64,000 nucleotides of DNA from the NCBI GenBank assembly GCA_030603365.1, contig JAUVXV010000009.1:1-64000 (forward strand). Reading direction: 5' to 3'. This document shows, piece by piece, positions 1 to 64,000 of the stretch. The notes under the pieces were generated by a model, which did not search any database, was not told the DNA's origin, and was given only the letters and a program-made list of their open reading frames with translations. How positions within the stretch are numbered: the stretch's first letter is position 1; every line of letters starts with the position of its first letter. This DNA is from Candidatus Heimdallarchaeota archaeon. Its GTDB lineage: Archaea > Asgardarchaeota > Heimdallarchaeia > Heimdallarchaeales > Heimdallarchaeaceae. Both the position numbers and the translations under genes were made by a program.

Positions 1-144
1 ATCTACTGAAGAATCTACTGAAGAATCTACTGAAGAATCTACTGAAGAATCTACTGAAGAATCTACTGAAGAATCTACTGAAGAATCTACTGAAGAATCT
101 ACTGAAGAATCTACTGAAGAATCTACTGAAGAATCTACTGAAGA
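1..144 (+). repeat. Perfect 12-bp tandem repeat (ATCTACTGAAGA)x12, truncated by window start
   Basis: 12 exact consecutive copies from base 1, with no spacers. Confidence 0.97.
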
Positions 145-157
145 GGTATCAGATTAG
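2..157 (+). CDS. 3' end of a partial CDS with acidic (STEE)n tail ending STEEVSD*
   Basis: Frame from base 2 reads TCT ACT GAA GAA repeatedly, then GAG GTA TCA GAT TAG (155-157), overlapping the convergent ribA stop; 5' part lies outside the window. Confidence 0.6.
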   Translation, partial: STEESTEESTEESTEESTEESTEESTEESTEESTEESTEESTEESTEEVSD

Positions 158-852
158 TTATCTTCTTCATCTTGACAGAATAGGGCTTCTGTCCCCATTA
201 AGTGACCACTATCTGATTTCGTAGCTAAATATTTCACATTATAGACATTGGGTGTGATAGCAATTGGGATTCTCTCTGTAACTTCTATACCACTATCGCA
301 TAGTTCCATTACTTTTTTTGGATTGTTTGTAAGTAATCGAACTGTTTTTATTTTCAAAGCCTTAAGAATATCAACTGCTACTAGATATGATCGCTCATCT
401 GCTTTAAATCCAAGAAGTTCATTCGCTTCATTAGTATCATAACCTAGCTCTTGTAGAGTGTAAGCTTTCATTTTGTTGAAAAGACCTATACCCCTCCCTT
501 CTTGTCTTAAGTATACAAGCATACCTGATTCTTGCTTAGATATATAATTCATGGCTGTTTCTAATTGTTCTCTACAGTCACAGCGTAGAGAAGTAAAAGC
601 ATCTCCTGTCAGACACTCAGAATGAATTCGAATTGGTAAATCTTTTTTACCTATTGCATCACCTTTTATAATTACAGCATGTTCTTTCATGTCCCTTAAG
701 CTTAACAGGCCTATAATTTCAAATTCTCCAAACTGAGTTGGTAGCTTTGCAATAGAACCAAAGTGTATTAACTCTGTATCTTTTAAATCAAGTTTTTCAA
801 TTGTTCCTCGTATTTTCTTCTCAATTTCTTCTGTCAATCTTACCATTCCCAA
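154..852 (-). CDS. ribA: GTP cyclohydrolase II
   Basis: RIHSECLTGD, SLRCDC zinc ligands, QEGRGIGL, LLTNNPKK motifs. Confidence 0.95.
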   Translation of the reverse strand: MGMVRLTEEIEKKIRGTIEKLDLKDTELIHFGSIAKLPTQFGEFEIIGLLSLRDMKEHAVIIKGDAIGKKDLPIRIHSECLTGDAFTSLRCDCREQLETAMNYISKQESGMLVYLRQEGRGIGLFNKMKAYTLQELGYDTNEANELLGFKADERSYLVAVDILKALKIKTVRLLTNNPKKVMELCDSGIEVTERIPIAITPNVYNVKYLATKSDSGHLMGTEALFCQDEEDN

Positions 853-884
853 TTTGCTTTGATATTTTAATTTGATTAATTCTA

Positions 885-1172
885 TTAAACTATTCTGAAG
901 TAAGGTAAATCATTCATTGCATCTTTCCATTTTATATCTATGTTGTAGACCTTAGCTGAAGGAGGACCTTGTTTTGCAAATTTAATCAATGTATGTAGTT
1001 CTTCTTCCGTTCCTTCTGCTATGATTTCAACAGAGCCGTCGTAAAGATTACATACTGTTCCTCTAATACCAAGCTTCTGAGCTACTTCTCTTGTACTATC
1101 TCTAAAGAAAACTCCCTGAACCAAACCTACAACAATTATTTCAACTCTTCTTTTTGTTTGGTGATTAGACAT
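885..1172 (-). CDS. acyP: Acylphosphatase (start reassigned to ATG at 1172)
   Basis: GLVQGVFFR, GTVCNLYDGSVE, QGPPSAKV; about 95 aa from MSNHQ. Confidence 0.92.
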   Translation of the reverse strand: MSNHQTKRRVEIIVVGLVQGVFFRDSTREVAQKLGIRGTVCNLYDGSVEIIAEGTEEELHTLIKFAKQGPPSAKVYNIDIKWKDAMNDLPYFRIV

Positions 1173-1956
1173 CGTTGAAACCTCTCTTATTGTCAATAAT
1201 CTTTTGAGAAAATTCAGGAAGAGTTTTTTCGCATGGACCAAAAATTGAATAGTCACTAATTGTTGAAATTGGAGTTTCTTCGATATTAAATTCTATAATC
1301 TTAGCATTGTTCTGCTTAGCGAATGCTGGTAGAGAAGAAACGGGTGCAACAACTCCAGATGTTCCAATTACAAGCATGATGTTAGCATTTAAAGTCCATT
1401 CAACTGCTTTGTCCCATCTCTCTGAAGCCAATGGTTCTCCAAACCATACAACATCGGGACGAAGTAATTGGTTATCACAATTCGGACAATAGGGTAAATC
1501 CAATTCTTTCTTCGATTCTTCTTTTGTGTCCCATCTTTCTATATGTTTACATGAACTACATCTACAATACCTGATTCTTCCATGAATTTCTACTATTTCC
1601 TTCGAACCAGCAAGTTCATGTAAACCATCAACATTTTGAGTAATAATCCCAATTGAAAGCCCTTCTTCTTCTAGTTCTGTTAAAGCATTATGTGCAGGAT
1701 TAGGTTCAGCTTCAAGTAGTATTCTCATTCTTGCTCTATACCATTCCCAAACCGTTTTAGGATCTCTTTGAAAAGCAAATGGAGTTGCTAAATCCTCAGC
1801 TCTGTAGTTATTCCACATCCCATCCTCTCCTCGAAATGTAGGCATCCCTGAAGCTTTTGAAATTCCTGCTCCTACAACTGAAACAATTTTTATTTCAGAA
1901 TCAACTAATTCTTTGATTACAGAATCAATTTCCATTAAAGATACTAGAGCTAACAT
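1165..1956 (-). CDS. cobB: Sir2/CobB NAD-dependent protein deacylase
   Basis: GAGIS..SG.PTFRG, ITQNVDGLH, HG, CxxC/CxxC zinc site, RPDVVWFGE, GTS. Confidence 0.95.
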   Translation of the reverse strand: MLALVSLMEIDSVIKELVDSEIKIVSVVGAGISKASGMPTFRGEDGMWNNYRAEDLATPFAFQRDPKTVWEWYRARMRILLEAEPNPAHNALTELEEEGLSIGIITQNVDGLHELAGSKEIVEIHGRIRYCRCSSCKHIERWDTKEESKKELDLPYCPNCDNQLLRPDVVWFGEPLASERWDKAVEWTLNANIMLVIGTSGVVAPVSSLPAFAKQNNAKIIEFNIEETPISTISDYSIFGPCEKTLPEFSQKIIDNKRGFNDV

Positions 1957-1986
1957 GAATAAAAAACTATAGTGAAAAAAGAAAAA

Positions 1987-3087
1987 TCAAATGTCGAATC
2001 GTCTTTTCTTACCTGTTACATCTTGGTACAATTTATCGATACTACTAGCGTATTCAGGATAACGTGTAAATGCGATTTGGAATGCCATATCGACTTCAGC
2101 TTCTTCCATTTCAGCAAATTGCTGTTTTGGATTTGTTGTAAGTGCATAGTATTGTGATATGATACTTGTTCCAGAGTATCTGATTATTTTAACTACTTCT
2201 CCTTCTAGTTTTCGGATAGAAGTATCAATTAGGCCTTTATGGCTATATCCACCTGCTTCTGCATCCTGTTGAAGTTTTTGCATAAGTTTCTTTGAAAAAT
2301 CGCTTTCTTCCCCGCCTTTTGCAACTCCAATGGTTAGATCACATATTACATTCGTTGGATAATTTGATAATAGCTCCGGTGTTGCAAATAAAACGTCAAA
2401 CTGATCTGGAGATACATATTCAGGAGGGAATAATGAAACTAGAAGCTCTCTTCTGGGTTGGAAAGATTGTAATGATGATAAGAATGGCTTTACCATTTCT
2501 TTAGAGCATACTACAATAATTGGCTTTCCAATGAGAAGAGCATGTATAACTCTATCTGGACCTTTATTTACTAATCTCATGAAGAAGTATGGAGATGCTT
2601 CGGATCTAACAATCTCGATAGATTGAGCAACTGAATCCTCTTGTTTTGTCTCCATAATTGAAGATAAATTCTGAGCCCAATTGTTGATTCTCATTTTCAT
2701 AGCTTCATCCATTTGATAGCTTGGTTCGTATAAAATTAGACCAGAAAGTTGTTTTGCTATGTTAGAACTGTGATAATTAAAAACTGGAACTTTCATGTAA
2801 AGTTGTGACTGAAATTCTTCAGGAATAACAAAAGTTAAACATGCCATTGTAATTGGAGATCTCTTACTTTTACATGGTATTCCAAAGAAAAATGAATAAG
2901 CGACACCACCTATATCATGTAAAGGCATGACTGCACTTGCTTCTCTCAAAATATCTGTAGCTGCTGCACCCATTAGCATACGTATAGATAGTTTCTGTGA
3001 TTCTTCCTCTGATAAATCTAAAAAATGTACAGGCTTAGTTCCCACAGAGTCATCAAATACACTAAAACATAGTTTGTATTCCATCAA
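1987..3087 (-). CDS. DENN-like protein (uDENN/longin plus cDENN), folliculin/SMCR8/NPRL2-like
   Basis: N-terminal FSVFDDSVGTKP longin-type start; central HALLIGKPIIVVC..MVKPFLSSLQSFQP resembles the cDENN core. Confidence 0.65.
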   Translation of the reverse strand: MMEYKLCFSVFDDSVGTKPVHFLDLSEEESQKLSIRMLMGAAATDILREASAVMPLHDIGGVAYSFFFGIPCKSKRSPITMACLTFVIPEEFQSQLYMKVPVFNYHSSNIAKQLSGLILYEPSYQMDEAMKMRINNWAQNLSSIMETKQEDSVAQSIEIVRSEASPYFFMRLVNKGPDRVIHALLIGKPIIVVCSKEMVKPFLSSLQSFQPRRELLVSLFPPEYVSPDQFDVLFATPELLSNYPTNVICDLTIGVAKGGEESDFSKKLMQKLQQDAEAGGYSHKGLIDTSIRKLEGEVVKIIRYSGTSIISQYYALTTNPKQQFAEMEEAEVDMAFQIAFTRYPEYASSIDKLYQDVTGKKRRFDI

Positions 3088-3238
3088 AATTTAAACTCTA
3101 TCATTTCTCTTAAATGTTCTGATGAGGGAAACAGAATCTCTCTTTCCTAGGTTCTAGAACTATATTTTAATTGCAAAAAAAGCGTAAATTTTTAAAGTGT
3201 TTGACTATATTATAACTACTACCTATCCGGTGATATGA

Positions 3239-3559
3239 GTGGTAGATGAAGGAGTATCAGTGGAAACTCTAGTTGAAAGACTAGGACGCACTAAACGCCT
3301 TATCCTCATAGAACTTACTAGGGGAGCAGTTGGATATAAAAAACTTTCAAAGAAACTGAAAATAGGTTTAGATACTATTAGGTCACATATCAAAACTGGT
3401 AAGCATTCAAATTCACTAACTCAACTTGGATTGATCAAGCAAGAGGAAAGGGGCTGGTCAATTACCGAACTAGGTAATAGTGTGTTAGAACAATTGAAGA
3501 GAGATCCTGAATATGCACCATACTTTGTTGAAGCTCCCAAAATGGAGAATGAAGCATAA
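3239..3559 (+). CDS. Winged-helix DNA-binding protein
   Basis: HTH (YKKLSKKLKIGLDTIRSHI) followed by wing GLIKQEERGWSITELG. Confidence 0.8.
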   Translation: MVDEGVSVETLVERLGRTKRLILIELTRGAVGYKKLSKKLKIGLDTIRSHIKTGKHSNSLTQLGLIKQEERGWSITELGNSVLEQLKRDPEYAPYFVEAPKMENEA

Positions 3560-3620
3560 AGAGGATGAAAATCTCTTTCTTTTTTCTTTTTTTTCTCTTA
3601 ATAACATTCCAAAGCTTTGG

Positions 3621-3713
3621 TTAGGAGTTAATGATTCTTTCTTTTCCTAGGATATCAATAAATGTTCCAGCCCTAGGTCCAGATCTTTTTCCTAATACTG
3701 TCACATAGAGGGT
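3621..3713 (-). pseudogene. lysS: 3' remnant of a class I lysyl-tRNA synthetase
   Basis: Manual minus-strand translation gives TLYVTVLGKRSGPRAGTFIDILGKERIINS*, aligning with LYNILLNTDRGPKLGPYVHTIG of the intact LysRS; preceded in frame by TGA. Confidence 0.8.
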
Positions 3714-3896
3714 TCAACCTATTAAGTGATGCCCCGCTGGATGCGTTAGATCCAAAACAAGCTTAACTGTCAAATGAAAAATAGCAAAGAGCTACTCTTC
3801 TTCTTTCTTTTTACTAGATGTAAGAGTAATTAATATAAAGGACTGCTTTTGAGTTAACTCAAGTATTGATATTAAATTAAGTTAGGCTGATGAAAA

Positions 3897-5561
3897 GTGT
3901 CCCAAGATTTTGACTTTGGCGAAGATAACGATGATGTTATCGGTAGAGGTACTTGGATAGACAAGCTCGCATTAGATGTTCTCAAGCGCAAGGATAACTT
4001 GAAAGGAGATCATCCTGAGATTGTTCGAACTGAAAGTGGTTTAGGCGCGTCTGGCTTTCCACATATCGGTTCATTTGCAGATGCATCCAGAGCTTATGCA
4101 TTCAAATTAGCTATTGAAGAATTAGATCGAAAAGCAGAATTCTTAGCATTTGCAGATGATTTAGATGGATTGAGGAAAGTACCAGCTGGAACACCACCTG
4201 AGTTAAAAGAACATCTTGGCAAGCCAGTCTCAATGATACCAGATCCATGGGGTTGTCATGAAAGCTATGGTCAGCACATGTCGTCTTTACTCATCGAGTC
4301 AATAGAAGATGCTGGTATTGAGTTTACCCCTGTCTCTGCATATAACATCTATAAAACAGGGAAAATGGGGCCCCAAGTTAAAAAAGTACTTAGTAAAGCA
4401 AAATTAGCTGGACAGATAATCAAAGATACAACTGGACAAGAAAAATATCTTGAAGTACTCCCTTATCATGCGGTTTGCGAAAAATGTGGTAAAATCTATA
4501 CTACTCAAGCAGTTTCATTTGATGCTAAGAAGGACCTAGTAGAATACCATTGTAAAGGTGATGAGATCCGAGGTAAATTACTAGAAGGATGTGGTCATCA
4601 TGGTTTTGCTAACATAAACAAAGCTGAAGGCAAACTTACTTGGAAAGTTGAGTTTGCTGCTAGATGGGAACTTCAACAAGTTGACTTTGAAGCATTTGGT
4701 AAAGATATATTTGAATCTGTAACTTGCAATGATGAAATATGCAAACAAATCTTCGATTATGAACCTCCAACTCATGCTAGATATGAAATGTTTCTTGATA
4801 AAGGTGGATCAAAGATTTCAAAATCAGCTGGAAATGTTTTTACTCCTCAAACATGGTATAGATATGGTTCTACGCAATCCTTAGCATTATTAACTTACAA
4901 ACGAATGGCAGGAAGTAGAACTCTGGCAGTAGATGATATTCCCGTTTATATGAAAGAAATCGATTTCCTTGAAAATGTTTACTTTGATAAAGTCAAGGAA
5001 GGTAATCAAGCTCGTAAGCGCAAACTAAATGGTTTATTTGAGTATTGTTGGCACTTAAATCCACCAGAGAAAATCTCTATTCAAGTTCCATATACTTTGC
5101 TGGTTAATCTAATTTCAGTAGCACCTAAAACAGAAGCTAAACGTAAAGATTTCTTGAAATCTCGATTGGAAGAGTATGGTTACTTGCGTGATGAAGCTAG
5201 CATTAAAGATATCAAAGATAGAATTCAATATGCTGAAAATTGGGTTGAAGATTTCAAGCAATTAGAAGAAGTAACTATTAAGCTTGATAAGCAACATAAG
5301 GTTGCAATTAAAGCATTAATCAAAGCATTGAAATCAGCTGAAACTGCAGATGATATACAATCAGCAATCTTTGAATCAGCAAGAGATAATGAAGTTAAAC
5401 CAAGAGACTTCTTTAAAATACTCTATAATATCTTGTTAAATACAGATAGAGGACCAAAGCTAGGTCCATATGTTCATACAATTGGAACGAAACAAACTAT
5501 AAAGACTTTAAAGAAAAGTCTATCAGAAGAAATCATTGCTAATGATCTCAATAGCTTCTAG
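3897..5561 (+). CDS. lysS: Class I lysyl-tRNA synthetase (intact)
   Basis: SGLGASGFPHIGS (HIGH), DDLDGLRKVP, GKLTWKVEFAARW, KISKS (KMSKS), C-terminal GPKLG. Confidence 0.96.
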   Translation: MSQDFDFGEDNDDVIGRGTWIDKLALDVLKRKDNLKGDHPEIVRTESGLGASGFPHIGSFADASRAYAFKLAIEELDRKAEFLAFADDLDGLRKVPAGTPPELKEHLGKPVSMIPDPWGCHESYGQHMSSLLIESIEDAGIEFTPVSAYNIYKTGKMGPQVKKVLSKAKLAGQIIKDTTGQEKYLEVLPYHAVCEKCGKIYTTQAVSFDAKKDLVEYHCKGDEIRGKLLEGCGHHGFANINKAEGKLTWKVEFAARWELQQVDFEAFGKDIFESVTCNDEICKQIFDYEPPTHARYEMFLDKGGSKISKSAGNVFTPQTWYRYGSTQSLALLTYKRMAGSRTLAVDDIPVYMKEIDFLENVYFDKVKEGNQARKRKLNGLFEYCWHLNPPEKISIQVPYTLLVNLISVAPKTEAKRKDFLKSRLEEYGYLRDEASIKDIKDRIQYAENWVEDFKQLEEVTIKLDKQHKVAIKALIKALKSAETADDIQSAIFESARDNEVKPRDFFKILYNILLNTDRGPKLGPYVHTIGTKQTIKTLKKSLSEEIIANDLNSF

Positions 5562-5744
5562 CAGTTCTCGATATATTGCTCTACCAGTTACTACTTCTTT
5601 GAAATTTCCAAGATGATAATGACCAATAGGATCCCATCCGGTTGTTCCTACTTGTTTATTGCCAAAGACTGACAAAGCTTCTTCACTGACAACTGTAGCC
5701 CAGTGTTTGTATGCTCTTTCTTCAGCATCTTCTGGAAGAGTCAT
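5523..5744 (-). pseudogene. lysS: 5' remnant of a second class I lysyl-tRNA synthetase
   Basis: HWATVVSEE...TTGWDPIGHYHLGNFKEVVTG matches the HWAD...SGxxPSGxxHxGNxRE start of class I LysRS; truncated after about 60 aa. Confidence 0.82.
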
Positions 5745-5793
5745 TGTTTTACTGGATCATATTCCTAACTAAAAAATTATGTTCACCGAGATT

Positions 5794-7155
5794 CTATTTT
5801 CCATGAATTTTGGAATAATATAAATCCATTTTTATTTGCCAGTCTCTATACTCTGCAGGCGAGTTTGGATATTCTAGACAATGTTTGGCTACAGATTTAC
5901 TTGTATCAATTGCTTTTTTCATTAGTAGAAGTAAACTATATTTTGGAAAACATCTCAAAGCAAGCATAAGATAATTGAATATAGAACGTTTTTTCATAAT
6001 CCCTTTGGATGTAAGATCTGACTGTTTGACTACTCCTCTTTTCAATAAAAACTCCAAATTTCTTGGACCTATTCTCTCTAAAGTAATTGTTAAAATCCTA
6101 CTTCTTGCATGTTCTGCTCCGAAATTTGAAATAATCAATTTATTGTATTCCCAAAGTTTTTCTGTTGTATAATTGTTCTGTTCTATAGCTTTCTTTGCAA
6201 CTAAACCCGCAAAATATCCTGCTATAAGAGCTGGACCGTGACCTTCTGCAGTTAGAGGGTCTGCATGAAAAGCTGCATCTCCCGCTACTATGAACCCAGG
6301 AGCAACCGCATTCCAAAGAGGAGGACGAATTGATACAATTCCTCCGCGACCATCTAAAGTTTCGTATGATCCTTTTGGGTAGTATTTCTCCATCGTATCG
6401 AAGTATACCTTCTTCACACTTTTATTTTGATTATTACCTTCTTTAATAAAACCAGTACCACAATTGAGTTTATATTTTCCATCTGAAAAAAACCATATGT
6501 AACCAGGTTCCGGTATGTCTTCCTCGTATTGCAGAACGATTTTTCCATCCAATCCATGTTCTTCCTTTAGTTGTATAATCTCTCTGTAACATGAAGCATA
6601 ATCAGATTTAGTGAGTGACTTAGATAAAATTGGTTCAAATTCATCAGGAAGTTTAGTTCTTATTACTCCCATAACCCCACTACAATCGATTACAATTTTT
6701 GCAAAATATTCTACTTCTTCTCCAGCTGAATTCTTGACTATAACTCCTGAAACTTTGTTATTTTCAAGAATTGGTTTAATTACTTTTGTTACATCTAAAA
6801 CTTTAGTGCCAAGATTAATTGTATCGTGTAAGAGTCTTTGACCATATTTATGTCTATCAACCATATATCCGATGGCTGGTAGAGTAATGTGATCCATTGG
6901 AAGTGAAGTTCTTAGTACAAGATCTTCAACTAGGACATTGATTTCATTTCCTGAAGGTGGCTTAATTCCTAATTTTTCTGATACGAAATGTGATGTCTTT
7001 TTAGATATGGCCTCACCGCAAACCTTGTCTCCAATCTCTTCCATTGGTTTCTTATCAATTAGCAAGACTTCTAAGTTGCTTCTTCTACAGCTTAAAGATG
7101 CAGCAACACCAGCTGGTCCTCCACCTACTATAATGACATCATATTCATTTTTCAT
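5794..7155 (-). CDS. Geranylgeranyl reductase family FAD oxidoreductase
   Basis: GGGPAG, KVCGEA, PGYIWFF, AGDAA, PLTAEGHG. Confidence 0.9.
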   Translation of the reverse strand: MKNEYDVIIVGGGPAGVAASLSCRRSNLEVLLIDKKPMEEIGDKVCGEAISKKTSHFVSEKLGIKPPSGNEINVLVEDLVLRTSLPMDHITLPAIGYMVDRHKYGQRLLHDTINLGTKVLDVTKVIKPILENNKVSGVIVKNSAGEEVEYFAKIVIDCSGVMGVIRTKLPDEFEPILSKSLTKSDYASCYREIIQLKEEHGLDGKIVLQYEEDIPEPGYIWFFSDGKYKLNCGTGFIKEGNNQNKSVKKVYFDTMEKYYPKGSYETLDGRGGIVSIRPPLWNAVAPGFIVAGDAAFHADPLTAEGHGPALIAGYFAGLVAKKAIEQNNYTTEKLWEYNKLIISNFGAEHARSRILTITLERIGPRNLEFLLKRGVVKQSDLTSKGIMKKRSIFNYLMLALRCFPKYSLLLLMKKAIDTSKSVAKHCLEYPNSPAEYRDWQIKMDLYYSKIHGK

Positions 7156-7284
7156 TGATAGAGGAAAATAAACTAGGTTGTAAATAAATTCTGTGTAACT
7201 AACCTTTTCTGAAACAAGGAAGAATTAAGTAAACCTTTTCTTTAATGAAAGAGTTTATTTGAGATAGGATTGATGATTGGTTTC

Positions 7285-8856
7285 CTAAGGAGTTTTAACC
7301 ATTTCTCGTGTAACTGAAGATTCTTTTTCTAAAACTTCACTTTCTGTTTTATCTCCAATGAAAACTTGGAATAACTCTAATGTAGGTGGTGTATCTCCTG
7401 AAACTTGTATTTCTACAGAATTTAGTTTTCCTACAACTGGAGATTCAGCAATCCATGTAATTATTTTATCTCCCCCATCATCAATCTGCTCCATTATTTG
7501 AGCATTTTCAGGATTCTTCTTTACAATTGTATGGTTGGCAGGAATTTTATCTGCTAATGAGATAAATTCCGTTGTTTCGCCTCTGATATTTTTAATAACA
7601 TATAAAATGGAATACCCCAACTCTCTTTCTGATGATTTGATGAATTTAGCTATTTTGAACAGAATTTTACCATCTTTATCTTTGACTATTTTCTTCCCTC
7701 TGAATAGATATGGGAAGTAATCTATGATGTATTCTTTATCTAGAGTTTGACCAGATCTAACATTCTTCTGTTTCCATCTAATATTGATTCCCTTTAGTTT
7801 TACTTTTTCAATAACACTATTTGGAGGTAAAGCTTCAGGTTTTGTTTTTAGTATTGTGAACTCTGGAGGTATATAGTCAACTATGTGTAGCTCTTGCAAT
7901 TGTCTATCATGAATGTTCAGATATTTTAATCTTGAAATGAATTCAAGACCTGAATGAGATATGCTCTCAAATGTATTAAGAACAGCGATAATTTCATTCT
8001 CCATGATTTCAAGTATAGTTCTAGTGATTCTTCTTGCAAGTTGATAGTTGATTTTTACTTCTTGTTTGGGTAGAATTTCAGGTATTTCCCAAATAATTTC
8101 TAATACTTTGTCTTTTTTCTCTTTTGTAGGATTTATCTCCAAATCCTCAACTGTCATGTTTTCTATCTCAAAACAATAAGGTATCTCATCAATAATTTCG
8201 ACATTAGTAATAGTACTATCCTTCTCATTCTTTATTCCAGAAGTTACAGTGATGTCTTTCAGAGTTTCTCCAAACCCTAGGGGGTTCTCTTTTTCTGTTT
8301 TTTGGATTTTTCCATTTGGTAGCTTGAATTGGCTTCGACTTTTAACCATTTTTGGAACTTGGTATCTATTATCCTCTATTAATTTCTGAAGTAGTTCTTT
8401 TCGCAGATATTCATCTTCAGGTAAACGAGTAATAGTGATTTCTTGACCAATTATTTTGTTATCTTCAGCTGTTTCAAATGCTTCTTCAAATTCTTTTGTT
8501 TCAACTTCTCTAGTTGATGCTATAAGATCCTCTAAGTCCTCAAGTAGTAAGTCCTCAGATCTTAATAAACGTAAAAGCAGATTATAGTCCGCAATGATTC
8601 CTGCTTCATTAAGGTATTCCTCAATCCATCGAGCAACTCTTGTCTCATGAGGTGCTAGAATGGTTGACCAAAAGTCATTTACAACTCTTACAATCTCTTG
8701 GAGATTCCTGCACTCGCTCTCATTTATCAAACCATGGGTATCATAAAATGATACTATGCCACTCATAGAAGTACCAAAAACATTGGTATATGGATCGATT
8801 TTTATGAAATATCTAGTTGAACCCCAAATTGTTTTCTGCTCTGTCATTCTAGTCAA
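7285..8856 (-). CDS. Hypothetical cytoplasmic protein with three Ig-like (DUF11-like) beta-sandwich repeats
   Basis: Three repeats of N...D.IP..F/H...I.W (DEIPYCF/IIWEIP, DYIPPEF/IRWK, DKIPANH/ITWIA); no signal peptide. Confidence 0.6.
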   Translation of the reverse strand: MTRMTEQKTIWGSTRYFIKIDPYTNVFGTSMSGIVSFYDTHGLINESECRNLQEIVRVVNDFWSTILAPHETRVARWIEEYLNEAGIIADYNLLLRLLRSEDLLLEDLEDLIASTREVETKEFEEAFETAEDNKIIGQEITITRLPEDEYLRKELLQKLIEDNRYQVPKMVKSRSQFKLPNGKIQKTEKENPLGFGETLKDITVTSGIKNEKDSTITNVEIIDEIPYCFEIENMTVEDLEINPTKEKKDKVLEIIWEIPEILPKQEVKINYQLARRITRTILEIMENEIIAVLNTFESISHSGLEFISRLKYLNIHDRQLQELHIVDYIPPEFTILKTKPEALPPNSVIEKVKLKGINIRWKQKNVRSGQTLDKEYIIDYFPYLFRGKKIVKDKDGKILFKIAKFIKSSERELGYSILYVIKNIRGETTEFISLADKIPANHTIVKKNPENAQIMEQIDDGGDKIITWIAESPVVGKLNSVEIQVSGDTPPTLELFQVFIGDKTESEVLEKESSVTREMVKTP

Positions 8857-9454
8857 CCCTCACTGTTTCTTCCATCGAAATAACCTCGTATTCGATTAAT
8901 TCCTCCGTAGAAATCTCGATATCTTCTTTGTTACTGTTTTTATGGTTCAAAATAGTCACAGAATAAGTTCCCTTTGGTAGATTATTATGAATATATCTTC
9001 TAACTAATGATACAGATTCAAAATACGTACTTGGACTAGCAGGAATTATGTCTAAATCCCCAAAAATGTCCATTTTGCGAATTTTAATAATCTCTCTGTT
9101 ACTTGGAGTATGTTTTCTCCTTTCAATAATTGTTCTTATGGTATCTAAATGAAAACCTGTAAGCTCTTTGTCAATTGATTCTTTGTAAAATTCTTCAGCT
9201 CTTTTAACATCATCTAACAACAAATATCTGCTGATAACTTTACTATAAGCATATGAAGCAATGTCGGTTTCCTCCATGTTTTCCATTGTTTCAGCAACAA
9301 AATGCCATAAAATAACTGATTCGATGAAATTGTCTTCTTTTTCTATCTCAATGATATTCTTTTCCATAAATTTTAAGAAATCATCAGCTGTTTTGTTAGC
9401 AAGAACTTCTTTCCCTTCACGAATCATTTTCGGAACTTTGTCTTCAGCACTCAA
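8849..9454 (-). CDS. Hypothetical protein with TPR-like helical N-terminus
   Basis: 201-aa ORF overlapping the next gene by 8 bp; A..AY...A.EFY helical repeat pattern. Confidence 0.55.
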   Translation of the reverse strand: MSAEDKVPKMIREGKEVLANKTADDFLKFMEKNIIEIEKEDNFIESVILWHFVAETMENMEETDIASYAYSKVISRYLLLDDVKRAEEFYKESIDKELTGFHLDTIRTIIERRKHTPSNREIIKIRKMDIFGDLDIIPASPSTYFESVSLVRRYIHNNLPKGTYSVTILNHKNSNKEDIEISTEELIEYEVISMEETVRVD

Positions 9455-9642
9455 TTTGAAACACTTCCCAAGTTAAACAATTTACACTTTATTATTTTTA
9501 GAACTTCTTATTTAAAGTCTATTCTAGTATTCATTCAAAAGCGAGTTGTACTATGTCTTTGATGCAAGTCTAAAACATCTTCACAGTTGTTTAAAAACGA
9601 ATGATTCGATAAAGTTAAAAGAACACCACTTTTCTTGTAAAT

Positions 9643-10671
9643 ATGGTTGAATTAGATAGCAGTAGTTATTGTGCCTTTCATTACGAGAATTCTTCTGATG
9701 GTGAGTGCTCAAACTGTGGTTTAAATATATGTAATTTTGATCAGGATTATGATGTACAAGCGAATAGGTTATGCAAGCTCTGTTTCAATATTACAAAAGC
9801 AAAACCAAGAATAAAATATATCCAGATAGGTATTTGGGTAGTTGTTATTGCCTTGGTTGTGATAATCTGGTCAACTGTCGAAAATGGACTCTGGTATGCT
9901 TTACTACCTCTTCTACTAATCTTGCTTGTACCTTATGGGATGAGACCATATATAATGAAATCATACTTTAAAGGACTTGAACCAAAAGAATCGGTTTTAC
10001 CTATTTTGCGTTATTTTGAAGCATCTGGAAATCTTGATCATTATAAACTATTCCTCAAGTTTCTAAAAAAAATGACAGATGAAGATATCAAAGCAATCAA
10101 TGAAAAACTCTATGAATTTCTTGTCCCTGCATTATCTTTCAATTATTCTAAACTCCCCGAAAATTGGCAAGAAAAGATTACATCTCATCTAAGAATAACT
10201 TCAGATGATCTTGTTAATATTCTAACTCAAAAATATAGAAGCGTATTGATTCAAACAGCCGTTCACAGCGCACAATCCAATATTTCTATGTTTATTTTCT
10301 ATCTAAGTGAAACAGCAGATGATGAGAAACTAATTGCAGATTATATTAAAGAAATTACTTCTCCTGAAATTATGAAGCTAGATACAGAAGAAGTTAATGC
10401 GATTTACAAGAAATTACTTGAAGATCTCTATCTTTATGATGAAAAGTTCTACGAGTACTGTGACAATTTGGGACTTAAGAAAGAAAAAGAACTTATATCT
10501 CAGTTAATTGAAAAGTTTGTACCTCCCCCAGTTCCTAAAAATCAACTAGAAGCCGTTATGAGCCCTGAACAATTGGTTGAAAAACGAAAGAAAGAAATTG
10601 ATACTTCTTCACAACCTGGCAAAATTGAAGAATCTGAAATTCCTGAATTAAAGTTTACTGGGGACAAATAG
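9643..10671 (+). CDS. Membrane protein with N-terminal B-box-like zinc finger, 2 TM and helical C-domain
   Basis: CAFH-x7-CSNC-x4-CNFD...LCKLC followed by two hydrophobic segments. Confidence 0.7.
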   Translation: MVELDSSSYCAFHYENSSDGECSNCGLNICNFDQDYDVQANRLCKLCFNITKAKPRIKYIQIGIWVVVIALVVIIWSTVENGLWYALLPLLLILLVPYGMRPYIMKSYFKGLEPKESVLPILRYFEASGNLDHYKLFLKFLKKMTDEDIKAINEKLYEFLVPALSFNYSKLPENWQEKITSHLRITSDDLVNILTQKYRSVLIQTAVHSAQSNISMFIFYLSETADDEKLIADYIKEITSPEIMKLDTEEVNAIYKKLLEDLYLYDEKFYEYCDNLGLKKEKELISQLIEKFVPPPVPKNQLEAVMSPEQLVEKRKKEIDTSSQPGKIEESEIPELKFTGDK

Positions 10672-10744
10672 ATTTTTCCTTATCTTTATTTTCTTTAAGG
10701 TTATTAATCAGTGCAATTAATATATACAATATTTATATCTTGAC

Positions 10745-10823
10745 TGAGAATAACAGATATGATGAAGAATTACAACCTATGAGTCAATGATTTGCCTAGC
10801 TCACGCTGATTATGTTATTCTCA
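10745..10823 (+). ncRNA. Box C/D methylation guide sRNA (predicted target LSU rRNA A2577, E. coli numbering)
   Basis: C box ATGATGA 10759-10765, D' ATGA 10779-10782, C' ATGATT 10787-10792, D box CTGA 10806-10809; 11-bp terminal stem 10745-10755/10813-10823; guide GCCTAGCTCACG complementary to conserved CGUGAGCUGGGU. Confidence 0.8.
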
Positions 10824-10912
10824 TCATCTCATCTACTTTTCAAATAACCCTACAAAAAAAATTTAATAGGTCATAGAATAATTCTCTAATCATAGGTTGT
10901 TAGGGTTCAATC

Positions 10913-12553
10913 ATGACTTACGAGAAAAAACACAATAAATCATCTTTAGGTTGGAAAATATTTGGTATATTTTTATATTTTCTTGCTTTTCTCGTAGGTA
11001 TTGTTAGTATTGTTTACTTGGTATGGTCATTTATTCTAATGATACAAGAATTCTCTACAAATACAGCAGTTGGCAAACTAATACTCTCCTTTATTTTCAA
11101 CCTCCTTTCACTGATAGTAGAAATTATAGGAATCTTCTATACTGTGATGTTGATTAAACACATGGGCTCTACTTGTATGAACCCTCCTTCTATCAAAGGA
11201 AATGACAAGATTGTTCTAACTGAATTTCCAGAAATAAGTTTCATTATACCTATTCGTAATCCTGAACCTTTAATATTAGAGGAGACATTAATGTCTATCA
11301 ACAAACTTGATTATCCAAAAGAGAAAATCAGCGTGTTTCTAGGGGATGATACAGATGATGATCATCCAGATTTTAAGAAAATTAGGGAATTAGCGGAGAA
11401 ATATAAGACTGAATACATATATGACCCATCTAATGTACATTTCAAAGCTGGAATGCTTAATATTATGTTGAAGAAAATCAAATCTGAATACTTCGTTCTC
11501 TTAGATTATGATCACGTTGTACATAATAATCTATTGAATGGTTTCATGAAAGAATTCCAAAAAGACCCTGATTTAGCTTTTGTACAAGCAAAAGTCAGTT
11601 TTCGAAATGTATTTTCTAAATTACAAGTATGGGAATCTGTAATGTATGCTCAATTCTATGAGGTTTTTCAACGATCTAAAACTAAACGTTCAACTGTCTT
11701 GACTAACGGTTCAACTGTGTGTTTTCGTAAAACCTACATTGATGAGGTAGGAGGAATACCCTTTGATACATTCACAGAAGATGTTGATATTTCAGTTAGT
11801 TTACTAGCTCAAGGATATAGAACCGCTTTAATGGATAGTTATGGTAGTTTTGGTTTAATACCTGCAACCTTTTCTCTTCTCTTATCACAGATTCTAAGAT
11901 GGGCTAAAGGAAGTATGCAAGTTCTAAAGAAAAGATGGAAGAATATCTTACGAGCAAAATTACCTTTATCAGATAGAGTAGATTTATTGTTTAGTACTTC
12001 TTTGTTCTTAATTGCTGCTTCTGTTTATCTTAATGTTATATTTTATGTTATAATGTATTTAACAAGAAGTCCAATCATTAGAGTAACAGCAGGAAGCTTT
12101 CCACCACTGCTTATTATGCCAATAGCTTTTGCGTTTTCCTATCAAATTTCTGGGCTGATAGCAGTACTATTTGCACGCAAAAGTGGAATTAAGAACATGA
12201 ACCCATTTGATTTAGTTTATTTCCTTATTCTAGCTTTAGTTCTAAATCCATTTACAGTCTTCGCAGTCTTCAAATCATTATTCACAAGAAAAGCACCAAT
12301 AAGGGGGAAAAATGAATGGAATGAAAAGGTTCCTTATCTCATCCTCTCATTCATTATATCCTTACTTGGTTGTGGTTTAATTGTGATAACTATTTTTGAT
12401 CTAATAACAGCTGGACCATCTGGATCATTTTGGTTAGTTTTAGGCTTGTTGGGATTATCTATGATAGCTACTTTCCCAGTTTGTCTCTTTCTTCACTTTA
12501 CAACTAAACACAACAAACCTTATTTTGTTAAAGGAATAAATGAATATCATTGA
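10913..12553 (+). CDS. Cellulose-synthase-like processive GT2 glycosyltransferase (copy 1)
   Basis: DD, FKAGMLN, DYD, TED, QILRW; 2 N-terminal and about 5 C-terminal TM. Confidence 0.9.
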   Translation: MTYEKKHNKSSLGWKIFGIFLYFLAFLVGIVSIVYLVWSFILMIQEFSTNTAVGKLILSFIFNLLSLIVEIIGIFYTVMLIKHMGSTCMNPPSIKGNDKIVLTEFPEISFIIPIRNPEPLILEETLMSINKLDYPKEKISVFLGDDTDDDHPDFKKIRELAEKYKTEYIYDPSNVHFKAGMLNIMLKKIKSEYFVLLDYDHVVHNNLLNGFMKEFQKDPDLAFVQAKVSFRNVFSKLQVWESVMYAQFYEVFQRSKTKRSTVLTNGSTVCFRKTYIDEVGGIPFDTFTEDVDISVSLLAQGYRTALMDSYGSFGLIPATFSLLLSQILRWAKGSMQVLKKRWKNILRAKLPLSDRVDLLFSTSLFLIAASVYLNVIFYVIMYLTRSPIIRVTAGSFPPLLIMPIAFAFSYQISGLIAVLFARKSGIKNMNPFDLVYFLILALVLNPFTVFAVFKSLFTRKAPIRGKNEWNEKVPYLILSFIISLLGCGLIVITIFDLITAGPSGSFWLVLGLLGLSMIATFPVCLFLHFTTKHNKPYFVKGINEYH

Positions 12554-14247
12554 GCGAACAAGGAATACATTGGAAAAGGTATCTCTGGTATAGTTTAACT
12601 ATTATTCTACTAGGATTCTTAGTATATTATGTAGGTTATAGTAGTTATGAAATTATAACCAGATTATCACCATATTTACCCAATTGGAAAGCAGTAATGG
12701 GTATTTTTCTTAATTTCTTCATTTTACTATTAGAACTATTATCCACATTTTACTCGATTTTTATCTACTATTATATTGGATCTTCATCTTCGTATAGATC
12801 CGAGAAAAACTTGACAAATAAATATCTAACAAGTACTCCTCTTCCAAAAGTTGTAGTCACAATTCCTTTGTATAAAGAACCTCTGGCAGTAGTTTCTAAA
12901 ACAATTGAAGGTGCTCTCAATATTGATTATCCAAAAGATAGATATCAGGTAGTTGTATGTGATGACAGTCCTCGAGACTTCTCCTCTGAAATACAAGATT
13001 TTTGTAAAGAAAAAAATGTTACTTTTATTCAAAGAGAGACTAGAAAAGGTTTCAAGGCTGGAGCTCTCAATAATGTTCTTAAACAAGTTGAATGCGATTT
13101 TTTTAGTGTTTTAGATTCTGACCACATACCTACTCCCAATTTTATTAAGACCTGTCTTTCAGGATTTAATGAAGACGATGTTATTCTTGTTCAAGGTAAA
13201 CCGATGTTTGTAAACCAAGAAGATTATTTAATGCGAAGTAGTGCATTCATCCATACACAATTCTTCCATATTTATCAAAAGAGTAGAGGTACTCGAGATG
13301 GTGTGATTTTTGCAGGAACAACTGGTATGTTCAGAGCGGATTTACTAAGGGAGTCTGGTGGATTATTGGAAGACACTTTAGCTGAAGATACTGATACATC
13401 GTTTATGTTAATGAGTCAAGGTTATAAAACAAAATACATCCATGAAATATGTTCCAAGGGTTTGGTGCCCTGGAATCCAATAAGTATGATTAACCAAATT
13501 TGGAGATGGACCAATGGAATAACGTCCATTTTTCGAAAAAGATTTTGGAAGATTCTTCGTGGTGATAATTCTTTCATCAATAAGGTAGACATAACATCTA
13601 CAATATTGACACCATTAATTGGAGTGACAATGTGGTTCGTTTATTTGCTACTCTTTATTATGTATATGCTAAAGGAACTTGGGGGATTTCTAGAATTTCA
13701 ATTTGTTAGACCAAATTTAGGTTCATTTCCTTTGCTACTGTTTGCACCTATTTTAATATCTTTAGCAAGTTTGATTATGGCTCTCATTTCTTGGATAAGA
13801 GAAGGTAAAGAAGATAGGATGATTAAGATGAGAGGGTTTTTAGGGATGGCTTGGACAATCGGAGCTTTTTATCTATTAATGATGACTGCACAATCATTCC
13901 TTGTTTGGGCAGTTTTAAGCGCACTATTAGGTGTTAAGAAGGATTTCGACCGAACCATCAAAGTGAAGACCAAAACAGTTGGTAGAATGAATCAGAAGAT
14001 AAAATATACACTCTGGTCAATTGGTCTTCTCATATTTGCTGGTGGATACTATTTTGCAAGCTATCTTACTCTCATTTCAACAGACAAGCTCGATAACTCT
14101 CTTTTTGGTTGGTTTATTATAGCTGCAATCTCCGCAACAATACCTATATTAATTACGATTACACATTTTAGAAAACTTGAAACTATGAGAAAGTTTGCAG
14201 CAACGACAACAGCTGCAGATATAGAGAAGGAAACTGGAGATTCCTAA
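12550..14247 (+). CDS. Cellulose-synthase-like processive GT2 glycosyltransferase (copy 2)
   Basis: DD, FKAGALN, DSD, AED, QIWRW; same TM layout; 4-bp overlap with copy 1. Confidence 0.9.
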   Translation: MSEQGIHWKRYLWYSLTIILLGFLVYYVGYSSYEIITRLSPYLPNWKAVMGIFLNFFILLLELLSTFYSIFIYYYIGSSSSYRSEKNLTNKYLTSTPLPKVVVTIPLYKEPLAVVSKTIEGALNIDYPKDRYQVVVCDDSPRDFSSEIQDFCKEKNVTFIQRETRKGFKAGALNNVLKQVECDFFSVLDSDHIPTPNFIKTCLSGFNEDDVILVQGKPMFVNQEDYLMRSSAFIHTQFFHIYQKSRGTRDGVIFAGTTGMFRADLLRESGGLLEDTLAEDTDTSFMLMSQGYKTKYIHEICSKGLVPWNPISMINQIWRWTNGITSIFRKRFWKILRGDNSFINKVDITSTILTPLIGVTMWFVYLLLFIMYMLKELGGFLEFQFVRPNLGSFPLLLFAPILISLASLIMALISWIREGKEDRMIKMRGFLGMAWTIGAFYLLMMTAQSFLVWAVLSALLGVKKDFDRTIKVKTKTVGRMNQKIKYTLWSIGLLIFAGGYYFASYLTLISTDKLDNSLFGWFIIAAISATIPILITITHFRKLETMRKFAATTTAADIEKETGDS

Positions 14248-17022
14248 ATGATACAGATTGATATTAGAATCATAATACCACTACTTTCTATACTCTCACT
14301 AGGTTCTCTTTTCAATGATTTGATTAAAGTAAGAATACTCAGAATTAAAACCAAAAACTCTTTCTTAGAGAACTTAGCAGAATCACTTGTTATCGGAACT
14401 ATTTTACTTGTTGTACCAATGATTGCTTTGGCATGGGTTGCTGATAGGATTGGGAATGAGTTTATCCTTGAAACCTATGTTTATGTTTTTCTTGCTGTTG
14501 GTTTACTTTTTCTAGTCTTCAAGATTTATGTTTGGGTAAGAAAGAAATTACCTGATTTAATATTAGCTGAGCGAAAGAAATTATCTAAATCACTAGATTT
14601 TCTTCTTAAATTCATTCTTCTAGCCATGCTCCTCTTTTACATCTTCCAGGTACTAGTTTACCCCTTCAAAGGCTGGGACTTTCTACATTTTTATCTTCCG
14701 AATTCATTTAGAATTTTCATCACTGGTCAACTCAGTCAAATAAATGAATTGACATTCTTACCACAGTTTAAACCACCTATGAATGTGTTTCTTTTTGCTT
14801 ACGCTTTCTTCACAACACAATCAGAGATGATCCAACTAATACCTATTTTATATTTAGCAGGAACCGTATATTATTGTTACAAAATTTCAAAAATGATAGG
14901 ACTTTCTGAAAAAACATCCTTGTTTTCAGTTATCGCATTTCTAGCGACTCCATTTACATTCTTTCTTATCTATGAGTTCATATATTATCAAGAAATATTC
15001 ATCATGTTTTTTGTTACTGCATCGTTTTACTATTACAAACGATTTTTAGATTCTAGAAGTACTCGTGATCAAATCTTTTTCGTTCTGTTAACTACCTTTA
15101 GTTTAAGCGGATGTGTGTTGAGCAAACTAAGTGGTTACATTATTCCACTGGTGATTTTTGTTGCTATGCCTTCTGATAAGTTTGGTAAAATTATTCGAAG
15201 CTTAGTTGTGGTTGGTTTTGCTGGGCAATTGATTAGAAAATCTGTGTATGATATCTATCTCGGGACTGGAATTTTCATTGGATTATTGACTGTTTGTTGT
15301 CTCTATTTTATAATTACAAGTGACACTCTAGTATTTTCGTGGAAAAGATGGACATATACATTGGGAATTTTCATACTACCCTCGATTCTAGCTGTTTTTT
15401 GGGGTATACTCATGATTTCCATACCAGGAATTGGTATTATGCTGCAAGATCAATATTTCAATCTAAAATATACAAATGCTAGTATGATTTGGTCTGGAAT
15501 ATATTTACCTGATACTGTTACTTACCTTGAAAACGCTCATACAGCTACGTTCTTATCTTCTTCATTCTCGATTCTTATTGCTTCAATGTTTGCAGGGACT
15601 TGGCTGTTCATTAAGATTATTGGTTTTATAAGCTCTAATAAGAAGTATAACGATATTGTTCTGTGGCTACTCTTCTTCTTTATGTTCTGGCAAGGAATTT
15701 ATGCGATGGATTCTATTAGATATTTAACTCCCCTTCTAGTTCCAGTAACAATAATATTTGCAATAGGATTTGAGTCAATTGTTTCTTTTCTAAACAAGAA
15801 AGATGGTGGGAATAGAGATGGTATCATAAGTTTTCTATTCATTACTGCAACGGCATATCTTTCCCTTTATCCTGTCATCCCCTTTGAGACAGTATTCGAA
15901 CCATTTCATCTTAGATGGTATTATGCGCATACTCACCTTTTATCACTCCTGGGATATATAATAATCTTCAATTTACTAGCATTCCTTCTATTATGGAAAG
16001 AAGAAAAATTGAAACTCAGTTATTCCTTAATTTATAAGAAAGGATTTAGTTTCCGTAAAATTCTTTCAGGATTCCTAATTTTCATTGTATGCTTTGTTCC
16101 GTTCAGCGCACAATTTGTAATGCTTTCTTCAGTTGGTTTTGATTTGGATAGATTTCAATCTGAATATTCTTATGATTATAGAGCTTCATTTCAAGAGCTT
16201 ATAGATGCCATCAATAGACTGGGATATACTGATGATCAAGTGGTACTAACAATAAACACTCCAGGTCTAGAATACTACTCTTCACAACCTGTAATCGATT
16301 TATTTATGATAGATTTCATTAGTAAATCAGGATTGTCAAATACTACCATTCCCTTTTGGAATTCGAACATTACTCGGAATTTAGAGTTTCTCGATGAGTA
16401 TGGCGTTTCAATATTCGTTGCTTTGAATAGCTCAAATGACTGGTTTTCTGCATACCAAGAAGAAATGTATTGGAACATCCCAATTCTCAGATTCTTACAA
16501 AATAATCTATATTTCACATATCGATTCTCAAATGAAGAATTTATATTATTTACAGCTAGAAAATATGATGAGTATGTAGGTCCAGTCGATATACTACTAA
16601 CAAGTGAAACTCAAAAAGGCAATCTTCTTGATCTAACTCCACTTTCAGTTGAAATTATTGGTGATTCAGGATCAATTGGTACAGTACTAGATTTGACATA
16701 TACAAATTCATTTTTACCTGTTTCTGTTGGTATAACAGTACAATATTACACTTCAACGAATGAGACACTTCAATATGCTATAAATGATTATGAAATCTCA
16801 AGTCCCCAAACTGAAAGTTTTACGTATCTTCCTATTCTAGATTTACCTGATGCTTCTATCAATTTACTTCGAATTGACATGGAAATTGAATATACAACTT
16901 ATTTGGGTTTAACCAGAACATTGCATTATCACTTAAGACCATCTACAGGATATTCTGTTAATATTACTCGAACAGAAAATTCTTGGTTCTATGCAGGTTA
17001 CAATGGTTTCGTTTATTTCTAA
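14248..17022 (+). CDS. GT-C fold (ArnT/PMT-like) polytopic membrane glycosyltransferase with extracellular C-domain
   Basis: More than 15 TM; GWDFLHFYLP loop, KPP, LSKLSG and IRYLTP motifs typical of GT-C. Confidence 0.65.
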   Translation: MIQIDIRIIIPLLSILSLGSLFNDLIKVRILRIKTKNSFLENLAESLVIGTILLVVPMIALAWVADRIGNEFILETYVYVFLAVGLLFLVFKIYVWVRKKLPDLILAERKKLSKSLDFLLKFILLAMLLFYIFQVLVYPFKGWDFLHFYLPNSFRIFITGQLSQINELTFLPQFKPPMNVFLFAYAFFTTQSEMIQLIPILYLAGTVYYCYKISKMIGLSEKTSLFSVIAFLATPFTFFLIYEFIYYQEIFIMFFVTASFYYYKRFLDSRSTRDQIFFVLLTTFSLSGCVLSKLSGYIIPLVIFVAMPSDKFGKIIRSLVVVGFAGQLIRKSVYDIYLGTGIFIGLLTVCCLYFIITSDTLVFSWKRWTYTLGIFILPSILAVFWGILMISIPGIGIMLQDQYFNLKYTNASMIWSGIYLPDTVTYLENAHTATFLSSSFSILIASMFAGTWLFIKIIGFISSNKKYNDIVLWLLFFFMFWQGIYAMDSIRYLTPLLVPVTIIFAIGFESIVSFLNKKDGGNRDGIISFLFITATAYLSLYPVIPFETVFEPFHLRWYYAHTHLLSLLGYIIIFNLLAFLLLWKEEKLKLSYSLIYKKGFSFRKILSGFLIFIVCFVPFSAQFVMLSSVGFDLDRFQSEYSYDYRASFQELIDAINRLGYTDDQVVLTINTPGLEYYSSQPVIDLFMIDFISKSGLSNTTIPFWNSNITRNLEFLDEYGVSIFVALNSSNDWFSAYQEEMYWNIPILRFLQNNLYFTYRFSNEEFILFTARKYDEYVGPVDILLTSETQKGNLLDLTPLSVEIIGDSGSIGTVLDLTYTNSFLPVSVGITVQYYTSTNETLQYAINDYEISSPQTESFTYLPILDLPDASINLLRIDMEIEYTTYLGLTRTLHYHLRPSTGYSVNITRTENSWFYAGYNGFVYF

Positions 17023-20000
17023 CTAATCTCTTCTAGAATATGTGATTTTTTTCTCTTTGCTTGTTTTTCTAGCTATAAGGAGAGTGGTAAGTATAGCAAC
17101 TAAAAATGTAAAAGCAACATTTAGTAGAAAAATAGTCCAACTCCCTTGAGGAATGAATGTGTGCCCGAAAAACACTGTTTGGTTAAAACTTGAAAGAATA
17201 ACAAGTACTAGACTTCCAAAACCATATCCTATAATTGACGCAATTAGAGCTATGATTCCTAACCTCGTAAAAATAGCAGTCAAGGCATGTAAATTTGTTC
17301 CTCCAATCATCTTTATAATAGAGGTTTCTTTTCTACTCTCTCTGTACATATTTTGAATTATAGAGTTCATATTTACAACTAAAACTATCAGAATTAATAG
17401 AACTTCAGCATAAGCTAGTGTATAAGTAAAGAGAAGTGAGCCTTGTAGATAATAATCTACATACTCATATGATAGTGATATCAAAAAAGCAAAACCTGAG
17501 ATTGATTTGAAAGGTATTTTTGACCATTGATCTTCTGTTTCGCTTGGAAGTATTATTTTGATTGTACTCATACCAGGTTCAAAAATTCTTCTAAGGTTAA
17601 TTATGGATCCATTTTTTTGGTATATTGTTAAGTCAATTATTCCATAAGATAGATAGAGTGTTATTTGTGATGAAAATGCGGTATTTGAAGAAACGATTCC
17701 CCCCAATTCTGTTTCAAATGTAACCGGTAGATTGTATATTTTTGTACCATTATCATATTGAAACTTGAATGTTACTTGTTGTTTCTTTGAAGGCACATTA
17801 AACAGGATGTGATTGTATGAAAGATAAATATCAGTAGAAACCGTGGAAATTCCCTCACCTGTTCCTATGAGATAGAAAATATAGGAACCTGCATCAATAG
17901 CTGTTGTATATATTCGTCCAAATGAATCTGTATATCCTGATAAAACTCGATTACCGTATTCATCTCTAACCACACAATAAAGACCATCTATTGTTGAATT
18001 TGCGAAATTATCTCTCACTTCAATTATCGTATAAGCTCCACTGAGCCAGACAATTTGATTATTTCCATCAGATGTGTCAAACATGAGTTCATAATGCTTT
18101 GAATCATATTCAAATGAAACCAAATATTCTCCACTAAACATGTTGAAAGTAATACTACCATTACCATTAGTTTGTAGATCTACTGATGTGCTGTTATAGT
18201 AACTAGAAACTGATATATTTAAGGCACTTACTGGAAAAATATCATTATAGATTTTAATTTGAAAAGTTAGTTCTTGTAAGGAGTAGGATTGGTTTACATA
18301 AAACGAGTACGTTTGAATAACCACGTTCTGATATGAATCTGTTAAATAGAATATGATTGTGTGTTTTCCTCCTGAAACAAATAGAATAGTTTGAGGCTTT
18401 CTATATTCATAAATTGTTGGTTCAGCTTCAAACTGAAACAATATTTCAACTGCGTCACTTTCAACCACAAGATCTGTTACTAATCCTTCAATTCCTATAT
18501 TTGGTGATATGATTTCTATAACAGGTGGTGCTGTATCAACAAAAAACTCATGCGAATAACTATCATTAGACGTCTCAGGGTATTGATAAATGAAAGAATA
18601 ATATCCGTCAGAAAGGAAAAGAGAATTTGTATCCAATAAGTTATAGGTTATATCATAGTATGTGAAATTCAATAGCATGTTATCAGTGCTGGTATCATTT
18701 ATTTGATCGGTTTGAATATTATTACTATTCAATCCATCCAATATTTCAAAAGACCAAGTTCTTGTTCTTTGTTCAAACAAATCTACCCATAGAATAACTG
18801 TCAATGTATATATTCCCGGAAAGAGATATTCCCTTACTGAACCAAAAATATGACCAGATTTTTGAATTGATCCTTCTATTCTATATTCGATCAACAAATA
18901 ACTGTCCTCAACATATGGATTTATGTCAATATATGCTTGTCTTAAGATACCAGAATATTCATTTTCCAGGTAAAAATCAATAGGATTTCCAGTTTCATTA
19001 AATCCTGTTACATTGAACTCATAATATAGTTCAATTGAGTTTCCTACTAAATCAGTCAATTTTATGTGTAAACTGTGATTTCCATTTTCTACTAGTATTT
19101 GAATGGATTGTCCATAAACATTGGAATAGAGATAATTATCCCATGAAAATTGTGTACGAGATAATTCTTCACTACTATTAAATGAAAGATACTCCCCTGA
19201 ATATATTAAAGAACCATTAATTTCAGATAAAGTAATTATTGGAACTGAATTGTCAATTTCGATTGTATATGACCGATTATGCCATTCTGAACTAATTTTT
19301 GTGTATAAATGTAAATAATTAGTACCTTCGTTTAAACCTGTTGTATTTACTAGACCGTTGTGTGGAATTGAAGACATTGGATTTGAATTCCAATTGAAAT
19401 AAGCTTCATAATATGGATTAAACCAAGTTTGAATATATTCTCCACCTTTAACTCTCAAATCACTCCTTAGTCCTAGTGTTCCAATAAATTTCGGATTATT
19501 AGTGATAGCAAAAATATAATGAATTTCCATTACTTGATCTTCTGTTTTAGCTTGTAAGGTTAGTTTGTGAATCCCAAGCTCATAAGGAGCAATGAAGAAA
19601 TTTGCTGTTAAAGTATGGAACTCATTATTATCCCATTTATACATTAGCTTTTCATTAAATTTATACGTTGAATTGAGCACTAGAACATCGTTTGGAGCAA
19701 GTTGGGATCCGTTCATCACATTGTAAAATGTTAAATCTTCAGGAATTGCATCAACTATCATAAAGTAAACTGTAGTGGTTGCATAGTTCAAGTCTTTATT
19801 TAATCCACTAATAATATAATCATTGTTGAAGGTTTCCACAGTTATTGAATGAGAACCTTCCTCAAATGGTACAATTATTCCATCAGGATATATTTCTTCT
19901 CCAGCAGCTATATAATACTCTTTAATATTGTCTGGATTTCCATCATAATAAAAATTGATTGAGTAACCAGTTGTAGCGGTAATTGTGAGATTAAGGTTAT

Positions 20001-21360
20001 TTCCTATGACTATACTATTATTTGACGGTTTACTGACAAAAATAAATGGGTGTCTAGATAAGAGAACTATCTCATATTCGTTCACATCTGTTGTAGTGAA
20101 TGAAAATGTTTTCTTATAAAGAATATACGAAAGATCTGCAATGTAGCTACCATCACTAACAATCATAGTAGCTTCACCATTAACATCAGTAATTGTTTGA
20201 TAATTTCTACTTTCTATATATCTTTCAGTGATGTTTTGACTATAAACTTGGATTATTGCACCCTGAAGAGGTTCATCCTCATCTGTGATTATTCGAAAGG
20301 AGACTAATCTTTCTTTGTACGGAACTTCTAAATTGATGATAGTGTTTTTTTTCAAAATAAGTGTAGTGGCTGAAGATAATACTCCTTCTATTTCTCCTTG
20401 AATCTTATATTCTCCAAAAGGTAGGATGAAAGAAGTTTGGTTGTCATTAATGATGATTGTTTCATTCACTAATTCTCCTCTTCTGCTGCGAATGGTGATG
20501 GTAGCATTCACCTCTTGAAGAAAATCAGGTGTCACAATATTCACAACCAAGCTGTACTCACTTAGAACTAGTTCTCGTAACATTTCTTTATCTGTAATTA
20601 TCTCCAAATTAATTTTAACTCTAATATGTGTGATATAATCATAGTCCTCAAAGGCAAAGAATTGTCCTACCCATAACGATGCGATGATTTCATCATCAAG
20701 GAGTGTGTTTGTTATGAAAATTGATTTAATCTTCAGTTCAATTGCAGATTCTGACCTTGTTGAAAATAGTGTGATGAAGTCTCCTAATCCTAAATTATTA
20801 CGTTCTGCAAAGTTTATACCTACACTTACTTCAAAGGAATCTGTTAAACTAGGTAAATTTCCTTCTAGAAAACCAATATCCGTAAGTTGCCAGAATTTAC
20901 TTACGTCCACTCCACGAAAATATACTGCTTTATTTTCATATACAGCTGCAGTCATTACTTCTGGACTAACAAGTTCTACTCCCTCTATTGTACTTATTGT
21001 ATCTGCAATATCTAGAGGTACAATACTCGTATATGGAGTAGATGCTTCAGGGCTTGAAATAATTACTATATCATCACTTTCTCCTAAATAAGATGCGGTT
21101 GAGTCTATAATACTTGACATTAGAATACCCGAACCAGTAATTATAGTGGAACTAATGAGAAAACCTATGAAAGCGATAAATAATCTCTTTTTTGGAAGAA
21201 TATTATAAAGAAATATTCTTCGATATTTATCAGTTATCCATGAAATTAGTTTCTTTGAACCAGCAATTATTGTTGATTTAATGAGACGTCTTATGAAAAA
21301 AACCAAGAGTCTTATTTTTAAGAGAAGCTTTAGAAAGAATAACCCTAGAGAATCCATCAT
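17023..21360 (-). CDS. Giant FtsX/MacB-family ABC permease with about 1000-aa Ig/transthyretin-like extracellular array
   Basis: TM1 plus MacB-like domain (VELVSPE, RGVD, VGINFAERNNLGLGD), beta repeats (TDVNGEA, DTAPPVIEIISP), C-terminal ESRKETSIIKMIGG with 3 TM. Confidence 0.8.
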   Translation of the reverse strand: MMDSLGLFFLKLLLKIRLLVFFIRRLIKSTIIAGSKKLISWITDKYRRIFLYNILPKKRLFIAFIGFLISSTIITGSGILMSSIIDSTASYLGESDDIVIISSPEASTPYTSIVPLDIADTISTIEGVELVSPEVMTAAVYENKAVYFRGVDVSKFWQLTDIGFLEGNLPSLTDSFEVSVGINFAERNNLGLGDFITLFSTRSESAIELKIKSIFITNTLLDDEIIASLWVGQFFAFEDYDYITHIRVKINLEIITDKEMLRELVLSEYSLVVNIVTPDFLQEVNATITIRSRRGELVNETIIINDNQTSFILPFGEYKIQGEIEGVLSSATTLILKKNTIINLEVPYKERLVSFRIITDEDEPLQGAIIQVYSQNITERYIESRNYQTITDVNGEATMIVSDGSYIADLSYILYKKTFSFTTTDVNEYEIVLLSRHPFIFVSKPSNNSIVIGNNLNLTITATTGYSINFYYDGNPDNIKEYYIAAGEEIYPDGIIVPFEEGSHSITVETFNNDYIISGLNKDLNYATTTVYFMIVDAIPEDLTFYNVMNGSQLAPNDVLVLNSTYKFNEKLMYKWDNNEFHTLTANFFIAPYELGIHKLTLQAKTEDQVMEIHYIFAITNNPKFIGTLGLRSDLRVKGGEYIQTWFNPYYEAYFNWNSNPMSSIPHNGLVNTTGLNEGTNYLHLYTKISSEWHNRSYTIEIDNSVPIITLSEINGSLIYSGEYLSFNSSEELSRTQFSWDNYLYSNVYGQSIQILVENGNHSLHIKLTDLVGNSIELYYEFNVTGFNETGNPIDFYLENEYSGILRQAYIDINPYVEDSYLLIEYRIEGSIQKSGHIFGSVREYLFPGIYTLTVILWVDLFEQRTRTWSFEILDGLNSNNIQTDQINDTSTDNMLLNFTYYDITYNLLDTNSLFLSDGYYSFIYQYPETSNDSYSHEFFVDTAPPVIEIISPNIGIEGLVTDLVVESDAVEILFQFEAEPTIYEYRKPQTILFVSGGKHTIIFYLTDSYQNVVIQTYSFYVNQSYSLQELTFQIKIYNDIFPVSALNISVSSYYNSTSVDLQTNGNGSITFNMFSGEYLVSFEYDSKHYELMFDTSDGNNQIVWLSGAYTIIEVRDNFANSTIDGLYCVVRDEYGNRVLSGYTDSFGRIYTTAIDAGSYIFYLIGTGEGISTVSTDIYLSYNHILFNVPSKKQQVTFKFQYDNGTKIYNLPVTFETELGGIVSSNTAFSSQITLYLSYGIIDLTIYQKNGSIINLRRIFEPGMSTIKIILPSETEDQWSKIPFKSISGFAFLISLSYEYVDYYLQGSLLFTYTLAYAEVLLILIVLVVNMNSIIQNMYRESRKETSIIKMIGGTNLHALTAIFTRLGIIALIASIIGYGFGSLVLVILSSFNQTVFFGHTFIPQGSWTIFLLNVAFTFLVAILTTLLIARKTSKEKKITYSRRD

Positions 21361-22529
21361 GGCTCCTCCTTTATAACACGAATTTGTGAAGCTTTTACAG
21401 CTGGATATATACCAGATATTAGCGATAATAATAATGAAAATAGAAAGATTACCCCTATTAAACCTAAATTAATGCTAAGGGGTATAAAAGGTAAATTCAT
21501 AGCAGCTGTTACTAATCCTACAATACCACTAACCGATAAATACCCAACAACTAGTGATAATAATGCGGAAATTAAACCAATGAAAAGAGCTTGTAGCATA
21601 AATAATCCAATAATTTGGTTTTTCGTTGCACCAATCGACCTCAACGTAAAAATTTCTTCTTCACTTTCTTTAACTAAGGTGTATATGCTATAAGAAATAG
21701 AAACTAGCATTAATATGAAGAATAGAATTTCTAAAAGAGTTAGGGTTTTGATAACATCTTCAGTTGCATATTTGATGAAGTTCTGAGTTTGTTTCTCATT
21801 TATTACATTAAGGGATCCATATTGCTCCTCTATGTCTGCAATGATATTATCTATCTCTCTGATATCAATGATTCTTAATTCAATAAAAGAGAAATAATTG
21901 ACTGTAGCATTTAGATTGAAATTCTCTAGTGCACCTAGGAACTCAAGATCATATTCGTGACCTGATTCAATAATGTTAACTACTGAATAGTTATTTGTTG
22001 CTGTAAGAGTAAAAGAGCTGTTTACATAAAAATCTTCGATATTTATTTGAACTATTGATCCCACACCAGCTGTTAGAAAATAAGATAATTGCTGCCCAAT
22101 TATCAATTCCTCTGCATTCAAATCAAATTTAGAATAGCTATAATGATGTTGCTGAAATTCCTCAAATAAAGATATATTAAGTAAACGCAAGTGCGTATAG
22201 ATTTCAACACCCGTTTCACCTTTAACAGAAACAGGGATGTAAAGTTGTGGTAATATAACTTCTACTACTGGAGTTTGTTGAGCATATTCTTCTAAGAAAT
22301 CGAGCACTTCTAGATCAATTTTACTTTGAGAGAGACTCTTGCCATCCTCAATTATTAGTAAAAGATCTGAAGGAGCAATGATTTCTGCCATCCCACTTAT
22401 ATTAGAAGAATAACCTCTAACTAGCAATGTTGTTGCAATATATATAACTAGACCTAAAGTTAGTGTCATTGTAGCTTGATATGTTCTTTTTCTATTATGG
22501 AAAAAGAAACGAACACTAAACCTTAGCAT
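21357..22529 (-). CDS. FtsX/MacB-family ABC permease
   Basis: EIFTLRSIGATKNQI, SGIYPAVKAS; 1+3 TM layout. Confidence 0.88.
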   Translation of the reverse strand: MLRFSVRFFFHNRKRTYQATMTLTLGLVIYIATTLLVRGYSSNISGMAEIIAPSDLLLIIEDGKSLSQSKIDLEVLDFLEEYAQQTPVVEVILPQLYIPVSVKGETGVEIYTHLRLLNISLFEEFQQHHYSYSKFDLNAEELIIGQQLSYFLTAGVGSIVQINIEDFYVNSSFTLTATNNYSVVNIIESGHEYDLEFLGALENFNLNATVNYFSFIELRIIDIREIDNIIADIEEQYGSLNVINEKQTQNFIKYATEDVIKTLTLLEILFFILMLVSISYSIYTLVKESEEEIFTLRSIGATKNQIIGLFMLQALFIGLISALLSLVVGYLSVSGIVGLVTAAMNLPFIPLSINLGLIGVIFLFSLLLSLISGIYPAVKASQIRVIKEEP

Positions 22530-22619
22530 TGATTATCTCACTTCTTGAAAACATGAAAATCTTTTGATATAAAACTTTCTGATAAGAGAAAAGAGAGAAA
22601 GGTTTTCTCATTGTGGTTG

Positions 22620-23939
22620 TTACGCTCCGCTGTAGAAAATTGAAAATACAATCCCTTGCAGTGTAAGAGTTAGATATATAGCTATACCTACTGCTAATAA
22701 TGAAGGAAACCTCGTTCTGGAAGGAGTTACTCTAGTAACACCAAGCCCCAGATATAATAGGAACCCGTAGAAGAATACATTCAGTGGAATAGACGAAAAT
22801 ATCTGGTAGGAAATTTGTTTTCTTTCATATGGGTAGATCGCTTGTCCGGGATGAAACCCAATTCCCTCAAGGTATTTTACACCGATAAAGATGTAACATA
22901 TTATATAAATATAAATAGCAATGGAAGCAATAAATACGGCATTTTTATAGATTTTACCCCATTTCTTTTCACCCAATAAGAGTGAGTAAATAAGTGGAAA
23001 CACGAATACCCATGTGAACCAAGCAAGCAAACCTAGAAGCATTTGATCTCCAACGTCGCTCTTATCAAAATTAGTGAAGTCAAAGTCCTCAGTGAAACCC
23101 TCTATTAGTGATCCCGGAAAGAGCGGTCGAGCTTTGAGTTCAACGAAAAATGCCCCAGCAAACATCATAAAACTAACATATACTATAAAAGATGTTAGAA
23201 TATTAATTAAGAAGTAATTGGGGAGCAATTCCGCATAACTTGCTCTTGTTGGTCGAGCTAAATAATCGCGGCTGAATCTAAATGTATCTTTTACATGTGT
23301 AAATTTGAATAGTAAGTACACTGCAATCGCAGGAATAGCAACAACTCCAATCAAATACAATATATTTAGTAGTAAAGCGACTGGCGAAGTAAGTTTGCCT
23401 ATCAAATTATCCCAAATAAAAGTGCGAATGTCAAAATCAACGAACCCCTTAATTGGAGGAGACCCAAAAATAAGCAATGAGTACCAACTGATTGTAAGTG
23501 CAACAAAAAGGGTTGCTAGATAATCCCAAATACGGAATTTCCTCTTTTGAGTGTCTAAATACCATAGCTTCTCATAGATGATTTCATTAGCATCTTTTTC
23601 AAACTCTGTGAGTACCAACCCATCAATTCTTACTTCTCCATATCTTTCATAGAATCGTCTTGCAATCCTATTAAGTAGATCTTCAGTGTCTTTTGCATCC
23701 ATTCTTTTATCTACTGTTATAACGAAAAGAAGATCACTCTTTTCTTCTTGGAAAACTATTCTTGAAGTAACCAATTCGAATTCTGATATTCTTTCTTTTT
23801 GAGTTTCAGTAGCCATTGAATAAATTGCACTCATCAATCCAGCTGTTAAAGCAATATCAACTGCATCCTCTGTTTTCTGAAATTCTTGACTGTAGAATAT
23901 TTGACCATAAGTTGTTAGAATTAGTAGGTTCTTAATCAA
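22620..23939 (-). CDS. Longin-domain protein fused to seven TM helices
   Basis: Residues 1-120 show the longin pattern (LLILTTYGQIFYS...LTAGLMSAIYSMA...LLNRIARRFYERY), then 7 hydrophobic segments. Confidence 0.72.
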   Translation of the reverse strand: MIKNLLILTTYGQIFYSQEFQKTEDAVDIALTAGLMSAIYSMATETQKERISEFELVTSRIVFQEEKSDLLFVITVDKRMDAKDTEDLLNRIARRFYERYGEVRIDGLVLTEFEKDANEIIYEKLWYLDTQKRKFRIWDYLATLFVALTISWYSLLIFGSPPIKGFVDFDIRTFIWDNLIGKLTSPVALLLNILYLIGVVAIPAIAVYLLFKFTHVKDTFRFSRDYLARPTRASYAELLPNYFLINILTSFIVYVSFMMFAGAFFVELKARPLFPGSLIEGFTEDFDFTNFDKSDVGDQMLLGLLAWFTWVFVFPLIYSLLLGEKKWGKIYKNAVFIASIAIYIYIICYIFIGVKYLEGIGFHPGQAIYPYERKQISYQIFSSIPLNVFFYGFLLYLGLGVTRVTPSRTRFPSLLAVGIAIYLTLTLQGIVFSIFYSGA

Positions 23940-24036
23940 GGGAAATTCCTCTCATCTTATATCTCTTAATATGACTACTCTTATCTAAAAATATTGTGGA
24001 TGTTTTTGAGAAAAAGGGAAAAGGGAGAAGTAAAAC

Positions 24037-25290
24037 CTATGTTCCTTCAAAATAAGCATCTTTGTATGATATTTGTTCAGGGGTTAGTTTGTCAATTTTA
24101 TGACCCATCAAGGCCAACTTTAATTCAGCAATTGATTCATCTTGTTCTTGTGGAATATCATAGACTTTCTTTTCGAGATTTTTACCCTCTTTTGCAAGAT
24201 AGATTAAACTAAGAAGTTGATTGGCAAACGACATGTCCATTACTTCTGATGGATGACCTTCAGCTGCTGAAAGATTAACAAGCCTACCCTTTGCAAGTAA
24301 ATATATTCGTCTTCCATCTTTAAGACGATATTCTTCATTATTTGCTCGCAACTCTCTCTTTTCTTTACTTAATTCTTCAAGATCATCTATATTGATTTCT
24401 GCGTCATAATGACCAGTATTGCATACTATTGCCCCATCTTTCATTTTATCGAAATGACGTTTAACTAGTATGTCTTTCATTCCAGTTGCTGTTATGAAGA
24501 GATCTCCTGATTCTGCTGCTGCATCCATTTTCATGACTCTGAAACCATCCATCACTGCTTTGAGAGCTTGAATGGGATTTACTTCAGTAATTATAATGTC
24601 AGCTCCTAAACCAGAAGCATTTTTTGCTAACCCTTTGCCACAATGACCATATCCTGCTATAACAACAATTTTGCCTGCGATTATAATATTAGTAGAACGT
24701 AATACACCATCTAGAGTAGATTGACCAGTTCCATAAACATTATCAAAATCACTCTTTGTTTCTGCATCATTCACTGCAGCTATAGGATAGAGAAGTTTTC
24801 CTGCATCATCCATCGCTCTCAATCTGTGAACTCCCGTAGTTGTTTCCTCTGTTCCACCAATGATTTCTTTTGCTAGTTCTTGATACTTTGAATGAACTGT
24901 GAATATTAAATCAGCTCCATCATCCAAAGTCAAAGTAGGTTTGAACTCAAGCACCTTATCAATTGCCCAGTAAAATTCTTCTGTTGACATACCATACCAT
25001 GCAAAGATTGGTATCCCTTCTTTTGCGAGAGCAGCTGCTATATCATCCTTGGTTGAGAGAGGATTACATCCAGACCACGAGACTTCTGCACCTATTGCAA
25101 TAAGTGTTTCTACCAAAACAGCTGTTTCCTTTGTAACATGTAAACATCCTGCTATTTTCTGACCTTTCAAAGGTTGTTCCTTAGAGAATCTTTGCCTTAG
25201 CTCCATCATCACAGGCATTCTAGATTCTGCCCAATCTATATTTTTGCGCCCTTGTTCAGCTAAGTTGATATCTTTAATTTTATAATCCAT
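24037..25290 (-). CDS. ahcY: S-adenosylhomocysteine hydrolase
   Basis: GCNPLST, LDDGADL, EETTTGV, KSDFDNVYG, GHPSEVMDMSF. Confidence 0.97.
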   Translation of the reverse strand: MDYKIKDINLAEQGRKNIDWAESRMPVMMELRQRFSKEQPLKGQKIAGCLHVTKETAVLVETLIAIGAEVSWSGCNPLSTKDDIAAALAKEGIPIFAWYGMSTEEFYWAIDKVLEFKPTLTLDDGADLIFTVHSKYQELAKEIIGGTEETTTGVHRLRAMDDAGKLLYPIAAVNDAETKSDFDNVYGTGQSTLDGVLRSTNIIIAGKIVVIAGYGHCGKGLAKNASGLGADIIITEVNPIQALKAVMDGFRVMKMDAAAESGDLFITATGMKDILVKRHFDKMKDGAIVCNTGHYDAEINIDDLEELSKEKRELRANNEEYRLKDGRRIYLLAKGRLVNLSAAEGHPSEVMDMSFANQLLSLIYLAKEGKNLEKKVYDIPQEQDESIAELKLALMGHKIDKLTPEQISYKDAYFEGT

Positions 25291-25374
25291 ATCTCACAAA
25301 CTAGTTCAAATTTTAAAAATATGTCGAGAAAGGTTTTTTTTTTCAAAACGTAACATTAATCAACCGATATTGAA

Positions 25375-26091
25375 ATGTTCAAAATGATGTCTGATAATAA
25401 CTTTCCTCTGATAATTGCACACCGAGGGGCATCCCATGGCGCATATGAAAACTCAATGGAAGCTTTTCAGCTTGCAGTTGATCAAAAGGCGGATATGATA
25501 GAACTTGATATTCATTTAACTAAAGATAATCATTTTGTTGTTTACCATGATGCTGAATTAAAGTACAGTAAGCAAGTATATCCAATTAAATATACAACAT
25601 TAGAGAAAATTCAATCCTTCAGATTACCAAATGATGAGCCAATACCCCTACTAAAAGATGTATTAGAGAAATTCCATAATTCTATCCAATTCAATATTGA
25701 GATTAAGTGTTCAATCACTAGAGAACCGTTTGATGATCTTTTGGAAGATGTTGGGATTGATACTTCAAAAACTGTAATTAGTTCATTCATTCATGATGTT
25801 CATATGGAACTAAAGGAATCTAAACTGGAATATAACTTAGCATATCTTTACATATTTCCGACTTTTCAGAATAAGAGTGTAGCTAGAAATGATTTCATTG
25901 CAGCAATGAACCCTTTTGCACGATTTGTGAAGAAAAAAGCTGTCAAGTTCTACCATAGTCTTGACAAAAAAATATATCCATGGACTGTTGATGATGAAAA
26001 GACCATAAAGAGACTTGTATCATATCATATAGATGGAATAATCACAAATAAGCCAAAAGAGACAAGAGAGATTGTTAAATCGTTGGTATAA
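25375..26091 (+). CDS. Glycerophosphodiester phosphodiesterase
   Basis: AHRG, ENS, ELDI, HD, NIEIK, WTVD, GIITN. Confidence 0.93.
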   Translation: MFKMMSDNNFPLIIAHRGASHGAYENSMEAFQLAVDQKADMIELDIHLTKDNHFVVYHDAELKYSKQVYPIKYTTLEKIQSFRLPNDEPIPLLKDVLEKFHNSIQFNIEIKCSITREPFDDLLEDVGIDTSKTVISSFIHDVHMELKESKLEYNLAYLYIFPTFQNKSVARNDFIAAMNPFARFVKKKAVKFYHSLDKKIYPWTVDDEKTIKRLVSYHIDGIITNKPKETREIVKSLV

Positions 26092-26101
26092 AATGATTCA
26101 T

Positions 26102-26827
26102 TTAGAAATATTTGATTAACGAAAAAGAGAACTCTTGCCATTCTGCTATTTCATTAACACTCTTCAATAATTCTTCTTCTTCACTTTCCTCAACATTGAA
26201 AATCATGCTTACTATTTCAGGATTGAATCCTGATTCAATGATTTTTTTATAATCAGTAGGTTCTTCTATTATTTCTAGTTGAAATGTATCTCCCTTAGAG
26301 ATCATTAGTTCAACAATATCTGGTTTTGGGCTTTCCTGCGCCTTATTATAAATTCCCACAAATTCTGTTTTTCTTTCTAGTTCTTTACTCACACGAAGAA
26401 TAGCTACTTTGTACTTTCCAATTGCAGTTAAAGCAGGAATAAGCCAAAAAGATTGACTAGGTAGAATAATCTCAACAACTGAGCCTTTGTTACTTTTGAC
26501 TAAATCATCAATTCCCTGAATAATCTCCTTTGCATTTTCTTCCTTTTGCTCACTAGCCAGAACAACAATTTCATCAATGGCGAGGATAACAGTAGTTATT
26601 TTTTTGCTTCCTTCCTCTTCCTCTTCTACTTCTTTCTCAACTAGCCAGATAATATAACCAGAGATTTTTCCTCCTAAAGATATCAAGCTTAATTTGGCTT
26701 CTTTATTATCCAAAGTTGCTTCTACAAACATTTCTGCTGTAACCTGATTTCCATATAGCTCTTTTAGAAGAACTTGAAGTTCAGCTGAATCTAGGGGACT
26801 TTTCAATTCTTGAAGCATTTCTAACAA
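26102..26827 (-). CDS. Hypothetical acidic protein, possibly degenerate GNAT fold
   Basis: GKISGYI...IDEIVV strand pattern without the R/QxxGxG motif. Confidence 0.5.
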   Translation of the reverse strand: MLEMLQELKSPLDSAELQVLLKELYGNQVTAEMFVEATLDNKEAKLSLISLGGKISGYIIWLVEKEVEEEEEGSKKITTVILAIDEIVVLASEQKEENAKEIIQGIDDLVKSNKGSVVEIILPSQSFWLIPALTAIGKYKVAILRVSKELERKTEFVGIYNKAQESPKPDIVELMISKGDTFQLEIIEEPTDYKKIIESGFNPEIVSMIFNVEESEEEELLKSVNEIAEWQEFSFSLIKYF

Positions 26828-26920
26828 ATTATCTGCTAGAACTAAATAAAATTATGCTTTTTCTACACCAAATCTTGAAATAATTGGAAAAAAAAGAAGA
26901 AAAAGAAAAAGAAATTATTG

Positions 26921-27340
26921 TTATGTAGGAACAGTTGGTGTAAATTCAGCTATAGCAAATATTGTGGAATCACCAGATGTGAAATATATGTTTACTGAAT
27001 ATTTTTCTCCACTTACGAATGTTCCTTCAAATACTATTTGACCTGTTTCTCCATTAAGAATAGAACTTCCAGCAGGCGTTTTTGGGTTGAGATACATTGC
27101 GTCTGGAGAGATAGTTATAGTTCCATTAAACGTAATATCCGCTGCCTGTGCTTGGATTGTTACAGTAATTGTAAAGTTATTTCCGGCATCATAGTCAACA
27201 CTGGGACTCCCCATAACAATTGCTTGTGGAGAAGGACTTAGCATTGGTATAACTACTAAAAACACTATTGCTGCTGCTGCAGTTACTAGAGCAATCAGTA
27301 AGACTGTTGCGATTACTGGAGATACTCCTCGTTTTTTCAT
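26921..27340 (-). CDS. Archaeal type IV pilin-like protein (start reassigned to 27340)
   Basis: Class III signal MKKRG|VSPVIATVLLIALV. Confidence 0.9.
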   Translation of the reverse strand: MKKRGVSPVIATVLLIALVTAAAAIVFLVVIPMLSPSPQAIVMGSPSVDYDAGNNFTITVTIQAQAADITFNGTITISPDAMYLNPKTPAGSSILNGETGQIVFEGTFVSGEKYSVNIYFTSGDSTIFAIAEFTPTVPT

Positions 27341-27479
27341 TTTTAATTCACCTATAAATAGAATGTAATTAATACAAATATCTGTAAGATTCCTTAAAAA
27401 AGTAGCGATAGTTTTTTCACTTGACTTAATTGATAATACAAAAAGCAAGTGATTTGAGAATTAACAATCATTTATATGG

Positions 27480-28202
27480 GTGAATGTTTCTTTATTGTTG
27501 AAGCAAATGGATACACCCACTAATATCATTTTTAGGTCTTTAACGGCCATATATGATAGGACAATTAGTGGAGATTCTCTTTATCCAGCACTTTATTTTT
27601 CGGACATTGATAAAACAAGTACATTCTATGGGTTCCGACTACATGAGATAATACCTACTAGGCTTATAATCAGAATTTATGAAAATGGCAAAAAAACAAT
27701 TACTGATTTACTTTGGTTAGTAGATGATATTAAATTTATTACTCAAGGTCATGCTTATTTTCAAGTCAAATCAAAAAACATTCAAGTTGAGGGTGAATCA
27801 AATGAATTCATTTCTCTAATCAATGGTGATGCAACAATTAATGCTTGTTATGAAGATTTAATTCTGCTTCCTGATTTCTTTGACAAGGTAATTGTTGGAA
27901 CTCCTGATTGGGCTCCTCCAAAAATACTATCTGAAACAAAAGTAAACATTCAGAATATTCCTACAAAATTGTATGGCTTTTCACGATCAATACTTCCTAC
28001 TAAAGAGCTTGAAGATGAACATTTTCAAGATACAGCAATTAATAGTTATTTAGCATTAATTGATTTGATTCACAGGTCCTTAGAGCTTCTATCCAAAGAT
28101 TCACAAAAGAAAAATGGTGACTTAGTCTTCTGTGTGAGATGCGGACAAGAGTTACCTTCTAGTTCAGTCTATTGTCCAATATGTGGAAGTAAACAAAACT
28201 AG
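27480..28202 (+). CDS. Hypothetical protein with C-terminal zinc ribbon
   Basis: CVRCG-x9-CPICG at C-terminus. Confidence 0.7.
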   Translation: MNVSLLLKQMDTPTNIIFRSLTAIYDRTISGDSLYPALYFSDIDKTSTFYGFRLHEIIPTRLIIRIYENGKKTITDLLWLVDDIKFITQGHAYFQVKSKNIQVEGESNEFISLINGDATINACYEDLILLPDFFDKVIVGTPDWAPPKILSETKVNIQNIPTKLYGFSRSILPTKELEDEHFQDTAINSYLALIDLIHRSLELLSKDSQKKNGDLVFCVRCGQELPSSSVYCPICGSKQN

Positions 28203-28206
28203 AACT

Positions 28207-28599
28207 TTAAGTATGATACAAGATTTCTGCTCTTTCTATTAATTCTAGTGTATCTGTTTGATTTGCTAAGTCTCTTGCATTTGGTGAGAAATTATTTGCA
28301 ATTATGAATCCACCACTTAAATTCGACCGTTGAACTAAACGTTCAATATGGATGATTTTGTCTGTGCCAACACTTCTCTTCCAATCTAGTACCCAAACTC
28401 CAACTAGAAGCTCTTTAATGATTATAAGAAAATCAATTGCATGTTTCGAAGGTCCTGTTATAAGTGCTAAATCGTGAGAGATTGAACCAAAACTTTTGAG
28501 ATACTCCAAAGAAATTTCAATAAGTGGTTTATTTCGGTCGAAGTTCATAAATTCAGATTTCCAATATCTATAAAAAGATTGGTATGAAAATTTCCTCAT
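28207..28599 (-). CDS. Mrr-like restriction-endonuclease-fold protein, probably inactive
   Basis: IDFLI...WKRSVG...GFIIANNFSPNARDLA; the ExK position reads WVL. Confidence 0.65.
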   Translation of the reverse strand: MRKFSYQSFYRYWKSEFMNFDRNKPLIEISLEYLKSFGSISHDLALITGPSKHAIDFLIIIKELLVGVWVLDWKRSVGTDKIIHIERLVQRSNLSGGFIIANNFSPNARDLANQTDTLELIERAEILYHT

Positions 28600-28602
28600 T
28601 TT

Positions 28603-28914
28603 CTATTCTACGTCAATCTCAAGATTTTTGTCGTTAACTTGGACAAACCATTTTCCTGCATGAGGGAACGTAATTTTGATTTCTTTTCTATAATCTTTTA
28701 CAATCTGTGGTGCCATAAGATTTGGATCTCTTGTTCTCCAAATTCTAATATTAATTTTGCTCTCTTGGATATTCATATCTATGATCTCTTTCTTCAGTTC
28801 CCAAAGTGGATCTGAGAGAAATCCCTCAATAGATAAAATTACTTCTTTACCAGCCATGGGTTTTTCTACAAAATCTACTTCTGTTATGCTTGCTAGCTTT
28901 TGCAAGGGTTTCAT
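28603..28914 (-). CDS. Hypothetical small beta-sandwich protein
   Basis: 103-aa ORF; FPHAGKWFVQVND Ig-like end. Confidence 0.55.
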   Translation of the reverse strand: MKPLQKLASITEVDFVEKPMAGKEVILSIEGFLSDPLWELKKEIIDMNIQESKINIRIWRTRDPNLMAPQIVKDYRKEIKITFPHAGKWFVQVNDKNLEIDVE

Positions 28915-29008
28915 AGATGATAAATGTGGTTTTTATTAATAAATGTTGATGGTAGTAGAATATATTTGAAAGAAAATATTTTTTAATATCCTCTGATAAA
29001 GACACTTA

Positions 29009-30196
29009 ATGTCTGAACAAGAAGATGGCGATTTTATTCGGAAAATCAAAAATTACGCTAAGAAATTTATCGCTGATATTGATGTTAAAGAAGTAGCAAT
29101 TTTATTTGTTTTTGGAATAATCATCTTTTTTGTATTCAAGATGATGTTCGGAGGTATTTTCGGTCTATCGCTTGTGGTAATAGAGAATGGTCCCTGTCCT
29201 AATTCTTCAATGTGCCCAACTTATGATAAAGGAGACATGTTTCTTATCAACAAAGTAGCACCAGAAAAAATCGAATTAGGTGATGTTATTGTTTATGAGA
29301 GTTCTTTTGATGGTAAGCTTATTATTCACAGAGTAATAAACATAACAATAGATGGCTCGGATTATACCTATAGAGTAAGCGGAGATAATTATGAAACAAA
29401 TGATCGAATCGATAGTTATGGTTCGTTTAATACACGTATCCCGTATGAAGCTGTAAAAGGTAAAACAGTTATGATTATACGCAAGGTGGGTTATCTTAGA
29501 TTGTGGTTCTCAGACAATCCTGTCATTCGTAATATCCTTTTAGTAATAGTTGTTGGAATAGGTGCATATCTGATTTTAGCTCCTGATAAGAAGTCAGAAG
29601 AGGAAAAAGCTAAGGAAGAGCAAGAAAAAACTGCTAAAGTAGAACAAGAGAAAAAAGAATTCAAACTAAGAGTGAAAGAATTCTTTGTTAATTCGTGGAA
29701 TAACACCAAAAAATGGTTTATTGAGCTTTTTACAGTAAAAAGAAAAAGAATAAAACTTATCATTTTTTGTTCAGTTATTTTGTTACTTGTTATCTTAATT
29801 CCAGTAATAGATCAAGGAATAAAAGTTCAAGGAGCAACAACTGGAATAGATGATATTTCAGGTTTGAATTTGGATGATTTTACATATTCTACAGAGAATA
29901 TTGTTTTCCTTTCATTCAATATCCACTATAGTCATGACGGTTCATGGAATGATGTTCTTAGGGACTTTTATGTTGAAGGTTTACAGAATGGGACAGTCAT
30001 AGGTACGTTTAGATGGAAAGCTCATTACCAACCTGAGGTTGATGGATTCATAGGAGGTTCATTAATTTTCGATATTAATGAGTTCGATGATGGTCAAAGT
30101 TTGACAATAAAGATTACTTATGATATTCAACATAAATTTGGTGCTGACGATGTTGGTCTTGTTTATCAGGAAACATTTACAGCATTAGATTGGTAA
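29009..30196 (+). CDS. Signal peptidase I (SEC11/S26B type) with C-terminal TM plus beta-sandwich extension
   Basis: SSMCPTYDKGD (Ser), IIHRV (His base), GDN, plus extra TMs and a roughly 130-aa domain. Confidence 0.88.
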   Translation: MSEQEDGDFIRKIKNYAKKFIADIDVKEVAILFVFGIIIFFVFKMMFGGIFGLSLVVIENGPCPNSSMCPTYDKGDMFLINKVAPEKIELGDVIVYESSFDGKLIIHRVINITIDGSDYTYRVSGDNYETNDRIDSYGSFNTRIPYEAVKGKTVMIIRKVGYLRLWFSDNPVIRNILLVIVVGIGAYLILAPDKKSEEEKAKEEQEKTAKVEQEKKEFKLRVKEFFVNSWNNTKKWFIELFTVKRKRIKLIIFCSVILLLVILIPVIDQGIKVQGATTGIDDISGLNLDDFTYSTENIVFLSFNIHYSHDGSWNDVLRDFYVEGLQNGTVIGTFRWKAHYQPEVDGFIGGSLIFDINEFDDGQSLTIKITYDIQHKFGADDVGLVYQETFTALDW

Positions 30197-30224
30197 AACA
30201 AAAATAGAAACGTGAGTTAAAATC

Positions 30225-31091
30225 TCACATATTTTCTTTCATCTTCATTGGTATTTCACTAGGTGTTCTGACAGTTGTTATCCCAGCCTCACTCAGAATT
30301 CTCATTTTTTCCTTAGCAGTTCCAGATTTTCCATGAACAATTGCACCAGCATGGCCCATCTGTTTTCCAGGAGGAGCAGTTTGTCCTGCGATAAACCCAT
30401 AAACAGGTTTAGTAATTTCCGCTTTCACTAAATCTGCAGCATCCTGTTCACCAGTACCACCTATCTCTCCAACTAAAACAATTTGTTTTGTTTGAGGGTC
30501 ATCTTCAAACCATTTTAGACACTCATTAAAATCTATCCCTTTTATCGGATCTCCACCTAATCCTACACAGGTTGATTGCCCGAATCCATTTATAGTAAGA
30601 TTCTGAATGATTTCATAAGTTAAAGTTCCACTTCTACTTACAATACCTACTTCACCTTTCTTACATATTTCACCAGGAATAATTCCTATTTTGCTAGCTT
30701 CAGGAGTAATTAAACCTGGACAATTGGGACCAACCATAGTTACGCCATTTTCCAATGCTCTTTGTTTAATTCTAACGGTATCTCTTACTGGTACCCCTTC
30801 AGTAATTACAGTCATTAGTTTGATTCCAGCATCAATTGCTTCAAGTGCTGCAGAATAGGTGAATCTTGCTGGTATGAAAATAACAGACGCAGTAGCTTGT
30901 GTTGCTTCAACAGCTTCTTTCATACTGTCATAAACTGGAACTCCTAAGTGCTCTTGTCCTCCTTTTCCTGGAGTTACTCCTGCAACAACAGTTGTTCCAT
31001 AATCAATCATTGAACGTGCATGGAAAGTTCCTTGTTTTCCAGTTATACCTTGGACAATAACTTTTGTATTTTCATCTAATAAAATAGCCAT
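30225..31091 (-). CDS. sucD: Succinyl-CoA synthetase alpha subunit
   Basis: [26 protein letters not shown]; start at MAILLD. Confidence 0.97.
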
Positions 31092-31092
31092 C

Positions 31093-32235
31093 TTAGTTTC
31101 CTCCCTTTGCAAGTTCTACAATTCTTTTCGCGGCTGGTTCCATTTTACCATAAGCATTAATTCCGTTATCCTCAAGGATTTGAATACCTAAATCATCATT
31201 TGTACCAACAAGACGAATTACCATTGGAACTTTAACATCAAATTTCTTCGAAGCATTGATAATGCCATTTGCAACATCATCACATCTGGTTATTCCAGCA
31301 AAGAAGTTTACAAATATACCCTTAATATCTTGTCTGGACAGAATTTCTAATGATTTTTCTATTTTGGCTTCATCAGCTCCTCCGCCTACATCTAAAAAGT
31401 TTGCAGGTGAACTACCATAAAAATCTAGCAAATCACACGTTGCCATTGAAAGACCCGCACCACCCGAAATAATTCCTATCTCTCCATCAAGTTGTACATA
31501 ACTTATGCCTGCTTGGTCAGCTTCAAATTCTAAATCAGTATGCCGATCTCTTTGAGATTTTAATGCTGCAATGTCAGGTTGACGATAATCTGCATTACCA
31601 TCAATTACCACCTTGGAATCAGCAGCAATTATCTTTTTTTCAGGTGTTAATATCAAGGGATTAATCTCTATTAGAGTTAAATCTCGTTTTTGTGCCATCT
31701 TAAACATGTTAGTCATGATGAATGTAAAGGATGTTAAAGTTCGAGCTTCGAATCCGAGTTTCTTACCCATATCCATGAACATGTAAGGAAGTGGTTCAGT
31801 AAATGCAGAATAGTATTCTTTGTAAATTTCATCTGGATATTTTTCTGCTACTTCCTCAATATCTACTCCTCCTCGAGAACTGGCAAGAACAAGATACTTT
31901 CCAGATGTATTATCTAACATAACAGAAAGATAAATCTCATTTGCAATCTCCATAGGTTGTTCAAGCATTACAATTTCGACTGGTTTTCCTCTATGATCTC
32001 TACCTAGAATACTTTGAATATATTCTTCTGCTTCAGTTGCTGATACTTTCTTAATTAATCCAGCTTTACCTCTTCCACCTGAAAGAGATTGAGCTTTAGC
32101 CATCATGATATCACTACCAAGTTCTTCAACAAAAGTTTTGATACTCTCTTCACTATCATAAGCTCTGAATTTTGGAACTGGTATCCCATTCTCTTTGAAT
32201 AATTGTTTTCCCTCAATTTCATAAAGCATTGGCAT
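31093..32235 (-). CDS. sucC: Succinyl-CoA synthetase beta subunit
   Basis: [43 protein letters not shown]. Confidence 0.96.
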
Positions 32236-32345
32236 ATTGTGACCAACTGGCTTTGATATCTTTTTAAGGTCTTTGAAGTGAGCTTGGATTTAGAAAATTA
32301 AATGTCTGAAAATAAAGAAATGATGAAGGAAAAATATTGAAAAAG

Positions 32346-32660
32346 TTATTTTTTAACCATTTCTACTCTTTTAGTTCTTGGATATGATAGAACCCATCTC
32401 TTCCCACAATCGGGGCATGTCATCCTTAAATCAACTTTCTTAGAAGTTTTAGATGCCATTTTTGTTTGAGTGACTGGACGTTTACTGAATCTGCCTTGAT
32501 TACCATAACCTCTTCTTGTGCGCTTTTCTCTTCTAGCCATTGCACTGTATCCACCTTTTCTTCTGGAAGATTTCTCTTGTTTTACTTTCATATTCTTATG
32601 TTGTCCGCATTTTGGACAGTATTTGAACATTGTTTCTGGTATTTTGACCATTTGTGTCAC
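32346..32660 (-). CDS. rpl44e: 50S ribosomal protein L44e (eL42)
   Basis: YCPKCGQH, GYGNQG, KKVDLRMTCPDCG. Confidence 0.93.
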   Translation of the reverse strand: MTQMVKIPETMFKYCPKCGQHKNMKVKQEKSSRRKGGYSAMARREKRTRRGYGNQGRFSKRPVTQTKMASKTSKKVDLRMTCPDCGKRWVLSYPRTKRVEMVKK

Positions 32661-32715
32661 TCATCCTTTTGCTATGGTTAGAGTTTTTATTTGTTTCCTT
32701 TTTTGAGTTTATGAT

Positions 32716-33033
32716 TTAGATTTCTCTTAATGCTTGAATGTCTCTGAGATTTTGTATAGGAATGATTTGATAGGTTTTATTTGGTTGTGTTCTCCTGATG
32801 CTCAATGGGAGAACTTTGGTTCTTAATTCTAATTCAGCTATAACCAGTGGAGACTTATTCTCCATATCTTCCATAGAGAATAAAACTGGAGCACCCATAC
32901 TTAGCTGTAATGCACGAGCACCAACTATTCGGGCCCTTTCAAAACGAGTTAGACGATCTGGACCAATTTTTACTGTTTTTGAAACAATTTCCCTCTCTTC
33001 TTCATCCTCAACTGTACTAAGAGCCACCATCAA
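32716..33033 (-). CDS. rpoK: RNA polymerase subunit Rpo6 (K)
   Basis: [22 protein letters not shown]. Confidence 0.96.
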
Positions 33034-33370
33034 TCACCAAAACACGCCAAAGGCTACATCATTCAGACTTTACTTCATCTTAAAAATATTTAGTTATTGG
33101 GGAGAAATAATAGTCACAAACCCAACCCTTTATTGAATCTATTACTTAATCAAATAAGCAAAATCATAACGAAATTTTTTTAATGCCGACAAAAAAGCAA
33201 GAAAACAATCAAAATAAGGCGTAAGAAGCTTAAAAAGTCTAAATTTGTCTTGCATATCTGGAAAAACTTTAATAAGAATTTAACTCCAGACAACACAGAC
33301 AGAAGCAAGTCGAAAAGAAGACTTATTAAGTAACTACTAAAAGTAAAATAACTATACGGGATGTCAGTAC

Positions 33371-33934
33371 ATGAGCATGTTCGGGTCTTTTTCCTCATGG
33401 TTGAGAGCTAAGCTAAGTAGAGAGCAGAAGGCTAAGATATTGATATTAGGTTTAGATGCAGCAGGAAAGACCACTTTGACCCGATTTATGAGGTTTGGAA
33501 AATTTGCAGAAAATCTTACACCAACCATAGGACAGAATATTGAATCTTTTGAATTTGAAGGTTGGACAATTACTGCTATTGATGTTGCTGGTCAATCACA
33601 TTTCCGATTTTTGTGGGAGGCACATTATCCTGGTTGCAGCGCAGTTATCTTTGTCATTGATGCTGCAGACATAGAAAGGTTACCTGAAGCCAGAGATGTT
33701 CTAAAAACACATGTATTTAATAATCCGTATATGGAAAATGTCCCATCTTTGATTATGGCCAACAAACAGGACTTGCCTGGAGCCGTGGAAGCCCCCTTAC
33801 TCATTCAGATGTTGGGTCTTCATCTTGATTTGAAGGATCGTACTTTTGCTGTGTTTGATACAAGCATTCTCCATGGTAAAGGAATTAAAGAAGCATTCAT
33901 TTGGTTAGTAAATGAACTTGATACACATTTATAA
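33371..33934 (+). CDS. Arf-family small GTPase
   Basis: GLDAAGKTT, PTIG, DVAGQ, ANKQDLP; N-terminal amphipathic helix. Confidence 0.92.
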   Translation: MSMFGSFSSWLRAKLSREQKAKILILGLDAAGKTTLTRFMRFGKFAENLTPTIGQNIESFEFEGWTITAIDVAGQSHFRFLWEAHYPGCSAVIFVIDAADIERLPEARDVLKTHVFNNPYMENVPSLIMANKQDLPGAVEAPLLIQMLGLHLDLKDRTFAVFDTSILHGKGIKEAFIWLVNELDTHL

Positions 33935-33965
33935 TAAAATTCTCGTTTTTATTCTAAACTGTTTT

Positions 33966-35234
33966 CTATTTCTCTTTAAGAGTAAAATTAGAAACAAATC
34001 CACCTGAATTGTTGTTTGAGATAGGATCAAAATAAATTGATGATGTCTCTAACTGATCCTTTACCCCTTCATATAAATCAGGCACTTCTCTTGAGGTTAA
34101 TTTCTTTTGTTTCTTTAATCGACTTACTACTTCTGAGAGTTTAGAATTATTGTAATATGCTTTACTCAACGCATTTTTGAAAACACCTTCATTTTCTAAG
34201 TAATCTATAGAGTGCGTCACATAGGTAATCTCTGTTTCTTTGAGTAAACATCTGTAAAGATTTGAAACTAGTTTATTCTGATTTTCTGCAAAATGCCTAA
34301 GTTTTCCATACATGAGATTAGATGAAAAGATTGGTATAACCGCAGTTCTGGAATTCTGGGGTTCTACATAAACAGATGTATATTTGGTTTCTTGTCGGTG
34401 GTTAACAAATCCTGAAAATGAGGATTTCTGAACTCTGATTGCTTTAGATTTGCTTCTTTCCAGGGTTTTGTTGACCGCTTTAACCTGCATATCATTTTGA
34501 GCTATTACAGTTATAGGTACTTTATTTTGAGTTAATTCAGCGATATAACTAGCTACATCTCCCTTATCATTTGACATTACAAGAATGTTATCCTTCATTC
34601 CTAAAGACATTGATTTAATCCCAATAACTTGAATAGGAGATAAAATGCTGAAAAATCCTCGTCTATATGTGCTCATTTCACCTAATGGAGGAGCATAAGC
34701 TAAAGATTCTTCAACCCTTACAATAGATCTTTGAGTAAGCGTTGATATCTCTGAACTATTTACTTCGGAGGTTCCCTTAGCTAAAACATTACTAGCACCA
34801 TCAACAACACAAACATAATCCCCCGAATTGAAATCATCGTACCGCATAACATTTGCTGTTTGAACATCTTTTCCTAGTGCAATCCCTGTAGATGATTCAT
34901 GATCAACTCTAACTGTAGGTAAATCATCTAAGTTATCATCAAACTCCCTATTTACTACTTCAACTTCAATGAAATCATCAAACAATTCATGTTTCTTTGC
35001 AATAAACTCACGTTCATCAAAAATCTCTAAAAGTGAATCAAAATCAATTCTGTTGGTATTTACTTGTACCCACAAAGAATTCATTGGTTTTCTAAGATGG
35101 TCAATTAATTTTAGTACATAATCTAGTCCAAAATCATGTAACCAATGTTCAAGAAGAGTCCCAGAGTAACTGAATTTTCTTATTAACTCATGGAATATTC
35201 CTGCTGATTCCTCAGATTCATTATTAGAGTTCAT
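33966..35234 (-). CDS. RsmB/NOP2/NSUN6-like PUA-domain protein lacking catalytic cysteines
   Basis: VQVNT, PUA-like segment, motif IV reads EPQNS, motif VI reads THS...ENE, terminal GGFVS. Confidence 0.75.
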   Translation of the reverse strand: MNSNNESEESAGIFHELIRKFSYSGTLLEHWLHDFGLDYVLKLIDHLRKPMNSLWVQVNTNRIDFDSLLEIFDEREFIAKKHELFDDFIEVEVVNREFDDNLDDLPTVRVDHESSTGIALGKDVQTANVMRYDDFNSGDYVCVVDGASNVLAKGTSEVNSSEISTLTQRSIVRVEESLAYAPPLGEMSTYRRGFFSILSPIQVIGIKSMSLGMKDNILVMSNDKGDVASYIAELTQNKVPITVIAQNDMQVKAVNKTLERSKSKAIRVQKSSFSGFVNHRQETKYTSVYVEPQNSRTAVIPIFSSNLMYGKLRHFAENQNKLVSNLYRCLLKETEITYVTHSIDYLENEGVFKNALSKAYYNNSKLSEVVSRLKKQKKLTSREVPDLYEGVKDQLETSSIYFDPISNNNSGGFVSNFTLKEK

Positions 35235-35293
35235 TGTAGTAAGAAAATTGCGGTTTTTAGCTTTAAGAATATTAGTACAACTGTGAAATCACA

Positions 35294-35869
35294 TTGACTA
35301 CTAAACAAAAAGTTGAAAAAAGAGCTCTTTTTATTCAACCAGAGAATAGAATGGAACCATCTACCATCGTGAGACAAGCTGAACTTGGAGATATTAATGA
35401 TATTATCAAGATAAATAGAAAATGTCTCCCTGAAAACTACTCATTTGATTTCTTCTATAGAATATTGACTGAGTTTGGCTTTGCTTGTGCCGTAGGAGTT
35501 CACAAAGGAGAAGTAGTTGGTTATCTTCTTTCAAGAGTTGAAAGACCATTTGCAACTTTTCTAGGTTTAAACCCCTCTAAAGGTCATGTTATTTCAATAG
35601 CAGTTCTTCCTGAGCATAGAAGAAAGGGTTTTGGTAGTAAAATCATGAAATATGGTATGAAAAAACTCATAGAGAATAATGTTGAAACCATATATCTTGA
35701 AGTAAGAGTATCGAATGTAGCTGCAGTTGAAATGTATAAGAGACTTGGATACTACATCAAAAGAGAATTCAAGCACTATTATCGTGATGGAGAATCAGCT
35801 TTAGTTATGGAGTGGGGAAAGAAACAAGCTAACGAGGAAAAACAAGAAGAAATGACTGAAAATAGTTGA
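35294..35869 (+). CDS. Ard1/RimI N-terminal acetyltransferase
   Basis: CLPENY, GHVISIAV, HRRKGFG, LEVRVSN, YYRDGE. Confidence 0.93.
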   Translation: MTTKQKVEKRALFIQPENRMEPSTIVRQAELGDINDIIKINRKCLPENYSFDFFYRILTEFGFACAVGVHKGEVVGYLLSRVERPFATFLGLNPSKGHVISIAVLPEHRRKGFGSKIMKYGMKKLIENNVETIYLEVRVSNVAAVEMYKRLGYYIKREFKHYYRDGESALVMEWGKKQANEEKQEEMTENS

Positions 35870-35970
35870 TTCTTTAATTTCTGAATCAATCTTTATTTAC
35901 ATTTTTCAATATCAATTTCTATGTAATAATATTCTATATATACTAAAAACTAAGACAATAAATTGTCATT

Positions 35971-38900
35971 ATGACCATCCATTATTTAGATGAACCATCG
36001 ACCTCAGCTTCCATTTATTCCTTCCTAGCTGATGAAATCAAAGACTGGTTTACATCTAAGTTTCCTGGTGGTTTTACCCCCCCTCAGCTGTTTGCGATAC
36101 CATCTATCCACGAAAGAAGAAACACTCTGATTTTTAGTTCTACAGGTTCAGGAAAAACATTTGCAGCTTTTTTTGCAGCGATTAATGAGCTTTTCATTGA
36201 AGCCAAAGATGGGACATTGAAAGATGAGATATATGTTCTCTATATATCTCCATTGAAGGCATTAGGTAATGATATCAGAAAAAACCTCGAAGAACCTCTG
36301 CAAGGAATTCAAGAATTAGCTGCTTCTAATAATCTAGTAACTCCAAAGATTCGAGTTGGAGTAAGAACAGGAGATACTACTCAAGCAGAAAGGACTCAGA
36401 TGTTAAGAAAACCTCCTCACATCTTGATAACAACTCCTGAAAGCTTAGGTCTTATCATTACTTCTCCTAAATTCTCTGAACATCTTAAGAGTGTTCGATG
36501 GATAGTTCTTGATGAGATTCATGAAGTTAGTTCCAATAAAAGAGGAGTCTTTCTCTCATTGTGTCTAGAATATCTACAACTGGAACTAGCTAATAAACAA
36601 ATTACTCGAATAGGCTTATCTGCAACCCAAGCTCCGATAGAAGAAATAGCACGATTTCTTGTAGGATTAGATGATAAAGGAAAAGAAAATGAATGTTATA
36701 TAGCTAATTTACCCCCGCAGAGAAAACTAGATTTGGAAGTGAAAAGTCCAGTTAACGACCTACTCCATACCCCCTATATTATGATTCAAGAGGGAATTTA
36801 CAATCTTCTATCTGATTTGATTCTAGATCATGAAACATCTATAATATTCACGAACACGCGTAAAGGTGCTGAAAGTGTTTCGTTCAAGCTTAAGGAATAT
36901 CTTGGGGATGAATATGCTCCTTCAATTGCTGTTCATCATTCTAGTCTCTCAAGAGAAATAAGATTAGATGTAGAGGACAGACTGAAGAATAATGAGTTAC
37001 TTGCAGCTGTTACATCAACTTCTTTAGAACTAGGTATAGATATTGGTAGCGTTGAATTAGTTGCTCAAATAGGTTCACCAAAAACTGTTGCTAAATATCT
37101 TCAGAGAGTAGGGAGAAGCGGGCATTCATTAGATCGAATTGCAAAAGGACGATTAATAACAACTGATAGAGATGATGCTATTGAATGTGCAGTTTTGACT
37201 AAGAGTGCATATAGCAGAGAAATAGATAAGGTTCAGATACCCCATGATTGTTTAGATGTTCTAGCACAATTTTTAGTAGGAATATCCTTAATGAAAAGAT
37301 GGAATGTTGATGAAGCTTATACCATGATAAGAAAATCATATAACTATCATTCTTTGGATTTTGACGATTACCTGAAGGTTTTGGAATATCTGGGAGGTTA
37401 TAATCTAGAAGTTGAGGAAAGAAAAATTTACAGAAAAATTTGGTATGATCACAAAGAAAATGCTTTTGGCAAGAAGAAAGGTTCACGATTAACATTTTAC
37501 ACCAATCTCGGAACGATCCCAGAAAATGCAGATTATAGAGTTGAATTGGAAACCTATAGAACAAGATTAGGTTCATTATCTGAAGGTTTCGTGGAAAGAT
37601 TAACCCCAGGAGATGTTTTTGTTTTAGGGAGTCACACATATCAGTTCAAGAGAACAGTGGGATCAAGGGTTGTAGTTTCTGAAGCCTTTGGTAAACGTCC
37701 AACTATACCGAATTGGGTAGGAGAAGAACTTCCTAGATCATATGAGCTATCACAACAAATAGGACGGTTCATTGAAGCTGTATCTCAAAAAATCCAAAAA
37801 GACGATGAAAATTCAGTTATTGAATGGATAGAAAGATCTTTTCAGGTAGACAATGTTATAGCTAAAACTGTTGTACAATATGTTAAAGAACAATTGATGT
37901 TTCTTAACATTACACCTAGTGCTAAGAAGCTGCTGATAGAATCTTTTATCGATCCACAAGGAAGGACGATTCTTGTTTTTCACGCTTATTACGGAAGAAG
38001 AGTAAACGATGCTCTTTCTCGAGCGTTTGCATATAAAATAGGAATTCATCTTGATTCAGACATAGGTTCAGCTGTCAATGATAATGGCTTCGTCTTAATG
38101 TTACCTGTTGATAAGATAATAGATACTTCTATCATACCTGACTTACTGACAGTTGACAATTTAGAAGATACGCTCAAACAAGCAATAATAAACACAGAGC
38201 TTTTCTTGACTCGATTTAGACATGTTGCCAATAGATCATTAATGATTTTAAGAAGAAGCAGAGAAAGACATATTCCTGTTTCTCGGCAAACAATGTATGC
38301 AAGAAGAATATTCACTACATTAAGAAACATGGATGATTTCTGTGTAATCAAAGAGACATATAGAGAAATACTTCGAGATTATATGGATTTAACCAACAGT
38401 CTAATAGTTCTAGATAAACTGCAGAAAGGTGATTTTGAGTATTCGATTACCCCCTTATCAGATATACCCAGTCCTTTTGCTCATGGAATAGTACTATTAG
38501 GTATTTCTGATATTGTTCAAATCTCTGATAGAAGTGCTTTATTGAGAGAGCTTCATCAGCAAGTTCTGGCAAAAGTATTTGGCAAAGAGGGAACAAAGGA
38601 GATTTTATTCAATGAAGAACTAGTTACAAGAATATTCAATAATCGTAGCTATAGAAATGAAGCTCTTCCTATATCGTCTATAAAGCAATTAAGATCTGCT
38701 ATAAAATCTTTAGCCCCTATAAAGTCATTAGAAAGCGTTCACCCAAGTATATATCATTTAAGTATAGGAGACCTAAAACAGATACAAAGTTGGTCTTTAG
38801 CTCTTCATAATTCTGGAGAATTTATTGAGATTTATGTCAGTAAAGGTGATAGACGTTCAATACCTATTAATGATTTTCATCTTTATTGGAACTTATATGT

Positions 38901-41697
38901 GAAAACCATAGAGAAAAGTGAAATTGAAGATAATATTCTTGAAATTCTAAAAGAAAAATACCCTCTGTCTCTTAACAAACTATCAGAGGAATTAGATCTA
39001 CCCATAAAAACTTTACAAGTTCATCTTGAAAAACTAGAAAGAGCTATGCTGATAGTAAGAACCGAGTATGAACTATATGGAGGAAGAGTTAGAAGCAAAA
39101 TTTCCTTAGCAGAAAACGTTATCCCAAACCAATTGATGAAGGAAGCTAAGAAACTCGATCCTGAAGAATGTCTGAAGAAGGTTCTATTGAAATTTTTGAA
39201 AGTCAACGGTCCTTCAACTTTACATCAAATACTTGAATTTTTACGAATAGAAGAAGAGAAAATTACACGTGCTCTGTCTGAATTACAAAGTCAAAATCGT
39301 GTGCTAAAAGGTAGAATCATTGAATCTTCCTTAGAAGATCAATATATTAGACTTGAAGATAGAGAGCTTCTTAGAAACTTAAGTAATCGTAAACCTGATT
39401 CAATTATACTTACTCCAGAAGAGCTTAATTTTATTCATTATCTCTTTGCAGTTGATGAATTTCTAAAAGCAAAATTGATTGGTAAAGAAAATGTTCTGAA
39501 TCTATTGAACAACTTCGGAACCTTAGAGGATTTGAGTTCTCTTTCAGTCCGTATCAAAGATTATGAAGTTGATTGGATAAGGGATTTAATCGAGAAGAAA
39601 GAAATTATCCAAGGAAGATTTAGTCATAGAAGACTTGCATATGTTAGTAGAGAGAGGTTTTCTCACTATTATGTTGTTTACAGAGAACCATTTAAGTTAA
39701 CTAAAGTTGAAGAAAAGATTATATCAACCATACGAAAATATGGACCTTTAACCAAAAGAGAAATCAAAGAACTCACAGATTTAACAGATGATATCGTACA
39801 GGAAAGTTTAATGATTCTAGATAAAACTCTCTATCTAGTAAGAAAGTCTGTTACAACTGAAATTTTTGTACCTCGTCAGTTTGTCCCAAATGTTTATGAT
39901 ATTTCTGAGAGATATGTAACTGTTGACAAGCTTCCTTCTTTTGATAAAAGTCAAGAATTTATCTTGTATCAATCAATCAAATCTCTCGGTCCAGTTTCAC
40001 TAATCGAACTTACCCATCTGGTTGGTTTCAGATATAGCGATACAGAAAAAATCATCAAAAGTCTTCTCACAAAAAATAAGATTATTGAGAAGAAGCTCAC
40101 TGAAAGAGAGACTAATTATTATATGACTAAAGAAAGATTTGATGAGATCGTAAAGGTAAAGACAGATCTAATCAATATAGCTTATAGTGAAGAAGAGCAA
40201 ATAGTCATCTTACCTAAGGATGATCCTTTCACCAAATTAGGAATGAGATTGCACTTACGAGATATTTATGGTGAAGGTCAGATAGATCCAATAATATTAG
40301 ACGGGGAGATGGTTGGTTCAATTGAATATCGGTTACACAGAGGACAATATCTTCAAATTTACGATTTAAAACTAAAAAATTCAATAATATATAATTCAAT
40401 CTTGTTGCAGAAAATAGCTGCAGAACTTGTAAGCTACACAAGAAAAATACATAGAGTACTCAGTTTTCAAATTGAAGATATCAATAGTAAATCAGTCCTA
40501 TCAAAAAGTAATCAGTTTATTAGAGAAACATTTGTGAAAACAGGTTTTAAGCTAATAAAAGATACATTAATTGGTGGAGATACTGTTACAAAGGTATTTT
40601 CACGAAGAACAATTGATAGAAACATTATGGAAAATCTTTGGTTGAAAAAGCAGAGTCCAACATTGAATACCGAGAATTTGTTACAAATGATTAATCATTT
40701 TGGATTCATAGAACTCAAAGAAATTGTATCAAGGTATCCAGAGAATATGGTTTCAATAATTATTTATCTTTTGAATCAGCTTCTGAAAAATAGAGATATT
40801 ATTTGCCAAAATAACATTTTTTATTCTATTCCATTTGCTAGATACAGGAAAAGTGGTTTAAGAACTAGAAGGAAGATGAAGGATGAATCAGCACAGATAT
40901 ACAATAGGATAAAGAAAGGAATTGCTAATAATCAGAACCTTCTGAATAGCTGGGAAGGAACAGCATCTACTTTTAAAGCTGCTCTGAAAATTCTTGAGGA
41001 AAACATGCTTATCGGTGTTGAATCTCTAAGTAATCTGTATGAACCCCAAGAGTATTGGGATATTGATAGGTTTATCCCAGAGATTGACAAAGATATTTCT
41101 GAAATTAGAAAGGAGTATATTTTTGATATCTTGGGAAGTTTTGGTATCGCTTCTGAGGAACAGATTTCTGCGCGAGCAGTAATTCCTGGAGTTATGACTA
41201 AAATTAAAATTAAAGAAGTTCTAGCTAGTTTAATTGATGAAGAAAAAATCATAGGTGGCAGGTTCGTCGAGAACGATACAAGATTTTTTTATATAACCCA
41301 AGAAAATTATGATGCCCTAATAATGTTTGAGAAGAAAGAAGATAGTAAAGTGGAATATTCGAAGAAAGAAGAAAGAGAAAGATATTACCTGCTTTACCCA
41401 AAAGATTTTGCTACTATTGTATTGAAAACTAATCTTTACGAACAGTTTGGGATATCAGATGATAATTATGTTGTTATACTTGATCAGAAAGTAGCTGCCC
41501 AATGTAATGTTGATAACATCAATCAAAAACGATTGATAGTGAAGAATGTTATATTAGCACCTTGGATACATGCAGATAGTTCTCTAAATTATGTAGTAAA
41601 TGCTATCGAAACAATCCCCACTCTTGAAAATATGACTGTCAATACTATTGTAGTTGAGAAGATAAATGGTATCCCATCACACTCGTTGGTGAAATAA
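35971..41697 (+). CDS. lhr: Lhr helicase with about 1000-aa C-terminal winged-helix/HTH_42-like extension
   Basis: TGSGKT, SPLKALGND, TTPESL, DEIH, SAT, SLELGIDIG, QRVGRSGH, PSPFA. Confidence 0.93.
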   Translation: MTIHYLDEPSTSASIYSFLADEIKDWFTSKFPGGFTPPQLFAIPSIHERRNTLIFSSTGSGKTFAAFFAAINELFIEAKDGTLKDEIYVLYISPLKALGNDIRKNLEEPLQGIQELAASNNLVTPKIRVGVRTGDTTQAERTQMLRKPPHILITTPESLGLIITSPKFSEHLKSVRWIVLDEIHEVSSNKRGVFLSLCLEYLQLELANKQITRIGLSATQAPIEEIARFLVGLDDKGKENECYIANLPPQRKLDLEVKSPVNDLLHTPYIMIQEGIYNLLSDLILDHETSIIFTNTRKGAESVSFKLKEYLGDEYAPSIAVHHSSLSREIRLDVEDRLKNNELLAAVTSTSLELGIDIGSVELVAQIGSPKTVAKYLQRVGRSGHSLDRIAKGRLITTDRDDAIECAVLTKSAYSREIDKVQIPHDCLDVLAQFLVGISLMKRWNVDEAYTMIRKSYNYHSLDFDDYLKVLEYLGGYNLEVEERKIYRKIWYDHKENAFGKKKGSRLTFYTNLGTIPENADYRVELETYRTRLGSLSEGFVERLTPGDVFVLGSHTYQFKRTVGSRVVVSEAFGKRPTIPNWVGEELPRSYELSQQIGRFIEAVSQKIQKDDENSVIEWIERSFQVDNVIAKTVVQYVKEQLMFLNITPSAKKLLIESFIDPQGRTILVFHAYYGRRVNDALSRAFAYKIGIHLDSDIGSAVNDNGFVLMLPVDKIIDTSIIPDLLTVDNLEDTLKQAIINTELFLTRFRHVANRSLMILRRSRERHIPVSRQTMYARRIFTTLRNMDDFCVIKETYREILRDYMDLTNSLIVLDKLQKGDFEYSITPLSDIPSPFAHGIVLLGISDIVQISDRSALLRELHQQVLAKVFGKEGTKEILFNEELVTRIFNNRSYRNEALPISSIKQLRSAIKSLAPIKSLESVHPSIYHLSIGDLKQIQSWSLALHNSGEFIEIYVSKGDRRSIPINDFHLYWNLYVKTIEKSEIEDNILEILKEKYPLSLNKLSEELDLPIKTLQVHLEKLERAMLIVRTEYELYGGRVRSKISLAENVIPNQLMKEAKKLDPEECLKKVLLKFLKVNGPSTLHQILEFLRIEEEKITRALSELQSQNRVLKGRIIESSLEDQYIRLEDRELLRNLSNRKPDSIILTPEELNFIHYLFAVDEFLKAKLIGKENVLNLLNNFGTLEDLSSLSVRIKDYEVDWIRDLIEKKEIIQGRFSHRRLAYVSRERFSHYYVVYREPFKLTKVEEKIISTIRKYGPLTKREIKELTDLTDDIVQESLMILDKTLYLVRKSVTTEIFVPRQFVPNVYDISERYVTVDKLPSFDKSQEFILYQSIKSLGPVSLIELTHLVGFRYSDTEKIIKSLLTKNKIIEKKLTERETNYYMTKERFDEIVKVKTDLINIAYSEEEQIVILPKDDPFTKLGMRLHLRDIYGEGQIDPIILDGEMVGSIEYRLHRGQYLQIYDLKLKNSIIYNSILLQKIAAELVSYTRKIHRVLSFQIEDINSKSVLSKSNQFIRETFVKTGFKLIKDTLIGGDTVTKVFSRRTIDRNIMENLWLKKQSPTLNTENLLQMINHFGFIELKEIVSRYPENMVSIIIYLLNQLLKNRDIICQNNIFYSIPFARYRKSGLRTRRKMKDESAQIYNRIKKGIANNQNLLNSWEGTASTFKAALKILEENMLIGVESLSNLYEPQEYWDIDRFIPEIDKDISEIRKEYIFDILGSFGIASEEQISARAVIPGVMTKIKIKEVLASLIDEEKIIGGRFVENDTRFFYITQENYDALIMFEKKEDSKVEYSKKEERERYYLLYPKDFATIVLKTNLYEQFGISDDNYVVILDQKVAAQCNVDNINQKRLIVKNVILAPWIHADSSLNYVVNAIETIPTLENMTVNTIVVEKINGIPSHSLVK

Positions 41698-44037
41698 ATG
41701 ACAATAACACAGTATTCCCTAACATTAGATCAGCTGGCTAAATATCTTGTAGAGAAACAAAATATAGACAGTGAGTATAAGGGTGTCAATTATAGCCATG
41801 CAATTGCTACAATTAACAATATTATTGTGTTCCAAGATATCGAATCACTGTTCATACGAATGAGGACTTATTCTTCGGGTCTTATCCATTCACTGATAAA
41901 AAACAAACATCTCGTACATGCTCCATTTAAAGAGGGAAAACTAGTTTATATCGGAAGAGAAAACCTACCTATTTTCAGTAAAATATATGTCAAAGATACA
42001 ATTCAATACAAAAAACCATTGACGAAAACTGTTCTAGAATTCCTTGAGGAAGAAGGTTCTTCAACACGTCAAAAAATAATAGAAAAATTCGAAATTTCAA
42101 AAGAAGATGTAATGGATATTCTTATTGAACTTCGAACAAACTTTCAAATCTTTATGTTTTATGATGGAACTTCATGGACAATATTTAGTAGTAAATTACT
42201 CCTAGCAGATTCTAAGATGAGCAAAGCCTCAGCCACTTCTGAACTTATTTTCACTGTTATCAAAAATTTTGGTCCTATAACTGTCCCTCAAATCATAAAA
42301 ATTCTAAATATGGGTGGAGGACGAGTAAGTACAAGTATTATCGAACTTTACGAAAATAAGAGACTTGTTAGAGGTAATTTTATAGAAAATTCAACATATG
42401 AAGCATTTTTAGCTTCTGATGAACTTGAATATTTACAATCCTATTTAGAAAATCTTTCACAGAAGCAAGAAAAGGTTCTAGAAATACTTCCAAATACAGA
42501 TCCCTTGGCTGAATATTGGTCTTCAGCTGATTTTCTGAATCTAGACGAGGTACAAGATGAATTAGTTCTATTTAATGGAAAACCAATTTGTTCCTTCGAA
42601 TATAAAGTAGATGGAGATAAATTACAGGTTTCTAATCTTGTTAAAACTGCTGAATTCACGAACCTTGAGGTTGAAATCAGAAACAAAATACAAGAGTTTG
42701 CAGAAAACAAAGGTAAAATTCTTGTCTTCCCAGAACTTCAATCAGAGTCCATAGAAAATCAATCAAAGATTTTAGCAGAAATTCTATCTAAAAGGGGTTA
42801 TCAAAAACGAACTTCAGGTTTAATATCACATATCACCGCTAAACCTCTAAGTGATGATGAAGACCAATTATTCTTTTTGAGAGATGTATTTCCACTTCTG
42901 TTAGATTTCCAATTCTTGAGTCCAAGATATAGTTTTTCTTCAAAAAAAGCTGTCGTAAATGGATTATCTTCATTAGGAGTACCTCTATCAACCAATTCTG
43001 TACTAACAAGAATTTCATCACATCAGAAGATAAGCTTTGATGATATGATTATTGATAAACAGATAGTCACTGGGAAATATGGTGCTTTTTACAGAGGAAA
43101 CATTGTATCAAACGATTATATGATGTTCGCCAAACTAAGTCCTCCAAGACACTATGGGGTATTGGAAGAAAGAGTTCTTAAACTAATTCAGCAAAAGGAG
43201 CGAATAAATTTCTCTCAACTTCAGTCTTCTTTGAACTTATCTAATCGTGTCTTATTATCTGCTCTGCAAAGATTGGAAATTGCTCATGAAATTGTTCAAA
43301 CAAAATCGGTTTCAAAGCAAATAGTTTGGGAACTAACCTCAAAATTCCTCAGTAAAACAAATGTGAAATCTGTTGATTCACAAAGAGAAGCTTGGTTAGA
43401 TGTTCTCTACCGCATTTTTTCAACTAACTTACCTTTGAGTATAACACAACTAGCAAATTTTACAGGTTTATCTAATACGCAGATAGAGGTGTATATCAAG
43501 GAATTAATTGCATCTAAAGGAATCATTTCTGGAAAATTCTTTGAAGATGTGAATGAGGTTCAATTTACATCAAAGGAAATTGAAAAGAAGATTATGGGTT
43601 ATATTTATCAAAAAGAAGAAGACCATATCTCTGAGGATGTTATTATAACCTATCTATCACGTAATGATCCTTTACTAACTCTATACAGAACATATCTCCT
43701 TAAACGATTTCGAATACGATCATTATTTTCAAGACCCTTACCAACAGAATATGGTGAAATAATTTTAATGAATGGAGAACCCATTGCAGCTTTACATGTA
43801 AAAAAAGCTGAAAAAATCGAGTTTGTAAACAATATCGAAATACTTCCAGAGTTCACCGACTCACACACTCTTATGCTAATACTTAGTTCAATTCAAGAAT
43901 ACCTAATCAAGACAAAAAAAGATCACGATAGGATATTGAGGATTAAGCAAATAAATGGCACATCTTTAACATCAGAAAGTGGTAAAGAATATGTCAATCT
44001 TTTAAATAATATGCACTTTGATTACCAGATTCTCTAA
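41698..44037 (+). CDS. Tandem HTH_42/AlkZ-like winged-helix protein paralogous to the Lhr extension
   Basis: Two units with FGPIT/NLPLS..EL...G.F and DPL motifs shared with the Lhr C-terminus; ATG abuts the lhr stop. Confidence 0.65.
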   Translation: MTITQYSLTLDQLAKYLVEKQNIDSEYKGVNYSHAIATINNIIVFQDIESLFIRMRTYSSGLIHSLIKNKHLVHAPFKEGKLVYIGRENLPIFSKIYVKDTIQYKKPLTKTVLEFLEEEGSSTRQKIIEKFEISKEDVMDILIELRTNFQIFMFYDGTSWTIFSSKLLLADSKMSKASATSELIFTVIKNFGPITVPQIIKILNMGGGRVSTSIIELYENKRLVRGNFIENSTYEAFLASDELEYLQSYLENLSQKQEKVLEILPNTDPLAEYWSSADFLNLDEVQDELVLFNGKPICSFEYKVDGDKLQVSNLVKTAEFTNLEVEIRNKIQEFAENKGKILVFPELQSESIENQSKILAEILSKRGYQKRTSGLISHITAKPLSDDEDQLFFLRDVFPLLLDFQFLSPRYSFSSKKAVVNGLSSLGVPLSTNSVLTRISSHQKISFDDMIIDKQIVTGKYGAFYRGNIVSNDYMMFAKLSPPRHYGVLEERVLKLIQQKERINFSQLQSSLNLSNRVLLSALQRLEIAHEIVQTKSVSKQIVWELTSKFLSKTNVKSVDSQREAWLDVLYRIFSTNLPLSITQLANFTGLSNTQIEVYIKELIASKGIISGKFFEDVNEVQFTSKEIEKKIMGYIYQKEEDHISEDVIITYLSRNDPLLTLYRTYLLKRFRIRSLFSRPLPTEYGEIILMNGEPIAALHVKKAEKIEFVNNIEILPEFTDSHTLMLILSSIQEYLIKTKKDHDRILRIKQINGTSLTSESGKEYVNLLNNMHFDYQIL

Positions 44038-44083
44038 TATACAAAGGAGATATCTTTTTTATTTACAAAGACAAAGTATTTCT

Positions 44084-44938
44084 ATGAAACGTCAAGCAGC
44101 ATATGCAGGTTCATTTTATGATGGACGAGAAAAAAATCTTATAGAATCAATAGAGAAATCTTTTAAGAGTTCTCTTGGACCTGAAAGTTTGCCTGAAGGT
44201 ATTAAATATCCTAACTCTCCTCAACCCTTCTTCTTGGTACCTCATGCTGGATACATGTATAGTGGTCCAGTAGCCGCTAGTAGTTATCTTGAAATGAGTA
44301 AATTTGCAGCTCCAGAGACAGTGATAATCCTTGGGCCTAATCATACGGGATTTGGTGCAGAAATTGGTGTTCCTGACAAAGTAACAGAGTGGGTTACACC
44401 TTTAGGTTCAGTTAAGGTCAATCATGAATTTATAGACAAATTGATGGAAATTAACAGCCTTGTTAGCAAAAGTGATTCTTCACATGTTAAAGAACATTCA
44501 ATTGAAGTACAACTGCCTTTTCTTCAATATATTCTAGAAGAACCCTTCCAAATAGTTCCAATTGCAATGAAGAATCAGAGTTATGATGCAAGTATGGTAC
44601 TGGGGGAGACAGTTGGAAAACTAATACAGAAAGAAAATGTTGTCGTTCTAGCAAGTAGTGACTTTACTCATTTTGAAACACATGAAAGAGCGAAGAATAA
44701 AGATTCTAAAGTTCTTGATGCTATTGAAAAAATGGATGCGAAATCAATGTATGACATAAAATTTAAGCTCAATGTAACTATGTGTGGATATGGTCCCATT
44801 GCTGCAACAATAGAAACTGCAAAGAAGACTGATCGAGTAAAAAGTAAGATACTAAATTATGCAACCTCTGGCGATGTTTCAGGAGATAGAAGTCAGGTAG
44901 TTGGGTATGGTTCTGCTATGTTTTATAAAGAAGATTAA
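44084..44938 (+). CDS. MEMO1/AmmeMemoRadiSam protein B
   Basis: AGSFY, PHAGYMYSG, GPNH, EHSIEVQLPFLQ, ASSDFTH, MCGYGP. Confidence 0.94.
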   Translation: MKRQAAYAGSFYDGREKNLIESIEKSFKSSLGPESLPEGIKYPNSPQPFFLVPHAGYMYSGPVAASSYLEMSKFAAPETVIILGPNHTGFGAEIGVPDKVTEWVTPLGSVKVNHEFIDKLMEINSLVSKSDSSHVKEHSIEVQLPFLQYILEEPFQIVPIAMKNQSYDASMVLGETVGKLIQKENVVVLASSDFTHFETHERAKNKDSKVLDAIEKMDAKSMYDIKFKLNVTMCGYGPIAATIETAKKTDRVKSKILNYATSGDVSGDRSQVVGYGSAMFYKED

Positions 44939-44990
44939 TGATTGTCCCCATAGAAACCAATATTAGCGCAATTAAACAATAACTACAAAA

Positions 44991-45527
44991 GTGATTCATT
45001 TGTCTAAGAGAAACTATATTACAAATAAGATCGTTCTAATAGGAGATGCAAGAGTTGGAAAGACCTCTCTAGTTAGAAGATTCGTTACTAATATGTTTGA
45101 TCCTTCCTATAAAATAACTCTGGGTACAACAATTATGAAAAAAGAACTTGAATATCTTACTAACAATGTGATACTAGCAATTTGGGACATTGGAGGACAA
45201 GAGGTTTTCAGACAAATTAGAAGTAAATACTTCTTTGGAAGTAAAGGGGCTCTTGCAATTTGTGATGCTTCTAACCTTGAATCTTATAACAATCTATCTT
45301 CTTGGGTTGAATCCTTCAGAAAAGAAGTTGGAGATAAACCTATCATTTTTCTAGCAAATAAATGTGACTTAAAGAATTTAGAAGTAACTGAAGAACATAT
45401 GAAGAAAATAGTGGAAACTTACAAAAATACAGAATTCATGTTTACTTCAGCGAAAGATGGAACTAATACTGAAAAAGCCTTTACTAATCTTACTAGACTC
45501 ATGGTCGAAGAAGAGGATATAATCTAA
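44991..45527 (+). CDS. Rab-like small GTPase
   Basis: GDARVGKTS, TLG, WDIGGQ, NKCD, TSAK; no C-terminal Cys. Confidence 0.92.
   Translation: MIHLSKRNYITNKIVLIGDARVGKTSLVRRFVTNMFDPSYKITLGTTIMKKELEYLTNNVILAIWDIGGQEVFRQIRSKYFFGSKGALAICDASNLESYNNLSSWVESFRKEVGDKPIIFLANKCDLKNLEVTEEHMKKIVETYKNTEFMFTSAKDGTNTEKAFTNLTRLMVEEEDII
45461..45527 (+). repeat. Direct repeat copy 1 (Rab gene 3' end)
   Basis: 56/67 identical to 46738-46804 by manual alignment. Confidence 0.88.
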
Positions 45528-45627
45528 TTCTCAATCTAATTGAATTACAAATCAATTGAACAACTATCTTTTTATATTTCTTTGTGTACTTATAAATGAT
45601 TCATTAATTGAATCAGAGAGTGGAATT

Positions 45628-46692
45628 ATGAAGAAAAACAAAAATATAATTAGCCTACTTTTAGTTTTCTTAATGGTATCATTTAGTTTTATAGCAATAC
45701 AAGATTTAGTATCTAGCCGTATTAACCCTTGCAAATTTAAAGGTAGAGTAACGGATAACTATCTTAACTTCTATCTTGGGGGTGTCAAAGTGACCTGTAG
45801 AAAAGGAGGTATGATATACGATGTTGATTATACAGATGCTAATGGCTACTACGAAGTCTGGACAGATCCCTTGTTTTCAAATACATATGTAAACCTGATT
45901 TTTGAGTATTCAGGGTATAATACAAAAACAGTTGGCAAAACTGCAAAACCTGGAGAAACTATAACCTATAGTCCTAAACTAATACCCCCTTTGGATGCTG
46001 ATGGTTGTTACGAAACTCGGAAATTTAAGACTGAATTTGCAAATTTTGACACAACACATTGGCCGGATTATTACCCTCCGTTCTGGCATTCGGATTCAGA
46101 TTTTCTATCTATTTACGAATTGACAGAGATATATCAACCATCTACTGACACATTCAAGGTAAAATATTACGCTTATGTTGAATGGTGGGAATACTTAGAC
46201 GGATGGCCCAATAATGCATGGTTGATAAGAGTTGAAAGACTGGTAGATACTCTTGGAGGTATTTGGTCCAATTGGTTAACTGAAGACTATCTATGGGAAG
46301 AAGAATATTATTACGAAGAGACATATTATCATGACTATATTTGTTTCTATGGTGAAAGAAGTGAAACATATGATATTGTTGATCCCAGAGAATGGGGTGG
46401 TTTACGTCATGGTCTAGTATCACCCTACCTAGATGGATATCATTATCGATATACCTATATAACAGGTATCACCTTACGTGTTCACTTAGGCACACCTTAT
46501 CAATATCCAGCTCCATATGTTCCGTTACCTGATCAGACAGACCCAGACCAATATTTCTTTTACGCAAATGCGTACACTAAAATTACTTTGTTAGCTTACA
46601 CATCGCCAACCAATACATTGAAACCTTGGTTCTGGGGAGGAAGTATTTCACATACAAATCCTCTTTATGGACCGCGTATTTATACCCCTTAA
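45628..46692 (+). CDS. Secreted Tyr/Trp-rich protein with carboxypeptidase-regulatory-like N-domain
   Basis: Signal peptide MKKNKNIISLLLVFL; GRVTD...TDANGYY...SGY. Confidence 0.75.
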   Translation: MKKNKNIISLLLVFLMVSFSFIAIQDLVSSRINPCKFKGRVTDNYLNFYLGGVKVTCRKGGMIYDVDYTDANGYYEVWTDPLFSNTYVNLIFEYSGYNTKTVGKTAKPGETITYSPKLIPPLDADGCYETRKFKTEFANFDTTHWPDYYPPFWHSDSDFLSIYELTEIYQPSTDTFKVKYYAYVEWWEYLDGWPNNAWLIRVERLVDTLGGIWSNWLTEDYLWEEEYYYEETYYHDYICFYGERSETYDIVDPREWGGLRHGLVSPYLDGYHYRYTYITGITLRVHLGTPYQYPAPYVPLPDQTDPDQYFFYANAYTKITLLAYTSPTNTLKPWFWGGSISHTNPLYGPRIYTP

Positions 46693-46737
46693 TAAACCTC
46701 TCTTCTATTTTTTTCTTTTTTTTCCTACAAAATATGA

Positions 46738-46804
46738 AACTAATGCTGAACAAGTCTTTACTAATCTTACTCGACTCATGGTTGAAGAATCGGACCTGAT
46801 CTAG
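46738..46804 (+). repeat. Direct repeat copy 2 (orphan Rab C-terminus)
   Basis: Encodes TNAEQVFTNLTRLMVEESDLI* versus TNTEKAFTNLTRLMVEEEDII*. Confidence 0.88.
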
Positions 46805-46821
46805 CTTAAATTCTAAACCTC

Positions 46822-47289
46822 TTATATTTCATTTCTTAGAAGATATAGTGTGAGAGTAATTTCTCCTAAACATCCAAGTTCATTTAATTTTTCGAAGTAA
46901 ACTGCTTTACCCTTGTCTAATTCTTGTTTACTAAGCCCGGGTTCTGCTCCACCAAAGATGAGTAAGATGCTTTTCCCACTGTTATAGGATTTCGCAACTT
47001 CTTTATAATCAAATATTTCTTTTGAAAAAGGTTTTTTTATGAAGAGATAGATTTCATCAGGATGAACTAATTCGATAGCATCATCAATGCTTTGAAGATA
47101 AAGAAGATTGGCTTGTTTGGAATAAGCAAGTTTCTGAGCAATTGGAACACCTGTAGTGGCTGCGGTTCCTGCTGCTTTTGATAAGATAATATCTCTTGCC
47201 CCAAGTCCTAAGGCTATTTTAACGAATTCTCTACAGTGATTTAAGCTACTAAAATTATGAAGTTGAACGAAAATTTTTCCTGTACTCAT
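46822..47289 (-). CDS. DUF2122-like SPOUT-fold protein
   Basis: LHNFSS, AAGTAATTGVP, DAIEL, FGGAEPGLSKQEL. Confidence 0.75.
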   Translation of the reverse strand: MSTGKIFVQLHNFSSLNHCREFVKIALGLGARDIILSKAAGTAATTGVPIAQKLAYSKQANLLYLQSIDDAIELVHPDEIYLFIKKPFSKEIFDYKEVAKSYNSGKSILLIFGGAEPGLSKQELDKGKAVYFEKLNELGCLGEITLTLYLLRNEI

Positions 47290-47386
47290 TTGATAATGTT
47301 TATGATTAGTAATAAAAAAAGCTAACTATCGAAACTTGAACCAAGTAAAAAAATTTTTAAAACTTACATATATGAAGAAGATAATT

Positions 47387-47461
47387 GCCCCGATAGTATA
47401 GCGGCTAGTATTGTGGATTGTGGCTCCATAGAGGCAGGTTCGAATCTTGCTCGGGGCACCA
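47387..47461 (+). tRNA. tRNA-His(GTG), CCA encoded
   Basis: Acceptor GCCCCGA/TCGGGGC, anticodon arm GTGGA-TTGTGGC-TCCAT, T arm GCAGG-TTCGAAT-CTTGC, ends ACCA, followed by a T-tract. Confidence 0.96.
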
Positions 47462-47545
47462 CTTCTTTTTCTAAACAGCATTCTCAAGTAAATTAGGAAA
47501 GTTTAAAGCGGAGTAATTTTCAGTTTTAGATGTCGAAGTGATAAT

Positions 47546-48004
47546 ATGCCTTGGGTAGAAGAAGTTATTTTAGGAGGAACTTTTGACCATCTCCATCCTG
47601 GGCATAGGGCTCTTCTAGAAGCTGCTAAGAGTTTTGGATCATTTGTTCGAGTAGGGTTGACAACTGATGAGTTTGCTAAGAGTTTGAGGCGGAGTGATCC
47701 AAATATTGAACTAATGCAATCCTATAAAACTAGAGAAAAGAAACTAAATGAATATCTGATTTTCAGAAATTTTGAAAGATTTGAAATAGTTAAGATTGAT
47801 CATAGATACGGTTTTGCTTTGACAGCAGAACAAGCTGAAGGAATTGTAGTAACTGAGGAAACGTATCCAACAGCTGTTGATATAAACAAACTTCGTGCAT
47901 TAGAAGGGTTGGATCAATTCCTAATTTTAGTTATACCTTTTGTTTATGATGAATCAGGTATAATCATTAGCTCGAGAAGGATTAGACAACAGCTTGCTGA
48001 ATAA
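47546..48004 (+). CDS. coaD: Phosphopantetheine adenylyltransferase (archaeal/eukaryotic type)
   Basis: GGTFDHLHPGH, VGLTTD, IVVTEET, INKLR, ISSRRIR. Confidence 0.92.
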   Translation: MPWVEEVILGGTFDHLHPGHRALLEAAKSFGSFVRVGLTTDEFAKSLRRSDPNIELMQSYKTREKKLNEYLIFRNFERFEIVKIDHRYGFALTAEQAEGIVVTEETYPTAVDINKLRALEGLDQFLILVIPFVYDESGIIISSRRIRQQLAE

Positions 48005-48052
48005 GAAATCACAAACAAACTTAACCAAAGATTAGAGGAGTGATAACTAGGT

Positions 48053-48583
48053 TTAATCTCTATTTTCAATGCTTGTGAGTATCTGGTCACCCATTGCAAG
48101 AAATGCATCAGCGACATTTGTTCCATTTTTAGCAGAGGTTTCAATGAACCCTATGCAACCAGAATCTTCAGCAAATTTCTTACCTTCTTCAGTAGATACA
48201 TCTCGTAAATCTTCTAAATCGTTTTTATTACCAACAAGCATAAGCATAATGCGAGGACTTTCATTTTGAGCTTCTTGTATCCATGTCTTAAGATTTTCAA
48301 AAGATTGACGTCGAGTAATATCGTATGTTACAAGAGCTCCTAAACTGCCTTTGAAAAAGATTTGTCTCATTGAAGCAAAACGGTCCTGACCTGCAATATC
48401 CCACAATTGAAGGCATATTCTTGTGTCTTTGATTGTTTCAAATCTTGAATATGGTTCCATTCCTATTGTCATTAAATATCCAGCTTGGAATTTATTGTGG
48501 ATGAACCTTTGTACAAGACTTGTTTTCCCAACAGCCCCATCTCCAAGTAATAAAATCTTGAATGTATATTTGTAGCTAGTCAT
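48053..48583 (-). CDS. Rab-like small GTPase
   Basis: GDGAVGKTS, TIG, LQLWDIAGQDRF, LVTYDIT, GNKND, ETSAK. Confidence 0.94.
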   Translation of the reverse strand: MTSYKYTFKILLLGDGAVGKTSLVQRFIHNKFQAGYLMTIGMEPYSRFETIKDTRICLQLWDIAGQDRFASMRQIFFKGSLGALVTYDITRRQSFENLKTWIQEAQNESPRIMLMLVGNKNDLEDLRDVSTEEGKKFAEDSGCIGFIETSAKNGTNVADAFLAMGDQILTSIENRD

Positions 48584-48779
48584 CTTGCTTTCAAAAACTT
48601 CTTACATTTATTGCTTATAATTATTTTGATGTTTCCCGCATTCAAGAGAGCTTTAATTTTGTTCTAATTCTCCGTCTATTTCAAGAGAAACAACCTTAAA
48701 ACGATTTTTTTGAAAGCTGTGATGTTTTCATGGGTTTGTGCATATTAACGAAACCTTTTAACATTGTTGAATTTTTTTC

Positions 48780-50729
48780 ATGTTAGTTCAAATGATTGAC
48801 CCAGATAATCTAGATTTCAAAGAATTAGGTTTTCATGCAGGACTAGAAGTACACCATCAAATACGTACAAAGAGAAAACTTTTTTGCAACTGTCCTCCAA
48901 TACTTGAAGAAGATCCTGAAAATATGGAATATAGTTTCTATAGATACTTCAGACCTGTTCTAGGGGAAATGGGAGATTTTGATCCTGGTATGCTAGTCGA
49001 ATTTGAAAAAGGGTATAAAGTTATTTACCTTGCAAATGAGAAAAATACTTGTACATATGAAATGGATGAGACTCCACCTTTCTTTCCAGATATGGAAGCT
49101 ATTGAAAAGGGGATCATTTTATCTGCATACTTCGATTGTTCTGCTTATGCTGAAGAGGTTGTTGTAAATAGGAAACAATATCTTGATGGTTCAATCACAA
49201 CTGGTTTTCAACGCACTTTTATCTCAGCTCGAGATGGTTGGGTTCCTGTAAATGGCAAAAAAGTCCGAATCACAAATGTGCATATTGAAGAAGATGCTGC
49301 TCGAAGAGTAAATTGGGATGACACTTCTAGTAGAACGGTTTACTTCAATCTTGATAGATTGGGTATGCCTTTGACTGAAATTATCACAGAATACACAGAT
49401 GTAGACACACCTGAAGAATTAATTGAAACAGCTAAGCAAATTGGAAGAGTTTTAAGAATAAGCAAAATAGGAATAAGAGGGTTGGGAGCAGCTAGACAAG
49501 ATGTAAATATAAGTATAACTGGGGGAGATAGGGTCGAGCTAAAGGGAGTACAAAATTTAGATCACTTTGACATAATGTGTCGTCATGAAGTTGTGCGACA
49601 GTACACTTTGATTGAGATCAAAGAAGAAATGCTGAAGAGAGAAATAAAAGAAGAGGATTTTGAACACACCTATGTTGATATTAGTCACCTCTTCAATGAT
49701 GACAAGAAATATTTTGCATCTATATTTCCAAAAATGAAGGGTCTTTTTGGATTAGAAGTTCAGCCAAATAAGGACTTTGGAGAAGAGATCTTTGAAAAGA
49801 GTATGTTAATTACTGGTCTTCCGAGGGCTAATCATTTCCACAGTGATGAATTGGATGAGAATGCTGTTAGGAAACGATCAAAATATCCAAGCAGTTTACC
49901 GATCAATAATGAAGTTATCACTAAAATTTTCACAATACTAAATCCAAAAGAGTCAGATGCTTTGATTATTATTGCAGGTCCAGAAAAAAGTGCAATACAT
50001 GCAATGAAAAAGGTTGTAGAACGAGTTAAAATGGCTTTAAAAGGTGTCCCTCAGGAAACTCGAAGGTATGTATATGACGGAAACTCTGAATTCTTGAGAG
50101 TGATTCATGGTAAAGATAGAATCTATCCTGATACTGATACTCCACCAGTAGTCATATCTCTAGAGAAAATTTTCGACATAATCGGTAAAATTGGAAAACG
50201 TCCTTGGGAAGTTTACGTTGAATTGAATGAAAAATATCAATTTGACCAAAACCATGTTGATTTGTTAATAAGGGATGAGAAACTTGATAAATTCTACAAC
50301 ATGGTTGATGATCTAGGTTTAGACGAACATTTAACCTACAGGCTTCTAATAGATCTACCTAGAGAAAAAAGAAGAAAAAACATTAAGATTACTGAAAAAT
50401 TAATTGAAAAACTTGCTCTGTTATTCTCTAATAATACAATTCTACTCGAACAACTAGAGTTAGTTCTCCCTATACTACTTGAAAATCCAAATATCAGTGA
50501 TGAGGAACTCAAAGTAAAAATAGGCTTCAAAGAAATAACATCTGAGCAATTAGATAAGATAATTGATAATCAGATAAAACTTTTTGGTAAAGATAATTTT
50601 GTTTCTTCAGAAGATAAAAAGCGCAATCTCCCAAGAATTGTTAATCAAGTTTTAAATGAATGTAATTATTCTATTAAAGGAGAACAAGTTGCGAATAAAA
50701 TAAATTCACTTTTGAAGGAGGTAATTTAA
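48780..50729 (+). CDS. gatE: Glu-tRNA(Gln) amidotransferase subunit E
   Basis: GLEVHHQ, KLFC, DGSITTGFQRT, EEDAAR, LDRLGMPL, RQDVNISI, RIYPDTD. Confidence 0.95.
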   Translation: MLVQMIDPDNLDFKELGFHAGLEVHHQIRTKRKLFCNCPPILEEDPENMEYSFYRYFRPVLGEMGDFDPGMLVEFEKGYKVIYLANEKNTCTYEMDETPPFFPDMEAIEKGIILSAYFDCSAYAEEVVVNRKQYLDGSITTGFQRTFISARDGWVPVNGKKVRITNVHIEEDAARRVNWDDTSSRTVYFNLDRLGMPLTEIITEYTDVDTPEELIETAKQIGRVLRISKIGIRGLGAARQDVNISITGGDRVELKGVQNLDHFDIMCRHEVVRQYTLIEIKEEMLKREIKEEDFEHTYVDISHLFNDDKKYFASIFPKMKGLFGLEVQPNKDFGEEIFEKSMLITGLPRANHFHSDELDENAVRKRSKYPSSLPINNEVITKIFTILNPKESDALIIIAGPEKSAIHAMKKVVERVKMALKGVPQETRRYVYDGNSEFLRVIHGKDRIYPDTDTPPVVISLEKIFDIIGKIGKRPWEVYVELNEKYQFDQNHVDLLIRDEKLDKFYNMVDDLGLDEHLTYRLLIDLPREKRRKNIKITEKLIEKLALLFSNNTILLEQLELVLPILLENPNISDEELKVKIGFKEITSEQLDKIIDNQIKLFGKDNFVSSEDKKRNLPRIVNQVLNECNYSIKGEQVANKINSLLKEVI

Positions 50730-52121
50730 GTGTCAGAAACAAACAATGGAAATGAACCAGAAGGATATAGAGGCCCTCTTCGTGAAAGACTCATCAAAGA
50801 TAATATTCGAACTTGGAGTAAAGTGATAGTAAAAAAAGGTGATGCTTGCTACGAGGGTTTACTGCTTCCACGTAGTCAACATACAGATGATAATTATATC
50901 ACTCTCAAAGTGGATACAGGATATAACTTGGGAATATTAGTAGATGAGAAAACAATAGTTGAGGAAATAGGTTTTCAAAGAGGTCATTATGAATTACCTC
51001 ATGTGAAAGTTGAGTTTAAAGATGAATTCCCTAATGTTACTCTATTAGGAACTGGAGGAACAGTGGCATCCAGGCTTGATTATAGAACTGGGGCAGTTTT
51101 ACCAGCATTTACTCCTGATGAATTATTCTCAGCTGTTCCTGAACTGACATCGACGGTTAATCTTACTCCTAAAACACTTTACCAAATACTGAGTGAGAAT
51201 TTTAGACCTGAGTACTGGGTAAAAACAGCAGAAGCCATCGCTAAGGAAATAGAATCAGGGACAGATGGTATAATAATTGGTCATGGAACAGATACAATGT
51301 GTGTTACAGGTTGTGCTCTTTCATATTTCCTAAGAAATCTCCCCATACCAGTTGTTTTAGTAGGTAGTCAAAGAAGTTCAGACCGCCCTTCTTCAGATGG
51401 ACCTCGTAACATTCTCTATGCAGCTAAACTTTCAGGTTATGAGAATTTCTCTGAAGTTACGATATGTATGCATGGTACCCCTAGTGATAGCTATAATCTC
51501 ATTCATAGAGCAACTCGTTGTAGGAAAATGCATTCAGCTCGCAGGGACACTTTTCGAACTTTAAGTGATATTCCTTTAGGTAAGATAGATGATAGTGGTG
51601 TTACTTGGTTTAAGGATGATGTAAAACCTAGAACGCCTGTTGAAGATTTTTATTTAGATGCAAAAATAGATAGTCGTGTAGGTATGCTTTATTTCTATCC
51701 TGGTATGAATCCAGATTTGTTAGAATCCATGGTTGACCTAGGGTATCATGGAGTGGTTGTCATTGGTACTGGATTAGCTCATGTTGGAACTGATGTCTAT
51801 CCTGCTTTGGATAGGTGTCAAGAAGAAAAGATTCCTGTTGTTATGGTAGTCGAACCCTTGTATGGTTTTGCTCAACTGCGAGTTTATGAAACAGGAAGAG
51901 ACATGCTCGCCCGTGGTGTTATTGAAGGTGAAAATATGCTCCCTTCAGCTGCTTATACAAAACTAATCTGGACACTTGGACATACTAGGGATCTAGACGA
52001 AGTAAGGGAAATTATGCTTACACCTATAGCTGGAGAAATCACAAATAGAGAAAGCCCAAGAGGGTTCATGATAATGCAAGGAATCGAACCCGGAATAGAT
52101 CAAATACTAAAAAATCTTTAG
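50730..52121 (+). CDS. gatD: Glu-tRNA(Gln) amidotransferase subunit D
   Basis: GYNLG, TGGTVASRLDY, HGTDT, GSQRSSDRPSSD, RKMHS. Confidence 0.96.
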   Translation: MSETNNGNEPEGYRGPLRERLIKDNIRTWSKVIVKKGDACYEGLLLPRSQHTDDNYITLKVDTGYNLGILVDEKTIVEEIGFQRGHYELPHVKVEFKDEFPNVTLLGTGGTVASRLDYRTGAVLPAFTPDELFSAVPELTSTVNLTPKTLYQILSENFRPEYWVKTAEAIAKEIESGTDGIIIGHGTDTMCVTGCALSYFLRNLPIPVVLVGSQRSSDRPSSDGPRNILYAAKLSGYENFSEVTICMHGTPSDSYNLIHRATRCRKMHSARRDTFRTLSDIPLGKIDDSGVTWFKDDVKPRTPVEDFYLDAKIDSRVGMLYFYPGMNPDLLESMVDLGYHGVVVIGTGLAHVGTDVYPALDRCQEEKIPVVMVVEPLYGFAQLRVYETGRDMLARGVIEGENMLPSAAYTKLIWTLGHTRDLDEVREIMLTPIAGEITNRESPRGFMIMQGIEPGIDQILKNL

Positions 52122-52136
52122 AACCTCTGGTATTTT

Positions 52137-53534
52137 GTGGTATTCCAAAATGTTTTTGATTTCTATACATTCTTTCACTTAATGCTCATTAACAACTATG
52201 ATATCCGTTTATTCTATAAATGTCCAATGCTACTTCAGCTTAACAAGTATGGTCCTGAGCACGAAAGAGATTTTCATCCTATTCTTGGAAGAAATAAGCA
52301 TCGTTCAAGAAAATCCGACCCTAGTAAAGAAGAAATAATAGCTAATACTGCAAAAACTCTACGAAAGATGGAGAATGGAGATTCTCCAATTAATCAGAGC
52401 TGGTTACACACAGAAGATTACATGACGAAAATTGATAGATTATATAAGGTTGAATCAAGTAGTGTTTTTGGTTCTTACAGTTATATAACAGCTTTCATGC
52501 GTAATGTAAAACATATCAGAAAAACTTTGATTATGGAAGGTGTGTTTAATACTATTATTCTTTCATCTATTCAACAAAACCAACCAGATTATTTTCAAAT
52601 TCTAAGAAAAGAAGATACTTTGACAATCAATGTTTCAGAATATCAAGAAGAATTGATGTCTGACCTAGAGAAAATAGAGCAAGTTTTAAACAAAGAAATA
52701 ACATTAACTCCAAATTATACCCGAAACTGTAGAGTATGTGAATGGAGAAAATATTGCAAACAATTGGCTGAAGATAGATTAGATTTGACTTTGATAAGTG
52801 GGATAGGTAAAATAATCAAGAAGCAATTAGAACAACAAAACATAGTTGATGTTCCTAGTCTAGCTCAAGCTAGTCTTTCTTCTATTGACCTAGAGAGTGT
52901 TAAACCGGAAGTTAAGGAATATTACATTCTTCAAGCACAATCACTAATGGATAAAAAAGAGAGAGTTCGAGATAACATAACCTTTCCTAAACGTAAATAC
53001 GAGCTATTTGTTGATGTTGAAGGATCTTCTCATCATAATTTTGTTTGGATTATTGGTTGTTTAGTAAGAGTGGATAATGAATATTATTACAAACATTTTA
53101 TTGCTGAATCACAGAAGAAAGAAAAAGAGATGTTCTCAGCTTTTATGAAATATGTTGAAAGTTTGAATAATGACTATACTTTATACCACTGGTCTCTTGC
53201 AGAACCTCAGTATTTTATGAACCTCGCGAAAAAATTCAAATTAGATACTTCTAATGTATCAAAACTTGTGGATAATTCATTTGATCTTTTTCCGATTTTT
53301 AAGAATAAAATTATCATACCTGTCTACACTTATACATTAAAAGAAGTAGCAAATTGGTTGGGTTTTGAATGGTTTGATCCATTGGTTGATGGAGCTACTA
53401 GTATAATTCTTTTTGATAAATGGTATATGCATAATGATAGAAAGTCGCTAGAAAAAGCAATTTCATACAATTCAGACGATTGTAAAGCTTTGCTTATCAC
53501 TAAGGATTATCTTACTAAACGACTAACATCTTAG
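52137..53534 (+). CDS. TM0106-family RecB-like nuclease (Cys cluster, HhH, RNase H-like YprB domain)
   Basis: CRVCEWRKYC, LISGIG, DVEG, YTLKEVANWLGF, YNSDDC. Confidence 0.82.
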   Translation: MVFQNVFDFYTFFHLMLINNYDIRLFYKCPMLLQLNKYGPEHERDFHPILGRNKHRSRKSDPSKEEIIANTAKTLRKMENGDSPINQSWLHTEDYMTKIDRLYKVESSSVFGSYSYITAFMRNVKHIRKTLIMEGVFNTIILSSIQQNQPDYFQILRKEDTLTINVSEYQEELMSDLEKIEQVLNKEITLTPNYTRNCRVCEWRKYCKQLAEDRLDLTLISGIGKIIKKQLEQQNIVDVPSLAQASLSSIDLESVKPEVKEYYILQAQSLMDKKERVRDNITFPKRKYELFVDVEGSSHHNFVWIIGCLVRVDNEYYYKHFIAESQKKEKEMFSAFMKYVESLNNDYTLYHWSLAEPQYFMNLAKKFKLDTSNVSKLVDNSFDLFPIFKNKIIIPVYTYTLKEVANWLGFEWFDPLVDGATSIILFDKWYMHNDRKSLEKAISYNSDDCKALLITKDYLTKRLTS

Positions 53535-53582
53535 TTATGTCGATGTCAAAACTGTTATTAAATCGTTTGAATCTCGGTTCTT

Positions 53583-54560
53583 ATGGCATCAGATGAATCA
53601 TATCATGCAGATTTAGGAATTATAGGAGGGGGAGTAGGGGGACTTGGTTGTGCAATTATTGCTGCATACAAGGGATTAACTGTATCAGTTTTTGAAGGAG
53701 GAAGATTAGGTGGAATTGTCACAACCTTATACGCTAGAAAACTCGTCGAAAATTATCCTGGAACCCCAAGTATTTTAGCTAAAAGACTAATAGATGAATT
53801 TGTAATTCAATCTCAAGAAGTAGAAGCTGAAATAATCAACGAAAGAGTTGTCAAAGTAACAAAGAAGGATGATATTCTCTCTGTTATAACAAATGAAAGT
53901 AGTTACAATTTTAGAAGCCTAGTTATTGCTACTGGCTCAAGACCTGCTGAATTAGGTGTTCCAGGTGAAAACAAATTTAAAAGAAAAGACCGAGGCTTAT
54001 ATAACTTCGTAACTGATCCTGATAGATTTAAAGGATGTACTGTTCTTGTAGTAGGTGGTGGAGACACTGCAATCGATGCAGTTCGAGCAATATCAGGGAT
54101 TGCTAAAAAGATCTATCTATGTCACAGAAGAGATAGTTTCAGAGCAGCTGAAACCACAGTACAAGAAATTGTAGACAATGATCTAGCAGAAATAATATAC
54201 TTACATCAATTGAAATCTTTGGAAGGTGAAGATAAACTCGAAAAAGCTGTACTTGAACAGGTTGAGACAAAAGAAGAAAAGACATTAGAAGTAGATAAAT
54301 GTGTTTTAGCTGTCGGGTTAAAAACAAGTCTGGAAATCTTTGAAGATATTGGACTTGAAACAGATGGAAAATATGTTCTTGTTGATAGAGAAATGAGAAC
54401 AAACATTCCTGGAGTTTTTGCTATAGGTGATATTGCTTCTAAGTATCAATTAATTGTAATAGCTGTAGCTCAAGGAGCCATTGCAGCACATAATGCTTTT
54501 GGTATGATAAGGAAACCATACTGGTATAAAGATGAAGAATGGCCAAAAGAAATATGCTAA
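53583..54560 (+). CDS. Thioredoxin-reductase-like flavoprotein lacking CxxC (ferredoxin-NADP reductase type)
   Basis: GGGVGG, ENYPG, ATG, GGGDTA, HRRDSFRA, AIGD; YNFVTD in place of CATCD. Confidence 0.85.
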   Translation: MASDESYHADLGIIGGGVGGLGCAIIAAYKGLTVSVFEGGRLGGIVTTLYARKLVENYPGTPSILAKRLIDEFVIQSQEVEAEIINERVVKVTKKDDILSVITNESSYNFRSLVIATGSRPAELGVPGENKFKRKDRGLYNFVTDPDRFKGCTVLVVGGGDTAIDAVRAISGIAKKIYLCHRRDSFRAAETTVQEIVDNDLAEIIYLHQLKSLEGEDKLEKAVLEQVETKEEKTLEVDKCVLAVGLKTSLEIFEDIGLETDGKYVLVDREMRTNIPGVFAIGDIASKYQLIVIAVAQGAIAAHNAFGMIRKPYWYKDEEWPKEIC

Positions 54561-54644
54561 ACACTTCTTCTCTCTTTTTCCATTTTCTTTTTATGTAAGA
54601 ACTACTTTTGTTTTTCCATTCACTTTTTATGCAAGTACTAATTT

Positions 54645-55220
54645 TTGTCTTTCATGGATTTATTTTCAAGAATAGCAGGCAGTTATGATAAACTCATACG
54701 TGGTTTTGCCCTAGATTCGATTAAGGAATTTTTAAAACTAGAACCAGATAAATTGCTACTTGATTTAGGAGGGGGAACTGGACGTGTCTCTGTTGCCATA
54801 GATGAACAAGTAAATGGTTGTATTTTGCTTGATAGATCGTTTGAAATGTTACAACAAGCGTCAAAGAAATCGAGAACTTTGTATTTAGTTCAAGGTGTCG
54901 GTGAAAATCTTCCCTTCAAGTACGGTACTATACCTCAGATGTTTGCTAATGATACATTGCACCATATTAGACAACAACGTGAAACACTCTCTGAATGCTA
55001 CCAGGCTTTGAGTTATGATGGTAAAATGATTATAAGAGAGTATGATCCTAAATATTGGAAAACGAAATTTCTCATTTTCTTTGAAAAGGTTCTATTATTT
55101 GGAAGCACTTTTCTCTCTCCCCAACAACTAGAAGATATTTGTCTAAATCTTGGATTTTCAGTAGATTGGCAGCGTTTATCAAAGTCTACTTATTTGCTAA
55201 ATGCTAAAAAATCAAATTAA
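54645..55220 (+). CDS. Class I SAM-dependent methyltransferase (UbiE-like)
   Basis: LDLGGGTG, DRSFEML, ENLPF, LHH. Confidence 0.85.
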   Translation: MSFMDLFSRIAGSYDKLIRGFALDSIKEFLKLEPDKLLLDLGGGTGRVSVAIDEQVNGCILLDRSFEMLQQASKKSRTLYLVQGVGENLPFKYGTIPQMFANDTLHHIRQQRETLSECYQALSYDGKMIIREYDPKYWKTKFLIFFEKVLLFGSTFLSPQQLEDICLNLGFSVDWQRLSKSTYLLNAKKSN

Positions 55221-55921
55221 AGAAGAAATAGGAGATACAGTGCTAGTGTAACAGAAGATGGTAGCGTTATATTATCTATGAAACTAAAACTCAATGCTTC
55301 TACTATCATACTTATAACTGCTACTACAATAATTTTCCACCAAACACCTGGCCATCCAAGCATTGAATTTACTGCTAAAGCAATAGTAATACCTAACAAA
55401 GAACCAAAAAGTACTCCTAATGATCCCTCTAAACTTTTTTCGGAGAGAATCTTGTATTTTATACTTCCAAATGGTTTTCCAATTAGTTCTCCTAAACCAT
55501 CTCCTAGACTTACAGTTAGATAAGCTGCTGTGAATACGAATAGATTATCTTGGAAAAACCAAAGTATCAACAACATTACTGCTCCCATTAACGTGGAATT
55601 TATGAATAGTTCCCACGGTGAATTGTCATTTCTAGAACATAGAAAGAATATTCTTTGTAAAATACGAATCTGAGGTATTAGTGAAAAGAGTAGAAGAGTT
55701 CCAATAGTGATAATTAAAGCCAAAAATAAATCAAAAATGTTTGTAAACAAATATGGAATAAAAGCAGCAACAGTGTTAAGTATCGTATGTCCTATTTTTC
55801 TTATTTGCCATCTCTCTAACCCCATTAATTTTAGAATGAATACCACATTAACAGTTGCTAACATAATTACTACTGCTATGCTTATTATGGCCCAATCAAG
55901 ATTTGTTGTGCTAAATTCCAT
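55217..55921 (-). CDS. CTP-dependent isoprenoid-alcohol (phytol/dolichol-type) kinase
   Basis: RKIGH, GDGLGELIG, KSLEGS, DNITLP; multi-TM. Confidence 0.85.
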   Translation of the reverse strand: MEFSTTNLDWAIISIAVVIMLATVNVVFILKLMGLERWQIRKIGHTILNTVAAFIPYLFTNIFDLFLALIITIGTLLLFSLIPQIRILQRIFFLCSRNDNSPWELFINSTLMGAVMLLILWFFQDNLFVFTAAYLTVSLGDGLGELIGKPFGSIKYKILSEKSLEGSLGVLFGSLLGITIALAVNSMLGWPGVWWKIIVVAVISMIVEALSFSFIDNITLPSSVTLALYLLFLL

Positions 55922-55941
55922 GTCTTAACTCAATCCCACAT

Positions 55942-56484
55942 TTAAGGCTTACATAGTAATTCTATCATCTTCATATCGAAGAAAGCATGAGAATGAACTG
56001 GTTTGATAACCCATGCAGTGTCTGCCCCCCTTCCTGTTCCTCCAATTGCAATGAGATTATCCAGAGTTATAACTCCTGCATCAGCTGCCATAGCAACTAT
56101 TTCTGCACAAACCTTGGTTCCTTGTCCAAAAATACGGAGTGTCTCTGCCATTATCTCTGTTGTCATCCAGGTTCCATGTTTTTTACGGATGGCCCGGTCA
56201 ACTCCAGCCAGAACATGAGTAGCTGTAACAACTGTAACGCCTTTATTTTCTAATTCCTCTATGATCTCTTGTGGAATTTCCATTTCTCCTGGTTCCCTAA
56301 ATCCTGCTTGATGTGTTACAACTATTAATTTAACTCCTTTAATTGTATTAGCAGCGCTTATTGCTGTCTTTCCTGATGTTGTAGCGACAATGACTTGATT
56401 AATATCACCCTTCTCAATTCTCTTCATAACTAAAGAAAAAACTTCATCTGAATAATCACCAGGTTTTGAGAAATGAACTGTCAT
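55942..56484 (-). CDS. Pyruvate-kinase C-terminal-like protein (MTH1675 family)
   Basis: VATTSGKTA, VTHQAGF, GQGTKVCAEI..MAADAG, GGTGRGADTA. Confidence 0.85.
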   Translation of the reverse strand: MTVHFSKPGDYSDEVFSLVMKRIEKGDINQVIVATTSGKTAISAANTIKGVKLIVVTHQAGFREPGEMEIPQEIIEELENKGVTVVTATHVLAGVDRAIRKKHGTWMTTEIMAETLRIFGQGTKVCAEIVAMAADAGVITLDNLIAIGGTGRGADTAWVIKPVHSHAFFDMKMIELLCKP

Positions 56485-56628
56485 AAGATGAATTTATGAA
56501 ACTAATTTATAATTTTTTAGCAATGAGGTTGAGATTTTTTTATTACAATCTTTAAAAATTCAGATCTTTTTCAAAAAAAAACTAATTTCTTAAAAAAATT
56601 TATAGATGATTAAACATTTAGTAAGTTA

Positions 56629-57036
56629 ATGAGTGTTACATTTCAGCTTGATCAAGGAAAAGTGAATGCTGTTCTAATCAGCTCAAGAAAGATAATGCTC
56701 AACAAAGGACAAGTAGAGATTTTTGAGAAACTACTTGATTGTATAACCAATGTTTTACCTAGTTTGAATAGACAAACCCTAGATGCTGTTCTCAAACACT
56801 CTTGTAGAGATTGGGAGAAAGAAAAAGTTCGACCAATCAATGAATTTAGATTCATACATGCAAATGAAAGAATGAAGGCATTTGATGAGATTCTAGTTCA
56901 GCTCTTTTTACGTTTAAGAGAACTGCTTATAGATTCATTGAATGCAGAAACAGTATCATTTCTACGATCTGCTGCTCTCACAAACTACAAGGATTTCCTT
57001 GAAGCAGAAGGCTATGTCGTAGATTACCAACCTTAG
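56629..57036 (+). CDS. Hypothetical helical protein
   Basis: 135-aa ORF behind an AT-rich promoter region. Confidence 0.6.
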   Translation: MSVTFQLDQGKVNAVLISSRKIMLNKGQVEIFEKLLDCITNVLPSLNRQTLDAVLKHSCRDWEKEKVRPINEFRFIHANERMKAFDEILVQLFLRLRELLIDSLNAETVSFLRSAALTNYKDFLEAEGYVVDYQP

Positions 57037-57110
57037 ATAGGTTTTTCTCCTAAAATTTCTCGACAAAAAATAAATACTAGTTATTTCTTCGATGGTTATT
57101 AGGTGTTTAT

Positions 57111-59729
57111 ATGAAAAGAAGAATGTTATTGTCCATAATTTTTGGTTTACTATTAATTTTCATAACAAGTTCTGCTATTTCTCTCACAACAGCTGATGTA
57201 TCCTTAGAACTACTTGTTGTTGGAGATGAAATTGATGATCACTTCATGCAAAGACTGGAATTGGACCCTCAATTCATCATAACAAACGACACTGAAGTTG
57301 GAACTGACTTGAGCAGTTATGATTCAGTTTTACTTTATGATTATATACCAAATACAGCTGAAATTAGTCTTTTAACATCCTTTTCAGGTGGTATTGCAAT
57401 ATTTGTATATAAGAATCTTGCGACAAATGCTTCTGTGCTGGAATCATTAGGATTAGCTTCCACCAATACAGGAGTTATTTCAACTAGTGTCTCTTTACCA
57501 ATCCCTGCTAATGACTCGCTAGTTCATCCAATTCTTGATGATATACCTTGGAATTCAGTTCCTACAATAACCAATTATACAACGATACAACTTGAAGGTA
57601 CCATTTTAGTACAAACTTCCTCAGCTAGTGATGATCCTGATCTTGCTCTTATTAGTACAACTGATAACAATAGATTAATTGCTTTCAATATGATTCCTAA
57701 TTTTTCAGTAAATCCTGAATTAATTGAGTGGCCGTATTTCAATTATATGTTGTATCTGACCATCATGACAATTAATAGTGAAGATACTGTAACATATGGG
57801 AATTGGGATTATGCTCCTGTTCCCCATGCAACTGAAACTATTATTCTAGGAGTATCAGTTGTGCTGACTATAGGGGTAACTGTTGTAGGTTTTGTTTTCT
57901 TCAAGAAATATTCTAAGAAGAATCCAATCAAGCAACAAGATCTAAAAGAGATGAGCAAAGATGAAAAATCTGGAAAATGGGAACAAGTGGGGATGCATCG
58001 GCAATTAGGAGGATTCTTAGTTCAGTTATTTGCTGGATTACTGATTATTTTACCCAATGCTGTAATGTCTGCATTAGTTTTCCCCTTACTGATTTTGCCA
58101 AGTCCTCAAGCCGTAGGATTCTATGATTTTACAATTAAGTTCTTCGAAGCTCTTTGGTTATTCTTTGATTTTGGAACGTCTATAGTTCTAGTAAAATTCT
58201 TCAGTGAGCACAGAGTTAAAAGACCTGAGCATGCAATAAAGTATGTTCAGCTGTTTGTTTGGTTCCAAATGTTATCTGGAATTGCTCAATTATTCCTAAT
58301 ATCATTTCTCGGATCCATGATATTCCCACAAACTTTTCTCGCTCATATGTCGTGGTTATTTGTAACGCATGCATTCTTCCAATGGCCAGCTTTCTTCTTG
58401 GTATTTATGTACCTATTCCAAGCTATGAACAGAATAGATTTCTTTCAAATTCTCAACTTGCTTCTTTACGCAGTTTTCAATATAACGATACAATATCTAA
58501 TGATTATATTGTTCAGAGGTACACTTGGAAAGAATCCTATATTTGGAGATGGTTTAGCGGGGGCAATAGGTTATAGTGTAGGTTTTTACGTTATCCAAGT
58601 AGTCTCGTTCATAGTTGGTCTTTTGATGTTCAAAAGATTAGGATTTTCACTAAAAACGATTTTCCGGATTGATTTCACGTGGGCAGAAGTGAAAGAAGCT
58701 TTGAAATTTGGTACAAAGTGGATGATGGGTGCGATTTTACCACCTTTGGGTTGGTTTATTCAATTATTCCTCCTATCAAAATTCCTTCCCAACTATACTC
58801 AACAACAAGGATTTTTCTCAATAGCTTGGAATTTTGCTATGATAGTTATGCTAGTTGGACTATTTGCCAGTGGGTTCTTACCCGCAATATCGGAATCTTA
58901 TCATGCTAAGAAACCTGCTTTAACACGATACTATACGGTTAGCTCTCTCAAATGGAGTGCTTACTTTGATTGGTATCTAGTAGCAGCGCTAGCAGCTGTA
59001 GGATGGAGATTTATCGTAGGTGGAGCAGGTTCAGAATGGCAACCAGCTTCAGTTCTTATCATCTGGTTTTTGATCTTCCATTCAATCGGTTACTTCTCAT
59101 GGTTAGGTGATTGGATGTTTGCAGGATCAGATAGACCAGGTTGGGCTGCGATAAGCTGGGTTATTGAACAAGTGATTCGAACAGGATTATTAGCGGTTTT
59201 CATACCTCTACATTTGTTCTTCGAACAAACTTTTGGATCGCCAATGATAGCGATTATGTTTGCCTACTTCCCAGCTCTAATCATCAAAAACATCTTCATG
59301 TGGTGGCAAATTCGCAAGAATGAATATTTCAAATTCAAGTGGAAAGATCTGTACTGGCAAGGAATAATAGCTCCTCTCATATCAGCTGGAATTCTCTTTG
59401 GAATTCTTGAAGGATTGTTCCAACTGATTTGGCAAGGCGAAATAATAACTTCTGTTGTGATTTTGCTTATAGGTACGCTCTTAGGGCTCTATCTTTATTC
59501 ATTCATAGCAAGTTTCTTTGGTGCTTTCGATGAGAATACCTTGGGCGAACTCAAACAAGCAACTGAAATGGCTGGAGGGTTTAAGTTCATGGCTAAACCT
59601 CTTTATAAATTGACAGAATGGGGAGCTAAAATATCTCCATTCCATAATAAATTCAAGATATCAATTTTTGAAGAGGCAACTTTAGAAGCTCAACAACTTA
59701 CAGAAGAAAAAGCCCAACTAGTTATCTAA
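57111..59729 (+). CDS. MOP/Wzx-like flippase with N-terminal secreted domain
   Basis: Signal peptide, about 220-aa soluble domain, TM anchor, then about 14 TM with DFGT..KF.SE, GAIG and PAISE motifs. Confidence 0.72.
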   Translation: MKRRMLLSIIFGLLLIFITSSAISLTTADVSLELLVVGDEIDDHFMQRLELDPQFIITNDTEVGTDLSSYDSVLLYDYIPNTAEISLLTSFSGGIAIFVYKNLATNASVLESLGLASTNTGVISTSVSLPIPANDSLVHPILDDIPWNSVPTITNYTTIQLEGTILVQTSSASDDPDLALISTTDNNRLIAFNMIPNFSVNPELIEWPYFNYMLYLTIMTINSEDTVTYGNWDYAPVPHATETIILGVSVVLTIGVTVVGFVFFKKYSKKNPIKQQDLKEMSKDEKSGKWEQVGMHRQLGGFLVQLFAGLLIILPNAVMSALVFPLLILPSPQAVGFYDFTIKFFEALWLFFDFGTSIVLVKFFSEHRVKRPEHAIKYVQLFVWFQMLSGIAQLFLISFLGSMIFPQTFLAHMSWLFVTHAFFQWPAFFLVFMYLFQAMNRIDFFQILNLLLYAVFNITIQYLMIILFRGTLGKNPIFGDGLAGAIGYSVGFYVIQVVSFIVGLLMFKRLGFSLKTIFRIDFTWAEVKEALKFGTKWMMGAILPPLGWFIQLFLLSKFLPNYTQQQGFFSIAWNFAMIVMLVGLFASGFLPAISESYHAKKPALTRYYTVSSLKWSAYFDWYLVAALAAVGWRFIVGGAGSEWQPASVLIIWFLIFHSIGYFSWLGDWMFAGSDRPGWAAISWVIEQVIRTGLLAVFIPLHLFFEQTFGSPMIAIMFAYFPALIIKNIFMWWQIRKNEYFKFKWKDLYWQGIIAPLISAGILFGILEGLFQLIWQGEIITSVVILLIGTLLGLYLYSFIASFFGAFDENTLGELKQATEMAGGFKFMAKPLYKLTEWGAKISPFHNKFKISIFEEATLEAQQLTEEKAQLVI

Positions 59730-59748
59730 TCTTTTTCTTTTTTCTTTT

Positions 59749-60231
59749 TTATTTTCTTGTTTTTTTTGCAGCAATTATTGTTCTTATTATCCAACTCTCA
59801 ATATTCGAATCTCTCTCCAATTCATTACAATAATCCCAATGTTCACCAGCAATTAATCCCATCAAAGATATTTTTTTGAAAGCTCTAGGTTTCTTAGGAG
59901 TAGCAGTAAAAAGAAAGAGTAATCTAGCAGCTTTTTTCTTTAAGTCTTTTTTATCGAAATCTACCTCTAAAGGTATTTCTTCATCTTGAAGTGTTATAGC
60001 TACTTCAGTAGCTTCAATGTTTAATGTAGCAAATTTGGTTAAAGCTAATAAAGAGTAATTTCTAATCCAATCCATTCGGGATGAAGTAAAAGCATGAGTA
60101 TAAAGAGACGCTAAACAACCATTACGAATCAATTCGTGTAACGCTTCTCTTCTTGCATCGTCACCTGCTGAAGGAGTAGAAACAATCCTATCAAATGAAC
60201 TACAATCCATTGAAATAAAATTCCCACCCAA
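59749..60231 (-). CDS. Hypothetical protein
   Basis: 160-aa ORF filling the intergenic gap. Confidence 0.55.
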   Translation of the reverse strand: MGGNFISMDCSSFDRIVSTPSAGDDARREALHELIRNGCLASLYTHAFTSSRMDWIRNYSLLALTKFATLNIEATEVAITLQDEEIPLEVDFDKKDLKKKAARLLFLFTATPKKPRAFKKISLMGLIAGEHWDYCNELERDSNIESWIIRTIIAAKKTRK

Positions 60232-60253
60232 TTAAATAAACTTTGAGAAAAGG

Positions 60254-60814
60254 ATGATTGAGAAAACTTTTAACTATCTTCTAGGTTCAACACTCATGGA
60301 TTCCGTTACACATGGAAGTGTATCTGTTCTTATAGGTCTTATATTTGTTCAGTTCTATTATGTACCTATTTGGCTTCTTCTAATTGTGTTAGTTGTATTT
60401 GGAATCTTAGTTGATTATGATCATGTTTTCTACTATAAAAGAAAAAATCCTGAGATTAAGCTTTGGAATATCATTCAGTTAATAGAGATGTATTTCAAAT
60501 CTATTGATGAAAGAGATGAATTCATTTATCATACTTGGATCCATGAACCATTCGGAGTAATGGTTGTAGGAGGATTAAGTTTTCTGATATTTGGATTTAC
60601 CCCATACTGGTATCTAGCAATACTTTCAACAAGTGTATTTGCAGGACATTATTTGTTGGATTTAGTGTCTGGTAAAATGAAACCATTAGCTCCTTTCTCT
60701 AATAAAGTAGTGATTGATTTGAAGATTCTCCCTGCCAATTCTTTCATTATTATGTCAATAACTCTAGCAGCATTTATAACAGGTTTAATCATATATTTTG
60801 TGCTAGTTCTGTAG
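60254..60814 (+). CDS. YdjM-like membrane metal-dependent hydrolase (likely start MDSVTH)
   Basis: DSVTH, DYDH, HTWIHE, HYLLD. Confidence 0.82.
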   Translation: MIEKTFNYLLGSTLMDSVTHGSVSVLIGLIFVQFYYVPIWLLLIVLVVFGILVDYDHVFYYKRKNPEIKLWNIIQLIEMYFKSIDERDEFIYHTWIHEPFGVMVVGGLSFLIFGFTPYWYLAILSTSVFAGHYLLDLVSGKMKPLAPFSNKVVIDLKILPANSFIIMSITLAAFITGLIIYFVLVL

Positions 60815-60832
60815 CTTTTATCGATAAAGTTT

Positions 60833-63256
60833 TTGAATTTCAAAGTAATATGTACCTTAATGTCTTCAGATTTGGTTGGTAAAGTACCTTTTTGGATGGC
60901 TAAATTTGCCATTAACAAAGTTATACGTAAAAAAATGATGCAGAATAACGAAGTAGTTCTGCCTAAAGATGATAGTAAATGGGAGAAACTAGGAGAAATA
61001 TCTAGTTTTAAAGCTAAGAAGTATAGTCTCGATTTAGGTCTAGAAAAAGGTGAACTTAGGATAACTTCATTGGAAAATGGAATTTTACAAATACAAGCAT
61101 CAAAAAAACTGGAAGAAATTCCTAAAACTAATGCTGTAGTTCTTAAAAGTAAAACAGTTCCTTCGTTCGTTGTTGAAAAGAACGATGACATAATCTCTGT
61201 TCGTCAAGAAGTAGGAAGTATTACTTTTGCCTCTATTGAAATTGATAAACAGAATTCGAAAATTACTTTCAAAGATGGTTTTGGTTTTGGAATATTTAAT
61301 GAAGAGTTTCCAAGCTTTCATGAAGATGGATGGTATAAAACCATTAAACATCCAGAAGTTTCCTGTGAGAACCATTATGGGTTTGGGGCAAAAGCTGGTC
61401 CTTTAGATAAGAAGGGGGAGACCATCTCTTTCTGGAATACAGACTCTTTTGCTTATGATACAGATGATTCAAAACTGTATCAATCTCAACCAATTCAAAT
61501 AATATTACGTCCTAATGGATTCTGCTATGCCTTAATTTATGATAATCCTATCAGAAGTCAAATTATCATAGGTGATGAACATGGCTGCTCCTCAGAATAC
61601 TATGTAGCGGGAGGAGGTATAAACTATTACTTAATTGTTGGACCAACAGTGAAAAAAGTCCTTACAAAAATACACAAACTGCTAGGTAAACCTCCTCTTC
61701 CTCCAATTTCCGCACTGGGACATCATCAAAGTCGTTGGTCTTATTATCCAGAATCAGAAGTTAGAGCATTAGCTGACGAGTTTCGAACAAGAAAAATCCC
61801 ATGTGATTATATTCATCTTGACATCGATTATATGGATGGATATAGGGTTTTCACTTGGGATAAAGAGAAATTCCCCAATCCAAAAAAACTTGCTAGCGAT
61901 TTATTTAAGCAAGGTTTTCGCTTGATGACGATGATTGATCCTGGAGTTAAGGTAGACCCCAACTACAAAATATGTAAAGAAGGAATCAAAGGAAAACACT
62001 TTTGTTTGAATCCTGATGGTTCTCTTTATACAGGACCTGTATGGCCTGGGGACTGCCATTTTCCTGATTTTACACAAGCACTAACAAGGGAATGGTTTGG
62101 TAGTCATTTCAAAGCTTTAACTAATGTTGGAATTAGAGGGTTTTGGATAGATATGAATGAACCTTCAGTTTTCAATGAAAAAGGAACAATTGATGATGAT
62201 GTTATTCACCCTGGTGCAGGAGAAGAAAAAACTCACAAAGAAATTCACAATCAATATGGTCACTTAATGGCTCAAGCAACATATGAGGGATTACAAAAAT
62301 TACTTCCTAATAGTCGTATTTACATCAATTCTCGGTCAGCTTATTTAGGAACACACAGATATGCAGGAACTTGGACTGGAGACAATAATGCAGAATGGAA
62401 TCATCTTCAAATTTCTATTCCAATGTTATTGAATATGGCTGTTTCAGGACAGCTGATGATTGGTCCTGATATAGGCGGTTTTGCAGGTAAACCCTCATCT
62501 GAGCTTCTGACTAGATGGTATCAAGCTGGTTGTCTTTATCCATATTTCAGAAATCATACAATAAACAAAAAATGCTCCCAAGAACCTTGGGTATTCGGAA
62601 AGAAAACAGAAGAGATAATTCGAAAAACGATACAACTTCGTTATTCCCTAATGGTATACATCTATAATGCAGTTCGTCAAACCTGCTTAACGGGAGTTCC
62701 TGCCTTCAGAGCTTTATGGATTGATTATCCAAACGATCCTGTCGTATATATGAAAGAATGGGCGGAAACAGAATATTTATTCGGTAATAATCTTCTTGTA
62801 GCACCAATTTTAAAGAGAGGAAGGCGCAAACGAGAAGTGTATCTCCCTTCAGGAAAATGGTATAGTTTTTGTGGTGAAATGGTTTTTGAAGGAGGTAAGG
62901 TACATGAGATTTCAGTGCCTTTAGAAATGACACCTATTTTTGTTAAGGAGGGGTCAATAATTCCATACATTAGTGAAAACATTCAGCATACTGGAGAGAT
63001 ACAGGCTACTGAAATATCACTTCGCATTTATCCTAAAGATTCTGAAGCGAAGGTAGCTATTTATCTGGATGACGGTGAAACCTTGAATTTTGAAAATGGA
63101 GATTATGAAATAGCACATGTTGAAGCAGAAAGAAGAGCACAGGATACATGGTACATTCACGTTATAAGAGAAGGTAAAAAGAAGAAATTCATTGAGATAG
63201 GAGAAATTTCTATATTTGGTGAAGAAAAATCTAATTATCTCCTGTTTGAGAAATAA
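60833..63256 (+). CDS. GH31 alpha-glucosidase
   Basis: QSRWSY, LDIDY, WIDMNEP (nucleophile), WTGDN, DIGGF, RNH. Confidence 0.95.
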   Translation: MNFKVICTLMSSDLVGKVPFWMAKFAINKVIRKKMMQNNEVVLPKDDSKWEKLGEISSFKAKKYSLDLGLEKGELRITSLENGILQIQASKKLEEIPKTNAVVLKSKTVPSFVVEKNDDIISVRQEVGSITFASIEIDKQNSKITFKDGFGFGIFNEEFPSFHEDGWYKTIKHPEVSCENHYGFGAKAGPLDKKGETISFWNTDSFAYDTDDSKLYQSQPIQIILRPNGFCYALIYDNPIRSQIIIGDEHGCSSEYYVAGGGINYYLIVGPTVKKVLTKIHKLLGKPPLPPISALGHHQSRWSYYPESEVRALADEFRTRKIPCDYIHLDIDYMDGYRVFTWDKEKFPNPKKLASDLFKQGFRLMTMIDPGVKVDPNYKICKEGIKGKHFCLNPDGSLYTGPVWPGDCHFPDFTQALTREWFGSHFKALTNVGIRGFWIDMNEPSVFNEKGTIDDDVIHPGAGEEKTHKEIHNQYGHLMAQATYEGLQKLLPNSRIYINSRSAYLGTHRYAGTWTGDNNAEWNHLQISIPMLLNMAVSGQLMIGPDIGGFAGKPSSELLTRWYQAGCLYPYFRNHTINKKCSQEPWVFGKKTEEIIRKTIQLRYSLMVYIYNAVRQTCLTGVPAFRALWIDYPNDPVVYMKEWAETEYLFGNNLLVAPILKRGRRKREVYLPSGKWYSFCGEMVFEGGKVHEISVPLEMTPIFVKEGSIIPYISENIQHTGEIQATEISLRIYPKDSEAKVAIYLDDGETLNFENGDYEIAHVEAERRAQDTWYIHVIREGKKKKFIEIGEISIFGEEKSNYLLFEK

Positions 63257-63261
63257 AGATT

Positions 63262-63969
63262 TTAATCAAGAAATTGCCTAGCACTTCGCCAAGTAATTTT
63301 CTTGAAAGCTTCTCCATATTTTACGTAACCTATCCTACCAATCATCAGCATACCAGATATTTTGTATGCTCTAACTGGCCATTCACCATAAGCTTCTTCG
63401 TATACATCAAAGAATTCCATGATTCTATCTTGTTGATGTGTTACATCTACAAATACACAATTATCTAAAGCTGAATCTAATCCAATGTATGGAGTATAAA
63501 GACTAACGGGTTTTCTGTTTGGCTCAAAATTATCTTCTTCACTGTTGTATCTTGCATAGGAAATTGCATCAAGAGTTATATCATAGGTATAGCGGTGATC
63601 AGGATGTCCTGTACCAATGTTAGAAGATTTTCCCCATGTAATTATAATGTCAGGTTTAAGCTGTTTGAATATCTTAGCTAATTTCTTAGCATTCTCAACA
63701 GAAGGAAAGACCCCTGAATCAGGTAAATCTAATAATCTATATTGTGCACCAACGATTTTCTCTATTTTATTGACATGTCCTTGTCTCACAAGCATGATCT
63801 CTTCATGGGTGCCTTTAATTGAAGATGCATTTTCCCCATGTGTTAGAAGAATCACATATACTTTATCTCCTCTGTCACTGTGGTTCATTAAAGTCCCCAC
63901 AGCTCCTGCTTCATCATCAGGATGTGCAAAAACTGCAACAACATTTAATAGAGTGTGTTCTTTAGTCAT
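63262..63969 (-). CDS. PIG-L/LmbE family deacetylase
   Basis: AHPDDE and HPDH zinc motifs. Confidence 0.92.
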   Translation of the reverse strand: MTKEHTLLNVVAVFAHPDDEAGAVGTLMNHSDRGDKVYVILLTHGENASSIKGTHEEIMLVRQGHVNKIEKIVGAQYRLLDLPDSGVFPSVENAKKLAKIFKQLKPDIIITWGKSSNIGTGHPDHRYTYDITLDAISYARYNSEEDNFEPNRKPVSLYTPYIGLDSALDNCVFVDVTHQQDRIMEFFDVYEEAYGEWPVRAYKISGMLMIGRIGYVKYGEAFKKITWRSARQFLD

Positions 63970-64000
63970 GCATTACATTATTATCATGTAATTAAAAAAA

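Follow-up and report, generated by a model that had tools for sequence, protein, structure and literature searches.

In a Heimdallarchaeaceae archaeon belonging to the genus of AB_125, the native lysyl-tRNA synthetase gene (lysS) has been displaced at its own locus by a divergent lysS, which lies in the opposite orientation between the two surviving ends of the old gene. This displacement is real, well traced and recurrent. The locus lies in a window of 64,000 nucleotides (the whole stretch of DNA that was analysed) from a genome of 3.65 Mb in 17 contigs that is 89% complete, and its features are collected in Table 1. Native lysS, a class I gene, is intact between a geranylgeranyl-reductase-like gene (GGR) and a wHTH gene in 19 of the 31 family genomes, where it is co-oriented with GGR; across the family genomes, the slot between these two genes holds the old type in 19 cases and the new type in seven. 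The first-pass annotation, made without database searches, had described an old lysS whose middle is missing, with a divergent plus-strand LysRS in the gap, and the arrangement of the three pieces bears this out. The full-length minus-strand lysS that it suggested looking for between GGR and wHTH in relatives is the gene present in those 19 genomes. As a separate observation on the slot, a gene of 620-636 aa is inserted upstream of GGR only in G020, G016 and G005 (L031, L033 and L046).

It had also been inferred at that stage that this was a xenologous displacement of an essential gene at its own locus but in reverse, for which simple homologous replacement was inadequate. Both parts of this inference are sustained. 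The slot is native in 19 genomes, the remnants are of the native lineage, the old and new types are 25% identical, and the tree of the new lysS gene is discordant with the species tree (built with FastTree). The two joints fall within the old gene, part of the donor's oppC has been carried in, and the orientation is reversed, which together rule out a clean exchange through recombination in the flanking genes. The displacing gene is a divergent isofunctional homologue too distant, at 25% identity, for homologous recombination; given this identity and the free orientation of the insert, homology between the old and new genes is excluded as the cause of the site.

Table 1. Features of the lysS locus, with positions in the window.
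Feature	Position	Strand	Basis and remarks
wHTH gene	3239..3559	+	Left flank of the lysS slot; Pfam HTH matches; kept beside the slot in 22 loci
3' remnant of native lysS, ~39 codons to true stop	3598..3713	-	nhmmer, gene nt 1520-1637, E 5e-18; alignment to intact genes
Left joint	3710..3716	.	Old-gene codons (-) and oppC codons (+) overlap by 4 nt
oppC/dppC permease 3' end, last 18 codons and stop	3710..3766	+	57 nt from the donor locus; two residues decayed
Donor intergenic region, with T-rich terminator-like tract and TATA-like box (~3820-3841)	3767..3896	+	Aligned with JABLTI01 and congener upstream regions; function inferred
Xenologous class I lysS, intact, 554 aa (543 aa in relatives)	3897..5561	+	PF01921 E 1e-99; PDB 1IRX E 1e-50
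Right stub	5529..5561	.	19-nt spacer 5529-5547, then 14 nt 5561-5548 (-) resembling old-type C-terminus, one base missing
5' remnant of native lysS, 61 codons, decaying	5562..5744	-	PF01921 1-58; nhmmer nt 1-184, E 2e-44
Native lysS promoter-like box, still present	5765..5781	-	Aligned with conserved box upstream of intact native genes; activity not shown
Geranylgeranyl-reductase-like gene (GGR)	5794..7155	-	Right flank of the slot; Pfam; adjoins native lysS in 19 genomes

Remnants of the native gene were sought with an nhmmer DNA profile built from the 19 intact native lysS genes, and the expectation values obtained mean that neither of the two is due to chance. Minus-strand 5744 to ~5560 had been read as a class I LysRS N-terminus, which is supported both by this profile and by the match of the minus-strand ORF 5744-5523 to PF01921 positions 1-58 (E 4e-6). 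The companion reading of minus-strand 3713-3621 as a LysRS C-terminus was correct as to identity, but not as to extent: the true old stop is at 3600-3598, and the stop at 3623-3621 results from a 1-nt deletion near 3628, which hides the last ten codons. A contig from run X1 still carries the missing base. The view that both remnants translate cleanly has to be given up, in light of this frameshift and of the state of the 5' remnant, which contains nine residues absent from every intact relative (0-3 in leave-one-out controls), and is altered at three of 27 invariant positions, which amounts to ~5% of the non-synonymous sites of the invariant codons. Strains X1 and X5 have a further change at an invariant Gly (5639). 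The event is still young on the scale of the genus, the flanks having a dS of >1.2, but the argument from clean remnants to a very recent date is softened by this ~5% of neutral decay. An origin of the two remnants in unrelated LysRS lineages would have refuted the displacement; both are of the native lineage and lie at the right positions. The intact genes found come no closer to the dead one than ~70%, and the remnant tree is weakly supported (38-40), which fits the remnants as the host lineage's own gene.

The insert can be assigned to a donor context through the oppC stub at its left end. Of 17 stub residues, 14 agree with the oppC that precedes lysS in JGI contig L084 (E 3e-8), and the stub resembles the oppC ends of family JABLTI01, unlike the host's own oppC end. 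All 11 genomes of one JABLTI01 genus have the new lysS type as their native gene, and oppC is directly 5' of it in eight of these 11; going by that name, we take this family to be Gerdarchaeales. Because the stub corresponds to the gene that precedes new-type lysS in Gerdarchaeales, the origin of the insert is traceable, and the insert is tied to the donor's native neighbourhood and not to the slot of a congener. A DNA search with the left stub in 83 genomes of the class gave chance matches only; a protein-level search recovered oppC. No genome was found in which this lysS allele still stands beside an intact oppC, the nearest JABLTI01 LysRS proteins are 74-77% identical to the new one, and the direct donor is unsampled.

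The codon overlap at the left joint may reflect up to 7 nt of microhomology, an inference made without the parent sequences, which are unavailable. The exact position of the right joint cannot be fixed, and its 19-nt spacer is partly common to the congeners G023, G009 and G005. Neither terminal inverted repeats nor a target duplication nor a stable hairpin were found at the joints, no transposase, integrase or recombinase ORF was found in the region, and the borders of the insert differ between genomes; the insert does not fulfil the criteria for a transposon, IS or integrative element. A sigma-70 promoter scan is uninformative for archaea. Two candidate features were rejected: a CTAG cut site shared by the G000 and G009 joints was dropped when AB_125-like contigs showed the G009 sequence to be decayed old gene, and a 13/15-nt match between an old GPR motif and the antisense strand of the new gene is not located at a joint.

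The new LysRS scores 334 bits against PF01921 (cut-off 27), is also above the cut-off for PF19269, and aligns to 1IRX across residues 37-539. It passes the criteria for a class I LysRS, with a full catalytic domain, HIGH- and KMSKS-like motifs and an anticodon-binding domain. The host genome yielded neither a second class I match nor a class II gene above cut-off, and that the new gene lysylates tRNA-Lys is inferred from its being the sole LysRS found in a genome 89% complete. A stretch of ~300 aa at host C16:171347-172174 resembles a class II aaRS and contains a single internal stop. Two tRNA-Lys(UUU) genes were called in the host (C14:73493-73588 and 325099-325175), one of which is 96 nt long and possibly intron-bearing, and no tRNA-Lys(CUU) was called. 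The stop codon of the new gene, TAA or TGA in relatives, has become GAA at 5526-5528 by a point change, and the frame extends 11 codons to a TAG at 5559-5561. It had been proposed that the gene runs into the antisense of the old gene to find its stop; the extension is confirmed, and the TAG lies at the very edge of the 5' remnant. In the 1IRX alignment, the new type is without His240 and has Asp for Glu41, and the old type has His for Tyr268, positions that presumably line the lysine pocket. At the DNA level, the new allele shares 92-93% identity with its counterparts in G023 and G009, compared with 69-81% for the flanking genes, and its dS to these counterparts is 0.21-0.22, against >1.2 for the DENN and GGR flanks. 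An allele so much closer than its flanking genes must also have moved among congeners.

The same slot has received the new type in several arrangements. G005, G020 and G023 have an inverted, clean copy of the new gene there, and in G006, G009 and G019 the copy is co-oriented. The last 26 codons of their own lineage's old gene are retained by G009 (AB_125) and related contigs, G006 and G019 retain an internal piece of the old gene, and in G019 the old promoter and first codons are fused in frame to the new lysS. G006 and G019 represent a different allele clade with a JABLTI01-like promoter. In G019 (L035), the in-frame fusion is at 5979-5950 and the internal old-gene piece lies downstream at 4280-4130; the new lysS of this genome looks like a mosaic of G006-like and G075-like alleles. 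An apparent split of lysS in G020 proved to be an assembly gap of N. In Thorarchaeia G327 (L111, G327:C3, ~1409-1441), the native Thor slot holds the new type in inverted orientation, preceded by 11 N-terminal codons of the native gene; the Heimdall old-type profile misses Thorarchaeia remnants, and this one was found via synteny and alignment.

Landings on the native gene with remnants number four (the host, AB_125, G006/G019 and Thorarchaeia G327) versus ~10 ectopic copies. Independent landings were counted by differing joints and allele clades without a reconciled tree, so that the count is approximate, and the ectopic status of four copies was judged solely from unlike neighbours. At least three of ~12 landings on a 1.8-kb target would have P <= 5e-5 even with just 0.3 Mb permissive, and neither chance nor ordinary homologous recombination explains the repeated landings on the native gene. 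Among ectopic carriers, the old slot is empty in G002, G016, G021 and G366; in G366 (L193, near 2286), the deletion of native Thor lysS coincides exactly with the start and stop of the gene, and the new type is located elsewhere. G262, also an ectopic carrier, has a single lysS match. G015 carries both types, with the new-type gene elsewhere at a contig end (L064) and an old gene in which the start codon is missing and an invariant Gly is replaced by Val (L039, 5990-4382). G328 and G179 have open frames of both types, at 7-8% contamination. In JGI contig L135 (4001-5623), a new-type lysS is found between Vps22/EAP30 and Vps25 of a ubiquitin-ESCRT cluster.

The explanation favoured here, with confidence a little short of even, is a one-step illegitimate swap that would be favoured by selection because loss of the old enzyme matters. 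A 1.85-kb foreign piece from a Gerdarchaeales-type locus, comprising the oppC end, a promoter and a complete lysS, would have joined native lysS at two non-homologous joints in one step, removing old nt ~184-1520. The anatomy of the locus, the donor context, the absence of mobile-element ends, the decay of all three relics and the repeated landings in both orientations are observed directly, as is the replacement of the middle of the old gene by a foreign segment; the single step, joining at microhomology, the route of uptake and the reason for the site are inferred. The new lysS would work backwards because it brings its own promoter, and the insert would be kept because it is the only LysRS in the cell. 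The site may be explained by selection, if the gain from the new enzyme appears only once the old one is gone; mischarging of a lysine analogue by the old enzyme is a possible example of such a cost. An ectopic copy would have to await a second mutation, whereas a one-step swap would pay immediately, and because the benefit requires that the old enzyme be gone, the rare swap could compete with the commoner route of gaining a copy elsewhere and losing the old one afterwards. A tunnelling estimate, which is only illustrative and based on assumed rates, puts the in-situ share at 2-96%; on such rates the two routes are comparable.

The ectopic carriers mostly have an empty or damaged native slot, in line with the selective reading, but neutral redundancy would likewise lead to loss of the old genes. 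In favour of the one-step swap, the relics have decayed to a similar degree. The differences at putative lysine-pocket positions on the 1IRX alignment also count in its favour. Against the one-step swap, no selective agent has been identified and the enzymes are without assay data, and G328 and G179, despite their contamination, hold both types. The 14-nt look-alike of an old-type tail fits a two-step route better, and the failure to find this allele beside an intact oppC also weighs against the swap, as does the approximate nature of the landing count. The broader proposal is of a general third route for replacing essential genes: substitutes without homology to the native gene would become fixed within it again and again, whichever way they face and with no mobile element involved, since loss of the old gene and gain of the new one must coincide. 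It is put forward tentatively, with the doubts outweighing the support.

The main rival is a two-step history of tail replacement and later deletion, possible if rather unlikely. A congener with an old-type lysS tail to tail with an oppC-lysS block would have donated the block by recombination in the old 3' part and one illegitimate joint in oppC, pushing the native tail to the far side, and the redundant old gene would later have lost nt ~184-1623 at a 6-nt microhomology. The orientation would then be inherited, and 5561-5548 can be read, with one base missing, as an old-type C-terminus that is synonymous with the native tail yet different, with a profile score reached by 0.4% of random windows (15 nt). 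However, this match is only 14 nt long and was chosen post hoc, and an 18-nt profile is not significant (11%); by HFIR-type criteria, the native tail is displaced and the replacement tail amounts to this look-alike only. The partly shared 19-nt spacer also favors such a history, as do the displaced 3' tails, 72-98% identical, downstream of several intact host genes, which show the process to be active in the host genome. No genome or contig was found with both genes adjacent, and the two-step history shifts the puzzle to the donor while leaving the co-oriented landings and the Thorarchaeia case uncovered.

The orphan 3'-end copies in the host lie 1-4 kb downstream of intact genes at 72-98% protein identity, and include the pairs C15:355571-356806 to 360374, C3:48505-49392 to 47534, C3:91985-93859 to 89565 and 87707, and C15:45963-47591 to 44877. 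Outside one repeat region, 26 downstream versus 12 upstream matches were counted. A small-GTPase-like gene at 44991-45527 (+) has an orphan tail 1.2 kb downstream at 46712-46801 (+), 63% identical.

A break directed at the native gene is an improbable cause that lacks direct support, even if it would explain the site, the free orientation and the variable joints together. A nuclease from host defence or a mobile element, acting in trans, would cut native lysS, end joining would capture foreign DNA in either orientation, and the survivors would be only those cells that captured an uncut, divergent lysS. All three Heimdallarchaeaceae landings delete old nt ~185-815, which speaks for a common target. 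However, no spacer-like match to old lysS was found in 25 genus genomes (MAGs are often without arrays), neither the cassette nor its surroundings were found to encode a nuclease, the gene was not found on any viral contig, and many ectopic copies exist.

An assembly chimera of two strains, which would have overturned the first-pass annotation, or a functional split of the remnants can be dismissed as very improbable: a contig from an independent run in another study (X5) bridges the right joint (5492-5687, 2 differences), a chimera would not yield decayed remnants, an oppC stub and an inversion, and the changes in X1 and X5 at the invariant Gly are as expected of dead sequence. The left joint is less firmly supported than the right, because the X1 contig (3337-3734; from a different study than X5) joins wHTH and the 3' remnant to just 18 nt of the insert, a reach past the old gene that falls short of the 31-nt standard. 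Positions 3735-3848 are uncovered in contigs, an absence of coverage that carries no weight.

Xenologous gene displacement in situ was reportedly described by Omelchenko et al. in 2003. For aaRS homeoalleles (TyrRS, ThrRS, SerRS), two replacement routes have been given, ectopic addition followed by loss or homologous recombination in flanking genes (Andam and Gogarten 2011, PMC3191353). The lysS types are similar in that two isofunctional forms, ~25-30% identical, alternate among relatives, often in one slot and usually one per genome, and the locus belongs with in-situ aaRS homeoallele replacement, except for clean flank recombination. Unlike either published route, both ends of the old gene remain, the new gene is inverted and a stub of the donor's neighbour has been carried in. 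Exchange and coexistence of LysRS1 and LysRS2 are also documented, with inhibitors proposed as the selective force (PMC1475646); LysRS transfers laterally there as well, but both lysS forms here are class I subtypes and the genome has no class II gene. As in illegitimate recombination during bacterial transformation, resident DNA is lost and foreign DNA is joined in without a dedicated recombinase, with microhomology inferred at the left joint. However, HFIR in natural transformation (summarised in PMC6382021) requires a homologous anchor, none of which is evident at the lysS insert, short-patch double illegitimate recombination events span 3 to ~100 bp (bioRxiv 10.1101/2023.11.22.568220) versus 1.85 kb here, and both processes come from laboratory bacteria and have not been shown for Asgard archaea. 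The host's own gene-tail replacement scars likewise involve a native gene end displaced by an insertion without an integrase, but in those the gene lives on with a changed tail and the inserted DNA has nothing to do with it; at lysS the inserted DNA is a complete replacement for the host gene, which is itself dead. Among the papers searched, none describes this case and none mentions Heimdallarchaeota together with lysyl-tRNA synthetase.

In-situ displacement of divergent genes has previously been ascribed to recombination in flanking genes or to gain elsewhere and later loss. With the joints, the neighbour from the donor locus and the two old-gene ends all preserved, this locus records a route that fits neither explanation. 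The reading of the one-step swap as an instance of a third route rests on a dominant liability of the old enzyme, or on a break aimed at the old gene; if it is true, no case before Asgard lysS would have offered several independent events that can be traced and that span two classes. The repeated landings predict that the native Heimdallarchaeaceae enzyme would have a dominant cost that is absent from the Gerdarchaeales type. A core translation gene moves often between Asgard classes, and since lysS does so, conserved synteny is no proof of vertical descent for such markers.

What the first reader, a model, noticed from the sequence alone, without database searches (positions are those of the whole stretch)
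10745..10823. Unannotated box C/D guide RNA predicted to methylate the site equivalent to yeast Am2946
Seen: complete C, D', C' and D boxes inside an 11-bp perfect terminal stem, with TATA-like sequence about 25 nt upstream. The D guide GCCUAGCUCACG pairs over 12 nt (two G-U) with the conserved peptidyl-transferase-centre sequence CGUGAGCUGGGU. By the D+5 rule the target is the A at E. coli position 2577. Known: this position corresponds to yeast 25S A2946, which is 2'-O-methylated under snR71. Inference: a functional counterpart of a eukaryotic snoRNA in an Asgard archaeon, with a long, snoRNA-like terminal stem.
Basis: partly seen in the sequence, partly recalled or inferred. Interest (0 to 1): 0.8.

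Follow-up and report, generated by a model that had tools for sequence, protein, structure and literature searches.

The report
Heimdallarchaeal box C/D methylation guide RNA
This is very probably a real, unannotated box C/D guide RNA of a Heimdall-group Asgard archaeon, predicted to direct ribose methylation of two nucleotides beside the ribosome's catalytic centre; it is a well-known kind of RNA, made unusual only by its long closing stem.

Summary
Window 10745-10823 (+) holds boxes C, D', C' and D inside a perfect 11-bp stem, with a TATA-like box about 24 nt upstream.

- **D guide.** Its 12 nt pair without a mismatch (two G-U) with the host 23S rRNA. The fifth-nucleotide rule selects the A that aligns with E. 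coli A2577, which corresponds to yeast Am2946.
- **Conservation.** The gene sits at the same locus in 30 of 31 genomes of one Heimdallarchaeal family. The boxes are nearly invariant, guide substitutions preserve pairing, and the stem covaries.
- **Machinery.** Fibrillarin, Nop5 and L7Ae genes are present.
The D' guide is an eroded A-loop guide for U2552 (yeast Um2921). Two other Asgard families carry the same two-guide layout with full complementarity, and their guide covaries with their rRNA.
- **Not Asgard-specific.** Guides for A2577 also occur in Caldarchaeales, Wolframiiraptor and Hadarchaeota, and are predicted for Methanopyrus sR56. No descent link to snR71 is shown.

Expression and methylation are untested. 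Verdict: a new member of a known kind, of moderate interest.

The parts
10717..10726 (+). TATA-like promoter element (TTAATATATA), centred about 24 nt upstream of the RNA's first paired base
   Evidence: Sequence. An A/T-rich TATA-like box sits at about the same distance (roughly -20 to -33 from the stem) in all 29 homologous loci inspected, although the surrounding sequence diverges. The genome is 67% A+T, so this is supportive only.
10745..10755 (+). 5' arm of the 11-bp terminal stem (UGAGAAUAACA)
   Evidence: Perfect complement of 10813-10823. On an unbiased MAFFT alignment of 19 homologues, 80.7% of cells pair, against 40-61% when the partner is slid. AU to GC double changes occur at two pairs. 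On the model-fitted alignment of 34 matches, 7 of 11 pairs show compensatory change and 0 of 500 shuffles reach the covariation score.
10756..10758 (+). Linker GAU. G10756 and A10757 form the two-pair canonical stem of the kink-turn with U10811 and U10810. U10758 begins the 3-nt bulge.
   Evidence: The pair A10757:U10810 is A:U in 17 of 17 distinct homologues. The pair 10756:10811 is GC in 11, AU in 2, GU in 1 and unpaired in 3. The kink-turn geometry itself is inferred from established C/D k-turn rules.
10759..10765 (+). Box C, AUGAUGA
   Evidence: Matches the RUGAUGA consensus. AUGAUG is invariant in the 19 closest homologues. More distant genera have AUGAAGA, AUGACGA or AUGAUAG and keep the first G-A.
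10766..10778 (+). D' guide spacer (AGAAUUACAACCU, 13 nt). The 3' part ACAACC(U), together with U10771, pairs with the 23S A loop. The fifth nucleotide upstream of D' (A10774) faces E. coli U2552.
   Evidence: ACAACC is invariant in the 29 clear family-f1 homologues; G044 keeps only CAACC. In the host's own rRNA the best run through position 5 is the A loop, with 7 Watson-Crick pairs plus 1 G-U. That match is not significant on its own: 164 of 400 shuffles did as well. Orthologues in the G004 clade have 10 Watson-Crick pairs plus 1 G-U to the A loop, matched by 4 of 400 shuffles. sRNAs of two other Asgard families are perfect A-loop complements that covary with their own rRNA.
10779..10782 (+). 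Box D', AUGA (variant of CUGA)
   Evidence: UGA is invariant in the 19 closest homologues. The first base is C, giving canonical CUGA, in G001, G003, G006, G019, G041, G042, G044, G045 and G046.
10787..10793 (+). Box C', AUGAUUU (degenerate). It follows a 4-nt loop, GUCA, at 10783-10786.
   Evidence: UGA is invariant. G041, G042, G044, G045 and G046 (genera g10, g12 and g13) have canonical AUGAUGA or GUGAUGA.
10794..10805 (+). D guide, GCCUAGCUCACG (12 nt). U10801, the fifth nucleotide upstream of box D, faces 23S A2577 (E. coli numbering).
   Evidence: It has a unique 12-bp match (two G-U) in the host 16S and 23S. This site is the top hit by a wide margin in six genomes with complete rRNAs, scoring 10-11 against at most 8. 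Mapping to E. coli comes from alignment. The spacer is exactly 12 nt in all homologues. Positions 2-7 and 11 are invariant. Positions 8, 9 and 10 change only A/G, U/C and C/U, and each variant still pairs.
10806..10809 (+). Box D, CUGA
   Evidence: Invariant in the 19 closest homologues and 26 of the 29 clear family-f1 homologues carry CUGA here. Variants are UUGA in G043 and UAGA in G044.
10813..10823 (+). 3' arm of the terminal stem (UGUUAUUCUCA). A10812 is left unpaired between the two stem parts.
   Evidence: As for the 5' arm.
10837..10840 (+). T run (TTTT) 14 nt past the stem; possible archaeal terminator
   Evidence: Sequence only. Runs of 4-8 T lie within about 35 nt downstream in about a third of the homologues. 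This is weak evidence in an AT-rich genome.

Best explanation
This is an independently transcribed, dual-guide archaeal box C/D sRNA of about 79 nt.

**Proposed mechanism.**
- Boxes C and D are brought together by a two-pair stem and an 11-bp terminal helix. They fold into a kink-turn, and boxes C' and D' into a k-loop.
- Each motif binds L7Ae.
- A Nop5 dimer carrying two fibrillarins then assembles on the RNA.
- The 12-nt D guide pairs with 23S rRNA CGUGAGCUGGGU, at the base of the helix 90-93 region next to the peptidyl-transferase centre.
- That places the 2'-OH of the A equivalent to E. coli A2577 (yeast A2946) in the fibrillarin active site.

**The D' guide.** It descends from a guide for the A-loop nucleotide U2552 (yeast U2921), 25 nt upstream in the same rRNA. 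In this genome only its box-proximal 7-8 nt still pair. I put D'-directed methylation here at roughly even odds.

**The long stem.** In this 33%-GC organism the A/U-rich stem most likely stabilises the kink-turn and protects the RNA ends.

**Shown versus inferred.**
- Shown here: sequence anatomy, conservation, guide-target complementarity and covariation, and presence of the protein genes.
- Inferred: transcription, RNP assembly and the methylations themselves.
For: **Anatomy and target**
- The box anatomy is exact at the stated coordinates.
- The D guide has a unique 12-bp match in the host rRNA, which aligns with E. coli A2577.
- This site is the top hit in six genomes with full rRNAs.
- The target is invariant in 27 relatives' 23S sequences.

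**Conservation**
- BLAST found homologues in 18 genomes of the genus.
- A covariance model found them in 23 of 24 genus genomes and in the other four genera of the family. Adding the syntenic G044 orthologue gives 30 of 31 genomes including G000.
- The gene always lies between orthologues of the same two proteins, even where those proteins are only about 37-50% identical.
- Guide substitutions at positions 8-10 are all pair-preserving transitions. Position 1 shows all four bases.
- The stem covaries.
- The D spacer is fixed at 12 nt.

**Machinery and promoter**
- Adjacent fibrillarin and Nop5 genes and an L7Ae gene are present.
- A TATA-like box sits at about the same distance upstream in all loci.

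**D' guide**
- The G004 clade has an 11-bp A-loop match, reached by 4 of 400 shuffles. Its two targets lie 25 nt apart.
- Asgard families f10 and f11 carry the same C / A-loop guide / A2577 guide / D layout.
- Their guide has G or A exactly where their own 23S has C2551 or U2551.

**Literature**
- U2552 is a predicted C/D target in five of seven archaea studied.
- Methanopyrus sR56 is predicted to target alignment position A2851. That equals E. coli 2577 by the constant offset of 274 (PMC4644070).
- Yeast Am2946 is guided by snR71 and Um2921 by snR52 (PMC5199042).
Against: - There is no expression or modification data.
- No Rfam family reaches its gathering score. The best C/D hit is sR11 at 14.8 bits, E 1.6.
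- The window's D-guide match is only moderately unlikely by itself (11 of 400 shuffles).
- The D' match in this genome is not significant (164 of 400 shuffles). Its spacer is 13 nt rather than 12.
- Boxes C' (AUGAUUU) and D' (AUGA) are degenerate.
- A stand-alone RlmE-like methyltransferase is encoded (181 bits to TIGR00438, below the 300-bit equivalog cut-off). It could methylate U2552 without any guide.
Confidence: 0.8

Rival explanations
1. This is a single-guide sRNA. The C'/D' half is kept only as the second L7Ae/Nop5 platform that archaeal sRNPs need for symmetry. In this lineage the D' spacer no longer directs methylation of U2552. Either U2552 is methylated by the RlmE-like protein, or the spacer has an unidentified target. 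This rivals only the D' part of the best explanation.
For: - In this genome the A-loop duplex has only 7 Watson-Crick pairs plus 1 G-U, no better than shuffled guides (164 of 400).
- Relatives with U2555 and the same guide have only 6 pairs.
- The spacer is 13-15 nt, off the 12-nt optimum.
- An RlmE-like gene is present.
- The 5' part GAAUUAC is conserved across four genera although it does not pair with the A loop. That suggests another constraint.
- A 7-bp alternative match puts U34 of tRNA-Thr(UGU) at position 5.
Against: - The box-proximal ACAACC seed is invariant in 29 of the 30 f1 copies and pairs with G2549-U2554, with U2552 at position 5.
- One clade changed position 8 from U to A and then extended complementarity to 11 bp, as expected if A-loop pairing is under selection.
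- Outgroup Asgard families have perfect, covarying A-loop guides.
- The tRNA-Thr match leaves the invariant CC unpaired.
- No exact 10-nt complement lies in any stable RNA of the genome.
Confidence: 0.4
2. The RNA acts as a chaperone only. It pairs with nascent 23S rRNA at helices 90-93 to assist folding of the peptidyl-transferase region, and methylation is absent or incidental.
For: - The two complementary sites lie 25 nt apart in one folding domain.
- Double guides that target closely linked positions are a recognised feature of archaeal sRNAs (PMC7994747).
- A folding role for such guides is my own recollection of the literature.
Against: - The strict 12-nt D spacer and the invariance of guide positions 2-7 around the fifth nucleotide fit the geometry needed for catalysis, not just pairing.
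- Fibrillarin is encoded.
- The same nucleotide is methylated at 91-99% in yeast (PMC5199042).
Confidence: 0.08
3. This is a cis-acting kink-turn element in the leader of the downstream glycosyltransferase operon, or in the 3' UTR of the upstream gene. It would bind L7Ae to regulate expression rather than act as a trans-acting guide.
For: - The element has kept its position between the same two genes, on their strand, across five genera.
- L7Ae is reported to bind mRNA k-turns in archaea (PMC5539422, abstract).
- An 11-nt inverted copy of the D' guide plus box lies at 10890-10900 in the downstream leader.
Against: - A regulatory k-turn would not need a 12-nt spacer whose substitutions all preserve pairing with an invariant rRNA sequence.
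- A separate TATA-like box (TTTAATAG) lies between the sRNA and the downstream start codon in most loci.
- The inverted 11-mer is confined to the three or four closest relatives and overlaps a Shine-Dalgarno-like AGGU motif.
- Related sRNAs in families f10 and f11 sit in unrelated contexts.
Confidence: 0.03
4. The element is a chance assembly of short motifs in AT-rich intergenic DNA, or a decaying pseudogene.
For: - The box motifs are short.
- C...D pairs with closing stems of at least 8 bp occur 5-9 times in shuffled genomes.
- Decayed tandem copies do exist next to the gene in G005 and G013.
Against: - Thirty syntenic copies have near-invariant boxes, while the flanking proteins have diverged to about 37-50% identity.
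- The pattern TGA-N8-GCUCACN-CUGA occurs in 27 of 30 family genomes (once in 26, twice in G016, the extra hit lacking extended complementarity). It occurs in 0 of 52 genomes of the other families of the class, and a reversed control gives 2 hits.
Confidence: 0.02

Closest known systems
Archaeal dual-guide box C/D sRNAs that target helices 90-93 of 23S rRNA. Examples from Dennis et al. 2015 (PMC4644070): Methanopyrus kandleri sR56, predicted at alignment position A2851 (E. coli A2577), and the U2826 (E. coli U2552) guides such as Sulfolobus acidocaldarius sR7.
   Same: - Same four-box architecture with a 12-nt D spacer and the fifth-nucleotide rule.
- Two guides aimed at neighbouring sites of one rRNA domain.
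- Same predicted target nucleotides.
- Same protein partners are encoded.
   Different: - No detectable sequence relationship. No Rfam family reaches its threshold.
- The host is a low-GC Heimdallarchaeon with very few C/D candidates. Only 7 four-box matches were found in the genome.
- The RNA is 79 nt from stem to stem, against the usual 50-70 nt (PMC7994747), because of the 11-bp terminal helix.
- C' and D' are degenerate, and the D' spacer is 13 nt.
The same two-guide sRNA in two other Asgard families (unnamed GTDB families f10 and f11; genomes G087-G091), found here.
   Same: - Same order of elements: box C, A-loop guide, D', C', A2577 guide, box D.
- Both guides complement the genomes' own 23S.
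- The A-loop guide covaries with the rRNA, G with C2551 or A with U2551.
   Different: - Those copies keep full 9-10-bp A-loop complementarity and 12-nt D' spacers.
- Their terminal stems are only 4-5 bp, and their D' boxes lack the UGA core (AGGA, GUAA).
- Their genomic context is unrelated.
- Common descent is likely but not proven.
Yeast snoRNAs snR71 (25S Am2946) and snR52 (25S Um2921), and the eukaryotic box C/D snoRNA class in general.
   Same: - Same two rRNA nucleotides by position. Yeast 2921 and 2946 correspond to E. coli 2552 and 2577, with the same 25-nt spacing (plus established numbering).
- A terminal stem flanks the C/D kink-turn.
- Guided methylation of U2552 coexists with a protein methyltransferase of the FtsJ family. 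In yeast that is Spb1, which methylates the adjacent G2922. Here it is the RlmE-like gene.
   Different: - In yeast the two sites are served by two separate snoRNAs. Here one RNA carries both guides.
- There is no sequence or covariance-model similarity to any Rfam snoRNA family at E up to 10.
- The gene was not found in 52 genomes of the other Heimdallarchaeia families.
- Equivalent guides exist in non-Asgard archaea. Shared targets therefore do not argue for orthology.
Unannotated C/D sRNAs with an A2577 D guide in Caldarchaeales/Calditenuaceae, Wolframiiraptor/Nitrososphaeria and Hadarchaeota, found here.
   Same: - Canonical C, D', C' and D boxes.
- A D guide ending in CAGCUCACN before CUGA, with 9-10 pairs to GUGAGCUGG(G).
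   Different: - Their D' guides are different (for example GAUUUGUCUCAG or GAGCUGCAGUAU).
- No perfect long closing stem comparable to the 11-bp helix is evident (Hadarchaeota may have an interrupted one; not scored).
- They come from other phyla, several probably thermophilic.

Membership tests
Archaeal box C/D sRNA | Box C (RUGAUGA) near the 5' end and box D (CUGA) near the 3' end | tested here: met
   AUGAUGA at 10759-10765 and CUGA at 10806-10809. Both are invariant in the 19 closest homologues.
Archaeal box C/D sRNA | Internal D' and C' boxes able to form a k-loop | tested here: met
   AUGA at 10779-10782 and AUGAUUU at 10787-10793. The UGA cores are invariant. G041, G042, G044, G045 and G046 (genera g10, g12, g13) carry canonical forms of both boxes; G003, G006, G019 and G001 have canonical CUGA only. 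The boxes are degenerate in this copy.
Archaeal box C/D sRNA | Guide spacers of about 12 nt between C and D' and between C' and D | tested here: met
   The D spacer is exactly 12 nt in every homologue. The D' spacer is 13 nt here and 13-15 nt in relatives, slightly off the optimum.
Archaeal box C/D sRNA | Terminal pairing that juxtaposes boxes C and D into a kink-turn | tested here: met
   A two-pair stem next to the boxes, one pair invariant and one covarying, plus an 11-bp helix with compensatory changes. The k-turn fold itself is inferred.
Archaeal box C/D sRNA | A guide complementary over about 9 or more bp to rRNA or tRNA, with the target opposite the fifth nucleotide upstream of D or D' | tested here: met
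   The D guide has 12 contiguous pairs (two G-U) with 23S, and position 5 faces the A2577 equivalent. The D' guide has only 7 Watson-Crick pairs plus 1 G-U to the A loop, which is inconclusive in this genome.
Archaeal box C/D sRNA | The host encodes L7Ae, Nop5 and fibrillarin | tested here: met
   PF01269 scores 305 bits at C1:643741-644406. PF01798 scores 226 bits at C1:644622-645299. PF01248 scores 92.7 bits at C1:260590-260859.
Archaeal box C/D sRNA | A stable small RNA is made, binds L7Ae, and the target carries the 2'-O-methyl | not testable with these tools
Rfam snR71 / eukaryotic snoRNA families, and curated archaeal sR families | A covariance-model match at the family's gathering score | tested here: not met
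   cmscan of the whole window at gathering thresholds found only a tRNA. A permissive scan of 10650-10920 at E up to 10 listed eight weak hits. The best C/D hit was sR11 at 14.8 bits against a gathering score of 39, and none was a yeast snR family.
Rfam snR71 / eukaryotic snoRNA families, and curated archaeal sR families | Same methylation target as snR71 (25S A2946) | tested here: met
   The target aligns with E. coli A2577. Yeast Am2946/snR71 and Um2921/snR52 come from PMC5199042. The equivalence 2552=2921, and hence 2577=2946, rests on established numbering and equal spacing. The yeast sequence itself was not aligned here.
Rfam snR71 / eukaryotic snoRNA families, and curated archaeal sR families | Descent from a common ancestor with the eukaryotic snoRNA | tested here: inconclusive
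   The gene is present in 3 of about 33 Asgard families sampled. It was not found in 52 genomes of the other families of the class. Analogous guides occur in other archaeal phyla. Nothing links it specifically to eukaryotes.

The most novel reading that the evidence does not exclude
The dual guide for U2552 and A2577, shared by at least three Asgard families, is a survivor of the guide-RNA set inherited by the first eukaryotes. Yeast snR52 (Um2921) and snR71 (Am2946) would then be its split descendants. The extended terminal helix of the Heimdallarchaeal form would be an early step toward the stem-dependent processing of snoRNAs. A smaller variant of the same idea: in lineages whose D' guide carries U at position 8, the universally conserved A-loop base U2555 changed to A at least twice, restoring a guide-target pair from the rRNA side.
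Probability: 0.06. Interest if true: 0.75.

Novelty: new member of a known kind. Interest (0 to 1): 0.4.

Why it matters
- **A concrete example in Asgard archaea.** I found no description of box C/D guide RNAs from Asgard archaea in the open literature I could search. This locus is a well-supported example.
- **A usable model.** It provides a covariance model that recovers the gene in every genus of one Heimdallarchaeal family.
- **A second target.** It led to a second target, the A loop.
- **Relatives elsewhere.** It led to related sRNAs in two more Asgard families.
- **Testable predictions.** The RNA predicts two specific 2'-O-methyls beside the peptidyl-transferase centre. One is U2552, reported as modified (at U2552 and/or G2553) across archaea and bacteria studied and methylated in yeast. 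Ribosome structures or RiboMeth-seq of cultured Asgard archaea can check both.
- **A correction.** Sharing a target with a yeast snoRNA is not evidence of a special Asgard-eukaryote link, because the same site is guided in several other archaeal phyla.

Tried and rejected
- **RNA evidence.** The look-up of sequencing runs (kind rna) listed no RNA holder.
- **Rfam.** There was no match at gathering scores and only noise at E up to 10.
- **Two BLAST hits set aside.** G000:C1:283047-283083 and G007:C23:58070-58097 lack the boxes and are chance matches. The true G007 copy is at C74.
- **Other targets for the D' guide.**
  - No run of 9 or more bp exists in the 16S, 23S or tRNAs of the host.
  - The 40 genomic matches to the 10-nt complement, allowing G-U, are scattered in coding DNA. 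One is antisense to the 23S upstream region.
  - A weak recurrent site, CGGUUGUC, about 120 nt downstream of A2577 gives 7 pairs in some genera but not here.
  - tRNA-Thr(UGU) U34 gives 7 pairs but leaves the invariant CC unpaired.
- **A class of long-stem C/D RNAs in this genome.** A scan gave 18 candidates against 5-9 in shuffles, and only this one is convincing.
- **Guide and target covariation at position 8 versus rRNA 2555.** This is suggestive: A2555 is seen only with U8 guides. It rests on two events and is not significant.
- **Polarity of D' guide evolution from flanking-protein trees.** The AAUUAC form sits on several deep branches, but the root is unsure and long branches interfere.
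- **Synteny between the f1 locus and the f10/f11 loci.** None was found.
- **Literature on Asgard C/D sRNAs.** Nothing relevant was found.
- **A mislabelled record.** The first E. coli record returned by BLAST was not a genuine 23S. K-12 rrlH was used instead.
Full report
**1. The observation**

- Terminal stem: UGAGAAUAACA at 10745-10755 and UGUUAUUCUCA at 10813-10823, a perfect 11-bp stem.
- Box C AUGAUGA at 10759-10765.
- A 13-nt D' spacer at 10766-10778.
- Box D' AUGA at 10779-10782.
- A 4-nt loop.
- Box C' AUGAUUU at 10787-10793.
- The 12-nt D guide GCCUAGCUCACG at 10794-10805.
- Box D CUGA at 10806-10809.

TTAATATATA lies at 10717-10726. The element occupies a 241-nt gap between ORF 9643-10671 (no Pfam family) and a family-2 glycosyltransferase gene at 10913-12553, all on the + strand. 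RNAfold recovers the terminal stem, but the fold energy is unremarkable (z -1.4). That is expected for a protein-scaffolded RNA.

**2. The target**

The host 23S rRNA is split over two contigs that overlap: C8:1-2021 (-) and C14:1-1669 (+).
- CGUGAGCUGGGU occurs in it once.
- The D guide pairs with it over all 12 positions, with two G-U pairs. No other site in 16S, 23S or the tRNAs comes close.
- Aligned to E. coli K-12 rrlH, the nucleotide opposite the fifth guide base upstream of box D is A2577.
- Yeast Am2946 is guided by snR71, Um2921 by snR52, and Gm2922 is made by Spb1 (PMC5199042).
- U2552 corresponds to yeast 2921 by established numbering. The spacing is 25 nt in both, so A2577 corresponds to A2946. 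I did not align yeast rRNA directly.

Taken alone, the complementarity is only moderately improbable: 11 of 400 shuffled guides found an equally good site.

**3. Conservation**

- BLAST found the element in 18 genomes of the genus.
- A covariance model built from these found it in 23 of 24 genomes of the genus and in three further genera.
- A diverged syntenic copy is present in the fifth genus (G044). In total 30 of 31 genomes of the family carry it. The missing one is 86% complete.
- It always lies between orthologues of the same two genes, even where those proteins share only about 37-50% identity with the window's.
- Record titles of the matching contigs read Candidatus Heimdallarchaeota. 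The Asgard assignment is therefore right.

The boxes are nearly invariant, and the D spacer is 12 nt everywhere. Along the D guide:
- Positions 2-7 and 11 never change.
- Position 1 shows all four bases.
- Positions 8, 9 and 10 vary only as A/G, U/C and C/U. Each variant still pairs with the rRNA.
- The rRNA target is identical in all 27 relatives whose 23S was found.
- In six genomes with complete rRNAs, the A2577 site is the best D-guide match by a wide margin.

The terminal stem covaries.
- On the unbiased alignment, 80.7% of cells pair, against 40-61% for slid partners.
- On the model-fitted alignment of 34 matches, 7 of 11 pairs show double changes.
- Two further pairs next to the boxes fit the canonical stem of a kink-turn.
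- G044 has a stem of entirely different sequence.

A TATA-like box sits at about the same distance upstream in every locus. A second one lies between the sRNA and the downstream gene in most loci. Fibrillarin, Nop5 and L7Ae genes are present.

**4. The D' guide**

*In the window's genome.* The invariant 3' part, ACAACC, pairs with G2549-U2554 of the A loop and puts U2552 at position 5. Here the duplex has 7 Watson-Crick pairs plus one G-U, which shuffled guides match 164 times in 400.

*Within the family.* One clade (G004, G007, G011, G017, G022) carries GCGAACAACCU, with 10 Watson-Crick pairs plus one G-U to the A loop. Only 4 of 400 shuffles match that.

*At phylum level.* A pattern scan then found the A2577 D guide in two other Asgard families, f10 (1 of 1 genome) and f11 (4 of 4).
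- These RNAs have the same layout.
- Directly after box C they carry GGCGAACAAC (f11) or GGCGAACAG (f10).
- Their own 23S A loops read GUUGUUCGCC and CUGUUCGCC.
- The guide base therefore changes from A to G exactly where the rRNA changes from U2551 to C2551.
- With their 12-nt spacers, U2552 again falls at position 5.

The D' guide of this family is thus an A-loop guide by descent.

*In most of the window's family.* The 5' half reads GAAUUAC and does not pair with the A loop. Flanking-protein trees place this form on several deep branches, so it is probably old within the family. Whether the remaining 7-8 pairs suffice is open.
- The 13-nt spacer argues for weak activity.
- So does an encoded RlmE-like methyltransferase.
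- The conserved seed argues for retained activity.
- So does the later re-extension of complementarity in one clade.

**5. How special is the target?**

- U2552 is a predicted C/D target in five of seven archaea studied.
- Helices 90-93 are a recognised methylation hotspot (PMC4644070 and PMC7994747).
- The supplementary table of PMC4644070 lists Methanopyrus kandleri sR56 at alignment position 23S A2851. The paper equates 2880 with E. coli 2606 and 2826 with 2552, so 2851 is E. coli 2577.
- A scan of 185,579 species genomes for a canonical four-box RNA with GCUCACN before CUGA returned 46 loci.
  - These included the Heimdallarchaeal family.
  - Fourteen further archaeal loci came from Caldarchaeales/Calditenuaceae, Wolframiiraptor, Nitrososphaeria and Hadarchaeota, with 9-10 pairs to the same site.
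  - Eleven bacterial hits mostly lack extended pairing and look like chance.
- Within the class Heimdallarchaeia, neither the model nor the pattern found the gene in 52 genomes of six other families. A reversed control pattern gave 2 hits.

The site is therefore a recurrent archaeal target with a patchy distribution. Sharing it with yeast does not indicate orthology with snR71. No Rfam family matches.

**6. The long stem**

- Related sRNAs in f10 and f11 have 4-5-bp stems.
- The non-Asgard sRNAs show no comparable perfect closing stem.
- The other good C/D candidate in this genome (C1:514275-514322) has none.
- A genome-wide scan found no class of long-stem C/D RNAs.

The helix is thus a conserved peculiarity of this one gene family. 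At 79 nt, the RNA exceeds the 50-70 nt usually quoted for archaeal sRNAs (PMC7994747). I infer that it compensates for weak A/U-rich pairing in a 33%-GC organism and protects the ends. No bulge-helix-bulge motif is evident by eye, and none was searched for.

**7. Verdict**

This is a genuine box C/D guide RNA (confidence about 0.8). Its D guide is predicted to direct Am at the A2577 equivalent. Its D' guide descends from a U2552 guide and is of uncertain activity here.

It is a new member of a known kind. The suggested eukaryote-like significance is not supported beyond a shared target. Expression and methylation remain to be shown.

Noticed in passing
G000:C14:1132 (L006:1132); 23S rRNA, E. 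coli position 2555: The host 23S has A where the A-loop base U2555 is otherwise conserved (GGGGUUGUACGCCC). The same change is in G016, G020, G023 and G041. Twenty-four other relatives across the phylum have U. All five A2555 genomes carry a D' guide with U at position 8, which would pair with it.
   Followed up: partly
G000:C14:1182-1330 (L006): A roughly 150-nt insertion lies in the 23S after E. coli A2600, 23 nt downstream of the predicted methylation site. It is closed by the inverted repeat GGAUUUAAGC/GCUUAAAUUC and has no ORF on the rRNA strand. It is present in G000, G005, G008, G009, G012, G013, G016 and G020. It is absent in G001, G003, G004, G007, G019 and G023. It could be an intron or an expansion segment.
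   Followed up: partly
G000:C1:514275-514322 (+), outside the window: This is a second strong box C/D candidate: AUGAUGU, a 12-nt spacer, CUGA, UAA, UUGAUGA, an 11-nt spacer, CUGA. Both guides have 9 contiguous Watson-Crick pairs to 16S rRNA, at positions 1359 and 1432. It has no long terminal stem.
   Followed up: no
L069:1339-1421 (-) = G005:C29:25619-25701; L066:1666-1748 (+) = G013:C63:32665-32747: In two relatives a second, decayed copy of the sRNA lies about 80 nt downstream of the intact one. Box D is mutated to CGGA or lost, and the guides are altered. These are tandem duplications in the process of decay.
   Followed up: partly
window 10890-10900: UCAUAGGUUGU, in the leader 13 nt before the glycosyltransferase start codon, is the exact reverse complement of the D' guide end plus box D' (10773-10783). 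GGUUGU is kept only in G023 and G016, and it overlaps a Shine-Dalgarno-like AGGU. It is probably coincidence.
   Followed up: partly
L179:1041-1131 = G044:C32:33041-33131: The syntenic orthologue in genus g12 has non-canonical boxes (C AUGAUAG, D UAGA) and a terminal stem of completely different, G/C-rich sequence. It keeps the guide UCUCAGCUCACA.
   Followed up: partly
G000:C1:651221-651742 (L182:1501-2022): A stand-alone FtsJ/RlmE-like methyltransferase gene lies about 6 kb from the fibrillarin-Nop5 pair. It scores 181 bits to TIGR00438 (rrmJ), below the 300-bit equivalog cut-off. It is a possible protein-only route to Um2552.
   Followed up: partly
G000:C8:1-2021 and C8:10098-11577: The 16S and 23S genes lie about 8 kb apart on the same strand, so they are probably not one operon. 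The 23S is broken between contigs C8 and C14, which share about 140 nt.
   Followed up: no
L113 (JBHLQZ010000224.1) = G002:C224: One genome that the genome index places in the window's genus is titled Candidatus Thorarchaeota in its public record. Its sRNA copy and flanking genes are typical of the Heimdallarchaeal family, so the label is probably wrong.
   Followed up: no
window 47387-47458 (+): A tRNA gene (Rfam RF00005, 55 bits; tRNA-His GUG by ARAGORN). It is the only Rfam match at gathering score in the window.
   Followed up: no

What the first reader, a model, noticed from the sequence alone, without database searches (positions are those of the whole stretch)
47381..47461. tRNA-His with eukaryote-type identity: A73 discriminator and no encoded G-1
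Seen: the gene ends ...TCGGGGC-A-CCA and the -1 base (47386) is T. The D arm (GTATAGCGGCTAGTA) and anticodon loop (TTGTGGC) resemble eukaryotic cytosolic tRNA-His. Known: most bacteria and archaea use G-1:C73, eukaryotes have A73 with G-1 added by Thg1, and some alphaproteobacteria have A73 without G-1. Inference: the eukaryotic His identity system may have arisen within Asgard archaea, requiring either non-templated Thg1 activity or a G-1-independent HisRS.
Basis: partly seen in the sequence, partly recalled or inferred. Interest (0 to 1): 0.72.

Follow-up and report, generated by a model that had tools for sequence, protein, structure and literature searches.

The report
Histidine tRNA lacking its extra G
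This Asgard archaeon's only histidine tRNA gene lacks the extra 5' G that marks histidine tRNA in nearly all life, the genome has no known enzyme to add it, and its charging enzyme has lost the residues that make room for it, which points to a rewired recognition rule that arose separately from the look-alike state in eukaryotes.

Summary
Confirmed: tRNA-His(GUG) at 47387-47461 has T at -1, G1:C72, A73 and encoded CCA, in a Heimdallarchaeaceae genome. It is no sequencing error: 27 of 27 family genes read have A73. Across Asgard, A73 goes with no encoded G-1 (49/50) and C73 with G-1 (24/25; the exception has Thg1). No Thg1 was found in 83 Heimdallarchaeia genomes. The HisRS belongs to a ~500-aa clade found only in A73 lineages (71/77 versus 0/323), with the Gly-Gly G-1 pocket replaced (Glu-Glu here; Asp-Asp in G-1-less Caulobacter). 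Best reading: G-1-independent, anticodon-guided charging (inferred, untested). A eukaryotic origin is not supported: Hodarchaeales keep G-1:C73, this HisRS scores closer to Thermoplasma/trypanosome than to human enzymes, and A73 lineages use unrelated HisRSs (AU p=3e-5). A73 is rare in the non-Asgard archaea sampled (0/47 Thermoplasmatota, 0/50 Nanobdellota). Cultured Promethearchaeum and Lokiarchaeum share the state, so it is testable. I found no paper on it; this scan reported it before in other Asgard genomes.

The parts
47387..47461 (+). tRNA-His(GUG) gene, intron-less, 7-bp acceptor stem G1:C72, encoded CCA
47386..47386 (+). Position -1 is T, not G; T is the commonest -1 base of this genome's tRNA leaders (20 of 41)
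47420..47422 (+). Anticodon GTG, followed by G37; inferred main identity element
   Evidence: inference
47458..47458 (+). Discriminator A73
   Evidence: conserved in 27 of 27 family genes parsed
47459..47461 (+). Encoded CCA end, which fixes the register of A73
47354..47362 (+). Candidate archaeal TATA box (T5A4) 31-33 bases before G1, behind an A-run; implies a short leader removed by RNase P (inferred)
   Evidence: RNase P RNA present in the genome
47466..47470 (+). T5 run just after CCA, candidate archaeal terminator (inferred)

Best explanation
The gene is transcribed with a short leader, RNase P cuts at the normal +1 site, and no G-1 is added, so the mature tRNA starts at G1 with a 7-bp stem and A73. 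It is charged by a lineage-specific ~500-aa HisRS (G000 contig C3, P0001) whose G-1 pocket is filled by charged side chains and which reads the GUG anticodon, possibly helped by a ~65-aa helical insert next to the acceptor end. The pair arose once in the ancestor of Heimdallarchaeaceae, Kariarchaeaceae-like families and Gerdarchaeales, after Hodarchaeales split off, and probably moved as a tRNA-hisS pair into Hermodarchaeia. Promethearchaeaceae and relatives reached the same tRNA state with other HisRSs. The likeness to eukaryotes is convergence. Shown: gene sequences, distributions, motif changes, tree. Inferred: the mature 5' end, the charging rule, the role of the insert, the transfer.
For: (1) Covariation: A73 genes have T 32, A 16, C 1, G 1 at -1; C73 genes have G in 24 of 25, and the exception (G309) encodes Thg1. 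(2) Thg1 (PF04446) in 16 of 400 Asgard genomes, none in 83 Heimdallarchaeia including two closed genomes, none in Hermodarchaeia (0/19) or Promethearchaeaceae (0/14); a custom profile finds nothing in G000 (best E 0.013). Archaeal Thg1-like enzymes would add U, not G, opposite A73 (PMC3245924, PMC3061083). (3) The long HisRS is in 71 of 77 genomes of the five A73 families and 0 of 323 others; one clade, SH-aLRT 99. (4) The Gly72-Gly73 pocket of T. thermophilus HisRS, replaced by Asp-Asp in G-1-less Caulobacter (PMC4357726), reads Glu75-Glu76 here and Asp-Asp in both Heimdallarchaeum species; Gly-Gly in 0 of 102 long-type clusters and both residues charged in 77, against at least one Gly in 112 of 129 nearest other HisRSs and 19 of 23 Asgard C73 genomes. 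(5) In relative G028, tRNA-His and both tRNA-Glu genes share the whole acceptor stem, A73 and positions 8-16, so the encoded acceptor end cannot tell them apart. (6) Hodarchaeales and the likely Wukong outgroup keep G-1:C73; one clade for all A73-linked HisRSs is rejected, p-AU 3e-5.
Against: No mature 5' end and no aminoacylation data exist. The motif-2 residues that contact G-1:C73 are partly kept (Gln119 invariant; Lys/Arg124 at the place of T. thermophilus Arg122). The pocket test is imperfect: G-1-independent T. brucei HisRS keeps Gly-Gly, 4 of 23 C73 enzymes lack both glycines, and three A73 Promethearchaeaceae-family enzymes keep one. G000 is 89% complete. Point (5) is also met if an unknown enzyme adds G-1. 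Counts are of related genomes, so the independent contrasts number about three or four. No eukaryotic HisRS was in the tree; subfamily assignment rests on scores against PDB sequences.
Confidence: 0.75

Rival explanations
1. G-1 is added after RNase P cleavage, opposite A73, as in eukaryotes, by a very divergent Thg1 or an unrelated guanylyltransferase; HisRS still needs G-1.
For: Would solve the His/Glu acceptor identity seen in G028; the phosphate-binding Lys/Arg of motif 2 is kept; unidentified guanylation is reported for plant mitochondria (PMC3245924).
Against: No Thg1 in 83 Heimdallarchaeia genomes, closed ones included, while the same search finds 16 in other Asgard; nothing with a custom profile; pocket glycines lost in all long-type enzymes.
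Confidence: 0.12
2. RNase P cuts one base early and leaves the encoded base, giving an 8-bp stem with U-1:A73; HisRS accepts any base at -1 because it mainly reads the phosphate position.
For: U-1 pairs with A73 in the predicted fold; T is at -1 in 32 of 50 A73 genes; A. pernix HisRS accepts A-1 and C-1 (PMC9976931).
Against: 16 of 50 genes have A at -1, which cannot pair with A73; 10 of 25 other A73 tRNAs of G000 also have T-1, so T-1 is background; the pocket for an extra base is filled.
Confidence: 0.08
3. A73 is homologous to the eukaryotic state: it arose in a common ancestor of eukaryotes and Heimdallarchaeia, was reversed in Hodarchaeales, and eukaryotes later regained G-1 through Thg1.
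For: A73 is fixed in three of the four Heimdallarchaeia groups; the long HisRS scores high with trypanosome HisRS, a G-1-independent eukaryotic enzyme (PMC4338351); one base can revert.
Against: Needs regain of both G-1 and C73 in Hodarchaeales (7 of 7 genes), which branch first in Heimdallarchaeia (PMC12222021) or are sister to eukaryotes (PMC10307638); likely Wukong outgroup has G-1:C73; human HisRS is nearer the Hodarchaeales-type subfamily (201 versus 141 bits); the state recurs independently in Asgard.
Confidence: 0.1

Closest known systems
G-1-less tRNA-His / divergent HisRS pair of Caulobacter crescentus and related Alphaproteobacteria (PMC3064791; PMC4357726)
   Same: A73, no encoded G-1, no Thg1, co-varying HisRS with the Gly-Gly pocket replaced by acidic residues.
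   Different: Archaeal host; G1:C72 rather than G1:U72; motif-2 Gln kept rather than Gly; HisRS of the Thermoplasma/trypanosome-like subfamily with its own insert. Biochemistry untested here.
G-1-independent cytosolic HisRS of Trypanosoma brucei and Acanthamoeba castellanii (PMC4338351)
   Same: A73, Watson-Crick 1:72 pair, no Thg1; trypanosome HisRS is the second-best solved relative by sequence and fold.
   Different: T. brucei keeps Gly-Gly and tolerates G-1; only about 25% identity; direct ancestry not shown.
Canonical eukaryotic system: A73, non-templated G-1 addition by Thg1, G-1-dependent HisRS (PMC3245924)
   Same: A73 and no encoded G-1 at gene level.
   Different: No Thg1 found; HisRS lacks the pocket glycines and is not of the human-like subfamily.
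Canonical archaeal system: G-1:C73, encoded or added by templated Thg1-like protein
   Same: tRNA body (U13, G29:C41, 4-nt variable loop, G37) is archaeal; kept by most Asgard lineages.
   Different: Both identity bases are lost here.

Membership tests
tRNA-His gene | Cloverleaf with GUG anticodon, sole His decoder | tested here: met
G-1-independent tRNA-His/HisRS system (works like) | A73 and no genome-encoded G-1 | tested here: met
G-1-independent tRNA-His/HisRS system (works like) | No Thg1 in the genome | tested here: met
   not found in G000 (89% complete) nor in 82 other class genomes including two closed ones
G-1-independent tRNA-His/HisRS system (works like) | HisRS G-1 pocket altered | tested here: met
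   Glu75-Glu76 at the Gly72-Gly73 position, by sequence alignment
G-1-independent tRNA-His/HisRS system (works like) | Mature tRNA lacks a -1 base and is charged without it, through the anticodon | not testable with these tools
   needs RNA end mapping and aminoacylation assays
Alphaproteobacterial (Caulobacter-type) pair (membership) | G1:U72 pair | tested here: not met
   G1:C72
Alphaproteobacterial (Caulobacter-type) pair (membership) | Gly in place of motif-2 Gln118 | tested here: not met
   Gln119 invariant in the long clade; Gly118 per PMC4338351
Canonical eukaryotic His identity system | Thg1 present | tested here: not met
Canonical eukaryotic His identity system | Human/yeast-type HisRS with Ala-Met-Thr in the motif-2 loop | tested here: not met
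   loop reads ETPQRGRVKE; profile scores 367 bits for T. acidophilum, 302 for Trypanosoma, 212 for human
Canonical archaeal G-1:C73 system | C73 with G-1 encoded or added on the C73 template | tested here: not met

The most novel reading that the evidence does not exclude
The A73 tRNA-His of Heimdallarchaeia is the direct precursor of the eukaryotic one (a G-1-independent stage before Thg1 learned non-templated addition), or these archaea add G-1 opposite A73 with an enzyme family not yet known.
Probability: 0.15. Interest if true: 0.85.

Novelty: new variant of a known kind. Interest (0 to 1): 0.58.

Why it matters
Reviews treat C73 as the archaeal rule and place the switch to A73 in early eukaryote evolution (PMC3245924). 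A fixed A73, G-1-less state in several Asgard lineages would be the first archaeal loss of this near-universal identity element that I could find (library searches for Asgard with tRNA-His/G-1, HisRS or Thg1 gave nothing relevant; the library lacks most subscription papers). It shows the switch is easy and repeated near the root of eukaryotes, gives several natural contrasts for how a synthetase changes its recognition rule, can be tested in cultured Promethearchaeum syntrophicum and Lokiarchaeum ossiferum, and may supply orthogonal His pairs like the Caulobacter one.

Tried and rejected
Sequencing or assembly error: rejected. Misregistered acceptor stem: rejected, the encoded CCA fixes A73. 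Second, canonical tRNA-His or second HisRS in G000: not found. Hidden Thg1: best custom-profile hit E 0.013 is a noise match. Leaderless transcription without RNase P: rejected, RNase P RNA present at 163 bits and TATA distances vary among tRNAs. A73 widespread in other archaea: not in the samples, 47 of 47 intact Thermoplasmatota genes C73; in Nanobdellota 49 genomes with C73, 2 genes with U73, and A73 only in the genome chosen as centre for having it; Thermoproteota, Halobacteriota and Methanobacteriota could not be sampled and rest on literature. A loose pattern search was mostly noise. Naming the nearest non-Asgard relatives of the long HisRS failed, so its donor is unknown. Ardell and Andersson 2006 was not held. 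The bacterial promoter scan is not apt for an archaeon. MFE folding z-score of -1.2 is uninformative. Origin of this tRNA from tRNA-Glu by anticodon switch or conversion was considered but not tested.

Full report
Observation. The window holds one tRNA gene, His(GTG), at 47387-47461 on the plus strand (Rfam 55.3 bits). The acceptor stem is GCCCCGA/TCGGGGC, position 73 is A (47458), CCA is encoded, and the base before G1 is T. It is the only tRNA-His found in the 3.65-Mb, 89% complete genome. A candidate TATA box lies 31-33 bases upstream and the genome encodes an archaeal RNase P RNA, so a short leader and normal cleavage are expected. T is the commonest -1 base of this genome's tRNAs (20 of 41). 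Neighbours are unrelated to tRNA handling: DUF2122 on the other strand and a cytidylyltransferase-like gene downstream.

Host. The closest named HisRS homologues are Heimdallarchaeaceae; the family contains the closed genomes of Heimdallarchaeum aukensis and H. endolithica. Other families were named through their proteins: f5 Hodarchaeales (G070 is Hodarchaeum mangrovi), f6 Gerdarchaeales, f12 Hermodarchaeia, f19 with Promethearchaeum syntrophicum, Lokiarchaeum ossiferum and Harpocratesius repetitus. The labels Kariarchaeaceae-like (f3), second Hodarchaeales family (f7), Thor (f31) and Wukong (f33) are my inference from kinship rank, listing order and genome size.

Distribution of the tRNA state. 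A pattern blind to positions -1 and 73 was run on 400 Asgard genomes, topped up by targeted searches, and 76 genes were parsed. A73 genes (50) have T 32, A 16, C 1, G 1 at -1. C73 genes (25) have G at -1 in 24; the exception, G309, encodes a Thg1, which is the known archaeal route. One gene has U73. A73 is fixed in f1 (27/27), f3 (6/6), f4 (2/2), f6, Hermodarchaeia (3/3), f19 (8/8) and f21, and occurs in one of two f17 genomes. Hodarchaeales (7/7), f8, f9, f10, f15, f18, f20, f24-f26, f28, f31 and f33 have G-1:C73. Many genes with unusual introns were missed, so these are samples. Outside Asgard, 47 of 47 intact Thermoplasmatota genes had C73; in Nanobdellota 49 genomes had C73, two genes U73, and only the centre genome, chosen for it, A73. 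A GTDB-wide scan did find a few A73 genes in Thermoplasmata, Nanohaloarchaea and Woesearchaeota and many in Patescibacteria, most with an encoded G at -1. So A73 is not unique to Asgard, but A73 without G-1 as a fixed lineage trait was seen among archaea only there.

Thg1. PF04446 matches 16 of 400 Asgard genomes and none of the 83 in this class, none of 19 Hermodarchaeia, 14 f19 or 4 f21 genomes; the control rings in Methanosarcina. A profile of Asgard Thg1-like proteins run over all six frames of G000 gave no real hit. Archaeal enzymes of this family add templated bases and need C73 to add G (PMC3245924; PMC3061083).

HisRS. G000 has one hisS, on contig C3, 499 aa (P0001). It belongs to a long type present in 71 of 77 genomes of f1, f3, f4, f6 and f12 and in none of 323 others, one clade with SH-aLRT 99. 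In the T. thermophilus complex G-1 sits in a pocket made by Gly72-Gly73, and G-1-less Caulobacter has two aspartates there (PMC4357726). By alignment the two positions read Glu-Glu in G000 and Asp-Asp in both Heimdallarchaeum species. Among 102 long-type clusters none has Gly-Gly and 77 have two charged residues; among the 129 nearest other HisRSs 112 have at least one Gly and 3 have two charged residues; among 23 Asgard C73 genomes 19 have a Gly. Enzymes of P. syntrophicum, L. ossiferum, f21 and G128 carry insertions in that same loop. Motif 2 reads RDETPQRGRVKE: Thr replaces T. thermophilus Arg115 (weak evidence, as G-1-using archaea vary there), while Gln and the Lys/Arg at Arg122 are kept. 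The model (pLDDT 87.7) is a normal HisRS closest to T. acidophilum and Trypanosoma structures, with about 65 extra residues forming helices near 195-245 in the insertion domain, which contacts the acceptor 3' strand in T. thermophilus; a role there is a guess. In relative G028 the His and both Glu tRNA genes have the same acceptor stem, A73 and positions 8-16, so without G-1 the anticodon must carry the identity, as measured for Caulobacter (PMC3064791) and for T. brucei and Acanthamoeba (PMC4338351).

Relation to eukaryotes. Heinemann et al. placed the C73-to-A73 change in early eukaryote evolution (PMC3245924), so an Asgard A73 is notable. But the parts do not match the eukaryotic system. 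Thg1 is not found. The long HisRS profile scores 367 bits with T. acidophilum, 302 with Trypanosoma and 212 with human HisRS, whereas a member of the subfamily that includes the Hodarchaeales enzymes scores 201 with human and 141 with T. acidophilum. Hodarchaeales, either sister to eukaryotes (PMC10307638) or first-branching in Heimdallarchaeia (PMC12222021), keep G-1:C73. A73 lineages use three separate HisRS groups, and forcing them into one clade is rejected (p-AU 3e-5). Hermodarchaeia HisRS groups with Gerdarchaeales (98) and lies directly behind the tRNA-His gene, which suggests transfer of the pair. No eukaryotic sequence could be placed in the tree, so this part rests on scores and on the tRNA distribution.

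Verdict. Real and lineage-wide; most likely a G-1-independent, anticodon-guided His system (0.75), a new archaeal variant of a kind known from Alphaproteobacteria and a few eukaryotes, and convergent with eukaryotes. Rivals: unknown G-1-adding activity (0.12), retained U-1 (0.08). Homology of A73 with the eukaryotic state is a separate question (0.10). No paper on it was found. Earlier notes of this scan report the same state in other Asgard genomes; they were read after my reading was fixed and are not counted as evidence.

Noticed in passing
L091-L205 (for example L098:1622-1696, L101:622-696): Many Patescibacteria tRNA-His genes have an encoded G at -1 together with A73, the eukaryote-like mature pair written in the genome.
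   Followed up: no
L142, L145, L150, L160, L163, L189, L139: A few Nanohaloarchaea, Woesearchaeota and Thermoplasmata tRNA-His genes show A73 without full encoded CCA, mostly with G-1 (L139 has C-1 and a very divergent 515-aa HisRS); some may be integration-site remnants, as L123 and L127 clearly are.
   Followed up: partly
L241 (G031:C30): The single f2 genome has U73 with A-1 and a highly divergent HisRS (motif 2 RDEDTKRTR) 6 kb from the tRNA.
   Followed up: partly
L051:1500-1645 and L046 (G307:C1): Phage-like tRNA array (Trp, His with T-1 and C73) about 8 kb from a Thg1-like gene; possibly a mobile element or contaminant that supplies its own G-1 addition.
   Followed up: no
L280, L263, L369, L294, L245, L246: tRNA-His lies directly beside or within 10 kb of hisS in Hermodarchaeia, G128, G401, G054, G136 and L. 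ossiferum, but on different contigs in G000.
   Followed up: partly
L017, L019-L026, L033: Within the family the 37/38 intron of tRNA-His is present in some genomes (15-32 nt) and absent in others, including this one.
   Followed up: no
G000 C1:51927-52003, C13:71399-71475, C13:319739-319845: Degenerate tRNA-like genes with encoded CCA (one with an 8-nt anticodon loop); ARAGORN gave no clear Pro, Phe or Asn gene in the assembly.
   Followed up: no
G137 (L. ossiferum): No match to archaeal RNase P RNA (RF00373) in the closed genome, and only a sub-threshold one in P. syntrophicum; probably divergent rather than absent.
   Followed up: no
window 44991-45527, 48053-48583, 48780-50729: Two Ras-family small GTPases and a GatB/GatE-family gene flank the tRNA region.
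   Followed up: no
alignment: Asgard HisRSs fall into at least four unrelated subfamilies that do not follow the host tree, so the gene has been replaced repeatedly.
   Followed up: partly
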